Shown piece by piece: positions 1 to 64,000 of a DNA stretch of 64,000 nucleotides. The notes beneath the pieces were generated by a model. The model was not told where the DNA came from, ran no database searches, and saw only the letters and a program-made list of their open reading frames with translations. The position numbers and the translations under genes were made by a program. The DNA comes from Rhodosorus marinus CCMP1338. Its lineage: Eukaryota > Plantae > Rhodophyta. Numbering within the stretch: position 1 is the first letter of the stretch; every line of letters starts with the position of its first letter. Where the stretch lies: contig JAMWBK010000005.1 in NCBI GenBank assembly GCA_029953675.1, forward strand, positions 2,542,001-2,606,000, in the 5' to 3' direction.

Positions 1-611
1 TTCATTTTGGACGGTTTCGATTTTTTTTTTTTTCTTGCTCGACTCACATCCCCAAGATGTCATCCGATGGAAACGGGGTAACACGTCCCGACACTAGACT
101 ACCCTCTACCAAAAACTGATTAAAAGAGGAAACACCAGCGATTGCGACAGCCCTCTCGGTGAACAATTGAATTTCTAAACAATTCGTGAAGATGTCGTAT
201 AGCTTTTTTCTTCCGTTCAGAATTTTGTTTTGTTTTGTTTAAATTTTTTTCACACCCTCTTAAAATTGGCCCTAAAAACGAAGGATCAGCTGATCCAAAT
301 GTTCCCATTTTGCTTGCCCCAATAAAAATTTGGAAATTCAAAATGTGTGTAGATTGGGATATCATTGTCGAAGAGGTTGGGAAGGATGAATTTTCCATGA
401 CGAAATGGGGTTTTGGGGGGGTTTGTACACTGGAGTATATAAGCGAACAGACTTGGTCTGGATGAGGAGGAGGAGTCGGTGGGGCGATAGGAAAGGAGGA
501 GCTCAGGATTAGATTCCTCAAGGATAAGAGTCTGTTTTTTTGGAAAAGGGGGTGGGGGTGTGGGTGTAGGTACTGCTGTGGAATTTACTTTATTGAACCT
601 TTTTTGTCAGG

Positions 612-2598
612 ATGATTGGGTTTGTAGGAGGACAGGTGCCGGCGGGGTACAGCGGTCATGGGAAACGGGTCGTTTCTGGACGCTGTAGGAGTATACGGAA
701 GGTTTCGATGGAGCCTGTAGAGAAGATTGGCGTTTCTGATGTATCGGGACTGAATAGCATCCCTGAAGAGATCTGGGAGAGGGCACTGGGCGGGAGCAAG
801 TTTGAGAAGGTTAAGGCCGAGAAGGATGGTAGTGAAATGTGGAAGGAAATCTACGTATATGCGGAGAAAGTAAGGAATGGGGAGATTACATATCAGGATA
901 TTGACTCGGATGACTTGAACATCAGGTACAAGTGGGCAGGCCTCTTCCATCGGCCGAAGGCCACTCCTGGAAGGTTCATGAGCAGGCTGAAGGTCCCGAA
1001 TGGCATCCTCAACTCTGAACAGTTGAGATTTTTCGGTGAATTTATCGGAAGATACGGTGATGATGGCTGCGGTGATATCACGACGAGGATGAACATTCAA
1101 TTGCGGGGTATTGTCGTAGAGGATGCTGGAGACCTAGTCGACGGCCTGAATGCTGTGGGTCTGACCAACATCCAGAGTGGCATGGACAACGTTAGAAATC
1201 TTGTCGGATCTCCAATTGCAGGCATCGATCCGCACGAGATGTTTGACACGAGAGAAATCTGCAAGGACATTGACAACTACATCACGGGTGATAGGAAGGG
1301 TAACAAGGAAATCACCAACCTTCCCCGAAAATTCAACATCTGTGTGTCTGGATCACGAGACGACTTTGCGCACACTCACATCAACGACATTGGACTGAAG
1401 CCAATGAAGAATGAGGAAGGTGTCATGGGATTCAATGTCGACATTGGTGGATACTTCTCCTCAAAGAGGGCGGCCCATTCAATTTCAATGGATGTGTGGG
1501 TCCACCCGGATGACGTCGTCGCTTTCTGCAGGGCAATGCTTCTTGTGTTCCGAGACAACGGCGAACGTAAGGATCGGCAAAAGTCTAGAATGATGTGGCT
1601 TGTGGAGAAGTGGGGTTTGGAGAAATTCCGTTCTACCGTGGAGGAAAGGATGGGAAAGACACTGGCCCGGGAGGCAAAGGCTGGACCTGAGTTCGACACC
1701 CCTTTCCCACGTCGGGACGTGCTGGGCGTGCACCCACAGAAACAGGTTAGCATTTCTCAGAAAGATGTTCAAAGCCGTGTTCTATGGTGTTCTCATCAAT
1801 CTTTCTGTTGTGCTTTTGGCCGGACTCGCAGGAGGGATATTCTTGGGTTGGGTGCCGGGTTCCAGTTGGACGGCTTTTTGCCAAAGATTTCTTCGAAATG
1901 GCTGATGTGGCGGACAAATACTCGGACGGTGAAATGAGACTGACTGTAGAACAAGGCATAATCTTCCCCAACGTGAAGAATGAGGAACTGGATACTATCC
2001 TAGCCGAGCCACTACTCAAGCGCTTCAGCCCGGTCGCTGGAAATGTCACCAGGGGGCTTGTGGCCTGCACTGGGTCTCAATTCTGCCCTCAAGGCATCGT
2101 TGACACCAAGGGGAGGGCTGTTCGCATTGCTGATCTGCTCGAAGAAGAGCTGGACATTCCGGAACTGGTAAGCAGAATCACCTCAGTACCGTTGTCAGCC
2201 CCGCGGCAAGCGCTAATCGTTACCTTCGCTGTTTTCCCCAAGGTTCGAATGCACTGGACGGGATGCCCAAATTCATGCGCCCAGGTGCAGGTCGCTGACA
2301 TTGGTTTGATGGGTGCGAAGGCGAGAATTCCCGGCGTCAAGGGCCCGGTCGATGGCGTAGATATCTACCTCGGTGGAAAGATTGGAGAGGTGGGTTTCAA
2401 TGGAAATACCAAGGATTCTGCCTTCTTCTCAGCACTGTGGAGGCTCTGGTTAACCCGTGTTTCTTGGTCCTCCCATGACAGAATACCGAACTCGGAACGT
2501 TGTACAAAAAGGGAGTCCCGGCTGAGCCAGAGTTTCTCATTCCCGCGCTGAAAGAAATTATGATCGAGCGATTTAACTGCACGGAGAAGAAGTCCTAA
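612..2598 (+). CDS. nirA: Ferredoxin-nitrite reductase, plastid-targeted (4 exons: 612-1745, 1832-2167, 2243-2389, 2482-2598)
   Basis: NiR/SiR motifs RKFNICVSG, DITTRMNIQLRG, ACTGSQFC and MHWTGCPNSCAQVQVADIG (siroheme/4Fe-4S Cys). Three GT-AG introns restore one frame ending EKKS*. N-terminus MIGFVGG resembles a transit peptide. Confidence 0.95.
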
Positions 2599-3064
2599 AT
2601 AAACTACCAGAAGATAATTCTAATGATGGAAAAAGTTTTTGGTGACCAAACAAGTGCACAGCTGCATGTCTGTTAGCGACCAACATAGACCTTGCTAATA
2701 TTTCCGGGCCAAGTACTCCCCGTTAGTGAGGAGGTGTGAAAGTTCAGGATTTTCCGCACTCGAAGGGTGGCCTGCTTGTCAGGATACAGAGTTACAGTAC
2801 CGCATCGATACCGCGATACCGGCTCTTAGCTTTGTTGAACAACTCGTAGAAAACTTTCAACAACGTCTCCAGGAAACGCTTTGGCCTATGCCTGCAGCGA
2901 GAAACGGCTGCTTTGTTTTGATGCTCGTCTGCGTTTCGCCGTTTCCTCCTCGCTGGTTTTGGGAACAGCCTTCAAAGCTTGGAGGGAGCTTCCCACGAGA
3001 AGCCTTTTCCTTGCATTTCTGTTTCTTGTGTTTTTAACTTAAGAGACGATTCTACACGGTTCGG

Positions 3065-4302
3065 CTAAGCAACCATAGCAAGCGACGATTTCCTGGGGAT
3101 GCTGGACACCGTCGAAGGTAGCTTAATCCAGAGGGGTGAGCTCTTGCTTGACTTGGGCTTGACCATCTCCAGGGCATTCAACCGATCCTCCACAACCTCT
3201 CCCAAAACCTTTGCACTGTCAACCAGAGTACATACCGACGGCTGGCTAAACAGCCTTCTCGCGTCCACGACATAAATTCCATCGACAGACTTTTCCAAAA
3301 GCTTTCGGAGCTCCGGACTTAACCTCTGAATGCGCTTAATCTGTCGTCGAGGCGAAAGACATATACCGCTTGCGTGAGAAGAGGATAAAGGAGACAACGT
3401 AACACGATTCACGTCGATTAAACGCGCTCTCCAGAAACCACTCTCTCACCTCGTTTACTGAACCTTCGATGGAGAGACCACAAAGACAGAGAATCACGAT
3501 GTCCGGATTTTCCTTGTTCATCTCACTCCAAGTTACAGCTTTCGATGGTTCTCCAGGACGACAAAATAGACTTCTTCCACCGGCATATCGGACCAATTCG
3601 GGGGTCCATGCTCCGCTAACATACAAAGGCTCCAACCACTGCAACGTCACGACTGAGGGGATTCGACGAGCCACGTCTCGATTGGCAATGTTTTGCAATC
3701 TACGAGCGAGTGAGATTTGGGGATGAGCTACACGTGGAGGCGTAGTTTCTAAAAAGGGCATGTTCGGCTTTCCATGCTTACCTTGTTTGATAATCTCTCA
3801 CATAATCGAGACCCATGTCAGGGATTCCCACTACTTGAGCAATTTCCTTCGTGAGCTTGAAGGTTTGCGCCATACTATAGGGATTAAAGTTAATTATCTC
3901 AACTTCCTTCCCATTGAGAAGCGCTCTCAAAGCCCAACGGATATCATCAAACCCAGCCATTTCACTATCATCCACTACAGTCACAACCACATCCGGGTCC
4001 AGACTAGCCAATACTTCCGGCTCCGTCCAGAAGTAACTACACAACCTCATCCGAACCAAAGCCACCTCCTCCCGAGCCCCACCTTCCAATCCATACAACA
4101 TACCCTCCGAACACGAAACATTAAATAGAGCAGAAATCTCCTCAGACGTCAATCCCTCCTCATCAAACTTTGCCCTAGTCACAACCTTCACCCCGCTCAT
4201 CTCCCAATCAGATCCATGAGATACCCCAACAATATTCCTCAGACACCCAAGCTCAATCAATGTCTCAGTACCAGCAGGTACCAAAGATACTACCCTCTTC
4301 AT
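3065..4302 (-). CDS. BtuF-like cobalamin/iron-chelate substrate-binding protein (3 exons: 4302-3782, 3699-3450, 3340-3065)
   Basis: Motifs RVVSLVPAGTETLIELG..IVGVSH, WLEPLYVSGAWTPELVRYAGG, ENPDIVILCLCG and IYVVDARRLFSQPS..LVDSAKVL match the pattern of bacterial type III periplasmic-binding proteins. Two GT-AG introns join the three ORF pieces in frame. Confidence 0.8.
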
Positions 4303-4726
4303 CTCTCTTCACATTCACTACTACTCAAAACACATACAACAATCCCTTACTCATCCATCTAACACTTCCCACGTCCCCCCTCCCTCCCCCCCAAACACCT
4401 TTTGAGAAGGTCACCCAATCCCCCTCCCCTTCATTCAACAGTTCCAACGCCCGAGGAGCGGGCCAAATTCCCCCCTCTCACCCAATCTCTCCAATCCTCT
4501 ACTACTTCAATGAAACAACTTATTACCCACTCTTTTGCTACTGCTACAGAAACGTAAAACAAGCATTGCTCACCTATTGGGAATATTGGGAGCAAAATAG
4601 CGGCCGGGTTCGTGGCCGTGCGAAGGTTAGATTGAGATTTGATCTCATTTTAGTTTCTTTTTTGTTTTTAGTACTTGGATGAACGTTGATTGTATTTTTG
4701 TTGTTTTTAGATGAAAGTGGTTATCG

Positions 4727-5090
4727 TGAATTATCTTAATTTTTGGATTTTAATGCGTGTTTTTTGGGGCGGTATTGCCGAGAGGGGTTGTTCTGAATTA
4801 TTTTTAATTTTTTGATGGTTAATTGGGTGGTTTTTGGTGCAGTTTAGATGAGAGTGTTGTTTTGAATTATTTTTAATTTTTGGATGGTCAATTTGGGGTG
4901 CTTTTGAGAGTTTTTTTTTTGGGGGGCGGGGGCATTTGAAGGCTTTGGAAGGAACTTCGGTAACTTGTTGAGGTGAGAGTGGTTATTGTGAATTATTTTA
5001 CTTTTTGGATGGTTATTTAGGCTGTTTTGGGGTGCGGGGGAGGAGGGGAGGGCATTAGAAGGCTTTGGTAGGAACTCTGGTAACTTGTTA
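4727..5090. repeat. Degenerate tandem repeat: four copies of TGAATTAT(T/C)TT(T)A(A/C)TTTTTGGAT plus two copies of GGCATT(T/A)GAAGGCTTTGG..GGTAACTTGTT
   Basis: Core copies near 4727, 4794, 4863 and 4989. The longer GC-rich unit occurs near 4931 and 5051. Confidence 0.7.
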
Positions 5091-6503
5091 GTCATCCACT
5101 TTCATTCAGTTCCGCCATAGCTACTGTGTTCCAGAGAGTCTTGGTGGCGAGTAGTGCCGAAGGGAGGTTCACTGTAAGAATTTATGATGTAGTTTGCGGA
5201 ATGGTACAGTGGTACAGTTGAAAGGATTTGGTTGTGGACGATGTCAATTGTGAAACCTTTTGGGAAGCGCCTGGGTCAAGTTTGTTCTGTGATAAAAAGT
5301 CCAGTTACCAATCAGAGGTCGTTTGAAAGGAACTCGAGACTTCCATGGCGATAATTGGGTACATGGCTCCTGATCGGTTTTACCCTTATTAGGCGGGGTG
5401 ACGCCTTTGCCGTTGGGCATAACGGGGAGACTTGGGTGTTTGGCTGCTCCCAAACTCATGGTGGATGTGGTGCCCGAGTCGATCAGAGACTGAGTTGCTT
5501 GGCCTTTTGTTTTCTGCCGGAGGCATTTAAGCCATGCGGGGAAGTCTGCAACGGAATCTCAGCATCTTGCTCATAGTTCAGCTGACTCCAGCGAGTCAGT
5601 CGGAGCAAACCAAACGCTCGAAGAATGAGGATCGATAGGCTCAATCTATTCGGCACGAACAGTCGTTTTGAATCTATAGGAACATACGCCTCTTCGAGCA
5701 CGACGGCTGGGGGCATGCTCCAAGTGCTGTCTTGGAAGCTGCGAGGAACATTCCGGAGCACGCTCAGGCTAGGCCTTTGTCCCCGCACTTGACTTTCTTG
5801 GGGCTACATCTCTTGAAGTGCTACAGACAGACCATATCCAAGATCTACGTGTGCACAACTGGGCCGGAAATGCAGCCCATTGCTTCTTCTCGCTGAAAAT
5901 TCCCGGAGCTCCTGCGACGGACCAAGAAGCCACATACTCTACTACCTGTACAGCTGCATGACAGTGCTGGAAAAGCCCTGGGAGGTTTGAAAGCAAGACT
6001 CAAAAGATTCGTTCATAATACGGTAAGCGTGCGCTCCGATAGAGCAACCTGGTGTCCGCCTATCTGCTACAGCTATTTCACGGGAAGCACGGCACGACGG
6101 TGACGGCGGAGCCTATTTCGGGCACCGAAGAAAACTGAATCCTGCAATACGTCAAACCGGATGGTACCATCCAGGCATAAGTTCGCCTAGAGCCCAGAGG
6201 TCTTGGAGTCATCATCAGGATTAGCTAAATCCGTCAGGGGCGGGTCTCAGGCACTAGGTCGCGGTATGGACAAAAGAAAAGTGCAATGCGCAATATCTTG
6301 CTGATGCACAAATAGATCAGCCAGAGCTCACTTGTGGGAACGCCCCCGCCTGGGGATACCAACCCAAGAGAAGGGACCCGTCGCATCCCCTGCACAACGT
6401 GGTTCCTGTCAATGACCTACCGAACCATTTATATTCCCCCTATCCGTTGCCAGCCCAGGACACGAGGGGTGGAGCTGAATGAACCAAGGCTCCAAATCGT
6501 TCA

Positions 6504-6850
6504 AGAGGCGGCTTTCGCGATCGCTTGCAGGAGCATATCACGACAAGAGTTAAAGAGGCGGATCCTGTGCTTCCCTCTGCCGATAGGCGGAACAAACTCT
6601 GCCTCACGATAATCGTTGAGAGGTGGATTTCGTGAGATCCCTTGTAGCAACATGACAATCGTTGAGAGGAGGATTTCGTGAGATCCCTTGTAGCAGCATG
6701 ACAATCATTGTGGAGGCGGATTTCGTGATCCCTTGCGGCAGCACGATGATCGCTAAAGAGGCGGTTGGACCGCGTGATCTCTTGCGGATGCTTGCACGAA
6801 AAACGTTCAAGGAGGCGGATCCTGTGCCTGCCGCTGCCGAATAGAGGCGG
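6504..6850. repeat. 46-bp minisatellite: two near-identical units plus degenerate flanking copies
   Basis: AATCGTTGAGAGG(T/A)GGATTTCGTGAGATCCCTTGTAGCA(A/G)CATGAC at 6611-6656 and 6657-6702. Decayed copies follow from 6703. GAGGCGGATCCTGTGC occurs on both flanks (about 6556 and 6812). Confidence 0.85.
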
Positions 6851-8142
6851 AATAAATGCTTTCAATCATCTCGCCGGCTATAAGTATCCAAATCGTAGGC
6901 TTGGTTCCCCGCATGACCTACGCTCGAAATTCGTAGACACTTTCCGACGACAATCAGAGGTGCTTGCTTGAGATCTCATCTTACACACCCCTTTCTAAGA
7001 TTAGGACGAAAAATTGCCGCTTCTCCGCATGGAACGACGTCAGGAAATCGAGGAAGGAGTGCGGAAGTCTGTCATCGCATCTCCAAACAATCTTTCGATA
7101 TGGTAAAAACAAACAAAAACTAATTAGCAACAACAACGACCCCGCGAGCAAATTGATCAATTGGTTTTTTGCAATACGAAAACAAGAATCTTCTGTCGAA
7201 ATAATATTAAAAAAACTCGGAGCAAATTATTCAACAGAGATCAGAAAGCGAAAAAGCAAAACAAAATATCCGTCCACATTAAAAAAAATCCCGAGCAATT
7301 GGAGCCTATTATTATCTAAATAATATAAATTATGACGGCTTCTACGGTTAAAATCATGTGATTACTTTATTATTCAAATTTTATGGACTATTCTAGGGTG
7401 TAGGAAGTTCCTAGGTTTATGGCTATTGGAAAGCCAAAGACGTAATTTTTCGAAATTATAATAGAATTCGGCGGAATGGGATTTCGGCACCGAGAAACGT
7501 TGTAACCGCTCGTTCTGAGCTCATTTCGCGCTGCTGCTCCCAGATACATGCTGAACGTATATGATCTAGTTTATTGTATATAGTGAAGCATTTATTCAAT
7601 CTTCGAACGGAATAAATTCGGTGCTCGGTTACAAAAATGAAAGTAAAAACGAGATTTAGGCTCTCGTGGGAACGGTTTATACGGTACTTGAAGAAGAATC
7701 CAAAGATCGCAAAAATTTTGTTCACATTTTGGACAGTCACCCTTGTCTCTAGGTGTGCTTGATACGATTCACCCCCCCAAACGCAAAAAATGATGAGCAA
7801 TCATAGACGAGTTTATAAGGGGTATATTTCATTAGATAAACAAATGATATTATTGAATTAAGTTCATTAAAGGGAGGTTCAGTATACTCTGAAGGGGAGG
7901 GGTTTGGATTAAATTTTGACAAGTTGGGTTCAGGATTTTTTGGATGAGGGGTTGATTTTATATCGATGTTTCCGCAAGCGATGCAAAACAATGGGGTACG
8001 GTGTTTGGCTGTCAATATATATTGCATGCTCTGCCGAGCATAGCATGCCGTAACGAGCCTTGAGCGGGTCGACGCTCTGCGACAAGGATTGTGGGGTGCT
8101 GTGTAGTGTTGTGGAAAAAGGATTCTCTTTCAAACAGGAAAA

Positions 8143-8968
8143 ATGGCATTTGTATCGGCTTTCTCCGTTGCTGCTTCAAAGCAGAGCTCGTTCGCTGGAT
8201 GCAGCGTGAGCACCAAGGTAAGCGCGTTTTTCCGCGTGACATGAAAGAACCCCGGGACCCCTTAAGGAGAGAGTTTGAAGCTTCGGGAATTGATCATTTA
8301 GTCCTCGTTTTTGGTTAGGCTGTCGCACCGACTGCAAAATGGACCATGCAGAAGTCTCAGGCCATTCCGTTCTTGGATCGCCCCAAGAAACTTGACGGAA
8401 GCATGCCTGGAGATGTTGGCTTTGATCCGTTTGGTTTCTCTGAGGGCATCAGCTTGATCTGGCTGCGTGAGGCTGAGATCAAGCACGCCCGTATCTGCAT
8501 GCTTGCTGTCCTCGGATTCATCGTCCAGGAGTTCTACACTTTCCCGTTCTATTCTGGAGCCCCGAAGGCACCAGTTGCGGCTCATGGTGAGAGAAGAGTT
8601 CCAACGACGTGGCTGGATAAAACGTTTGATGCCTTGGAGAACTCACTGTATTCTTTTTTTTTTGTGCAGAGTACTTCGTTAACTTCGGTTCTCTTGGACA
8701 GATCCTCCTTTTCACGTCTGCGTTCGAGGCCATCGTTGGATTCCCGGCGGTCGTCCAGTCTGTTAACGGAGGCTCCCGCAAGCCCGGAGAGTTCGGATTC
8801 GATCCGCTCGGTTTGTGCAAATCTGATGCACAATTCAAGAAATACTCTGAGGCCGAGTTGGTCAACGGCCGCCTTTGCATGATTGCGATCGGAGGGTTTG
8901 TCCACCAGTACTGGCTCACAAAGATGGGCGTCGTAGAGCAGATCTTGAATGGAAAGTTCCTTCCATAA
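8143..8968 (+). CDS. Lhcr: Light-harvesting chlorophyll a-binding protein, red-algal Lhcr family (exons 8143-8217, 8319-8586, 8670-8968)
   Basis: [39 protein letters not shown] and [16 protein letters not shown]. Transit peptide MAFVSAFS. Two GT-AG introns. Confidence 0.95.
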
Positions 8969-10400
8969 AGGGACCCCAGTTACCTATCACTAAATCAAGG
9001 AACTACGATTAGAGTTGTACTGTTAGAAAGCCCTTCATGCCCACCATCCTCCGCGTCCTCCAACCCTATATATAGTGCCGATTATATTGAATCTGTCGCT
9101 GGGATCAGGCCCCTTCAGCTTCTCGCGTGAAGTAGCTCAGGGTGTCAAGCTCGTGGCCTGAAGCAAAACCCAAACCCAATTCTATCAGAAGAACTCACGG
9201 AATCCCAGATTTAGATCCGATTATACAAAAAATCCCAGAAAATCCGAAAGTATGCTCGCCAGGCCTTCATGCCGTGATACCACAACACAAACTGCACCAT
9301 GAGCATGGTGCGGTTTATGTTGTTTACGGAATCAGAATTTGATACGGGGCCAAAATCGATCAAAACACTATTTTTCGATCTGCGTGCATGTTTTAAGAGT
9401 TTACTATCCTGTTTTGGTAGCCGTATTGCAGTGGACGTTTCTCTTCTCCCGTGCTCTGCTGGCCGCTGATGGTGAGTCATCAAGTAGCGCTACATAAACC
9501 AACTATCGTCTGGAAAACTACGTTAGCCTAGGGTTAGTGCTTCTCTTGCTGCTCCCGCATGATTTAACGCTGAAGGTAAGCCCAGCTCAGCACAGACCTG
9601 CTTGGATAAATGCCCAAATGTGCTTTCAAATCGGCACATTGATTGAGCCACTTAGAATGGAGCGAATGTCTCGGCTTCCTCAGTAGCCGGGTTATTCGTC
9701 TCCTGCACATAGGGCGGCATTCCCAGAACGAGCTTCGCCCCTCTCTCAATGGAAATCTCTGGTACAGCAATGCGCCAATGGCAGGAGTGTCTACATAGAT
9801 GATTCAGAATCCAAAAAACGAGACCGTGATCAAGAAGGTTTGCGGAAATTGCGCAGTCTCTCTACGTCTCCACGCCGTTTCTACTCATTTGCTCTATCAA
9901 ATTGATCTTCCTCCCTTTGGCGACGTACTTCGTCTGAACATTCACTAGCAGCTCCCTCAGGGGTTTCAACCCACTCTTCTCTTTCAATGCAGGCAACGAA
10001 ATCCAGTTCGGAGCCTTTGGGTATGTCCCGTGGAACGTACATTGTTTTATGGAACAGCAGCTCTGTTCATGAGGGAAGTCCGCATACCAAGCACAGAGAA
10101 GCAAATCATCCAGTCAACGGAAAGGCTGTCATAGTTAGATCGCTTTGACCCTCTTCCGGTTCGAGAAATATGCCTATCAGTCCTCAGACGCTCCCCTGAG
10201 CACGACCACTACTGCGTGTCAGGGTTGTCCAGAGCGCGATGATTGGGACATTTATCCATGCAGAAATTCTCAAGATTCAATTTCTTCTCTTTTAGCCGTC
10301 TCTTTTTTCCAACACCTCCCGACAACATCCAGCTCGCTCCCGCGCATTCCTCAAGACCATTTCCTCCCTACGGCCAAAACCCGCTCAAACCCGGGAAGGT

Positions 10401-10486
10401 CGGGGCGGGGGGGGGTGGGTAGTGAACGTGTAAAACTCTATCATCCTGAGTTTTACACGTTCACCACCCCCCCCCCCCCCGCCCCG
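10401..10486. repeat. Near-perfect inverted repeat (about 38-bp arms, 9-nt loop) with G/C homopolymer arms
   Basis: CGGGGCGGGGGGGGGTGGGTAGTGAACGTGTAAAACTC-tatcatcct-GAGTTTTACACGTTCACCACCCCCCCCCCCCCCGCCCCG, read directly from the sequence. Confidence 0.9.
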
Positions 10487-10844
10487 GCCCCGACGTCTCA
10501 GAATCGAATCGAACAACAACATCACAGACTCCCACAGAGAATAGTACAAGTTAGTACGATATTGTAGTACTAAAACGCGACCACGGTCGATTAGAATTCT
10601 CCTTTATATGGTACTTTTTTAAAGGATGTTTTTTGGAATCTGTGTGAAAAGGCATTTGGGGGATGGACGGCGGCATTGGGTTTTAAGGGACGATCGGGTG
10701 GACATCGAAAGTTCGGGAGGGACGCAGATGGATTGGGGTTTGATGGATTAAAGTAGTTCATCTGGATGTCTTGTTGATTTACAGTATTTTTGGAGGTGTT
10801 TGGATTGAGAAAACATTGCGTTTTGAGGTAGATTTTGTGCCGAG

Positions 10845-13297
10845 ATGATGGGATACGGACCTCAGGCGGGAATGTCTGGGCTTCTGAAGGAAGGTACGAA
10901 GCAGTTATCTGGAGTAGAAGAGGCTGTTTTGAGGAACATTGATGCATGTAAACAGTTGAAGACGATTCTCTGCACGTCAATTGGGCCGAATGGGATGAAC
11001 AAGATGGTCAAGAGTTACATGGGCAAATTGTTTGTTACTTCAGATGCCGCTACGATCGTTAGGGAGCTCGAGATCGTACATCCGGCAGCGAAGGTACGCC
11101 GAGTTTGGATTTTGAAGACTGTCGATATGTGAGGTTGCTGACCCCGTGCTGGGCACGATACCCTTGCAATGCTTCTGTTCAGCTCCTAGTGACAGCGAGC
11201 GAGTCTCAGGAAAAAGAATGTGGAGATGCAACAGCGTTGGTGATCGTTTTGGCAGGAGAACTCTTGGAAAAGGCGGAAGGTCTACTGAGGCTTGGTCTCC
11301 ATACGAGCGATATTATCCAAGGTAGCTTTTTCAACTCTTCTTCTAGACCTAAGTCTTCCTTCCGTCCCTCAGTGACTGAAACCAAACCAACCGCCGCCAA
11401 ACTAGGTTATGAAAAGGCTGGATTGGAGGCGTGCCGTATGCTACCCAACTTGGTCTCGTATGAGCTCGGAGACATGAAAAACGTATCGGAAGTTTCACAC
11501 GCATTAACCAGCTGTATTTCCTCGAAAATGCACGGCCTCGAGGACGTCATCGCACCGCTCGTTGCCGATGCGTGCATCTCAATTTTGCCAGCCAATATCA
11601 ACACCTTCTCCGTCGAGAATGTCCGAGTGACAAAGGTAAATGAGAAGAAAACAGCCAGGCATTCTATCGCTCCCGAAGCATCGTGATCATTGATCTGCTG
11701 CATGCTTTCAGTCAGTCCACGCATTCCTCTCTGCGGCTTTCTAGAGAACTCTGATTCCATGGTCAATGATTCTGAAGCCGGATTCTGATCGTCGACCTCA
11801 ACTGCTTGATCCCATCGCTTCTCACAGATTCCAGGTGCTTCAGTAGCAGATTCAATGGTGATCAAAGGTGCTGTGTTGACGAGCAACGCACAAGGAGTTG
11901 TAAAGCATGGTACAGTACCGTCTTCATTCATGAAAACGGAGCCTGTGATGAGGGCAGCAAAAGCTGAACAAAGGCTCTATTCGAACCCGCGTTTGCTCTT
12001 TGCTGATTTCCGGTCACAGTTCGGGACGCTAAGGTAGCGATATATACATGTGACTTCGAGATGGGACAGGCGGAGACAAAAGGAACAGTGCTGCTGACCT
12101 CTGCACAGGAGTTGATGGATTATAACAAGGGCGAGGAAAGAAACTTGGAGGAGAAAGTGAAAGATATCGTTGACAAGGGTGTGAATGTAGTCGTGAGCAC
12201 CAAGTTTGGAGAAGTTGCTGCGCATTTTCTTGACAAGTACAATGTGATGATGGTGAAGGTACGGCTAGGCACCGTCTTAAGACTTTGCTCTTCGGAGAAG
12301 CGACTGATTGACATTTATTTCATGGAAACGTCACTTTCGCTTTGATCAGTGTCCTTCCAAGCACGAGATGAGGAGGATAGCTAGGTCGACGAAAGCGATT
12401 GCACTTCCAAAGCTCCAGCCACCGACAATCGATGAGATTGGAAAATGTGACGTCGTAAGTGTTGAAGAGATAGGATCGACAAGATGCATTATATTCAAAC
12501 AGGAGCAAGAGGGATCGCGTGTCGCAACTATTGTGGTTCGTGGGAGTACGACGAACATGCAGGAAGATGTCGAGAGATGTGTTGATGACGCCGTGCACAA
12601 TTACAGAGGAATGTCAAGGGTGAGAAAACGAGTGAATGTTCAAGGAGATTTCTGAGAAGAGCTGACACGGACTTACGCCGTCCTTTGGCTTACCGTTTTC
12701 AGGACCCGAGGTTTGTTGCTGGAGCAGGGGCTTCAGAGATCGAAGCGGCTAGGTTCGTCGACAAAATGGGCGAAAAGGCTCCAGGGTTGGATCAATATGC
12801 AATTAGAAAATTTGCAGAGGCCTTGCAGATAATCCCGCGAGTTCTAGCGCAGAACTCTGGTCAAGATCCAGGGGTCGTAAGTTGCGCGATGCTTATTTCT
12901 ATACGTAGAACGTTGACGAATACTGACGGGTCTTGTGTCCTTCTTGTTTTCAAATACGTAGATGCTGAGCAACTTGATTGCTGCCCACGAGGGTAACAAC
13001 CCGTACATTGGAGTGGACATTGACGAGGGTATGCGGCTAACAAACCCTACAAATCTTTACTTACGCTAAGATAATTCTCACCCGGAATACGATTCGTGTG
13101 TTCTGTTAGGGACCGTCTGCAATGCTATGGACAAGCAGATTGTCGACCACTTGGCAACGAAGATGAACGCAATAACCTTGGCCACAGAAGCCGCGTGCAC
13201 AGTGCTCAGAGTCGATCAGCTCATAATGGCCAAGGCCGCGGGTGGACCCAAGCCCCGCGACATGATGGGGCCGGATGACGCAGATGAGGCCCCTTAA
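10845..13297 (+). CDS. CCT8: T-complex protein 1 subunit theta (chaperonin CCT8), multi-exon
   Basis: SGVEEAVLRNIDAC, TSIGPNGMNKM, VTSDAATIVRELEIVHPAAK, SQEKECGDAT, VVRGSTTNMQEDVERCVDD, GAGASEIE, APGLDQYAIRKFAEAL and a C-terminal IIMAKAAGGPKP. Confidence 0.95.
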
Positions 13298-13558
13298 AAA
13301 TGGCAACGGAACAATAACAGGACGAAAAATAAAATGCTAGACCCAAGCAAATTGTGGAGTTGTATCGAGTTTTATGGTTGGGAAGGGAAAGGCCGCGTAT
13401 ATACAAAAATTCTCCAGCCCTCGCACCAAGCCCAATTTTTCCTCCGAGCAGGAAGCCCGCAACCAGAAAGCAACGGTTGGACACATTCTAAATGCCGCTA
13501 AAGCCGAACTCCTCCAAGGAACACTCAAACCCATTCGCGAGTCACTTCCTACGACCTC

Positions 13559-16500
13559 CTAGCGGATGACCTCTAAGAGTTCTCCAGTTAGACTGAATGT
13601 ACGAGCTTGCGTTATCTTCACTGTTACTAGCTTCCCTCGCAACTCGTCGATGTTGCCTTCGAAGAAAGTCAGGCGGTTCGTACGTGTTCGTCCGAGCACC
13701 TGACCATTACGCCAAAAAAATGCTCTATGATTAATTCGAGTAGAGTGACCCTTGTTGACCTGCTCAACTAACCTGTGTCGGGTCTTTGTCGTTGCCTTCC
13801 TCGACAAGGATCTCTTCAGTCCTTCCCAGATAGCGTTGACTGCGTTCGTGAGCATCCTTTGCGGTCTGCTCGTTGATTATTCGCAACCTCTCAGCCTTCA
13901 CGTCCTCAGCAACTTGGGTATCCCAAATGGCGGCTACAGATCCAGAAAGATGTTTTCGATTAAACACAGGAGGCCCCACGTGCAAATTCTAATCAAAGCG
14001 AGGGTGGTCCTAAAGAAACCTACCTGGAGTGTTCGGCCTCGGAGAGTAGGCAGCAGTATGTACCGTATCAAATTGGATTTCTTCCATCAAGTCAATGGTA
14101 TGTTGAAACTCCTCGTCAGTTTCACCGGGAAATCCTACTATTGCATCCGCCGAGATAGCAGCGTCAGGCATGTACTGTTGCATTGATCAGAGAGAAGGCT
14201 CGGGAGTGAGAAACGATGACACGAACTCGAGGTCGTGCTCGCGGAGAGTCAGCCGAAACAGACTAGAGCGTGCATGGGTGGAAAACTACCATTCTGATCC
14301 TCTCAGCAATTTTCTTAAAGCGCTTTGCTGTGTACCCTCTCTTCATTTCCTTCAAAACCTTGTCATCCCCGCTTTGGAAGGGTACATGGAAGTACTCGCA
14401 CAACTGAAGGAAAAACGAAACCAAGAAGTCCGGTCCCGAACCCGAAGTACCAACTGTTAGCCGATTACTGTACAGCAACCTCACTGCTGCGATGCTTAAG
14501 GTCACCTTGGGAAGCTCATGGCAAGCTTTAATCAGCCTGCCTGTCATGTATCGGGGATGGGAGGTGGTGAAACGAATTCTCTCGATCCCATCCACATCAT
14601 GCACAAACCTCAGCAAGTCCGCCAAAGAATCCCTTGGGCGCAAGTCCCGTCCATAAGCATCAATATTCTGTCCGAGCAACACAATCTCTTTCACCCCCTG
14701 CTCGGCCAGCTGCTTAATCTCTTCCTTGATATTTTCGCGTGGACGACTCTGCTCCAATCCTCGCGTGGCTGAATCGGAATGAAACAACAGATATAGGCTG
14801 TTAGATCGCTCAACAAATACCGCTGGCCTCGCGCTTTTACAAAATCCCCGGCGACCGCAGAGCAGCACGGCGTTGACAAAATTCGTGAAGCAGGAATGGT
14901 ATCCAATATCCGGGCTGTACTTACTCGGAACGACGCAGTATGAACACCTCTCGTTGCAACCGTAGATTATATTTACCCATGCGGTAACCTTGCTATTCCT
15001 TTTGGGTTTTGAAATATCCTCCATGATATGAACTGGCTCGGTAGCGCAGACCTGAAACGATAACGGAGTACGCGGATAAGGTCATAGTCCATAGGCTTTC
15101 TGGGAATTTGATACGCTCACTAGGCTTACTTGGTTGCCTTGGTTGACCGAATCGAGCAATTCACCAAGCCGATTTGAGTACTGTGGGCCCATCACAATAT
15201 CCACCTCCGGAATCCGGCGCAGCAGTTTCTCCCCTTCTTGCTGCGCTACGCATCCCGAAACAACAATCGTGACTTCCGGGTTTTGCCACTTGCGCCTGGC
15301 ATGTCTGCCAACATACGAATAGACTTTCTGTTCCGCATGATCTCGGATAGAGCACGTATTGAACACTATCACATTCGATCTGAACGGATCATCGATTTCC
15401 TTGAAACCTGCTGCTTGAAGTTCCTGCGCAAAGAAAAGAAAGACCCGCAAATGATCGCCACTTAGAGAGCGCAAAGCAAGGACGAAGCCTGCTCCGTAGT
15501 GCAATCTCGGCCGCATGTGTGGCTTGCTCACTCGGTGAGATTGAGCAAGAGCAGACAAGCCTGCAGTCTACAGAGGTATAGTTGGACTACGCGTTCCATG
15601 AAAAGTGCAGCCTACCCCTGACATCTTCTCCGAATCTGCCTGGTTCATCTGGCAGCCCATTGTCTGCACGCAGTAGGTACCCTTGATCATCTCCGGGATA
15701 GCGTCCCTCTGGTTCCTCGGAATCTGGGTTAAAGGGACCGGCGCACCTCGTTTTGACAAGGAGGTTTGAATAGTATGTCTCGCATCTTCGACCACCAGTA
15801 CATGCCATCCACGCTTAGATTTCACCTGGCGAGGACCGGAGCAGCAATTGCACTTAGTTTCGAAAACCCCGCAGTCACCAGCCGTCAAAGAGAACTAACG
15901 AATACAAACCTTCTGCAAGGTGTTGGCACGGACACCAAAAACAATGTCCAGAATTTCGGGCTCAAGGTCTTCTGAATCCTGTTCAAACCATCCAAGGTCA
16001 CCACCTGTATTTTTAACGAGGAAGACGCACCAAATATGAGGATCCTTAAGTAAGATTTATTTCTTTCCATCTAAATCAGAATGGAAAAGCTCCTCCAGAA
16101 AAACAAAGGCACCAATTTCACAAAACTTACCGTTGGCCTTCGATATCTCGCAAATCGATAGCCCCGGCGCTAGATCACGCAAGGAAGTCCGCTCGGATTT
16201 GACAAGCTCGATGATATCATCTGCGAGCTCCTCAGTTTCAACTAATATGTGTCGTAGCTTCACACTCTCCACCTAACGAAGAAAAGCAGGAGCCCATATT
16301 AGAGCCACTTCTGTGATAAAACACAGGTGAACCGATGAGGAACACGCCTCCAAATCAAAGCAGCTCACATTTTCAGGATCGAAATCATAAAAAATCGGAG
16401 GAGGGTTCTTTGCCGCCACTAAAACAGTATTCTCCTCAGGCGCCATCGCGCATACAACCCGTCGATCCGGAGCTCGAGCCTGGAAAAAAAAAACAAGGAA

Positions 16501-16639
16501 GGGCAAAACCTCTACTATCAGACCACGAAACCCTCAGAAACGCACCCACCACGCTCCGTGAAACTTCAGACCCCCTCACCTCAATTCTCAAACTCTTCGA
16601 ATCCATCCACCTCCCCAAAGAGGGGATAAAACAAACCAT
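13559..16639 (-). CDS. miaB: Plastid-targeted tRNA-i6A37 methylthiotransferase MiaB with an N-terminal parvulin/PpiC prolyl isomerase domain
   Basis: MiaB motifs [35 protein letters not shown], radical-SAM [42 protein letters not shown] and a TRAM domain ([21 protein letters not shown]). Exons 16639-16532, 16479-16369, 16272-16131, 16004-15910 and 15825-15615 splice in frame, placing HILV..SIC..GGDLGWF..GWHVL ahead of MiaB. Confidence 0.9.
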
Positions 16640-17630
16640 TCTCCAACAAACACAGAAAATGAACACGCGCCTTTTCAAAACAGTATGATAAATTCCTCTG
16701 TACTAAGGATAGTTCGTATACACGTCTCACTCCAACAGGCACCAACATCAACCCCTTCCCCCCCCGTCCCTTCCCCACTCCCCCAAAGTCTCTTCCTCTA
16801 TATATATCCCATTTTCCCCACTGCGTTACCCGTCAACAAACCAAAAGTTCCACGGACCAAACCCTCAATACTCCCCCTACAACAAACCCAAACTAAAATG
16901 CATCAGTGAATAAATTTCGATTATATAATATTACTACTTTGGGACAAATATTCTAAACGGGGTTGGTGATTTGTGTTCAAACTTAGTGATTGGAGTGTTT
17001 TGTTGTGTTTTTAATGTTTTGAGATTGTTGAAGATCGAGGAGGCCATCGGGGGACGGTGAGATGGTGTGAGTGGATTTGGCTGCGGATTTCTGGATGGTA
17101 AGGGAGCTGCTTGGATCAAATACTGTTTCCGTGAGCGCCAGACCTACACTTTTCCCGGTGTGTACACGGCTCTGAGCTTCGTGTGATTGCGGATGAACAC
17201 ACCGCATTGTTTGAATCGCGGTAGTGGGTGGTAGTGACCAGCACTGATGCGGGGGTAAAGGGGGTTGATCGCGTTGCTTGCTAATTACGGATGTGCTTTC
17301 AGGATAAGTTGCGACTTTTTGAAGTAGCGAACGCGCTTCGTCTTCACACGCTGCCTCTCTCTCCCCTCTTCCTCCCTCGTGCCCCCCAGGCATGAAGGTC
17401 TCCAGACTCTGCGCAGCAACTCAAATCAACCTCCTTCGTCCCAGTATCGATGCTCGACAGACAACCTCTTTGGGATGTGTTTATACTGCTCCTTGAATTT
17501 TGTACCGTGTGCTTCCTCTTCCTCTTCATCCACCCCCAAATTGATTCACTTCAACATGGCGTTTCATGTCGGACGTAAGTATCATCCGTCAGGAGAGCAG
17601 AGGCTGACCGGATCTTAGGTAGATATTGAG

Positions 17631-17900
17631 TTTATGTTTTTTATACAAATTTGGATTGAAAATGGAAAGAGGCGGTTTTTTCGGGGCCGCATCTGTCAAC
17701 GATCGGGAACGGGCGGAAGTTTTGGTCACTATCGAGTTTATGTTTTTTGTTACAAATCGGTAAAAATTGGAACGACCCGCTCTTTTGCTGTGGGCAATAC
17801 AGTGTTTGTTGGGGGAAGTGTCATCTGTCGTCGATCGGGAAAGGGCGTTTTTTGGGGGTTAACTATGGGATTTATGTTTTTTGTTTACAAAATTGGTTCT
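17631..17900. repeat. Degenerate ~110-130 bp tandem repeat
   Basis: TTTATGTTTTTT..TACAAA at about 17631, 17737 and 17871. CATCTGTC..CGATCGGGAA.GGGCG at about 17690 and 17822. Confidence 0.65.
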
Positions 17901-19410
17901 AAAGTGGAAGACCTGCTTTTTTGGGTATAGAAAGCGGAGTTCGGTGAGGATGGCGTTAGTGGGTGGCTGGGTGGAGGACCAGCTTCCCTTGAGAACGGAG
18001 AGCTAGGATGGGGAGAAAAGTAGTACCTTTGAACACCTAGACTGGCGATTAATCTAGCTGTTTTATAGTGCACCAAGTAAACCCCCAACCACCTCCCTTT
18101 CTTGATGGATGGGGACGTGGTGGAAAGCATCTCGCAACAGTGCACTGGAAGAAGATGGTGGCGGAATGCTCTTACCGTGGATGAAGGAGTCTATGGTAGT
18201 TTGGTGGTCACTTCTGTTTGGAATAAGGAAGGAAATCGCAGCTCCAGCAGGCCTGGCCTGCGGGCATGTCAAGCAGATCCGGGACTTGTCGAAAGGAAGA
18301 GTTGAGAAGCGCTCTGGCTCCAGAGGGTCTGTCTAGAGTTTTTGGATAATTCTTGCTCCAACGCCTAATAGGGAATACCTACCAGACCAAACCAACTTAC
18401 AAAAACCTCCAGCAAATCCCTCCGCTGATCGAGAGATGGAAGGGCAAGCCCTCCACACCAGGCATCTACCTGTTGCAAGAGGTATGTGCAATCTCGGCCA
18501 GAGTTTTACTTGATGCTGTTTTAAGATTGTCACAAACTCCAGCCGTGCAATCTTCAACAACACTACCGTAACAACACACGCTCAAGAACAAACCAACAAC
18601 AATAACAACAACAAGTCACTTCGTTCGCAGCTCATGTCAAAAAGCCCAGTTAGAACGCGTCACGCAACTACAATCTACAGATTCACCTTTTATCTGCATG
18701 CTCATCCTAAGAAGCTCTCTCGAAAGCTTCTCATCTCACCCACACACTCCAACCCATCCTGTCCCAATTTACCTCTACCATCCGAAAACATAGCGACCAC
18801 AACAATTCATACAAACGAATAAAATTACTAAAATACTATATTATCTTCCTCAAAAAGCTGATTTTGTGACAAAATAGAAATAGAATAGTTTATATTTTAT
18901 ACCGTTTATATGACAATCGAGACACCGGTCGATGTAAACAGTAATTTAGGACAATCGATTGAGATATGGAAAACGGGGGGTGGTCGATTTCCCAACTGAC
19001 GAAGATGGTGCGCTAACTTTGCTGGCTTTGCCTCTAGTTTTGTTTGTTTGGAGGAGAGGTTTTTGGATGATAGTTTGACGTACTAGAGGCTTAGAGACTT
19101 TAACTTCTGGTGGGCATCCTTTATTGAAGTATTGTAAGGTCTTTTTGTGTTTGCGAGGTTTGTCTGGGCCGTGGTTTTCGTCAATGTGAGTAGAACAAGT
19201 TTTTGGGAGTTTGGATGGAGTCACGAGGAGACCCCTGAGGGAGGTACGGGAGAGAGAAACTAACCTCCTCGCGGACGAGTTTTCTTATGTTTTGGAGCGT
19301 TTTGATCCGGTTTTGTTGACTATGACTATCGGTTTTGTTTTGAGTACAGGATTCTGCTTTTTTTTTTGTCTTGTGTTGTTTTAGGTGAGTATTGTGGGGT
19401 AGGAGGCGGT

Positions 19411-20782
19411 ATGAGTTATTTCCCGGAAGCTGGTAGTCCCGTTTTCGGAGAAGGAAGTGGTCATGGATCTCCGTCACATCCGTTTAGAGGGGATGACGCG
19501 GATGTAGGGGCGTTCAGTTTGGATCCAGAACGTGAGTGGTATCCTTGAATTGTTTTCTTTGCTTGTGATACTCCAGGTTTCTGTTGTGAATTTTCTTTTC
19601 TGACTACTCCGTTCTACCCGACAGCTCATGCGGATGGCCCGTATATGGACTTTGAGCTTGCTAACATGGCGGTACCGGAGCTTCTCTCCGAAATTGATCA
19701 GAACCTGATTGGCGACCTTAAAGAAGGAGCTCCCGACGTTTTGAAAGCTCTGATGAAGCAGGAGCCTGGCTACTTGGATTTTCCTCCGAACCCAAGGACA
19801 GAGGAGCTAGGCAGAGCCGCAGCTTTTATTGATGACAGTGGAGTTAGCAATCAATCAGGTGAAGAACTGGACTAGCGAATTACTGTTATGAACCCCGAGA
19901 GATGAAGGCAGGACCGATCTGGTCCAACCTGGATATGGATGGATGATTTCCTCATCCGACGAGAATCTGAACTGCCGGAGTTCGTGCCGTTGTTTTGCAG
20001 GATTCAAAGCTGCAGCAGTTTCCAAAAACGAGGATATGTTGGAAGAAGCTGAGCCGAACTACTTGACGAATGACGCCGTTGCCCCGGGGGCCAGTCGAAA
20101 GACTCTGTCAAACGCGTCGAATACTGTCCAGGGTACTGAATCAGCCGAAAACAATGAGGGTATCAATGTCAATGGCGGAGCGAAGAAAAAGGCCATCAGG
20201 TTAGCAGCGTGCAAAGCATCACCCTTTCTCGGCCCTTCTACAGAGGAAGAACCCGAGGAGTGTGCACGAGCGCGCACCGAGTGCATAAAATGAAGTCAGC
20301 TCCTGACCGTTCAAACCGATCATTGCGGCTTCTCTAGGGCTGAGCGGAACAGACAATCAGCAGCGGCGTCACGTGAGAGAAAGAAGCATCATATAAGGGA
20401 GCTGGAGAGAAGAGTATCCATGTTATCGATGGAAAACGCAACTTTGCAGGTTGAGCAGTTCAACAAAATCAGGGAGCGCATTGAGGAGGAAAAGAGATTG
20501 GCGGATGAGAATCAAAGGCTGAAGAATCAGGTGAACATGCCTACTGTTTCCACTTCTCGCTTTGGCGTTTGCGGGGCCTGGTGTCCGCAAGTTACTAACC
20601 GAAATTGGATTTTGCATGACTTCTGCGGTATCACACACACACAGCTTGAATTCCTTGACAGGAAAATTGACCAAGTCTCAAAACTTCTCCGCGAGGCCGG
20701 GGTCGACACGGAGACGAAAACGGAAAGCGAAAACCCGAAAACTTGGGAGCCAGGAGATTTCCCCGGGGCCAAGAAAAAGTAG
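19411..20782 (+). CDS. bZIP transcription factor (multi-exon; 5' end uncertain)
   Basis: Basic region AERNRQSAAASRERKKHHIRELEKRVSML followed by a heptad zipper (LSMENATLQ..LADENQRLKNQ|LEFL). Acidic upstream exons are linked by GT-AG introns. Confidence 0.85.
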
Positions 20783-21109
20783 CGTACCCATACATTCAAG
20801 TACGCTGATTGATGGCCCTTGCAATGGCACATCGCCGCGGAGCTTGCGGTTTCTCCGGCTTCTACAGTGTTGCTCACGACACGTTGTACAACGCCTTGTA
20901 CAACATCCTCCGGTGGAGCATTGATGGGTTCGAACCAAACCGTTGGGGTCGAAAGGATTGTTTCTCAATTGGCTCGACCGGAACGCTTTAGATATGTGGG
21001 TTGGTCGTTCCTTTTCTCACCAGGGTTACAATGCTCTTCCTTTTTTGTTTTTCCTCTTTTATATTCACAATAATAACATAATAGCTTTCCGATGCGTTAG
21101 TTGAATAAC

Positions 21110-24100
21110 TTATTTCTCAGCAAGTTTGGTCTGCATCATCGAGACCGCTGTGATGACGTCATTTGGTGGGGACAAGCCCAGATCACCAGCTGTTTCCAAG
21201 GCCTTGTTGGCTGCGTCTAGGTCGGCCTTGGTGATCGCATGTCGAATGATCGTCTGCAAAAGCTGCATAGTCCAGTCTGATTGCGACTGAAGTGACGCTG
21301 CTAGCTGGATCGCTCTAGGATAGAGACCCTCCTCGCAGAGCAGTTCTGTCAGTATCTCATAGCACCTCATTGGCAGTCTCACATCCAGAGCTTGAATACA
21401 CTCGCCAAACCATTCTATCCCTTCCTGTACGCGTATGGCCTGGTTTGATCAAACCAATACCAACCCATTGAAGCGCCTGTTTCAGCATAACTCCTGAATG
21501 TGATGGGGTTTCCATGAAGTACGAGCTCTGCTGTCCTTACCTGTACTAATATTCGGAACTCTTTTGGCGCGGATAGCGACGCCCTTGTTTTTAGCATCGT
21601 TGCCAACGCGCTGGCAGCAGTGCCTGCCTCCCCACACCCCCACAACGCAATAATATAGCTCCGACAAAGTTCCTTCCAGGATCCAAGAGGAACAACAAAA
21701 AGTTAGTAGGAAACAGGCGAAAATGAGCACATATGACTCTGCTCTGTGCGTACAGCATCCTTCCCCCATCCGGCTGAAGTGGCCCGTTCCATCGTCGCCC
21801 TTACTTGATTCAAGTCCTTCCTTAAAGCAGCGATCAGCATCAGACTTGTCCAATACGCGCCTGTAGAACCATCGAACGTAAATCCAAGTTAAGCGTTGAC
21901 AACATGATCAAAAACAACCATAGTTGTTACTGCCATACCTCGGTTTTGATCATCTTTAAACAAGTAGTTGACCTTCACCGAAGCTTTGTCAAGAAGATCA
22001 GCCTCTTCAAGAGACTTCATTAGATACGTTAGACTGCGTCCATCCGGCGCTATTCCTTTGTCAGTCATCTCATCATGCAGGGCAATAGCTTCGATGGTTT
22101 TCCCTTGTCGTCTATAGACCCGCATCATCGAAGTGTACTGTACAATATTCCTTAACAAGCCGTCCTGGTGGCGACGCACACATGTAAAGGAACACGTGAG
22201 AAAGCTTGGAAGTACAAGCTTGTCGTGTTGTACGCAAAATGTTCGCTGATACCTGTCTCATCTCTTCAAAAATGCTCTCCGCTCCTTCAAAATCTCCGAG
22301 ATACGAATACGCGTTAAGCACAGAGGTCCGAACAACCAAATTACAGGAGAATCCTTTCGCCTTGAGCGTCTCGTATGTTCGAACTGCTCCTCTATGCTCG
22401 TTACTTTCGATAAACGCCTGAATTAACGTCGAAAACATATAATCACTACCTTGTATTCCGCGTCGTTGGCTCTCTTCTAGGTACTTCAAGGCACCTTGAA
22501 CATCCCCAACCTGCAATACACATTTCCGGGAAACCCAAATCAGCGCATGTAGATCTTCGGACTCAGGCAAGCTCGGTCGGGGTCACTTTTGCCATTTCCT
22601 CAGTCCCCGCGCGCAGCCGACTCTACCTTCATCCGGCTTCAGTTTGTTCGCGTGTTCGTCCTTACCTTCGCGAACGCATACATCAAGACACCTAATGCGT
22701 GCGAGTCAGCCTCGATCCCACGACTCTCCATCTCCCTAAAAAACAGTACAGCGTTCTTACAATCTCCAGCCTAATAGCATAGTAGCACAACAAAACATGC
22801 AGCCGGATGTTAGGGTGATGGCCAGACCGGTCTTCTCATAGGAAAAAGACCTCCACGACTCATTTCCTACCTTTGCAAACCCGTGGATAAGTGTCGTATA
22901 ACATATCAAGTTGGGTTGCAGCCCGGCGCTTTCTGTCATTTCAGAGTAGAGCCTTTCCATGCCGGACAGGTCCCCACTGGCCCCGCAGGCCTTTATTGCG
23001 CTTGTAAATGCTTTGACGTCCCATGCGATGTCGTATTTCGCGCTCAATTCTCGCGCATACTTGACCGCATCACTGCGCTTTCCGGGTTTGCTGTATCCCT
23101 TCATGATCGATGTTATGGTGATTGCATTTGGGACAACCTTGCAATTCTCCATTTCGCGTATAGCATTTTCCAGCTTGTCCAAGTCGCCCATTGTTGCGCA
23201 TGCGTCAATTAGGACACTGAAAGTATGTACGTCCGGCTTGTGCATGCTCTTCGTATTCACGTAGACTCGGAGGACTTGGTGAGTCTGACCTTGACGCAGG
23301 AGGCTTTTCATGCACAGGATTGTCATCGCCGAGGAAACAAATCTCGGATCAAAGTCAAGGAGATTGTACAGCTTCACAGCGTCCTGAACTCGACCAGTTC
23401 TCTTGTAATGCAGCATCAGGTTCGTGAAGTAGGACTTGTTAGGAGAAACGGATTGATCAGACAACCATCGGAACAGCTGCTGTTTGCTGCAATTGAGGTT
23501 TTCCGGAACAATCGAAAGACTAGAGGCACGAGGTGGCACATCCGAAGCTTCTCGACCTGCACTTGTACTCGTCCTTCTTCCCACCTCGCTCCCTGCGGCG
23601 TCGGCAGACCTCGTTGCTCTCCCTGAGGTTTCTTGGGAGCGCTCATCTTGTGAATAAATACTTAAAAGCGACTCTTCATCTACAGACAATCCTTGGCGTG
23701 AGAGCATTTCAGCTAGGGACGATGGATCCTTAAATATTTGACGGTCAACAACGAGCTCGCGCAATAGCATCCGAGTCAATGCCTGGTCGTCAAGAACTCT
23801 GCTCCATAGAACCCGAACAAGAGATAGAGAGTGGCTGAGAAACGACGGCTGCAAAATAATACAGGGAAAATAATGGTCGAGAAGCTTTGGAAACTGGAGG
23901 AGAGAGGCAACACATACTCTCGCAGTAACCGGAAAAAATTACTGAAAAGCTGCGCGTTTCTACTCAAAGCTGCTGCTACGAGAACACCCGCCAGAGCACT
24001 TGGCTCGTTGCCAGAAAACCGGAGCTGTCTTCTTTTGATCTGCGAGCGCGAATTTTTGTGAACGGAGGTAAATAGGGCAATGGGCCACTAATGTCTTAAG

Positions 24101-24640
24101 TAGAAACGACCTGGCGTGAACTTACCAAACCCTCGATCCTACGTTGGGAGACCAGTACCATCTTCTCAAGGACTGGACCAGCCTCGCTTCCTTTACTATT
24201 CAACGCGCTCGGATCGATGCCTTTCATTGAGCGCTTCGGATCGCCTTCAAACAATGAAAACCAGGATCCGACTACGCTCCCCGAAACCCCATGATTCTTG
24301 AAGCTCGTCCTCAGCTCTTGGAAAACTAGTTGCAATTTTAACGGATTGGACAATGCCAAAGGATTCAGATCAGCAAGAAAGAATCACAGCGACAACAACC
24401 CCTAGCCGTTTAGTAAAGTTCCTTACGGTCAGAAGGTTGCTGAAGGCGCAACGATCTGTCTGCACTATGCTTGTCCGGGACACTAACAGGCGGATTTTCT
24501 GTTGCTGAGGCTCGTCGTGCAACGCCTTGTCCGGCACAATTTTCAACCGGAGAGCACAGTTGTCTCACCTGTCCCATCAGTGCAACTCCATCCCTCACTT
24601 TTCTCGGATGAAAGGAGCCACAAAACCCCGTAACATTCAT
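21110..24640 (-). CDS. Pentatricopeptide repeat (P-class PPR) protein, probably organelle-targeted (5' exons approximate)
   Basis: Tandem 35-aa motifs: PDVHTFSVLIDACATMGD, PNAITITSIMKGY, DVKAFTSAIKACGASGD, PNLICYTTLIHGFAKVG, YMFSTLIQAF, NIVQYTSMMRVY and PDGRSLTYLMKS. Confidence 0.85.
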
Positions 24641-25495
24641 CGTCGACCTCAAAAACTGCCGTTCCCTCTTAGAAAACTCCTCGTAAACTGCCAACAATCC
24701 CCATCCTCATCCCCACCCACCCCCCCCAAAAAACTCAAACAATACCCACAAAAGCAACAGCTCTTCTCCTACCCTACATGTTCCTCTCCATCCAAACCAC
24801 TAAACCCCTTCACAATAGAACAAAAGCCCTTCTCCTCCCAAACAAAAGATAATCTCTCCTCCAAATCACGGCGCCTCCTATTAAACTTTCCCAACTCTTT
24901 AAGAAGTAAAATTACCCTCAAGACTTCTAAGCCAAAAGACCTTCCTCGTGGCTGCTTCTTACCAACCGTCCCTTTGCCTCTAAACAAAGTCCTATTGCCA
25001 GTAATCGATTATTGGGACAGATTGTCCTACTTTTTTCTTTGGGAATTTGAAACCCAGTCGATAGCCGTGGACATGGAATACCACCCTGAAGTAAATTTTC
25101 CACTTTTGGGATTGATTTGGGGTTAATTATGAATAATGTCTAAATTAGATTGTTTCATGAGGTTATTGTTTCGGACAGCTCAGAGTTAGAGTATCGATGG
25201 TCAAGAATTAGACTCTAGGGAGGCTGGCTCAACGCGTGGTTTCGCGGGGCGACCAAGCTTTTTTGACGGGGATGGTCGACACCCAGCTGGGTTTGGTTGA
25301 TCATTTGAGAGGAGTTGGACGAAGTATCAAACTCTGTGCTCATAAACCAACGCCTGGATTCAGTCTGTAGTGTTCCAGAGGAGTTCTGGTTCCAGGTGTG
25401 TGTTTTTTTTTCGTTTCTTCGACAAACCTTCTGAGAAGCTTGTGGTGATTTGTTCCTAACATTCATTGAGGTCTTTATTGCTTTGGAAATCTGTA

Positions 25496-27839
25496 CTAAT
25501 GAGGCCTGTCTTCGCGCGGTCGAGGTGTTGCGCGAAGGATATCATCTACCCTCAAAATCATCTCAGCAGCCTCCGTTGCAGAATTCAACATTTGGCGCTT
25601 CAGTTTCCATGATTCAGTAACACCGAGTTCTCGCATCTAAAGAGAGCAGACAGAAGAGAAAATAGAGACGTTTAGGCTATGTTTCTGGTAGGTGTAGGTA
25701 ATCCAAGCACTATCCCGGGCTGCATGTTCAATGCTACGTACATCACCTATTGTACCATCGTTCATGTTTAAGCCGCAGGTGCTCTTCCCAGCGGCATGAG
25801 CTGCCCGTAGCTGAGCTACTAGCTCTGAAGAATCGTACCCGGCGTTGTCGGCGATGATTCCAGGTAGGGCCCGGAGGGCTCTCGCGAAGGACTCCACAGC
25901 GAGAGATTCTTTTCCTATGTACGGATAACCCGGAAAGATGTTCGGTCAGCGCCTTTTCCTTGCATCCGTACAAGCCAACGGAATCCGGCAAATCCAGTGC
26001 TCACCTGCAACCGACTTTGCGAGTTCATCAACCGCGTTGGCCATGAGGGCTTCAGAACAACCTCCACCGAGAACAGTCTTTGTCTCCTTCGCGGTTTGCG
26101 AAAGCACACAGAGTGCATCGTGCAGACTTCTCTCCGCTTCGTCTAGAAGCTGTTCATTGGCTCCGCGCAAGACAATTGTACAGGCTTCTCCTTTTGCACA
26201 CCCGGAGAACTGGATCAACCGATCCTCACCAATTATAATCTCTTGAATCTTCTCACACCGCCCGAGAACTGCAGTTTCTGGAGAATCAAATGTCGAGACC
26301 ACTTCACCGCCTGTAACGAGTGCTATTCTCTCCTGTTCAAAGCAGCGCCGAATAAAGACGCCAGAGCGATTGTCGGACCAATTGTCAGCAAGAACTTTGT
26401 ATCCTGTGGATGCAGTTCACCCAGCAACGATGGTCATGAGCAGAGTATTCTTACGATTCCGTCGAAGTCTGCATGTTCAATTGCCATAACTCCGTTGTCT
26501 GCGAAGAACTGCTCCGGGCGATTGTAGATCAGCTGCCGATTCACGAAAACGTTGCATTTATGGTCCAGAATCTTTTCGCACTTGTTCATCATTTTCTCCC
26601 TCTCGGCTTCTTCGATCTCAGCTACTCTAGCCAAGCTATCCACTCTAACCTTCGCTCCGTAGATCTTCACCTTGTCAGTGTCCTGAAAACCATTAATTAA
26701 AGAAGCAAAAGTTAGCCCGACGTACATCAAAGGCGTTCGGATATGAACTCTTGGAGATACCAGTCTGCAACGCGCAGTTGGATTCCTCGGATACTCCAGC
26801 TTACCATTGGCGTATTTGACACAAGAATCTTTGCATTTTCCATAACCTTCGGCTGTCCTACCCCCAGGGATTTAGCCAGAATGAACCCTTCTTCCAGATA
26901 TGAGTCCTTCAAGCTGCCTCCAGGTTTCTTGATGATCTGGATATGGTCCAGATTAGTGCTACCCTTCAGTCTAAGCACGGCGTCCACAGAAATCGATGAG
27001 AACTGATCCCTGGCCTGGGATAGGACTTTGGAGCTCAGCGTGGTGCACGCAATGTTGTACAAGTCATCACGCATCTTATCCGCATTGCCGCCGTTGTCGA
27101 CGGTAGCAGCAAGAAGCGCATCTTCTGCGCATGTTGCGGCCTTTCTGAACCCTGTAATACAGTGATCGGAGTGCGAGATCCTCCCGTTAGTTCGACCGAA
27201 ACCTCACACGAATGGATGGAAACTGCTTTGTTCCGTACCTGCAATGATTATTTGAGGATGAATCCTTTGGTCCACCAATTTTTCCGCTTCACGCAATAGC
27301 TCCCCGGCAAGGCAACACACTGAGGTTGTACCGTCACCAACTTCATCGTCCTGGGTTTTGGAGATGTCGACTAGGATCTAAAATCATCCATATGGAAGAC
27401 GGGAAAATTCGCGCTCAGTACGGGTGCATGAAGACCCACTCGATAGGTAAAGCGGTTAGTTCGAACCTTAGCTGCTGGGTTGTCGATGTAAATGGATTTC
27501 AAGATCGTGGCTCCGTCGTTCGTAATTGTCACAGATCCGCTTGACGACTGAAGGATCTTGTCCATTCCCTAGAAAAAAGCCGCGCAGAGGAAGAGTGGTG
27601 AGCAATCGACTCACTTTAATACGTGCGCTGCTGAAAAAAATAATCCCCTGGATCCAAGGCTGAAGCTTTTGTTGACATACCTTGGGACCCAACGTCGTTT
27701 TAACAAGATCAGTAATCGCAAGGGCTCCCACAAACGAGCTCAATCGAGCTGTTTCTCCCTTCTCCTCGGTCGCGGAATCCTTCAATACAGTCGGCACCGC
27801 ATCCAAATTGAAGGGAACTCCCGGCATAGACTGCATCAT
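25496..27839 (-). CDS. CCT2: T-complex protein 1 subunit beta (chaperonin CCT2), multi-exon
   Basis: [109 protein letters not shown] and [12 protein letters not shown]. Confidence 0.95.
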
Positions 27840-28880
27840 CTTGCCGCTCAAAAGATCAAGACTCTCGCTTGCCCCTCCTTCAACGTTTTTCCCACTCAAC
27901 AACTAAATTTCAGATTGATCGGGTCTCAATAGAAAGCAAGAATCACTATCCAAGACAAACTCTCACTTCTCACGCTCTTCACAAGATCTGAGAGGAACAA
28001 CCGCCATTCCTAAGTCTACGAAAACCGTCACACCGCACGCGGTCCAAATTTTGTAACAATCGCCGTTCTTGTTTTGGCCAAACAGACCGATGGAATATCC
28101 GGGCCAAGGGAGGTGGTCAATGTTACACGAGTGGGTTTGTTCTGAAAGTAGCATCAGCCATTCTCACCTGGCCAAGCTCAAGATGGCAAAACGCCATATT
28201 CGGTTTGCGCAGGTAGCAATCGCCTGCTTGTTTTTCCCTTGCTTTGGCATCGTCCCGCCGTGGGACATCTCGCCGTTCGGACGGATTTGGATCATTCAGA
28301 GTGCTACTTCTGATGAGTTCGAACTGCAAAGCCCGTGATGAGAATTCTTGAAAGGAGCGTTTCTTGCTTGTACGAATGAAACGAAAGAGCCCCGCAATCC
28401 GCCCTCCATGAGCTTCTCGTTTAACAAACACCCTCGAAAAAAGACACCGAAATCTTTGCATTTAGGCTATTGGTTGATTTTCTGGGACTCTACCGACGAG
28501 CGCTTGAGTTTGTCCCATCATCGGTGTCCCATTTGCTAGCGATGGTTGGGAGTGTGCGAAAGTTTTCGGATTGGATCAGCATGAGTTCCTAATGGATGTT
28601 GTCTGGAGAACGTTGAGATGTAAGCTGACCCTTGCAGAGGGTGCAGAAGGCTAGAGCTGCTGGAAAAGTTTTCTTAGGTTAGTTCTCTCTTCGATTTTAC
28701 TAAAAAATTCAACACGCCGACGGGCGAAGTATCGGGTCGCCGTAGACGTTTCAGTCGTCTCCTCCCGCGTTCGCGTCCACAGCGGACAAAATTGAAGCCA
28801 ACCGCTTCTCAGGTAGCCGTGGCACCACGAAACTGTTCGGAGCAGGCAATATGGGAAAAACTGAAAGATTGCTTTTCGAA

Positions 28881-31162
28881 TTACTCAACAGTCAGTACGC
28901 GGAGAACGTTCGTTGTCCCGGAGACGCCTTCTCGCATCCCAGATATCACGACCACGAGATCACCTTTCTTGCACAATCCGCTTCTTGTTGCCGCAGCTAA
29001 CGATCTAGTAATACAAGGCAATCGAAATTCAGGAAGGAGATTGATGAAAAACCAGGGTAGGTAACAAAGTTATCCACAATTCACTGTACCTCGCAATCAA
29101 ACTCTCGGTTCCCAACATGGACCCAACGACAAGAGGGAAAAGTCCTCTGTGAACCAGCAACTGTCTAGCTGTTCCTTCGTTCGCAGATACGCAGATTACC
29201 GGAGCGATGGGCCTGTATTTACAAATCTCCCTGCAAAGCATTCGGTACATTAGTAAACTCGTCTACGTCCGTATAGGAAAAGCCATTGAAGGCCTCATAC
29301 CTCGCGGTGTTCCCAGTTTCAGTAAGGCAAAGTATTAGCGAAGCGCCAAGGTCATAGGAAGTCTTCACAGAGGACGAGCAGATCGTTTCGGTAACGTTGA
29401 GCGTGCGTTTCCGCAAGAAGTGCCTCAAGGAACTGTGCACAAAATTATAGTCAATCCACCGCTCTGCTTCTCTACAAATAGAGACCATTGTTCGGACCGC
29501 CTCCGGAGCAAAATCACCCTGCGCAGTTTCACCTACGTTCCAGGAGAGGTACGCAGACCACGAAGTTGTCAGGACTGGGCTCGGAACAAGGTGGAGCTGG
29601 GAAGCTGCTGCAAGACAATCGCAGCAGATACCACAAAGGTTACTCACCGGAAAGCATGACACAGTCCGAGCCATCGAACACGGCGTTTGCGACGTCCGTG
29701 GTTTCTGCTCGAGTTGGCCGAGGGTTGTTAATCATCGAATCGAGCATTTGGGTTGCCGTCACGACGGGTTTTCCAGCAATATTACACTTTGCGATCATCA
29801 TTTTCTGTGCTATAGTAACCTTCTCCGTCGGAATTTCAATTCCAAGGTCTCCTCTCGCCACCAAAATTCCATCGGATAGAGACAGAATCTCATCAAAGTT
29901 CTCGAGACCTTCCTGATTCTCGATCTGGTGGCAAAGGGTTGGGAGCACCCTCACATTCAGAGAGCACATTAAGGGAAACCATATTCCGAAAGCTTGTTAT
30001 CCGAATCAACATACCTTTGAGAACATTTTTATGTTGGAGCCACCGTGCATATCCAAAAACTGCCTTACCCTCTTCGCGTCCTCCGCCTTCCGGATGAAAC
30101 TCGCCGCGACAATGTCAACCTTCTGTTCACAGGAGAATATCAGATCGTGCTCGTCCTTTGCCGTCAGTGTCGGCATATCAGTCCGAATTCCAGGAAGGTT
30201 GACGCCCTGTTGACAACATTCGAGATTCTGAGCCTAAGCGCAATTTCATTCTGGACCAGGACAGAGTGGCTTCTAATCACACCTTAAGTTCTCCTAGAAC
30301 AGCATCTGCAACAACGGTGCATTCGACGTTTTTGCCCTTGATATCCGTTACTATAAGATGTACTAGACCATCGTCGATCAAGATATCTCTTCCAGGAGCC
30401 ATGACCTGCGTCACAGACGAGTTTTCTCTTTCAGCACGTTTGTAGAGATGTAGACTGGTTTCTCTATAAGGAGAGTTTCATGTTTCAGAATGAAAGTGGA
30501 AAACAGTCTGGCTTCCAGACTACACCAGTAGACAATCTTCTGGGTGGACCTTTTTCTTAGACGATTCGGGCTTTTATCGTACCTGACTTAGATTTGAGTA
30601 GCTCACACCGAACGCTGTCTCATCCCCTAAAAAGTTAAGGTCGGGCATTATTGTGATAGTGCTTCCGCCTTTGAGCGTGACCTTGGTTTCCCGATGGAGA
30701 GATTGATTCTAGGAGTCTTAGCATCGCGAGATTTCGGTACGGGGGAGGTCAAGAGTGATAAAAGAGCAGATTCATACCGGTTGGGAATTTTTGAGCTTTC
30801 CGGTGCGGGCTTTGGCACCCCGCGTATCCACCAGTATTGCACACATTCGCTTGGTCGCGGCCAAGTACATTCGCAAATTTTGTACAATCTAGCCGGTGCG
30901 AGTAGTTATTGGTTCAGAGCGCTTGCAAGTGATACAGAAGGTTGTGATCAATTCTCACCTCAAGATGCTGCTGTGAATTCCCCTGTGCAAAGTTCAAGCA
31001 GGCAACGTTCATCCCAGACTCCACAAGCTCCGAAATGGATTCTGGATCCTTCGTCTTCGGACCAAGATGGCATATTACTTTCGTTCTAACAGCCCCCTTA
31101 GCGGGAGAAAACGAGTCGTTAGCTTTGAAATCGATTGCTTGATTGTTCTCTAGAGTAGACAT
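28881..31162 (-). CDS. PK: Pyruvate kinase-family protein with an atypical N-terminal active-site segment, multi-exon
   Basis: [93 protein letters not shown] and a C-terminal GTTNVLRV. Confidence 0.92.
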
Positions 31163-32112
31163 ATCGCGTTGCGCAATCAGCAATGAAGCCTTCTCTTTCT
31201 CCTCCCAAAAGCACCCTGCAAGGTCCAATCAATCCCAATCCCAAACTCGAAACATGAACGGATTTAACCCTTCATCCAGTCCAGCTTCATGTCCCTTCCA
31301 GATTCCATCCAAACCCCAGAAACTCACTCATGAACTTCGCACTGACAAAGGCTGGGCCTCTCCGCTCAAAAAAAAACCTCTGACCCACCAGCCCGCACGT
31401 ACTGCCTTCACTTGATCCAAAGCTCCCTGTTCATACCTCCACGACCAACCCGCCTCCACCCCTCCCGCCCTCCAAACCACTCAAGTAACTTCAGACCCAA
31501 CCGATCTCAAACAGTTTCCCCACAGAATCTCCAAACCACTAATCTCCACTCAACTCAGCCTCTCCAATCCACCAACTTCTCGCTGCTTAATCAGCTCCAA
31601 CATCAATGAACCCGTTCGGCTACAACTCGATCCAAGCTAAACAGTCCTGTCCGGACACTACACAATACATAACCACTTCTCGATCCTTTTCAATCCTTCA
31701 TCCTTGCAAATCGTCGTTTCATTGACAACATCTAAATCGCTCTTTGTCTCTGTCTCTCTCTTTAATCGGATTCTGCAAGACGATAAACCTCATCAATCCA
31801 AAGTTAGGTACATCCTCAACAGCTTCCTAGGTCTTTAGTGAAGACAGCTAGCACATATTCGGATCTTTAGACCTAGTCCAAACCAGCTAAAAGAATTCTA
31901 TGACAGTTTCTAAGGGAAGCATGTGATCAATCGATGGAGAAACCTCAAGACACATCTCTGCAGGATGGGGATGGATCGTGATGAACCTAGCTCGGCTCTG
32001 TAAACTGTGAACGCTTTTACTAAAGGATTCCCTGTTGGAACCCGTCAGGAGGAAATAAGGAATCTATGTATGCGTGAAAAAAACCCCAATGGGTTGTGTG
32101 GCTACGTTCTAA

Positions 32113-33070
32113 CTAGAGGGACGATCTCATAGTTCCCTTCGTCAATTCGGCCCGCCCGCGTGGAAAGTAGTGCATTCCAATTCCATAAAGACCGGTTGAG
32201 TGTCGCGCGTGACTTCGCTGATTTGTGTCGATGGGTGGCTGCAGGTGCAGAGTCACCTCTTTCAAGAATAGATCAGCTTGCTTACCCATCCTCCCGAACG
32301 GCTCCACGCGGAAGGGCACGAAATAGCCGTCATCGTGAGCTCCGAATGCCCCTGTATTTTGACTCTTTTAAGCTTCTCGGCCTCGTGTGCAGCGTACACT
32401 GCCTCCCAGGACAGTTTGTGTAGGTCGGTCTTTTGCAGCGGCGAGGTCACTTTGACGTTGATCACGTACTGCTTCATGGCCCGAGGGTGGCGAGTTAAAA
32501 TGTCCGGTCGAAGGTGGCTGCCTTGGTAGTGTCCGCTCGGTTCCACGGTCACCTGCAGACTCCGTTGTCTGAGTTGTGTAGCCAGAGCGCCCGGGCCATG
32601 TTGTGTCTCAGTGTCCAACAGCACAATATGTTCACAGCCAGAGGACTCTGCAGTATTCAGCGCCTATACCACCTCGACCAGTTCTACAGGGAGCTGGACA
32701 GCACTCACAGCACAATATGTTCACAACCAGAGGACTCCGCAGCATTCAGCGCCTATACCACTGCACCAGCTCTACAGGGAGCTAGACACTGAGACACAAC
32801 ATGGCCCGGGCGCTCTAAGCTACACAACTCAGACAATGGAGACTGGAGGTGACCCTGGAACCGAGCGGACACTACCCAGGCAGCCACCTTCGACTGGACA
32901 GTTTAGCTCGCCATCATCGGACCGTGAAGCTGTACGTGATCAACGTAGGTGACCTCGCCTCTGCAAAAGAACGACCTACACAAACCGTCCTGGGAGGCAG
33001 TGTACGCTGCACACGAGGCCGAGAAGCTTAAAGAGTCAAAATACCGGGATGCGATCGGAGCTCATAATCA
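32113..33070. mobile_element. Two inverted fragments of an RLE-clade non-LTR retrotransposon 3' ORF region, separated by two ~80-bp direct repeats
   Basis: The minus copy encodes LRQRSLQVTVEP..LRPDI..VINVKVTSP..AHEAEKLK..KY..FVPFRVEPFGRMG, a restriction-like endonuclease PD-(D/E)xK pattern broken by a frameshift. The plus copy (32785-33066) is the diverged reverse complement of 32330-32615. Confidence 0.8.
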
Positions 33071-33424
33071 AGCGGAACCGCTGATGGGCACCGGACGAGG
33101 TCTCGATAATGTGCTAGTCCTCAGTACGCGCCGTCTAAGGAAATCCGATGCAATGGAGAGGAGATTGGTGATCAGAGTTTCTCTAATGCGTGCATAGTCG
33201 TTCCGACGCTTCGCTGATCAGAAGTTGCTATCCAGATCAGAAGCTGACGAGACTGAAGTAGCGATCGTTGAGATCAAGCACGTGTTGGACAGTCTCCACC
33301 CGCCACATTGATGTGGTTTGGAGTTCTCGGATGTCTGACGAGGTCTGATCGTGTCAATCGTTTGTCAAGTAGTCAAATATGTGGAACAAGCTCTACATTT
33401 TTGTTTTTCCTTTGTCCGCAGTTG

Positions 33425-36400
33425 TCAGTCCCCCGGGAGAAACACTGACAAAGGATCCGCGAAGCTGGGGTTGTTCTGGATGAGAAGTTTGGCGATCGAG
33501 CTTGTTTTGTCCGTCCTTCTGGGTTGTAAGATGAGCTCGACCATCTCGAGAATCTCCACCGGTTCAGCTCCGTTGCGGCCAGCAAGCTTATCGGAGACGC
33601 TCACCGAGGAGAGCACGTCCACTATCGTCTCCTTCTTCAAGCTGTGGTCGAGTAGGATACTGGGTTTTTGAACTGCAGCAGCACCGACGCGACAGGTTGA
33701 AATCGCGTAGAGCACCCTGCTCCTGTGCTCGGTGGAGTTCAGAAACGACAATGCTCTGGGGACTAAGGTTGGATCCTCCGCGTCCCCATTCACCCACTGC
33801 AGGAAACATCCACTAGTGCACACAGCCCCATCTAGTACAGCTTCAATACCTCGAGAAGAGAAAGCTGACCAGGCGTAGCTATCAACACTGGCTGCGGCGA
33901 CAGCTGCAGCTGCTACAGCTGGAATCACAAACGGGACTTCCTCCTCGATGAAGTCAATCACACGCTCCCACGAATCCTTCCATACGACCCCGCCACCATT
34001 GCACTGAACCATGAACGAAGTCAAAGTGTCCTGTGCCCAGTCCAATTCACGAATCTTTTCGCTTCGCAGGAAAATGAACAGGAGCTTTCTCCACGTATCT
34101 GAGGAGTCTACTATGTTGCAGCGAACAAGCGCAGCTGATAACTGCAAGAAATGTGGTATCTGCAGGAATTCCAATAGTAAACACAATTAGCCATCAGCCT
34201 TTTAAGCTCATGGATACTTGTAAACCTGCATTGTGGATCGCATTCAGCACCGCAACTCACCGTTTCCACATCAACGTTGAACTCGGGATCCAAAAACTCC
34301 ATAAGCCAAGTAGAGTTCACGGACAGACGACGCCCAGACGCAATCTGTTCCACTAACTGCGGATAGATTGCCTATCAGGTAATCAAAACTGGCCTTTAGC
34401 AAGCGACAAACCAATTCAACTACAACCGGCTCTAATAGAACCTACCGCCATCATTCCATGAAGGACATCCGGTTCGACTCCTAGAACGGACGACAAGACA
34501 GTTCGCTGCATACTGACGACGCTTCTAATGATCTGTTCCCCAAGCGAGACAATGAAGATGTTCCGTTGCTAAGTTCAAGAGTCTCTGGTATTCGAACGCG
34601 CCCGGAGGAGAGTTACCTCTACCGCCGTAAACGGATGTCCAGCACGGGGAACGCTTTCCAGCGCAACTCTAAAGGCAGTTCTCCTTGCATCAAGCGAGAA
34701 GTTCGTGTCTTCTACAATCCTCGTCGCCCAGGATGCCGCGCAATGGTTTATGCAACGCCAAAGCGACCTCTGCGTCCAAGCTGATCCTTTCGACTCTAGA
34801 TTGCAAAGGTCTTTCATGGGGTTAGAAAGAGCGGGCGTAGTTCCTGTCAGCGAGTCTTGCGAAATTCTCCAGCCGAGAGGTTGTTTCCGAGGTATTCACC
34901 ATAGACCCGAGCTACCGTTGACCAAATTCGCTGTGCCAACTTGACGTCAACGAAGGCCTCGATTCGGGAAGAACCATGTAGCTTGGAATATAGAACAAGA
35001 AGCGAAACCCCTTCTGTAATCCCCAGAAGATCGTCCTCAACGTCAACCCGTTCTAAATCGAATACGACATGTTCCAACTCGCCTACTTTGTCGAGGTCTT
35101 GGGCCGGAGCTCGTTCATGATTCACAACATCTGCGTTTCAAACGCCGTTGTCAGACGCTTTTCAGCTTGCACAAAACAAGCTGGCAATTAATAGGGTTGA
35201 CTTGGACCATACCGTGGAGAAACCAAGACGGATGAAGATGCAGTAAGCTTCCAGCGAAATTCGCGGCCGCGGCAGACGACGCAACTTCAACATGTGCTCG
35301 CCCTTCTTGATAATGGAACTTGTTCGCAACGGGTAGCAATGGCTTGAGGAGCTCGGCGACCCTGCAGTCACATCGTTGCGAGTAATTTTCGGTTAGGATC
35401 GAGACTCTAGATCAGAATGAGGGAGGTGACGTGCCTTATATGCTCCTCACTGGACTCTCCAAATCGTCGTCGAGTCCTTGCCACTGCTTCTAGGAGAAGA
35501 AAACTGTGAATCGCGAAAATCCAGTGGAGTTCCGAGGCCGCCTATGCGTCCATAGCAAAGTATGTCATTCGGCCGGATGTCAGAAAATACGATCGCAGGC
35601 TCGTGCTCGTCGTGGGGGAATGGTTTACCGCCTCCGAGATAATCTGTTCAAGGGGCAACGTCAGCGATTGAAGTACGCTGACGACCGTGCTGAAAGCGGC
35701 GTTTCTCTCTGTACAAGTTCGGAATAGCCTCAGGGCCGAAATTAGGACTCGCAGGTCCTCGTCTGTACAATTTCTCATATCAAGCTCGTTGAAGAATACC
35801 AGCACTCCTCCGATGCGATCTTCTTCAAGAATCATCTCGGGATCGCTTCTTCCCAATCCTCTACAAAATGTTTCAAGAACAGTTTTTCCGTTAGGTCTGC
35901 CCAGGAACTGGAGGCCTGTCGATCGTGGCTGGTGAACAAGCAGAGGCGTACTCCAGGATCAGCAGGGTATCTTCGACTATGCTCCTCTTTTGGGATGTCG
36001 CGAGGACTGCTTGCCAAAGTCTTGCAATAAAAGGTCTGAACGATTTCTGGGTATGAAACGGAAGCGCAAAACCCGCATGACGTCAGAACCAGATGGTAAA
36101 AACCTCCCGATCAACTCATGGAGGCGCGCGGCGACGGTTGTGGACAAAGAAAGTCTCTTCTGGAGGTTCATACCTGTGTTCTTAGCTCCTGGGAGAAGCT
36201 GCTCTCCCTAGCAATGACACGAAGTATACAAATTGCTTCAGGAACCTCACTTGCGATATCCAGAATCCGCTGTGGGTCTTGTGCGACGAGTTCGGGGAGA
36301 GATGAAGACTGCTGTTCGTCACCATTGTCCGGTTTTTGGGATGTTGAGGACATCGCAGATATTTCCAGGAATACCCGACTTGACCAGTCATCCCATTCAT

Positions 36401-38552
36401 TCTCATACATAACCCTGCGGAGTGCATAATTGTGTGTTTATGCTTAGTATCCAACGTCCTGAAGCCCTCCTGAAGTTTGGAGCTACGATATTGGACCATA
36501 CTTCGCGAGAGCGCTGATGCAGAGTGCCCAGGACGTACGGGTCGACTTGCTCTTGCCGACGTATCCATAGTACACAGATTCCTCTGCGTGGGCTGCTTTC
36601 AAGAGTGCGATATCGACTACCTCATCCTCGCTGAGAACGCTCGCGCTAGATTTCTGGCTCCGTTCAAATATCCTCGTCAATACATCCAACGCCAGAGATC
36701 TCTGGTTTGTCAACGTACTACGGCACAACAGTAGCAGTTCGGCGACCGTGTACCCCGCCAGATCTGCATCCTGTGTGGTTCAAGTCGGTCGAAGCGTGAA
36801 CGCCAGGACTCTCACCATCAAAAACTGGCGCTCAACTCCCTCCAAGCGCAGGTAAGAGTATACTTACTACTCCATGATGATGTAATCCAGAATCCGCTGG
36901 GATTCCTTCCATTTCTTCCCTCGACAGCGCTCTTCCGTTCAGATTAAATCGTAATCTCGACTTTGGACCCAAATATTCGTTAGCAGCTTCAACCTGCAAG
37001 AGCCGAGTGTTCTCATTCAGCGAACCGCCAAAATTTGGCCTTTAACAAACAGCAGAAGCCGACGGCGGAAAGGAGAACCCACATCGGACAGAAACTCATT
37101 CGAATACGCCCTCGTATCGTCGGCGTCAGTGAGCCACGCCAGCTTGCTCTCTTCCACTGGACCTATACGCGAGAAAACAAATGCTCAGTGGCTGATTCCG
37201 ACGTCGTCCCGCAAAACCTGGAGATCAGGGCAAACCGCACCCATTCGTACTCTGGACGATGCTATTGCTTCTGTAACCGCATCTAGCGAAAAGATAGAAA
37301 CGGGCTTGCTTAGTCAAGGACACCCACGCATTGAGACAGATTCACGAGTCTCCACAACGTCAATTCCGTGTTCTCCACGCAAAATAGACGTTCGACGAGG
37401 ACGCGCTGCCGGAAACTCCTCGCGAAACGCACAGGAGCGTGTGGAATTGGGGAGCCAGAAAACTTTGTTCCTAGCATCTTCACAAACTGCTCTTCGGAAC
37501 TCTAGTCTGATAAGCTTGCACTCCACCCCTGTGAGTTTACGATTGTCCGGACATAACCTCGCATTCGGTCGGCCAACGAGTCTCCAGTACAACGACGACG
37601 CTGGTGATTGTGGACTCCCTGTGTTGACAATACTGGTCTGGTAACGTACCAGGAAGACTTTCCAAACCCTTCTCAGACTCTTTCTGCAATTTCTCGACCT
37701 TTTGCTTGTTCCGTTGTCTAAGGAACTCCAACATCTTCCCATCCATTTGAGATCTAACCTCTTCAAGTGCTTCTTCAACCTCTTCAGCCGACATGACTGT
37801 TTTACAACCCCAAAGCAACCGTGCACAATCAGGACATGAAGCGTTTCTTCTGCACAAGCAATGACGTGTATCAACCTACCAGCTAGCTTCTGTGTATTCT
37901 CTTCATCAATTTCGCTTTTCAGATTCTTGAATGGATCATCACTGTACGGCGCCTTGGGGATACGTCCGCTTGATGCAAGGACAGACGCTGGTGACGAGGC
38001 AAGAATTCTGTTCTCAGATGTGCAATATTGAATCCCACTCCTCTTATGGCTTTGCTTCAACTACTGATTGAGAGAGATAGCTTACCAGGCTCGCGGCCTA
38101 CATTCTGATACTCGTTGGCACTCACGTTCGGAAAACCTGAAGGTTGTGTTAACTAGAACCACGCAAAGCCGAGAAATCCACGGATTTTCAGTCCTCCTGT
38201 CGTAAGCTTAAACCATTTTAGAAAATTGATCCACCTTAGGAGGTTCCGCCACTGGCACGAGGTTGTCATCCTCTCCATGCGATTCTTTGATTTCAATTGC
38301 GGTGAAGAAGTCGTTCCTTGCTTGAGAAGAATCTTGAGCTCTGCCATTATCACTCGTCTAAAGCACAAAGACGTAGAAAGAAAAGACAAAAAAATACGGC
38401 AAAAAAAATTGGTTAATAACTCGTCAGAACACATCGTGCCCTGTCTGCCCTCCACAGGCACTGAAGCGCTCTCAGCCAGGGAGTCCAGACTGTGAAAACC
38501 GCGACCTTACCGTCGTGAATCGAACCTTCCTATCTGAATCCGTGGCTTTCAT
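33425..38552 (-). CDS. RPAP1: RNA polymerase II-associated protein 1 (RPAP1/Rba50/MINIYO-like), multi-exon; both ends approximate
   Basis: RPAP1_N motif EIDEENTQKLA..MSAEEVEEALEEVRSQMDGKMLEFLRQR. RPAP1_C motif RFNLNG..GLHHHG..AGYTVAELLLLCRS...QRSLALDVLTRI. Long helical C-terminal exons follow. Confidence 0.85.
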
Positions 38553-39818
38553 GACAGGTCCCTTTTCCCGAGACGTAAAAAAACAACCCGCAAGCACTGA
38601 ATCAGTTGACTACTGCCATTGCTTTCGGAGCGAAAGGAATCCACGCGATGAAGCCATACCAAACAACTGCCATATATTGGCCTACTTAACAGCATCTATT
38701 TATTAGCCCGGATCTATGCACACTTAACCCCATCCAAAGCGATTAGCATCCTCCAACGCCTCGGAAAGGCCCGCGGAGAAATTTATTAGGCCAAGCCTGT
38801 GGTCTTCTTCATCCCGTTCGCATAAGTACGTCCGAGGCTAGCTACAGGAGTCTAGTCGTGAGAAAAGTTTACTGTCTATTCTTTAGTAACTGAATTAGTT
38901 CAGTTCATACGGACCTACTGGTCTGTCCGGAACCCAAACCCATGAGGGATGCTTGTATTCTTTGTCTATGTGGAAGGATCAAAAGTCAGAATGATTCGTC
39001 CGTGTCGGATGTCAACCTCTGACAACTTTGAAGTTTGGCAGAAAGTAGTCATATGTGGAATAAGAAGAAGTCTGTCTGACATCGTCAAAGTGCGGCAATA
39101 CGAAGACTGCGGGAGATTTGACACTAGCTTTTTACCCCAAGCTTTAGGTATCCTGTGGTTGAGGCAGGAAACGGTGGCAGACCTGGATCCAGTATGTCGT
39201 TAAACTTGCATAGCTGTTCGCAAAGGTACCCATGAGGTCCGTCTCTGTATGTGAGCGTCTTGAGAAACCTGATTTCCGAAGTGCTCCGACGGATTGCTTT
39301 CATTTTCCTTGCTGCACTCGGATGTCAGCACTCCCCACTTGGATTTTGCAGAGATCTATTACCCAGGCCGCGCTCCGACGCTATTGGGATCATACAAACA
39401 CGTCATGAGATGCACAAACGAATGACGTACTCTGCAGAGCCAAATTCAGTTCTGCTCCCGCGTGCTTCCCCTGTTCCTTTCGTGTCAGACCTGACTTTCA
39501 AACCTTAAAAGTGGACGGCACAGGAGAGGGGAGAGGGTTGGAAGTTTCAAGCCCCTTTCATGAGGCTCACGTTGCACATGGGCGTGAGTCGAGCTAATCT
39601 AAAATCCTCGTCCAGACAGCAACCAAGGCGCCAGCTCTGGCGCAAGCAGTCTGCAACTCGGAAGAATCGAGGAGAATTCACTTGAAAGCAAAGCTGGTTA
39701 GTGAGAGACCACTCAATGTAGTAAACATAGTACAAAAGTCAGAACAAGGAACAAGCTTGAAAGGAATACATAAAGGCGGAGTTCCTGGAGTGGGACCTCG
39801 TGGCACCGATCTACTCGC

Positions 39819-41175
39819 TTAGGAGGACTCCTGCGGGACGGGAGTTAGCTGGAGCTTGTCATCGATGACGCTGAGTTTCCTAGTGCGAGCCTGCAGGTCT
39901 TTGCTGATCTTGTCGTTTCGGATGATTCGCTCCTGATTCACTACGTTTTCGTGGACGGAGTAGACAAAGTCGGCCGTCTGCGATTCGAGAATACCCAGCT
40001 GCTCGATTAGCCTCGCCTTCTCCATCTGAATGTCTACGAAACGATCCATCTGGTCCTGATCGTTGCAAACCATGCAGCCAGCCTCGAAAGTCTCATACTC
40101 TAGGCGCTGATAACTTAGCAGGTTTCGGAGGGCCTGTTCACATTTCTGCGTTTTCCAGAATGTCCAGAGACGAACAAGCTTTAGGGTGAAATTCTCGGCG
40201 CTCTTGATAAGCACGCAAGCAGCTTCCTAGATTGGGTTGATCCCTTACAATCTCGAGCTTGGACAGCTTCTGTTTCTGGATGCCTCTGCGCTCGGAGGAG
40301 ACCTCTTCAGGGCGATTTAGCCGAGGCGTTATGCGCTTGATGAGAATGCCCTCTGCTTTGTATTTCGGATGGAGTTCAATGTCTGGAACTGAAAGCACCG
40401 AGCTACTTCGACGATGAGTTTCGGCTAAAAACGTGACAAGCGGTGCTAATCGATGAACTGCGTGGGACATAATCAACTCAGCACCGGTTTTCTGCAGTTC
40501 CCTCAAGGTATTCAGAAGCGGATGGACTAGGGCATCGCAGTAGATGACTTCTGATGCAACGATGAAGTCGACCTGGCAATCGTAAAACAGAACAGCAGAC
40601 ATCAAAGCTTGAGTTCTTGTAGCTGTCACGGTTTCAGAGCCACCCGGATGAACCTACGTTCGGAAACTTGCACAATAATTTCGGTACATGCTCTTCAATA
40701 TACCAGTCGAGAGCCTCAACAGTCAGTGTTCCCCGAACGCTCGATATATTGCGATTAGCGTTTCGTATCAGAAGATCTGTGACTACTCCGGGGCGATCCG
40801 TAAGTATAGCGTTGGCACCCAACATGGCACAGACTGTCCCTACTAGACCAGTTCCCGAGCCAAGCTCGACGACGGTCATTCCTTTCCAGAAGGGAAAAGC
40901 TTTTCTCAGTCCCAAAAACCTACTGAAGTGCTGAGTAAAGGTGCAAACCTACCCGAAAGATCAATCGAGCCCGTCTTTTGCGCGTGCTCAAAATACTTGG
41001 AGAGCAGAATCGCACCATCCCATGTCGTCTGGCCAACGACCCTTGCTCCTCCACCTTGTTCAAACCGCAACTGGATTCCGCAGTCTGAGACGTAAGCATA
41101 GTCATCTTCGTACAGCTCCTTGGGAGTTCGATTCCTCATCATCCAGGACCGCTCTATACCTTCTCCAGCACTCAT
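39819..41175 (-). CDS. METTL21/Methyltransf_16-family protein-lysine methyltransferase with a C-terminal coiled-coil extension
   Basis: GQTTWDGAILLSKYF, VVELGSGTGLVG, ILTD, ALDW and DFIVASEVIY. A phase-0 intron at 40248-40146 joins a ~105-aa helical tail. Confidence 0.8.
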
Positions 41176-42075
41176 CTTTGGGATTCAATCCAACCCTAAT
41201 CTCAAATAGCCACGGTGCTCAGGGTTCAGATAGACCTATGAAACCAGAAACGACCTTCCGTTGACTAAGTGTATAAAATTCTATCCAAAAGTTCGAACAA
41301 AGTCCTGCTACCATCCTCCCGCTCTCATCCACACCATTGCCAACATCGGTGGTCACCATGAACACGTGTTTTTCTTCAAAAAAACAGAAAAGCCTAATGA
41401 GCCAGATGTAATGGAAAAAGCCGTTGCAAGTTTCTCTCTGCTCCTCAGCTCGGGAACGGGACCAGAGGATGAGGAAGTTTTGATCAGTACATATGAGCTT
41501 GGCAAGGTCTACTTGAATGGAGTTTAAGTACCTAATTGCTGGCCGTTGTTCGTTCAGTTTGCTACAAACCACCAGTTCGCTTTCAGAAAGCCGGGCTACT
41601 AGCAAGGCTTCGTTGGCACTGCAAACGTTAGGTTTCGAACGGCATGTTTTTCAATCCTTTTCAATAATGATTATGAACTGTCTATGTATATAACCATAGC
41701 CTCTTCACCAGTCTTAGCTGCCGTTCAATGAGCTATCCGGTTGCCGAACTCGAAGAATTCTTCCAATCTACCTACCAAAACACAACACGAACAATACGCA
41801 TTTCCAATATTAGAATGGGTATACTTATTTAAATTACTAATTTTCAAGACTGCTTAGTATAAATGAGTAATAAAAAACAAAGGCTCCTTGTTCAATCATT
41901 TAAAATATGAAATATATTTAATTTAGTTAATATATTTTCGTTACCTTCTTATTTATTTAACAAAACATTTCCCGAAAATTGGCTTCGCATTCAAATTTGT
42001 GAAATTATTTCTTTGACCTTTGTTCGGCGTGTACGACCGAGAGGGGAGAACTACCCTCGACGCAAAGAACGAGCT

Positions 42076-43945
42076 TCAAGAATAGGGGCGGCAGAGCTCC
42101 ACCACAGGGTCAAACTCAGAAGAGACTGCAAGAGCGAGCAACGCTCAAATTGATCCCCAAAGTACTCACGCACCCAGAGGACTCCAGCAGTGTCCATAAG
42201 CCGAAGACTGCAACGACTGGACGGCCTGGATCTGCCCGTTCCCATTGCAACTGTGACTTGGCTTCACAAATCTATCTGTTACCTTTGGTTGTCGCTTCTT
42301 CACCGGTTTCTAGTAATCTAGATACTCTTAGTGCGGTAAGTCTCATTGGAATGAAGTCTTCATCAGTTTGCGAAGGTGAAGATCACCCCGGGCACGTGTG
42401 GTGACCCTGTTTGTATCCTAGCTTCTCCGTACTCTCGTGGGTTCAAGCGCTGTCCTTGGAGCTGATCTCGTTTACCTTGACACCTTGGAGCCTCTCTCTC
42501 CGAACCCAAACCAGTAACTTTCAGTATCCACCACTAGAGCAGGGACTATTCCTAATCTGCTCGCACAGTAGAATCACTGGCTTCGAGAGTTGCGGCAAGC
42601 CCGGGGTCTCAGCATGATCGAATTTAGCTAGCAAATATTAACTTCAGGGCGAAGAGCGTTCGAGAAGCACGGTTAGAATGCAGGTCGCGCCTGTTTCGAG
42701 GACGTCACGTTTTCTGAAATGGGACGACGCTATCGCGCATCAAACATGCGGGGGTCAAGCTCCCCAGTTCGGCCGTACGAGATACGCTCTTGATGCAGCG
42801 TGAGGAATATTTCGTCTACTTCCTTCGTCGGATTTCCACGTGATTCTTCTATCTCTTTCGGCAGACTTTCATGATACCTGAGAGAGGACATAGAGTGCGC
42901 GGCCTTTCCTCAGCACGAAGCAGTCAGATGATGCAAGTACATTGCTTGGGAGAGTGTACCTCGTGAACAGCAAACGACCGCCTAGTTCCCTATCCAGCTC
43001 TGGAAGAGTCTCAAGCAGAGTATTGCGCTCCTCAGTTGTGCTCTTCCTTCCCATCGTACTGATCCTATCCATTAGCTAGTGGATGTATAGAGCGCAGTAG
43101 TGGGCTTGAGAGAGCTAACGGGAACTAGAGGAAGGTTATTCGAATCAAGACGTGTATGTGAACAGGCTTACCCCAGTGTTGCCCTCTAGGTATTTAGAGC
43201 TGTAAGAAACGCCTTCAACGTGATAAAAATTATGCCCTCTCGGATGCATGAACACAGGATCACCGCTGATTTGCTTCAGCCAAAGTGATAATTCAAGCAT
43301 ACCGTTGCATTTGGAATCCTTGCATTGACGAAAAAATTGGAAAAGAAAAGCAAATAAGAACAAGAGTCGAAGCGGAACTCGCTCGAACCAAGCGAGCAGT
43401 CACAATCTGCCCCTCGCAATATCGTCGACGATTGTACCTGCAACAAGTAGCGATTGGTTCGCTTCCCAATCCCTGCGAACAGCGAGAGATTTACATCTAC
43501 AACTCCAATCCTCCTCGCGGTAATGTCTGGATCGTTCGAGCGCACTTCGATACATAATACACAGTCGTCCAGGTACTCCCGGGCTCCCAATTCGGATCTA
43601 ATCTTGACAACAAAATCCATCGTGCAGTGGAATACAATTTCGTTTCCAGTGCAAGCAACTTCTGGCGTCTCGTCTTGATAAGGCTTGGCAATCTCCCTGG
43701 ACATCTATCAAAAATGACAAAAGACCCAATTTCAACCTCTGGTTGTTCACTTCCCAACCCAAGGAAACCAAATACCCGCTTGAGTCGGTTCATTGCCAAA
43801 AAGCACTCACCTTCCATCTACAGGAAAATTTTTGGTTCGTACATGGCATAGCCAGAATTTTCTGGATCGAAAGAACCACATGAAACTCCCTAATGCTCCT
43901 GAACAGTCCTCGACGTCCTAGTCCAGGGATATTCCATTCCTCCAT
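42076..43945 (-). CDS. NT-C2 (EEIG1/FAM102-type) domain protein with a low-complexity C-terminus; ends approximate
   Basis: FHVVLSIQKILAMP..FSCRWK and CVLCIEVRS..RRIGVVDVNLSLFAGIG..RYLLQ..NATV match the NT-C2 pattern. Confidence 0.7.
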
Positions 43946-44780
43946 TGTGGACCGCCCAAAGCTCTTTTTGTTGCGGATGAATCTCTGCAAAGCGAGCTTT
44001 GGTTCAACCAATTCCAACGGGACAGAAAGGGAAGCACAAACTCGCCCGCGCCCTGAACAAAGCAAAATCACTCGGGCTCTCTCTCCTTCAACTCAACAGC
44101 ACCCCAGCTGAGACGTACTAACACTTGCCGAGTGATCAACATGGAACCTGGGGAGCATGCTAATGAGATTCCGGACAATAAAAGAACCCCTTACGGGTTA
44201 CAAAAGCAATCATCGCAGGACTTTTTGGGTCTTTTATCTTTTCGGAAAAGTAGGGAAAGGGAGGGAACACACCATCCAGCGCTGACGTTGACCGTTTCCC
44301 AATAACTTTCGCGTTTCATGAATAAAATCTCAGAGCAAGTTCACGTGATGATGTGATTTTAGAACAGCTTCTTATATACAAATAGTATTCAATGAAGTCG
44401 CGAACAGCAAAACGAACAGTTCTCCTGTCCCTCTGCCTTGAAGCAGCCCTCATGAGAGGTAAACTAGCCCTGTCCAATCAAATATCAACAACAATAGCTT
44501 TGACTGTAAGTTATATTAAAATATTATAAAATATTGGTACTCAGTCAATTTTTGCTCATATATAGGCTAATGATTGGATGTATTATTCAATGCTGGATAC
44601 AATTTGTTGAAAGAAAATATTTTGATTGCAATTTAGCTAAATTCATTATTTTGGACAGCGGCATGGTTTTTTAAAAGGAATTTCTGTATATAATTGATGG
44701 AGATTCCGGTTGCGGGATTGTTGGTGGATTGGAGCTGGAGAGTTAAGACCTAGAGCGTTGGTGAGGGGAAGAAGGAAGGT

Positions 44781-45937
44781 ATGATGGGTTGGATCTTAGA
44801 TGGAAGTGGTATTTTGAAGGTACTTGACAACGGTAATCTGGGTAGCGCCCCAGATGTTCAGTCAAGATCGTCGAAGAAAGCCAACGCTATATTTGAAGAT
44901 GGTAAATTAGATGCGGGGACTGTTTTTGGGTCTCTGATCGCTGTACTAGGTGGGAGCTGAAGAAATTTTCTTCTCGAATTTTTTTCAATTGCAACAGGAG
45001 GTATTAGAAATGGGGAACACAAATACTATGAGCTCAGTATGATTAAGGCAGAAACCTCTGCAACCTGGTTCGGCATGACGACTAGAGACCGATTTGGGCC
45101 TGGGTACAAATTAAAGGGAGTTTTCTTTGGTGGTCCAGGAAACACGTCTAATGGATCAGCACTTGTCAAATCGCAGTAAGTTACGGTGGAAAACGAAGCT
45201 GTTAAAGCTTCCCTACCAAACGAAACTAAGCGAACGTTTAATGCGAACAGGTTCCACGAATCTGGGTTGGCGGAGGGAGACCTCGTAGGAATGGAAGTCG
45301 ACGTAGGAACCAAACTGAGTGTGAAGTATTTCGTGAATAACTGTTTTGTGGGAGAAGCTTTTCGTTTGGATGACTACCCCAGAGGTGAAACCCTCTTCCC
45401 AGCCGTATCCACCAGCGGCAAATCAGAATTATCCATGGGAATCAAGGACTCGCCACCTGCGACTTTGAACCGCATTCCTGAGCCATCAGGACTCACTGGG
45501 AAATGGGTACCTGATGGCGATGACTTTGGCTCCAAGTAAGTAGAAACGCCGGAGTCCTGCTTCTACATCGGGATTTGTCCACCTAGCTGAACGTACAACC
45601 CCTTCAACGACCTAGTACGCCGACACTGTGCGTGCGAAGTACGAATGATATAAATCAGTACGGAGTAAGCGCAAAGTGTGCTAATACGATGAGTACATCG
45701 GTAAACATTTCGGGAGACTCAGCTAGCGCCGGTGGAGTGATGTCAACGATGATGATGGCACCGCCTGAATGGCAAGACTCAGAGATGAAAACCATGAAAC
45801 TGTTAGGCACACTCACTCGTTTCTACCTCGATGGCGATAAGCTCAGAATCGATTCTCCAGGTGGGCCGCAGGCATTCTCTCGCGCACGTCCGGAAACACC
45901 AGCACCAACCTCCAAGGTACCCAGCTTCTCCTCTTGA
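44781..45937 (+). CDS. SPRY domain + META (HslJ/DUF306) domain protein
   Basis: Exons 44781-44901, 44998-45175 and 45251 onward encode SPRY (EGDLVGMEVD..VKYFVNNCFVGEAF..LFPAVS). The last exon encodes META-like VSAKCANTM..VMSTMMMAPPEWQDSEMKTMKLL..DGDKLRI. The junction near 45507-45650 is unresolved. Confidence 0.7.
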
Positions 45938-46750
45938 ATGCATCGTTCAAGCCAGGCAGCGGAAGCGCGTCGAGCTGCGGTTCCAGTGAACATAAGACAT
46001 GATAGTTCATCCTGAAGAAACCAAACAAAAGAATACTGTCCAAATAAACCCAAGAGACTATCAGGAGAACAGGGTGTTTTTCTGAAAGATCCATCGCATC
46101 CGATGGTGACGCAAGCTTGAACGTCGCAGGAATAAGTACTCAGAAAGTGAGAAACAAAGCACACGGACACATACGCGAGCGCGTTCTCAGGACCGTAATT
46201 GCACAAGCACAGCCGCTTCAAACCTAATTTGGGACAGATAACAATAGAAGAGATTTATATATATAGCCACATCCGAACGGGACAAAATCTTTCAATCTTT
46301 ATTTCTATATGATTGAATACAATCAAAACCTTTTTGGGAAGAAGATCTTTCATAATTAAGCAGTTAAAAGTTTTGGGTCAGATGCCTGACCACCAGCACT
46401 TTTAGGTGACAGTAAAAGCATTAAAATCTTCTAAATGAGTGAGAGCATCCCCTTTTGAGTGATCGTATTTGCTGATATTTCAATTAACGTACAATATACA
46501 ACATATTTTTCTGTTTTTTGCAGTGATCGTAAGGGGTGAATGTAGTTTACGTACTTTTTGCAGACTTAAGAGTCATAGGGTGATCTGGATGTGTGTGGAT
46601 TTTTGAGTGGTTTTGAAGGATTTTTAAGCGATGCGATAGAGGAGGGAAAGAAGGGACGGCAAGGAGGCCGAAGGGGATGCGGATGGGAGGATTTTGTGGG
46701 GGAAAGGATTGTATGAAGTTTGGAAAAGACTATTATTGTACTTGCCAGCC

Positions 46751-47461
46751 ATGCAGAGAGCTTTAGTAACTGGGAGAGGAAGGGTATTTGGGCTCATTTC
46801 TCGGGGGTTTAAGACGTCGGCGCCAGCGCAAGGTGGAGGGCTGGTGCCGGGACAAAAGCAGTGGGAAGTTAGACCCCCGCCGATGTTACCGCGGAGGTAC
46901 AATGAAGACCTGAGAAAGCTCTGGATAGCGGATGCTGAAAAGGATTTCAAGGGAGATAGAGAACTGGGCTGGGAAGACGAAGTGGATCCTTATCCACTTT
47001 CCGCGGATCAATCCAATCTGTACGGAAGTTTTGTTCCTTATGTAAGACACCTTTCCAAGCGGCATAAATAATCAGATTTCGCTTCGTGAGGACTGAAAAC
47101 GGCTGAGACTTACTCTTGCTTTCGTTTTTCCTAACCAACCACGCAGGAGTCCACCACGCCGTTGCCAAGAGCCCTGGGATTTTTCTTTATTTTTCACTTT
47201 GTGTTGCTCTCTCCAATCTTGATGGGGAAGTACTATTTCTCCAAGCCAGAGCACAAGAAAGTATACAGGCCACCTGTTGATTTGCCCTATTTGCCGGAAG
47301 CACTGGGAGGAAGGGATATAATGGAATGGAGGGACGAGTGTTGGAAGGATTTCAAGGGGAACTACTGGACGGATTTCGAGGGAGATAGTCCTCTTTTCTA
47401 CAAGAACTACACGCCGGGTGAGGTTCCTACTATGGAAGAGGCCTATCCCTATGGCTTTTAG
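46751..47461 (+). CDS. Mitochondrial complex I accessory subunit, NDUFB8/ASHI-like (2 exons)
   Basis: Basic presequence (MQRALVTGRGRVFGLISRGF), DRELGWEDEVDPYP, a single TM helix (ALGFFFIFHFVLLSPILMG) and PPVDLPYLPEALGG, which resembles the plant NDUFB8 PRVYPYDNLRVELGG. Intron about 47042-47146. Confidence 0.55.
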
Positions 47462-48159
47462 TTTTGCGCGCTTTCTGTCACAGAAGAACCCGCAGCAAGA
47501 CGAGCAAAAGAAACGGATGAATTTATTAACAGCATTGCGAAAAGAAATTCTAAATAAATAGAGTAAATTCTTGAGCCCAATTGCGTGGGAAAACTGTAGC
47601 TCCCGAATGAACTGTACATTTGGGGTGATCTTGCAACGCGCTGATGCCTCGACCGTTCACCAACGCAGACTTCAACTGAAGATTTGCTGAACTTCTTTGG
47701 GAATGGTGCTCGGTTCGACCCTACTCCGAAACTTGAATTCTTAATCGAGAATTGCGAAATCAATGCATCTGTGTCTCATAGCCTGACCGTTGTCCCCAAG
47801 GAAAAACCGCTTGCAGCAAAAAACAGCATCCACTTCGCCATGGGCAGAACTCAATCACCCTGAGTTGAGACGACGAACTTGAACTACGGAGCAACACGTC
47901 CTAAACCAGCCTGCTTTTGAGCTCAAAAGGGTCTGAAAAGCCGTTCAACGATGAAAGGGACAGTCATCGGATAACGAAGACGCTGGTTCGCTTCATTTTT
48001 CCTGTTGGTTCGAGTTGATCGAGAGCGTAGAAAAGGCAATCGGCAGTGATAGTGTGCTTTGAGGTAGGCCAAAGGGGATGAGGCAGGCTCTCCGTTGATA
48101 CAGGAGCCTGAATTTGGAATGGAAAGAATACCTAAGCTATGGTTAAGAAAGAGGGAGAG

Positions 48160-49102
48160 ATGATGACAACAGAGGACTCTGGTAAGTTGAATTTTAAATC
48201 GGGAGGGAAGAGTTGAACAGCTGCAGTGCTTACTGTTTGGGTTTGTGAGCTTGTACGCTTGTTCGTGTCTGAACGAGGATTCATGGCTTTGATTTCGTTT
48301 TGGCTTTGGGAAAGTAGCAGCCAGCGGTGAATCGTCTTCAGCGGCGGAAGCTTGGCGGGGACTGGAAACCTCAGAGGACGTTGCAAACTGGTTGAGGGAA
48401 TTGGGCAAGGACGAGTACATCAGTACTTTCGTGTCGAACGAGATCAATGGTGAAATTCTTGCAAGCTTGACTTCTGAGGAGCTCCGAGATGACCTCGGGG
48501 TCATCAACTTGAAGCATAGGAGGGAAATATTTACTGCGATAAAAAGCATTGGTAAGTTCAACGCTTGTTCCTCTGGCAAACTTTCGCTGTCTTATTTGAC
48601 CAGTATCGATTATTCTTGCTTCTTGGCTCCAGGTGGAATGAAGAAAGTGGAGGACATGCTTCCAGAGCATGGGAGAATCTTGGATCATCTGTCCAACGTT
48701 AGAACCTTTCATTCCTGGGTAAGAGTTGGCGTGCAGCTGTTGGCCTTTGCGCTAGTAAGCCTGCGCCTCTTCCCAACGTGGAGGGACAACAGAAATTTGA
48801 TCACCGGATGCTCGTTGTATTATAGTTGTGTCGGAGCATTCGCGATTTTGGTATGATGGTTTCTTTCCTTTCGACAGAGTTCGCTTGTTAAGTCGTCTTC
48901 TAAGGGGCTAGTCTTATGTTCTGGACAGTATGGGCTAGGTCGGTACGCGCTGGTCGTAAAGTGGATAGAAGAGTCGGGAGTGAAGACACCGAAATACCAT
49001 CCAGATAAAATCGGTGTCGCTGTGATGTTGGTATTAGTGCTGGTCGCTACTGCGCTTACTCTGTATATAATCTCGCTGGACGCAACCCCTATCAGACCTT
49101 GA
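48160..49102 (+). CDS. SAM domain + DUF202 (YidH/VTC1-like, 3 TM) membrane protein
   Basis: SAM: TSEDVANWLRELGKDEYISTFVSNEINGEILASLTSEELRDDLGVINLKHRREIFTAI. DUF202: DHLSNVRTFHSWVRVGVQLLAF followed by hydrophobic helices. GT-AG introns join the pieces. Confidence 0.8.
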
Positions 49103-50583
49103 CATCTCACTCCGTCGGGATTGGACTGGGGGCGAGAATCGAAGCATCTTTGTGCCAAAGGCCCAACAACCTTAAAGCCGATAAAAAGATTAAAAACCGC
49201 AAGAACCCACCCCAGGCCAGCGCTCACTGAACCCTCACTGTTTCTCATGGCTTTTAATTCACACGAATCAAGAAACGGGTCCTCACTCGTGATTTCATTT
49301 TTAGCCAGGAAGTGTGCACGTCCCATACCAGAAGACAACTGCGCCGGAAGGTCCACGATCCGTACAGTCCCCAGTGGACTCCCTCATCGCACTCAAGAAG
49401 AGGTCCAAAAGCTGTTGCAATACCGGTTGGAACGACATACTGTCGGTCATATCATTCCAACCTACGTACAGATCTGATTTTAATGCAATCCCGCCTAAGA
49501 ACACCACCCGAAATGGCTGCAGTCATAGAAAGTCTCCCAAGCGTTCTACCAGAACAACCCTAATCGGAACGGCTCCCATGCGTCCCACCCTGCTATCCAC
49601 AACCCTAATCGCAAACGCCACCCCACATTCCAAAACACGTTTAGCAACGTAACCGATGCAAAAAGACGCTGCCGCTGCTGAACGGAAAGATTAAAAAAAA
49701 CATTTATTCCTCCCTACTGCTTTTTACCCAATAGCTAACAATGCTATTAAATATCATCGAAATAATTAGGCCCCTTTTTTTTATTCATTTAGACTCGTGG
49801 TCATGGAAATCCGCCCCTGGATGATTTAACATGTTCATTTACAAAACCCTCTCTTAACAGTAATCAGCTAACCTTTTCATGCAATTGAATAAATATTCTT
49901 GAGGGGATCGGAGCAACTGCGTTCTAGGCTACAAATAGTATGCTCCCACGTGTCATTGTATCTAATCAATAAGACGCACTTTCCTTGCACGTGCACGTGG
50001 GTTTTCGATCGGTCTACGCTTTGACGTGTTCTGTTGACCAAGTATCTACGGGGTATGAAAGAAAATAGTAAAACCGTACTAGGGAGTATTAATAATATAA
50101 TATAAAAATATCCGTACTTAGTACGGCTGTCAAGTTTCTGCAGACCTTACCATACCCCTCTATTCACCAATAAAACCTGTGCCTAGCAACTAAACGGTTC
50201 GAAAGTTTCAAAAATATTGATAAGTTTATCGTTTGCGCTATTGTGCCTTCTTTTTAGAAAGGATTTTGTTCTCCATAGTTCTTATTTTGAGAACCCTAAA
50301 CGGATGGATAAAAACGGCCAAGACTTACAAGGTCATTATATGCCTCTAATTATTTTATTTATACGTTATATACGTATTTGGAAGCAATCTATAGGGGTCA
50401 CATAAGACCACAAAGTTTTAGAGAGGTCTTCTTTTTCTGAAGATGGATGGTGGTGGTAACGTCCTAACTGGTGTTGACGAACGTGTTGGTTTTGTCGAGG
50501 TTCACCGATGAGAGCAGTTGGAGATGAAGAGGTCCTTCCCAAGTGGAGATGATGTAGGATAAACTACATATTTTTAGATAGAT

Positions 50584-50632
50584 AGAGAGAGAGAGAGAGA
50601 GGGAGAGAGAGAGAGAGAGAAGGAGAGAGAAG
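50584..50632. repeat. (GA)n microsatellite upstream of the B12D-like gene
   Basis: Interrupted AGAGAG run read directly from the sequence. Confidence 0.9.
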
Positions 50633-50935
50633 GAGGGGGTGGTAGAAAGAGAGGGAGGGAGAAAGCGTTAGCAATTTAAGGGATCTGAGAATCTATTGAA
50701 TTGGGAGACTGTTTGCTTCTTCTTTTTTCTCGGAAGGGGTTTTATCTATGCGATTGATCTTTGATCGTTGAATTTGTTGGGCTCTCTTGGGGTGGGTGAG
50801 GTGCGGCGGAGGGTGGGGAGGAGTTAGCGATTGACCCTTGAAGACGTCGTCAAGGCTTGTGTTTTTGAGGAGGAAAGAACTGTTTGTTTGTATTCTATAT
50901 GCTTTTAAGTCGGCCATAGGTGGCACTAGCACATT

Positions 50936-51679
50936 ATGTTTGAAAATCCGAAGTACTCGACGTGGGCTAAGAGGGTGCCGACGGATGTTTACCCTTTGGC
51001 GATAGCGCTTGGTGCTAGTGTTGGGTTCATTGTTTACTTCGCAAATTCAAAGGCTAATGATCAACATTTTACGCTGAGGAGAGATGCGAGGATGAGTTTT
51101 GATGAACAGTTTAAGTATAGGGAGAACCCGCACCTAAGCTGGTTCAGCAGACTAAAGGATAGGGAGTGGCCGTTCTTTAAGGGGGTGTCAGGCTATGGGT
51201 CCGTAAGTGGAATCCAAAAGTCGGACATCAGTTCAATTGACCCAAGATCCAAGGAGAAGTCGATTGTCGTCGACGTCCCACTCGAAGACGAAGAAGAAGA
51301 GGAAGAGGAGGAAGAAGTAACTGAGGAACCGTCTGCCGACGATGGTGAAGAGCCAGCTGCAGATGGCGGCGTCGAATCCGATGTATCCTCTGAAGAAGCG
51401 CCTCCTATAAGCGCGGCGGCAGTGGATGAATCCAGTGTATCTGAAACGCCGACGGAAGAGACAGCGATCTATACTCCTCCGGTGGAAGAACCTGAGGTCC
51501 CAGCAGAAGCTGAGGCTCCCGCCTCCGAACCCGCGGCTGAACCCGAACATGCGGCACCAGTAGAAGAAGCAGTGGTAGTAGAGGCAGCAGAGGCAGCAGA
51601 GGTAGCAGAGGTAGTAGAGGCAGCAGAGGCAGCAGAGGCAGCAGAGGCAGCAGAGCCCGTGGCGGCCGCTGCAGAATAA
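50936..51679 (+). CDS. B12D/NDUFA4-family protein with a long acidic E/A/P/V-rich C-terminal tail (single exon)
   Basis: N-terminal WAKRVPTDVYPLAIALGASVGFIVYF resembles plant B12D WLRPEVYPLFAAVGVAVG. Uninterrupted 247-aa ORF. Confidence 0.65.
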   Translation: MFENPKYSTWAKRVPTDVYPLAIALGASVGFIVYFANSKANDQHFTLRRDARMSFDEQFKYRENPHLSWFSRLKDREWPFFKGVSGYGSVSGIQKSDISSIDPRSKEKSIVVDVPLEDEEEEEEEEEVTEEPSADDGEEPAADGGVESDVSSEEAPPISAAAVDESSVSETPTEETAIYTPPVEEPEVPAEAEAPASEPAAEPEHAAPVEEAVVVEAAEAAEVAEVVEAAEAAEAAEAAEPVAAAAE

Positions 51680-51913
51680 TCGTGTGTTTGAGTGAACTGA
51701 GAAAATACTATTGAGTTACAATTTGAATTGTAGGAGTACAAGTATTAATGAATACCAAAATGCTCCTGGTTTATAACCGGCCTTTTGCTAAGTAAAAGGC
51801 GATCTTTTACCATAATATGCTAACCCCGCTACCACAGCCCACACCCCATGGCGGCAAGACCGAGCTTTGGGCCCCTCTTAGCTGAGCAGATTCCCGAAGC
51901 ATCGCATCCTTCA

Positions 51914-52810
51914 ACTGTGGCCTGCTTCGTCCAACTGCATGTACCGATAGAACGCGTCCGGATGGAGGCAGTCTGCGAGAACCTCTATATCGAGAAACCT
52001 GGGTAGGAGTAGAGAGCGTTATACTCCATGTTAGTACACAAGGGTGCCAAAAAAAGTTCACGACTTCATCATCGTCTTCACGCACTTTGCAGAAGTTGGA
52101 AGCGTAGACCCAAAAGCTTTTCCTGCGCTCAAGTCGGGGTACCTTGTCCTCTGCTGCAAGAGTTTCAACTTTCTGTACGGCCAGTACCGTATACCGCGGA
52201 GCCGACAAATCTTCTTGAAAACAGAAAGGCTAACGCAGAACACTTCTGCAACCTGTGCGCGCGGGGTGCGAAAGTGTGGTATGAGATCGTCTAGACAGAT
52301 TTGCAACGACTTGGCTATCTTAAAGGAGCGATCTTTGGATCTCGAGCTGTCAGAGAACCTGCTACTCGCTAGGTGACTCTTCCATAGGCCCGAGGTAATA
52401 GGTAGTGCTGCCGTTTTAAACTGACGTAGGTCGAAAACGCTGATCCTCCCTCGCACGCGTTGGAAGGCACAGAGCGGCTTACCGAAACGGCACTGTTCTA
52501 TTTCCAAAAGCAAAAATGACAGTGGTCCGATAATAGGTTTGGAACGATCTCCACCCTTGGAGACAACGTTAATTGTCACGGGAAGAGCCCCAGAAGATCG
52601 CACATGAGGTTGTACGAGAAAGTGGACGAACAAACACTCGGGAGGGTCGCTGTTGGATCCGCCGGGTACCTCCACGTGACCTTTTCGATCCTCTTGTGAA
52701 CTGTCGCGGTACCACGTACCAGAGGATGTAACAACCGCTGCTTCCAAACCATCAAAACCAACGTATGTCTCTATACAAAACGCTTTGGGAAGTTGCTCGT
52801 CCTCGTCCAT
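51914..52810 (-). CDS. RWP-RK domain transcription factor (ends and introns approximate)
   Basis: ICLDDLIPHFRTPRAQVAEVFCVSLSVFKKICRLRGIRYWPYRKLK at about 52300-52165 matches the RWP-RK domain. Confidence 0.8.
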
Positions 52811-54080
52811 TGCTCTGGCTCGAAAGAGATCCGCACCCAAACTTCACGCTTCTTCAGGTGCGCAGTGAGTAGCAATTTCGCACAATCAGGCAAGGAATTT
52901 TTGACTTCTTATGCTCACGGAATCGTGAGGACACACCAACTAGCCCGTTGAAAGGATAGACCTCGAAGAGCTCAACCGAACTGATCAGAAAGGCGATGAA
53001 CCTCTCCCAGAAGTTTCCATAGAGTCAGTAGCACGATGGAGAGCGCGGAAGACCGGGATTACTTGTACGGTATAGGGTTCAAATGGAAACAGTTGAGCAC
53101 TGTTCCAGAGAAAAAAATCCTCTCATCCCTTTCATCTCGTGCTATTGAATCACAAGTTCCGAGCGGGGATCCATCGATTCCACAGCCCAAGGGGCTCCGT
53201 GCACTATGAGAAAATCGAAGCATGCGCACTCCTTCAAGTTCAAATTGCGTTTTTCATAAGGCCATCGAATCAAATTGGAAGCCGTAAATAGCACATATTA
53301 ACACAGGATCATGCAGAGGCCCGACATGGAAGGAACACTCGCATTCTGACTCCTCCCTTAGAATCACCACACATCCGAAAACGTCAGAGGTCAAAATAGA
53401 TCATGGGGTCATTTTCCCACCGGAATTCAACAGATTCGAAAAGGAACTGCGCTGACACTAAAAATACTGAAACACAAGTGATCAATTTTATTTAGAAATT
53501 CAATCATATTTAACCAATCATGTTAATGGATCAATACTAAAAACGAGAAGATTTTCCACTTCATGAGGGTTGAATTGGATATCAATTCTGGATTGCTTTT
53601 CATGAGGGAGTTTGAGTTGGATCGTGTAACAATGACATGGATAGTTATTCATCAGCTAGAATCGGGTCTGTCAGGATCATATTCAGATTTTACGTACTTT
53701 GTTTTACTGAGAAAACCATGCTGTGGAGGAGTTAGTAGGGTAGCAACGACGGGCATCCTCCACCCCCCCGCCCCCCAAACCAAGTCCGCCCAAGCATCGT
53801 GGTAATGAGCGGGGAGGGCGACACTTTCGACTGTGCCCTACCAAGCGAAGGATCGTCGCGAAAGGCCGAAGGACTTTTCATTCGAGCTGATGATCATTGT
53901 CGACTCGTATCCAGCTTTCGAAGTACTGTCGTATATTTAGCACTTAGCTTTGAACAGGTGCGTCGCCGTTCATCCATGTCCACCTGCTGAGCAAGCTTCT
54001 GGGTCTACCTTCAGTTTTCTAAAGTCCACATTCATACAGTCTGATTGCAGTTGTTCGGAATGTGCTCGCTGATAGGTTCT

Positions 54081-54792
54081 CTAGCTCGGGGGAAAGGAAA
54101 ACGAGCGAATCACGACGCACTGACCAGCGTAGATCCCTTTTGAGTCAGCTAGATTGAAGAGGGTTCCGTCCTCAATAAGGAAATCTTTTCCATTGATCTG
54201 TCGTGGCGCGTTGGACAACTGCGTTGGGCCAAGCAGCAGCGTTTTTCGCAAGATCTGGTTCCGCTCCGCCTGTGCATCGTCGTCAGCTGTTGTGCTGGTG
54301 TTTGATAGGAGATGGACGAACTGGTCAAATGTGAGGTCAAAGGAGTCCAAAGTTGTCTTGTTGGCGTATGTAAAACCGTTTTCGTATCCACTCTGCCGAA
54401 AAAGAACAAGACGATCAGAAACGCGCACCGATACGCCCGGTGGTTTTCGTGTGGACTCGGTTGTGGGCTGTGCCTACCTCCGATTCAAAGCGATCGTGCG
54501 CCATAATTATGTAAGGATGATTGAACAACATTGCTGCGGCTTGCTTTTCGCTCGTCAGGTCCTCTGGTGGAATCAACTCCTCCTTGCAGCTGAAACTGTA
54601 GCTGTCGAGGATCGATCTCGCGAGCTTTAATTTGTTGTTCGTCGACAAAGTCCCTTCCTCAGTCATCCCCTCCATTCTCGCGCACGTTGATTCGCGAACC
54701 CTTCGACAACTGCGGGAGCCACTCTTCTTCGGCAAATTCAAACCAATAAATGCGATATCCACATCGACATCCACATCACCTGCCTTCCCCAT
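54081..54792 (-). CDS. Stand-alone MEKHLA (PAS-like) domain protein with an N-terminal transit-peptide-like extension (2 exons)
   Basis: LFNHPYIIMAHD|..FTYANKTTLDSFDLTFDQF..AERNQIL..GKDFLIEDGTLFNLADSKGIYAGQCVVIRSF follows the MEKHLA pattern (P..I.SH, F.YAN, ER..LL, G..F.I....WNL.D..G...GQ). A phase-0 intron joins the two ORFs. Confidence 0.8.
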
Positions 54793-55175
54793 AAATCTCA
54801 ATAGACAATCGACGAAGGCAACGAAGACTCTCAATCTGACTCCTGCTCTCACCGCGGTGGTAGGATACAGATCTCCCAACTCTCCTTCTCTTGAAGGCTA
54901 AGTCTGCTACGAGCCTATTGTCTCTAGTTGGAAATTGGTTCTCCCTTTACCTCAAACTACCCTAAACAACCGGCTAGCATTCGTGATGCCACAGAGTCGA
55001 ATTGAGTCAACCCCCGTTCCACGGGTTTCCATTTAGAAGATAGCGAAACGAAGACGTCGAAGAGGCAGAGTTGGATTGAACGTATGGCCACAGAGATCTA
55101 CTAGGCTGCACAAGTACGCTAGCTGTTGGTAGTCTCACGAAGTGGGCTTATAGATCAATAAGGCTGTTCGGGGTC

Positions 55176-55720
55176 CTTGACGAACTTGATGAAAGCTGTT
55201 TGGTGGGCCTCTCCAGAGAGGGTCTAAAAAGTTGAACCAAGCTTCTTCTTGGGCGGGTCTGGGTGGCGCTGATCTTCAGGGGCGGCAGGTCAGGGAGGAA
55301 AGGGATAATAGTCTGCGATTATGGGATGGTGTTTTAGGTCCCACCCTTCTCTTGATCGCTGCTCTCGCGGAGGGGGCTTGGTATTGAGATCTTCGGTTGA
55401 GCACTGTAGGCGTCCGCAGTTGGTTGAGGTTTGTGTTGCGGCTTGGAGGGTGCTTGGTTGTAGTTGTTTCAGGTATGGCCATTTCCCGTAGCTAGCTCTG
55501 AACGTATAAACCGTGTAGAAGGCAATAGGTGGGATGCGTTTTCGGCTGCCGAACCCCAGCCTCACCTGCCGATGGGGCGGATTGGGGTTCGGCACCCGCA
55601 CCGTGAGCGCTTCACTAGAGAAGCTCGAATAGAGAGTGTTTTCACCGAACTGGATCCCAAGTCTGGTTACCATCAAACAAGAGTGCCAGATGACCACGCA
55701 TAGAATACTGCCTTGTGTTG
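55176..55720 (+). mobile_element. Highly degenerate Ty3/gypsy reverse-transcriptase fossil
   Basis: Collinear decayed motifs LDEL.., VEPS/SSWA (vs IEPS.SPWA), DNSLRL (vs DGSLRL), ALNV*TV (vs RALNKVT) and VFTELDPKSGYHQTRV..NTAL (vs VFSKLDLKSGYHQIRV..KTAF), with stops and frameshifts. Confidence 0.65.
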
Positions 55721-57977
55721 GGGGTGTAAGTATCTCCCAACCGCAGTAGCCCTCCCAACGGTCACTCCATCTCCTTCCGCTGAGGAGCATAGCTCTTAGT
55801 GACCACCAAACACTTGGGCACCTAAATCATCACCCGAGATGGATCCCGGTGGTCAATGCGCAGCGGCAGCTCGCCAGTCCTTTCCATATGGCGAAAACCA
55901 AAGTGAAATGCTGTGAACTATATCAGAACCATCTGCAAACGCCAGAAAACGCTTTGCAGCATATGCGTGGATACTTCCACTACCACGCCATCCTCATCGG
56001 TCCATACTATATACGATCTAATTGACCAAATAAACAATATTATGTCGATTAAAACGATAACTCTGCTCATTGCAAAATACGTCATAAATTTCGGTGACTT
56101 TTCAGCCCCAACTATCCAGAACGACGCCACAAGATGATGCTACTCAAGTTTTTTGCAATATTTCTCGCTGTCTGGAAGCCAATATTCTTGAAAACGGGAT
56201 TGTCGTGGAGAAAAAACAAAGTGGGCCCCAAGCCAAAGAAATGGGTACAGACATTATCCAATTAAGTATTAGCACGTGTTCTTCGCATCCGCACGTGATT
56301 GTCGAAAAATGTTGTTTTTACTAGTATTTACTTTGGGGAAGTGAATTTTTTTTCTGTGATCCATCGGGTGGTGCAAACTACAGAGACCTTTTTCCTCCCT
56401 CAGGCCCTGTAGCAGGATTCTAATTATGGCACTGGAAGAGTTGGAATATGGAAATTCTTGATCCCGATTGATCGATTTCGAAACTCTGATAGAGGTGGCA
56501 AAAAATCTGGCACGAGTATTTTTGGGTTCCACTGGGTTTTGTTGAAAAGGGGGGGAAAAGAAATAAATAGAAAAGCTTTTCTTAGTGTGTGTACTCGCGT
56601 TTTATCATTGACTGGGTACTTGATCGGGATTTGTATGTTTACCCCCTGGCGACGGTTATAGTTGGCCGGGGGCACTGGTACCCATGCCTCCTGCCAGTAG
56701 CTTCTTTCGGAAATTTTTTTTTTTTCTTGGTACAGTGGCTGATAGCTGGAACACGAAAACCATCACAAAAGGGTACCAAATAGGCGATTGCCTTCGGAGG
56801 GGAAACGGGGGTTTACTTTGTTCTTCTAAAGGAGGTACTGGTTCATCGCCGTGGGTGATGAAAATTAGGAAGTTTATTGATTATCCCTTCATATATTTCG
56901 CGAAAAAGCAAAATACTGCGACCATCTTTGTGCATTATTTAAGAAAATATAGAACCATAAATTGCAGATTTATCCCATTGCAATGGCCCATCTTCTGTAG
57001 AAATATCAAGAAGCGCTATTTTGATACTGTATGACTCCTAGATTTCTAATTATTGAATTAGATAGCACAACATTTGTCATTTTTCAGCTCCGAAATTTGA
57101 GAAAATGTATCTAAATAATGTAAATCCACAAAAATGATAAAACCACTCAGCAAGAACGGAAACGGGGTAACACGTCAGATCGCGGGTTCTTCTAAAATTG
57201 GAAGGGGGGTAGGCGATTGCCGGAACACCACCTCAGAAAATTGAGAAATAGATTCTTTTCCACTCCGAAGAAAACAACATTTTTCCTGATTGCAATGAGG
57301 GAGGTTCCCAAGTACTCTCTGAAAATAACAGAGAAGTGGGGTTTTTGCATATGCGCCTGACCTTGATATGTTGCCCAGAAGTAGACGCATTTTCCAATCA
57401 ATTCCTTGAGGATCTTTCCTTATCCCCCCCCTTTCCCGCTGTAGTTACTTGGAAATAGATAGTTCAACACCTTCAAAATATTTGGGAAATCAAGTACCTT
57501 TTTCGGTTGCAGATGTTCGAGGATTGTAGAAAAAAAATTGAAGTCACGTATTGCTTAATAAAAGCAAATATGCTCTCGGTACGAACAAAATTGCATTTAA
57601 AACTATATTAACATCTACTCAGCACATCCAACTAAGAAAAAAAAAAGTTAAATTTTGGTTGGCTGGGGGTAGGCCAATGAATTGAGATTTCCTCTTCTCT
57701 TTCCGGTGAGAGTGAAAATTGGTTGAATTTAGATATGAAATGAAAAGTGCGCAGGTTTTGGCGATGAGCATTTGCAAATAAAGAGTTGAAGTGTAATGGG
57801 GAGGGCTGGAGGGCGGGAGAGGGGGTGGGGAGCCCGGGGGACGGCGAAGGGAACATGGAATGTGTTGCTGGTACATGAAGGGGAGAAAGGGTGCTGAGTA
57901 CAAAGCGTGTAGTGAGAAGGTGGATTGGGCTAGGTGGGAAGGCGGAAACTTGGTGCTGAGAATTCTGACGGAAAAAA

Positions 57978-58842
57978 ATGGAGAATGGAAAGGTTTTCGA
58001 GAGGGGGTATGAGGAGGAGGCTATGCCTGCTCCGGACCAGTTCCGGAAGTTTGATTCTCCGTTGAGCATGAAAACTGCTGAAGGTATGTCTACTCGCTGA
58101 ATTGGAATAAGAGTTTTGGTCGGGATGCTGACATTCAGGTTACCTTGCGCCACTTATAGAGTACTTGGAAACTGTCCGAGAAGAGTTCGAGGCAGATGCT
58201 CAGCAGATAGTCAAGAGCGTTGCGCAAATACTTCGGAATTACCGCAGTTTAGATAAGAAGTTCTTGGGGTTCGGATATCACAAGAGGGCACAGAAAGTTT
58301 ATGACGAGGCTAAGGATGTGGAGGAGACTGTGAATAGCGCTGAGAAGAGGCTCGAGGAAATTGTGCGCGGTATTGACACGGGCTACGGAGGCTCTATCGC
58401 ACGTGAAACGTTTGTGAGGGAAATGTATCCACTGTTGGAGAATTCCAGACAGTCCATTCACGACTTGGCGATTCGAAGTGAGCTTCTCAAGACAACTGAC
58501 GAGGAACCGCCCGAAGATTTTTGCTGTCTTATCTGCATGGATCTGTTGTATCATCCCGTGACGCTCATGTGCGGACACAGATATTGCGAGCACTGCATGA
58601 AACTTGCGAGCAAGAGATCATCGAAGTGTCCACTGTGCCGTCGGGATGGTATGATGAAGCACGGTCGAGAGGACACTGAGCTAAACGCATTCCTGAAGAA
58701 ACGCTATCCGGATGCGTACCGGGGGAGACAAATTGATCGATTCCAACGTCAGCAGAGAGAATATGAGAAGGTTCTAGTTCGGTATGAGCGGGTCAGAAAT
58801 ATGAGGGAGAGGGGGGGAACTGAAATCGAAAGCGGAGCCTAG
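57978..58842 (+). CDS. C3HC4 RING-finger E3 ubiquitin ligase (2 exons)
   Basis: CLICMDLLYHPVTLMCGHRYCEHCM..CPLCR. An intron at about 58085-58159 joins MENGKVFERG..KTAE to EYLETVREEF. Confidence 0.85.
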
Positions 58843-61579
58843 TGGACAGAAGCGTTGGAATTGGGGACAGAACCCAGGCTAGCAGTGCTGTTGATTTATT
58901 TGTTTGTTGATGTGATTGTGAATGTCTTATTATCCCGATGTGGAGTTTTGTCCGGCACGATGGACTAGTCTGAAAATGCACATATATGACCGCCCGTTCA
59001 AAGCGAAATGTAGGAGAACTATGCCTTTGTTGCGGTTAGGCCATTCCATATGCGAGGTGTTAAAAAGCAAGAAAGAAACCCAAACGAAAAATTGAAGGTG
59101 TCCTCTTCTATCATATGAAAGTCACCATTTGGATGATACAGCCCAGATTTTCAACGGAATGTTCCGCTGCATGACCCAGTCATGGAACGAAGAACTGCAC
59201 GTACGAACGCACCCACCAAACTCTGCCGTTGGGCGAGTCGCTTACACCTTCTCCTCCAACTGACGAGACTAGATTACCAAGGAACCATACGTTTGCGTCC
59301 ACCTCCCCCTGCGACGTATGCTGTGGAAACTCCCTCGTCGAATCCTGCAACTCTTAGAGATCCCTTATCGGGCTGAGCGAGCAGGCATCGAATGACCTCG
59401 ATCATCATCAACCGCTGTCCCAAAACAACAAAATTCGTGGTCAGCAGTTTGAGACTAGATTCTTCCCTAATTCAAATAAAACGATATTCCATCAAAGAAA
59501 CATCCAAAACTCATTAACCCCTGAACCAATCGTGACCCGAAAAGTAGTGAAGTTCCCAAAAAAAAAGTAAAACAAATTCGTCAACCTCCCCATTTGATAT
59601 CTACTGTCAGGATCAATTAATTTCATTCACCAAAGGGAATGGCGGGAATACCATTTTCTCTCTCTCACTGTGTCTCTCTCTCTCACCACTTTTTGGACCA
59701 CGGCAATGCAATCCGTTTTTTGAACGTTTTTGAAAATGTTTGGACCGGACCAAAATAATTGCACGTATGATCTTTTTTTTTCTTCGTTTTTTAAAATTTC
59801 CTGTAATGGCCCTGTAACATTTGGATTGCATCTTTGACCCGTGTAAGTTCTTTCTTTTTTGTTTGGGTCTCGCCCAAGGGATGGGTATTGTCGAGAGATT
59901 TGTTCTCCGACTAAAAACGCAAAGCATTTTGCTTTCGATCTTGGCTCTGCTTCAGTCTGGAGTCTGAGTTTGGTCGCATGAAAGAGAGGATAACATCAGA
60001 GATACTCCACACTTCACCTGCATTTGCGACTCGCCTTTCCCCGTCCTATGACACCCACCGGGGGTCGCTATTTTTCCAGAAAACAGAGACAAGTTGTGGA
60101 CGGACAATGGTAGTTCTTCGCCGCCTCCTCCAGGATTCTCCAAACCCACCATCTTAGACAAAACTTTTGTGGCTATGAACCGCACGCTCTGGATGGGCGA
60201 CTCTTAGGTTGCGCTTCGCAGGTATGAGAGTGCCGGTAGACGTTAGTTGCCTGTGTTTACTGACGAAAGTGTAGCCATACACTTGTGACTCCCCCTTCTC
60301 TGTCCTCGAACCTCGAACCCAAATGGGATTGTTAGCTTTGCATTAAGCCAAGGATACCTTGTAGTTCTCCATTCCATGTCCCAGGACACCCACTCGGGTG
60401 TGTTAGGTTTCCAGTCAAACAAAGGATTTACTATATTAGGCTTTTCGTAAAGAGACGGCAAACATATGCTCAGCAAAGCGAGAGTTTAGATGTATTCTGG
60501 CCGACCCCGTTTTAAGTATTGGTCCACCATTAGTATGTTAAGCGCGCGAGTATGCTCGCCTGTCTCGCCTTTGTTTCTCTCGAGTTCAAAGAGCTGGTGT
60601 AGTGCTACAGACTTGCATGGGAGTGCTTTTGCACTGGGCCATTCGCTTCTTGTATCCACAAGCTTTACCCTCGACGAATCAATTCTCCATCTCACATCGT
60701 GGCGAGAGGGAAGCCGATCGGCCCATCGTCTCCATGGTGAACGCTCGTCTCAAAGAGCGAGCAGAAAAAACCTTCGAGCGCTTGGGCTTCTGTTTGAAGG
60801 TATACGATCTGTGTTGTCGACTCTTGTTGGGCAAGTGCGCCGCTGATGTTATTGAAGCACCGCCGGTGGGTTCCGGTGGACAAGTGGGGTCCTCACCGTA
60901 ATTCGTTTCTAAGCTCTGGTAGGCGAAGGAAATATTTGGCCGCAGCACAATGGTATTCCCCCGCGAACAGAATCTCCAGAGAGCCTGAATTCAAGCAAGT
61001 TTAGAGAATCGCAGAGCCGTTCAATACGCACGTAGCTCATTGTCATCAGAAGTAATCGTCTCCGAGTGAGTTTAGTCTGTCATTTTTATCATGCACCCAG
61101 CTGGGTTATCTTTGGAGCCTATTACACCTCAAGCATGAAGCGTTTCCCGAAGTTTTGCGTGAAAATTTCCGACGAAGGCTCGAGTCGGGGTCGTGGGCGT
61201 TTCCAACGCTTCCTCTCATTCTTCCATTGGCAGTCACTGCTCAAGTATCAGAGGGGGATCGCCGAGCGTTCATAAGCGGTGCGTTCTCCTTTGCCAAAGC
61301 TCTGGGCCTTTTCATTGTTTGATATCAACTTCGTCCCACGTGGCGCCAACCACGGAACTAACGAGATTGCTAGTTAGGGATAAAGTATTTAGTCGCGTAT
61401 CCACAGGGAAGTTCGGTCATCAAAATGCTGCACCACTTTCGTACTAGCGCGCATGGTTTCCAACCGGGTTGGTTCCCTGAAGTAGTTCTACGTACCACAG
61501 GGAAACGCCTTGTTAATGCCACAGCTTGCCTTCCCGGAAACAAGCAAAGCACGGATGCGTTGCTTTTGAAGAGCAGAGG

Positions 61580-62136
61580 CTACTTCTTGGTATATGCTAA
61601 TCCAAGCATCTCCACGAGCTGATCTCGCCTCCTGCATCGAAACGCGGGTACATGCAGTGATTTAGCTTAATCTCATCGTGCAGGGGATGGTTTGCCGATG
61701 AGTTTCCAAAGACGAACAAAGCGTTAAGTCCGTACAAGAATTTCTCGATCTCACCGTTTTCCGTCCGCAACGAGAAACTGAATCCTCCGCAGATCATCAA
61801 CGTTCCTACAGATGCGCAGGCAATTGCGCTCCGCTGTTAGTGCGGAAAAGGTGGACGGAATGGGACCCGGCTCAGTACCGCATGCTTGGTCCTCGACAAA
61901 TCTCACCTGTGTACTGTGAACTCAGTCTTGATCTGCTCCACAAGAGCTTGTCGGGTGTCCTACAGAGCCAAAACAATCACATCTGAACAAAACCCTATCC
62001 TCAAAATAGTCTGCAAAAAAAAAACAGAAATTCCTCGCACCTTGGATACCGTCCTGGAACTAGCCGTTCGAAGCAAATCACGGTAGAGATCTAAGACCTT
62101 AGCTCTATAGATGAATCTGGTTAGTTCAGATGCCAT
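61580..62136 (-). CDS. Mitochondrial LYR-motif protein (LYRM2-like), 4 short exons
   Basis: Spliced product MASELTRFIYRAKVLDLYRDLLRTASSRTVSK|DTRQALVEQIKTEFTVHR|NVDDLRRIQFLVADGKR|RRDQLVEMLGLAYTKK*, with the LYR motif, downstream EF motif and phase-compatible GT-AG introns. Confidence 0.85.
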
Positions 62137-63041
62137 AACCAGCTTCTTTCGTCAGGTAAGAGTCCATCCCAATCTAGTCTAAGAACGTCCGAAAAAAATT
62201 TCCGCGGATCTGCTTGTCAAGATGTTCACCTGCTGTCAGTTTCTTCTTCTTGAAGGAGGATGCGACGAGAACAACTGGAAAAGGAGCCCCAAGTTGATGA
62301 CGAAGAAGAAGACCTCGACGATAAATGATGAACCACTATCGAAGAGCATTGACTTATAAATAGAACTGAATTTCGTCCAAAAACAGGAGTTTTGCTGTAA
62401 AAAGCGAAGACGACGCAGAGGAGTCTCGGTGCCGAGCAGATCGGAAGCAGAGGGTTACAAGCAATCGAGAAGGTACGTATTGACCTTGCGAGCGCTGTAT
62501 TTTGGCTTGATAGTCACGGATGTCAATGTCCGAGGAAGCGCTGGCTCTAGTGGACATGTTCTCGGAAGAACGAAACCATGCAGCAATTTTCTGATCGCCG
62601 CAGCCGATCTACACTGTCATCAAGTCTTGAACATCGCTGAAGTTAAGATTCAATGTTCGGGTAGAACGGGAGAGGCTGCTTATCTTCAAACCATAATGTA
62701 CTTTATGTCTGATTGAGGAGGTCTACTTGTGTGGAGTCGGTGCTTAATAGCGCACTCATCTGGTCTGGATATTTGCAATGACCCAGCCCACGTACACATC
62801 ATCACATTTCGGTGTCAAGCCACAGGTCGTTCGGAAAGATTTTCTTGTGTATTCATGTTGTTGAAACGCAAGTAGTTCTAGCATGCAAACACACCTTGAC
62901 GCTCCTTTCCTCACTCGTTGTCCTCGTGTTCAAGCCAAACAAATCTGCGAGGACGGATCGGAAGTCCATGGAATGTGTTTGGGGGTTGACGGACAAACAA
63001 AGACAAAAAAAAACACACAAGGGCAGGGCAAACGCATTTCC

Positions 63042-64000
63042 TCAAGGAGCAGGTCGGCGGCCATGAGAACTTGAGAAATATCCTGGTGAGCCAACATCGC
63101 GAACAACGGCGATGAACGGTGAGTGCGCAGCAGATCCAAAGGGCTGCCCGTAATAACTTCCAACATGCTGGGACGAATGGAATAAAAAAATCACACAGAG
63201 CGAATCCTCAGCTATCGGATTAGAGGCTCTTCGTTGATGAGAAAGCGGCAGCAACTATGTTTCGGGCCTTACCTCCTCCGCCTCTTCCTCCTCCTCTTCT
63301 TCTCCAACACTTTCGTCGAATGTCATCGGTTTGGTTCCCCTCTCAATGGAAGGACGTTTCAGTTCCTCACCAACTTCGTGCTTCTTCTCAAACACAATCT
63401 GGCGGTAGTTGTACGTAAGCGTGCCGGCGACAAGAAGCACAAATCCAAAAGCCTGATACCAGCTGTACGAAGTCCACTGTTCTCCAAAACCACCGTTAGT
63501 AAGTACATAGAAGAAGAACAGATCCAGAACCCATACGCAGAGTGTTCGAAGCGTCTCAATCTTTTCCGGGGGAAGAAGAACAGACACAGGAAATTAGCCC
63601 AAAATATGATGATTCGATACGGGAATTGATTCAGGATCTGTTCATACAATTACTCGATGTACAGCGCTGAATCCATCCGTCACACCCATTCCACAGATGT
63701 TCTTTGGCAACCACAAGAACGATAGAAAGCAATGTCAGTTCAGGTCCAATTTAGCCTTTCATGCAAACGATAGAAACGAAACCAAGATAGGAGGAGGACG
63801 CTACGGGAGCGCTACCCGGCCTTCTCCGCCGGGGGTGGAAGGTGGGGTACGCTAAGCTCTCTCCGGGGGTGGGAAGAGTTGAGGATACTTGGGGAAAACT
63901 CACGTAGAACAACATCATAACCATGTCTGCGAACACGATCGCGGCGACCTTCCACGTATGGAAAAACATGTAGAAGCTATCCAGAGAATCTTCAAGATGT
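63042..64000 (-). CDS. SLC35F6-like drug/metabolite (nucleotide-sugar) transporter; 5' part lies beyond the window
   Basis: ILEDSLDSF, ETLRTLCVWVLDLFFFY..GEQWTSYSWYQAFGFVLLVAGTLTYN, an acidic linker, and a final exon SYYGQPFGS..SP. Confidence 0.75.

Follow-up and report, generated by a model that had tools for sequence, protein, structure and literature searches.

A parvulin-type prolyl isomerase fused to a predicted plastid MiaB in the red alga Rhodosorus marinus

One gene for a parvulin and a MiaB module

The window, a stretch of 64,000 nucleotides from Rhodosorus marinus CCMP1338, carries on its reverse strand a gene whose product joins a PpiC-type parvulin to the tRNA methylthiotransferase MiaB (Table 1). 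The start ATG lies at 16639; no other in-frame ATG occurs between it and a stop at 16705–16703, and the coding sequence ends with the stop codon at 13561–13559. All 11 introns are GT-AG introns with compatible phases. The original prediction had proposed five 5′ exons, joined through phase-compatible GT-AG introns, that lead into MiaB with no intervening stop; its coordinates proved exact, and every peptide string quoted in it was found in the translation. Its order of transit peptide, parvulin, linker and cyanobacterial-type MiaB within one protein was borne out by Pfam and NCBIfam domains and by an identity of 64–66% to cyanobacterial MiaB.

Table 1. Features of the parvulin-MiaB gene and its product (positions in the window; aa, residues of the protein)
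Feature	Position	Strand	aa	Remarks
Parvulin-MiaB CDS	13559–16639	−	622 aa	12 exons, 1869 nt; assembled from sequence
Exon 1	16639–16580	−
Exon 2	16479–16369	−
Exon 3	16272–16131	−
Exon 4	16004–15910	−
Exon 5	15825–15616	−
Exon 6	15423–15130	−
Exon 7	15051–14925	−
Exon 8	14768–14506	−
Exon 9	14403–14290	−
Exon 10	14174–14024	−
Exon 11	13933–13773	−
Exon 12	13699–13559	−		stop included
Intron 5	15424–15615	−		192 nt, phase 0; parts the first 21 MiaB residues from the remainder
Intron 8	14404–14505	−		102 nt, in frame, stop-free; left unspliced in the GenBank model
Plastid transit peptide (predicted)	16508–16639	−	about 1–44	exon 1 and start of exon 2; range includes intron 1
Parvulin (PpiC-type PPIase) domain	15784–16272	−	58–150	exons 3, 4 and first 42 nt of exon 5
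Linker	15679–15783	−	151–185	35 aa, wholly in exon 5, read directly
MiaB part	13562–15678	−	186–622	Pfam and NCBIfam
UPF0004	15675–15187	−	187–285	above Pfam cutoff
Radical_SAM	14976–14088	−	330–501	above Pfam cutoff
TRAM	13838–13574	−	555–618	above Pfam cutoff

The junction between the two modules lies in exon 5, which is a single open exon encoding the C-terminus of the parvulin (a 13-letter string), the linker and the N-terminus of MiaB (a 20-letter string). Since both modules share this open exon, the fusion is independent of any predicted splice. The exon also encodes the first auxiliary-cluster cysteine of MiaB, Cys194; with this cysteine on the same exon as the linker and the parvulin C-terminus, a working MiaB is possible only as a fusion. 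Parvulin and MiaB are thus confirmed as one gene and one protein.

MiaB serves as a model among radical-SAM enzymes, and each of its turnovers consumes or remodels the auxiliary cluster. Judged by its sequence, the C-terminal part of the product is a complete MiaB: the motifs for both [4Fe-4S] clusters are present, as is a TRAM domain. It scored 462.9 bits against the NCBIfam MiaB equivalog TIGR01574 (cutoff 355.3), whereas it fell under the model's own cutoff for each of MtaB, RimO and MiaB-like-B. The auxiliary-cluster cysteines are C194 (15654–15652), C230 and C264, and the radical-SAM CxxxCxxC motif comprises C336, C340 and C343; all six were invariant in an alignment of 64 sequences. The AlphaFold2 model of an ortholog (P0001, 75% identical to the window protein) matched the MiaB structure 7mjw_A with a TM-score of 0.91 and an rmsd of 2.3 Å, and the structures 7mjv–7mjz with TM-scores of 0.89–0.91. 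The UPF0004, Radical_SAM and TRAM domains and the six cysteines are common to bacterial and cyanobacterial MiaB, for example that of Bacteroides uniformis (PDB 7MJV–7MJZ). In contrast to these enzymes, the red-algal protein is encoded by a nuclear gene with 11 introns and is predicted to be targeted to the plastid, and at its N-terminus it exceeds cyanobacterial MiaB by 185 residues, which comprise the transit peptide, the parvulin and the linker.

The parvulin domain matched Pfam Rotamase_3 at residues 58–150 with 44.2 bits (cutoff 22.5) and Rotamase with 34.5 bits (cutoff 21.7). Alignment with E. coli PpiC gave His65, Cys98, Ser139 and His144 as candidate catalytic residues, and the predicted parvulin signature H..SxC..GGDLG..GWH is present. 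The closest solved sequences were Cbf2, PrsA, SurA and PpiC. The parvulin part of the ortholog model matched PrsA (6xd8_A) with a TM-score of 0.90 and an rmsd of 1.6 Å, and human Par14 (3ui4) was also matched. The fold and the His/Cys/Ser-Thr/His set are common to E. coli PpiC (1JNS), PrsA (1ZK6, 6XD8) and Campylobacter Cbf2 (3RFW). Like Par10/PpiC-type parvulins, the domain has neither a WW domain nor a basic phosphate-binding loop. Unlike them, it precedes a radical-SAM enzyme, is acidic and follows a conserved lead-in specific to red algae (RFYDF.P.D[VI]EA); a segment after the domain (VED.RH.L) is also conserved. We considered and rejected a phospho-specific parvulin of the Pin1 type: a Pfam search found no WW domain in the window protein, the loop at the position of the basic phosphate-binding loop of Pin1 reads VETEELADD and is acidic, and the best solved relatives are not Pin1. 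The net charge of the domain is −11 here, and the median over 73 fusion proteins is −4. A tRNA-binding role, one of those originally suggested, looks unlikely because of this acidity.

The N-terminus reads MVCFIPS, with Phe at residue 4, and a relative known from a transcript contig (L001) keeps the upstream Met and CFIPS (MACFIPSFGRW). Rhodophyte transit peptides carry an N-terminal F-motif (PMC7038456), which the Phe at residue 4 fits, and we therefore predict that the protein is targeted to the plastid. An aromatic residue occurs at positions 2–12 in 53 of the 72 fusion proteins that start with Met, and the equivalent of the first 48 residues is disordered in the AlphaFold2 model of the ortholog.

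Transcripts and the public gene model

Introns 1–4 are spliced exactly as modelled in the transcript contig L001, which comes from a relative with about 89% nucleotide identity. Introns 6–11 were confirmed both by a transcript-derived protein of a 95%-identical relative (P0002) and by the transcript L002. The latter, with 75% amino acid identity, encodes P0001; it is fully spliced and contains an uninterrupted ORF of 629 aa with all four domains.

In the closest relative, the only transcript contigs that were seen still contain intron 5, and an mRNA with intron 5 spliced was not seen in the Rhodosorus lineage itself. L001 is unspliced across the region corresponding to 15827–15392 of the window, and it carries the parvulin exons and exon 6 on a single RNA. 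On these contigs the coding sequence is split between two ORFs, P0123 with only the parvulin and P0002 with only MiaB, as would be expected if neighbouring parvulin and miaB genes had been merged by a wrong gene model. However, P0123 ends in intron 5 and P0002 starts in it, so that both come from one retained intron, which L001 crosses on one RNA. In addition, the open frame of exon 5 holds both modules with the essential Cys194, which P0002 does not contain, and the fused ORF is intact in the spliced transcript L002 and in dozens of species. A merge of two genes is already ruled out by the single open frame of exon 5, and an annotation artefact is, in our view, exceedingly improbable. A separate MiaB-only mRNA in the relative was likewise rejected, as P0002 begins inside the retained intron and is without Cys194. 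With intron 5 retained, the parvulin would be encoded on its own in an ORF of about 224 aa.

The R. marinus gene is already public as GenBank KAJ8905243.1 and UniProt A0AAV8UVV7 (“Peptidylprolyl isomerase”), both machine-annotated. KAJ8905243.1 and the window product are identical throughout the exons that they share and also over the translated intron 8, but the GenBank model starts at the second Met and retains that intron. The unspliced intron adds 34 residues within the radical-SAM domain, an insert that is present in P0243. ELPK is joined directly to LCEYFHVPF or its equivalent, with no insert from intron 8, in P0001 and P0002 and in the remaining homologs inspected, fused and cyanobacterial alike. 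The public gene model thus needs two corrections, one of the start codon and one of the unspliced intron 8.

Distribution and origin of the fusion

The same architecture is found in the red algae Cyanidioschyzon, Galdieria, Compsopogon, Rhodosorus, Gracilaria, Gracilariopsis and Agarophyton, and in Chrysoparadoxa, Heterococcus and Chromera, which have red-derived plastids. The domain order is the same in Cyanidioschyzon merolae BAM83418.1, Chromera velia A0A0G4HEZ9, Gracilariopsis chorda, Galdieria partita and Chrysoparadoxa australica. The original prediction implied that the architecture was new and named wide annotation in algae as evidence against itself. This novelty did not hold: the gene itself is deposited, and precomputed Pfam annotation shows the architecture in dozens of public proteins, that of C. 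merolae included, which amounts to wide annotation in algae. A literature search found no paper describing the fusion, a result that is not proof of absence, since most subscription journals lay outside its coverage. The sequence itself is not new, the proteins being public and domain-annotated. The orthologs are variously named “hypothetical protein”, “Peptidylprolyl isomerase” and “2-methylthioadenine synthetase”.

None of the roughly 70 cyanobacterial MiaB matches listed (445–462 aa) carries an extra parvulin domain, and the absence of the fusion in bacteria refers to these listed matches only. An unbootstrapped neighbour-joining tree of the MiaB part, which included no green or glaucophyte sequences, gave an exact split between 53 fused and 16 cyanobacterial sequences. 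For the parvulin part, a search with the single sequence gave one match only, and in a profile search based on 26 parvulin domains the listed proteins did not exceed about 224 aa, the fusions being missed. Because the exhaustive profile search ranks by summed score, so that proteins with several parvulin domains crowd the top, we re-scored each domain locally. In the searches run here, the parvulin clade consists only of fused proteins and truncated models of fused proteins, and no verified separate gene for it was found.

On the sequences compared, the fusion is ancient. Its distribution suggests that it arose once, after primary endosymbiosis, in the common ancestor of the red algae, and that it would then have been inherited with red-derived plastids by ochrophytes and chromerids. 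The Chromera methylthiotransferase has been scored as a gene of red-algal origin (PMC3516247). As a clean shared-derived character, the fusion can serve to trace which genes of complex algae came from red algae.

Possible roles of the parvulin module

Overall, we lean slightly towards a reading in which a nuclear gene of single red-algal origin encodes a plastid-targeted fusion whose parvulin would serve as a prolyl isomerase maturing MiaB in cis. The parvulin module would be an active, non-phospho-specific prolyl isomerase, and this is the weakest step of the proposal together with the cis-chaperone role itself. By analogy, the parvulin may work chiefly in cis, where it would help the imported, unfolded MiaB chain to fold and mature before or during insertion of the Fe-S clusters. 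In E. coli, MiaB and the cyclophilin PpiB purify together, and less MiaB is recovered with an active-site mutant of PpiB (PMC7353009); we therefore count MiaB as a PPIase client. A prolyl isomerase is welded to MiaB from Cyanidiales to Florideophyceae, as sampled, and likewise in several algae whose plastids derive from red algae, which points to a specific need in maturation.

The parvulin domain is under purifying selection (dN/dS of 0.063 against a close relative), and its catalytic residues are mostly kept. Across 73 fusions, the first His is present in 67, Cys or Asp in 71, Ser or Thr in 71 and the second His in 65. Both histidines are lost in Galdieria (Gln and Leu instead), and the SxC...GGD core is deleted in Compsopogon, while the domain is kept in both. 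Persistence of the domain after such losses fits scaffolding or docking better than catalysis. The parvulin might then be mainly non-catalytic, stabilising the N-terminal cluster domain of MiaB or recruiting ferredoxin, SUF cluster-delivery proteins or MiaA, with its isomerase chemistry dispensable. The conserved segments before and after the domain favour such a role, as does the ortholog model, which is confident across the segment ahead of the domain and over most of the linker (linker pLDDT 66–88; pTM 0.85). On the other hand, the MiaB core alone can give a pTM of 0.85, so that the model does not establish a fixed docking, and the full catalytic set is kept in most lineages. Moreover, Asp in place of Cys is a normal alternative in active Par14-type parvulins and no sign of decay. 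We regard a mainly structural parvulin as fairly unlikely overall, even if the domain seems to have drifted to a purely structural role in a few lineages.

The conservation of the catalytic residues would also suit a prolyl isomerase of general use in the plastid, acting in trans, for example on translation components, and fused to MiaB only for shared targeting and expression, in the manner of a Rosetta stone. The domain is of a free-standing type and is joined by a linker of 35 residues, and the retention of intron 5 would yield a lone parvulin ORF. However, its clade was found only attached to MiaB in our searches, and the conserved linker, together with a linkage that has been obligate for over a billion years, argues for a function related to MiaB. 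Thus, we consider action in trans unlikely.

The parvulin-rhodanese protein STR12/PAR3 of plants, on which the original prediction drew, does exist (PMC8716364, PMC9797600). Both STR12/PAR3/AtPIN3 and the window protein are PpiC-type parvulins with plastid targeting, predicted in the latter, fused to an enzyme of sulfur chemistry, but the partner is a rhodanese in the former and MiaB in the latter; Pfam found no match to rhodanese (PF00581) in the window protein and did find one in the algal protein P0127. Algal parvulin-rhodanese proteins are 40–41% identical to the window parvulin and are among its nearest relatives not linked to MiaB. Two of them (P0127 and P0128) are near neighbours, with 83.7 bits and mean distances of 0.645–0.656, and fell outside the fusion clade in a 90-column alignment. 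The claim that the domain is of the same PpiC type as that of STR12 is weakly supported, because the margin over bacterial PpiC and PrsA domains is small.

The nearness of P0127 and P0128 would favour a parallel with STR12, following the originally suggested sulfur-enzyme module, in which the parvulin Cys would be a redox sensor or a persulfide carrier that feeds or repairs the auxiliary cluster of MiaB. Redox sensitivity has been described for the homologous Cys in PIN1At (PMC8716364). However, the Cys is replaced by Asp in 18 of the 73 fusions, including Cyanidioschyzon and Galdieria, a change that an essential thiol would not tolerate, and the likeness to rhodanese-linked domains is barely above that to bacterial PpiC and PrsA domains. 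A thiol-based role is very unlikely on this evidence. A broader conjecture, which we hold to be improbable, is that the MiaB-linked and the rhodanese-linked (STR12-type) parvulins form one plastid-specific lineage that matures or repairs enzymes spending their own sulfur or Fe-S cluster, and that MiaB turnover in the red lineage depends on the parvulin through a proline-gated opening of the auxiliary-cluster site for re-sulfuration.

Returning to the favoured reading, in which the parvulin matures MiaB in cis, family knowledge suggests that the MiaB module would convert i6A37 to ms2i6A37 on plastid tRNAs reading UNN codons. It would consume two SAM and reducing equivalents from plastid ferredoxin. 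The apicoplast MiaB of Plasmodium falciparum (PF3D7_0622200), likewise a MiaB of a red-derived plastid, is thought to take electrons from plastid ferredoxin (PMC8844926), and blood stages of the parasite can dispense with it.

Gene model and transcripts of the fusion

The observation that a parvulin and a plastid-type MiaB are encoded in one frame was right, and the gene model of the original prediction was essentially right. Assembly of the exons from the sequence gave 12 phase-matched exons with GT...AG introns throughout, and exon 5 spans both modules in a single uninterrupted frame, so the fusion does not depend on any predicted splice. MiaB with a complete set of cluster ligands can be obtained from this gene only as a fused protein. 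The start codon is the earliest in-frame ATG downstream of a stop at 16705-16703, and it is supported by a transcript contig of a close relative (L001, about 89% nucleotide identity), which includes this upstream start as MACFIPSFGRW. A G-rich, purine-rich tract (ggggagtggggaagggacggggggggaagggg) at about 16750-16850 on the minus strand, about 110-200 nt before the start codon, lies immediately upstream of where the relative's transcript starts aligning (about 16736) and could belong to the promoter region.

Features of the parvulin-MiaB gene, its product and the adjacent gene (nucleotide positions in the window, or residues of the predicted protein)
Feature	Position	Strand	Details
Parvulin-MiaB CDS	16639-13559	minus	12 exons, 1869-nt frame, 622 codons
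Exon 5	15825-15616	minus	One open frame: last parvulin strands, linker, MiaB start with first cluster Cys
Intron 5	15424-15615	minus	Retained in the sole transcript contigs found for the closest relative (L001 527-956)
Rotamase_3	aa 58-150		Pfam 44.2 bits, cutoff 22.5
UPF0004	aa 187-285		Pfam 104.1 bits, cutoff 27
Radical_SAM	aa 330-501		Pfam 107.3 bits, cutoff 29.5
TRAM	aa 555-618		Pfam 47.9 bits, cutoff 21
TCP-1/CCT chaperonin gene, multi-exon	about 10845-13297	plus	Pfam Cpn60_TCP1

The aligned blocks of L001 correspond exactly to exons 1 to 5, after which the contig continues into exon 6 with intron 5 still in place. Retention of this intron yields a parvulin-only reading frame (P0123) that stops 18 codons into the intron, as well as a MiaB-only reading frame without Cys194 (P0002, from the same relative, 95% identical), which begins within the intron and continues through exons 6 to 12 with the splice junctions of our model. 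The two proteins are halves of one intron-retaining RNA, and thus not the products of two separate mRNAs, an outcome that had been named as evidence against the fusion. Spliced intron 5 was not seen in the available transcript contigs of this closest relative itself. In a more distant relative, contig L002 carries a fully spliced, uninterrupted frame of 629 aa (P0001, 75% identical) with the same four domains. The retained intron could reflect unspliced pre-mRNA or regulated retention that gives a stand-alone parvulin.

Domain composition and state of the parvulin

The window protein scored 462.9 bits against the NCBIfam MiaB equivalog model (cutoff 355.3), and it stayed below the respective cutoffs of the models for MtaB and RimO, the sister enzymes. 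An alignment of 64 sequences showed no variation at the auxiliary-cluster cysteines (C194, C230 and C264) or at the CxxxCxxC cysteines (C336, C340 and C343). The parvulin residues His65, Ser96-x-Cys98, Gly-Gly-Asp-Leu-Gly-Trp (105-110), Ser139 and His144 align with the active site of E. coli PpiC, and the domain is of the Par10/PpiC type. The Pin1 type was rejected: Pfam found no WW domain in the window protein, the loop after the first parvulin strand is acidic, and among solved sequences Cbf2, PrsA, SurA and PpiC come closest. An AlphaFold2 model of P0001, built from a 63-sequence alignment, had a mean pLDDT of 87.7 and a pTM of 0.85, with confident prediction of both modules and of most of the linker; residues 1-48 were disordered, in line with a transit peptide. 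Foldseek paired the MiaB part with a solved MiaB structure (7mjw, TM 0.91) and the parvulin part with PrsA (6xd8, TM 0.90) and also with Par14.

Between the window and the close relative, the parvulin segment shows 24.5 synonymous and 6.5 non-synonymous differences (dN/dS 0.063), which indicates strong purifying selection. Of 73 fused proteins, 67 retain the first catalytic His, 71 the Ser/Thr and 65 the second His. The Cys position holds Cys in 53 of the 73 and Asp in 18 more. Asp is the usual alternative at this position in Par14-type parvulins, so the Cys-to-Asp change in Cyanidiales is compatible with activity and incompatible with an essential thiol. These lineages weaken the reading in which the parvulin Cys has a sulfur or redox role. 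The module is degenerate in some red algae: in Galdieria (P0009, P0010 and P0040) the two His are replaced by Gln and Leu and the Cys by Asp, and in Compsopogon (P0003/P0121), where no Pfam Rotamase match was found, the SxC...GGD core is deleted. In both genera the domain is still kept; a rival reading takes the parvulin to be a non-catalytic docking module. The net charge of the parvulin (-11 in the window protein, median -4 over the fusions) disfavors direct binding of tRNA.

We consider with modest confidence that the parvulin would be an active isomerase that acts mainly on its own polypeptide after import. Both modules are intact in one protein behind a presequence with an N-terminal Phe motif, which is typical of rhodophyte plastid proteins (PMC7038456). 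The sole outside support for a parvulin serving its own chain comes from E. coli, where MiaB co-purifies with a cyclophilin, PpiB, to a greater extent than with the PpiB active-site mutant (PMC7353009); another rival reading is a general plastid isomerase acting in trans. By analogy with its family, the MiaB module would convert i6A37 to ms2i6A37 on plastid tRNAs reading UNN codons, for which chloroplast data are summarized in PMC8877259, and plastid ferredoxin would supply the electrons, in line with a proposal made for the apicoplast enzyme (PMC8844926).

Distribution and origin

Of the best 120 matches obtained with the full protein, about 50 have a length of 580-820 aa and an N-terminal extension, most with precomputed Rotamase matches beside the three MiaB domains; the rest, roughly 70, are MiaB proteins of cyanobacteria (445-462 aa) that lack a parvulin domain. 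The fusion occurs in the red algae Galdieria partita, a Galph1 entry, Compsopogon, Rhodosorus, Gracilaria domingensis, Gracilariopsis chorda, Agarophyton chilense and Cyanidioschyzon merolae (BAM83418.1, "2-methylthioadenine synthetase"), and, among algae with red-derived plastids, in Chrysoparadoxa australica, the xanthophyte Heterococcus and Chromera velia. A neighbor-joining tree of the MiaB part split 53 fused from 16 cyanobacterial sequences exactly. In the parvulin-domain tree, the only other members of the smallest split with all fusions were short proteins, and those inspected are truncated gene models that end at the intron just after the parvulin or after "MGC". For the sample covered here, made up of red algae, the named algae with red-derived plastids and cyanobacteria, the simplest reading would be one fusion event in the red-algal stem followed by inheritance via secondary endosymbiosis. 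An independent study assigned the Chromera methylthiotransferase a red-algal origin (PMC3516247).

The plant plastid parvulin-rhodanese protein STR12 exists as previously stated (PMC8716364, PMC9797600), and the rhodanese fusion is the only multi-domain parvulin in the Arabidopsis and wheat inventories (same sources). The window parvulin shares 40-41% identity with two algal parvulin-rhodanese proteins (P0127 and P0128), which gave the top clearly non-MiaB domains against the fusion profile (83.7 bits); its identity to bacterial PpiC/PrsA-type domains is 34-40%. In a 90-column parvulin tree the rhodanese-linked domains fall near the fusion clade, yet outside it. A special relationship between the two groups is possible on these comparisons. 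In a further variant, a Heterosigma akashiwo cluster (P0274 and P0323), two parvulin repeats precede the rhodanese domain.

Public record and neighboring gene

The original prediction had named wide annotation in algae as a second outcome that would count against it, and this is what was found: domain-annotated entries for the same gene and for many orthologs are public, and the architecture is already represented in databases. The gene's own public protein (P0243), which belongs to the 90% cluster of P0123, is KAJ8905243.1, "hypothetical protein NDN08_001751 [Rhodosorus marinus]", UniProt A0AAV8UVV7 "Peptidylprolyl isomerase", 645 aa, encoded on a 3.19-Mb contig. It is identical to our model across all shared exons, which places the window in that genome or in an almost identical strain, and differs in two respects. 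It begins at the second Met (MDSK...), which omits the N-terminus encoded by 16639-16607 with the Phe targeting motif. It also translates intron 8 (14505-14404, 102 nt, in-frame and stop-free), which we splice out, as 34 extra aa inside the radical-SAM domain between ELPK and LCEYFHVPF; this junction is contiguous in the fused and cyanobacterial homologs inspected. Our full-text literature search, with most subscription journals outside its reach, found no paper mentioning the fusion; one recent parvulin paper puts the parvulin genes of photosynthetic organisms at only three (PMC8716364). We rate the protein as a real, ancient and uncharacterized MiaB variant, of moderate interest for radical-SAM enzymes, plastid translation and plastid evolution.

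Sequences labeled or clustered as Rhodosorus diverge widely: P0243 is identical to the window, the transcriptome relative shows about 95% amino-acid identity (89% nt), and P0029 (A0A7S2ZBX3, "Rhodosorus marinus") is just 55% identical. Strains bearing this name seem to be deeply divergent or mislabeled.

The neighboring chaperonin gene is convergent with the parvulin-MiaB gene, with stop codons about 260 bp apart, and this arrangement is kept in the 75%-identical relative. Because L002 covers both genes in one transcript contig, their 3' ends probably overlap or abut.
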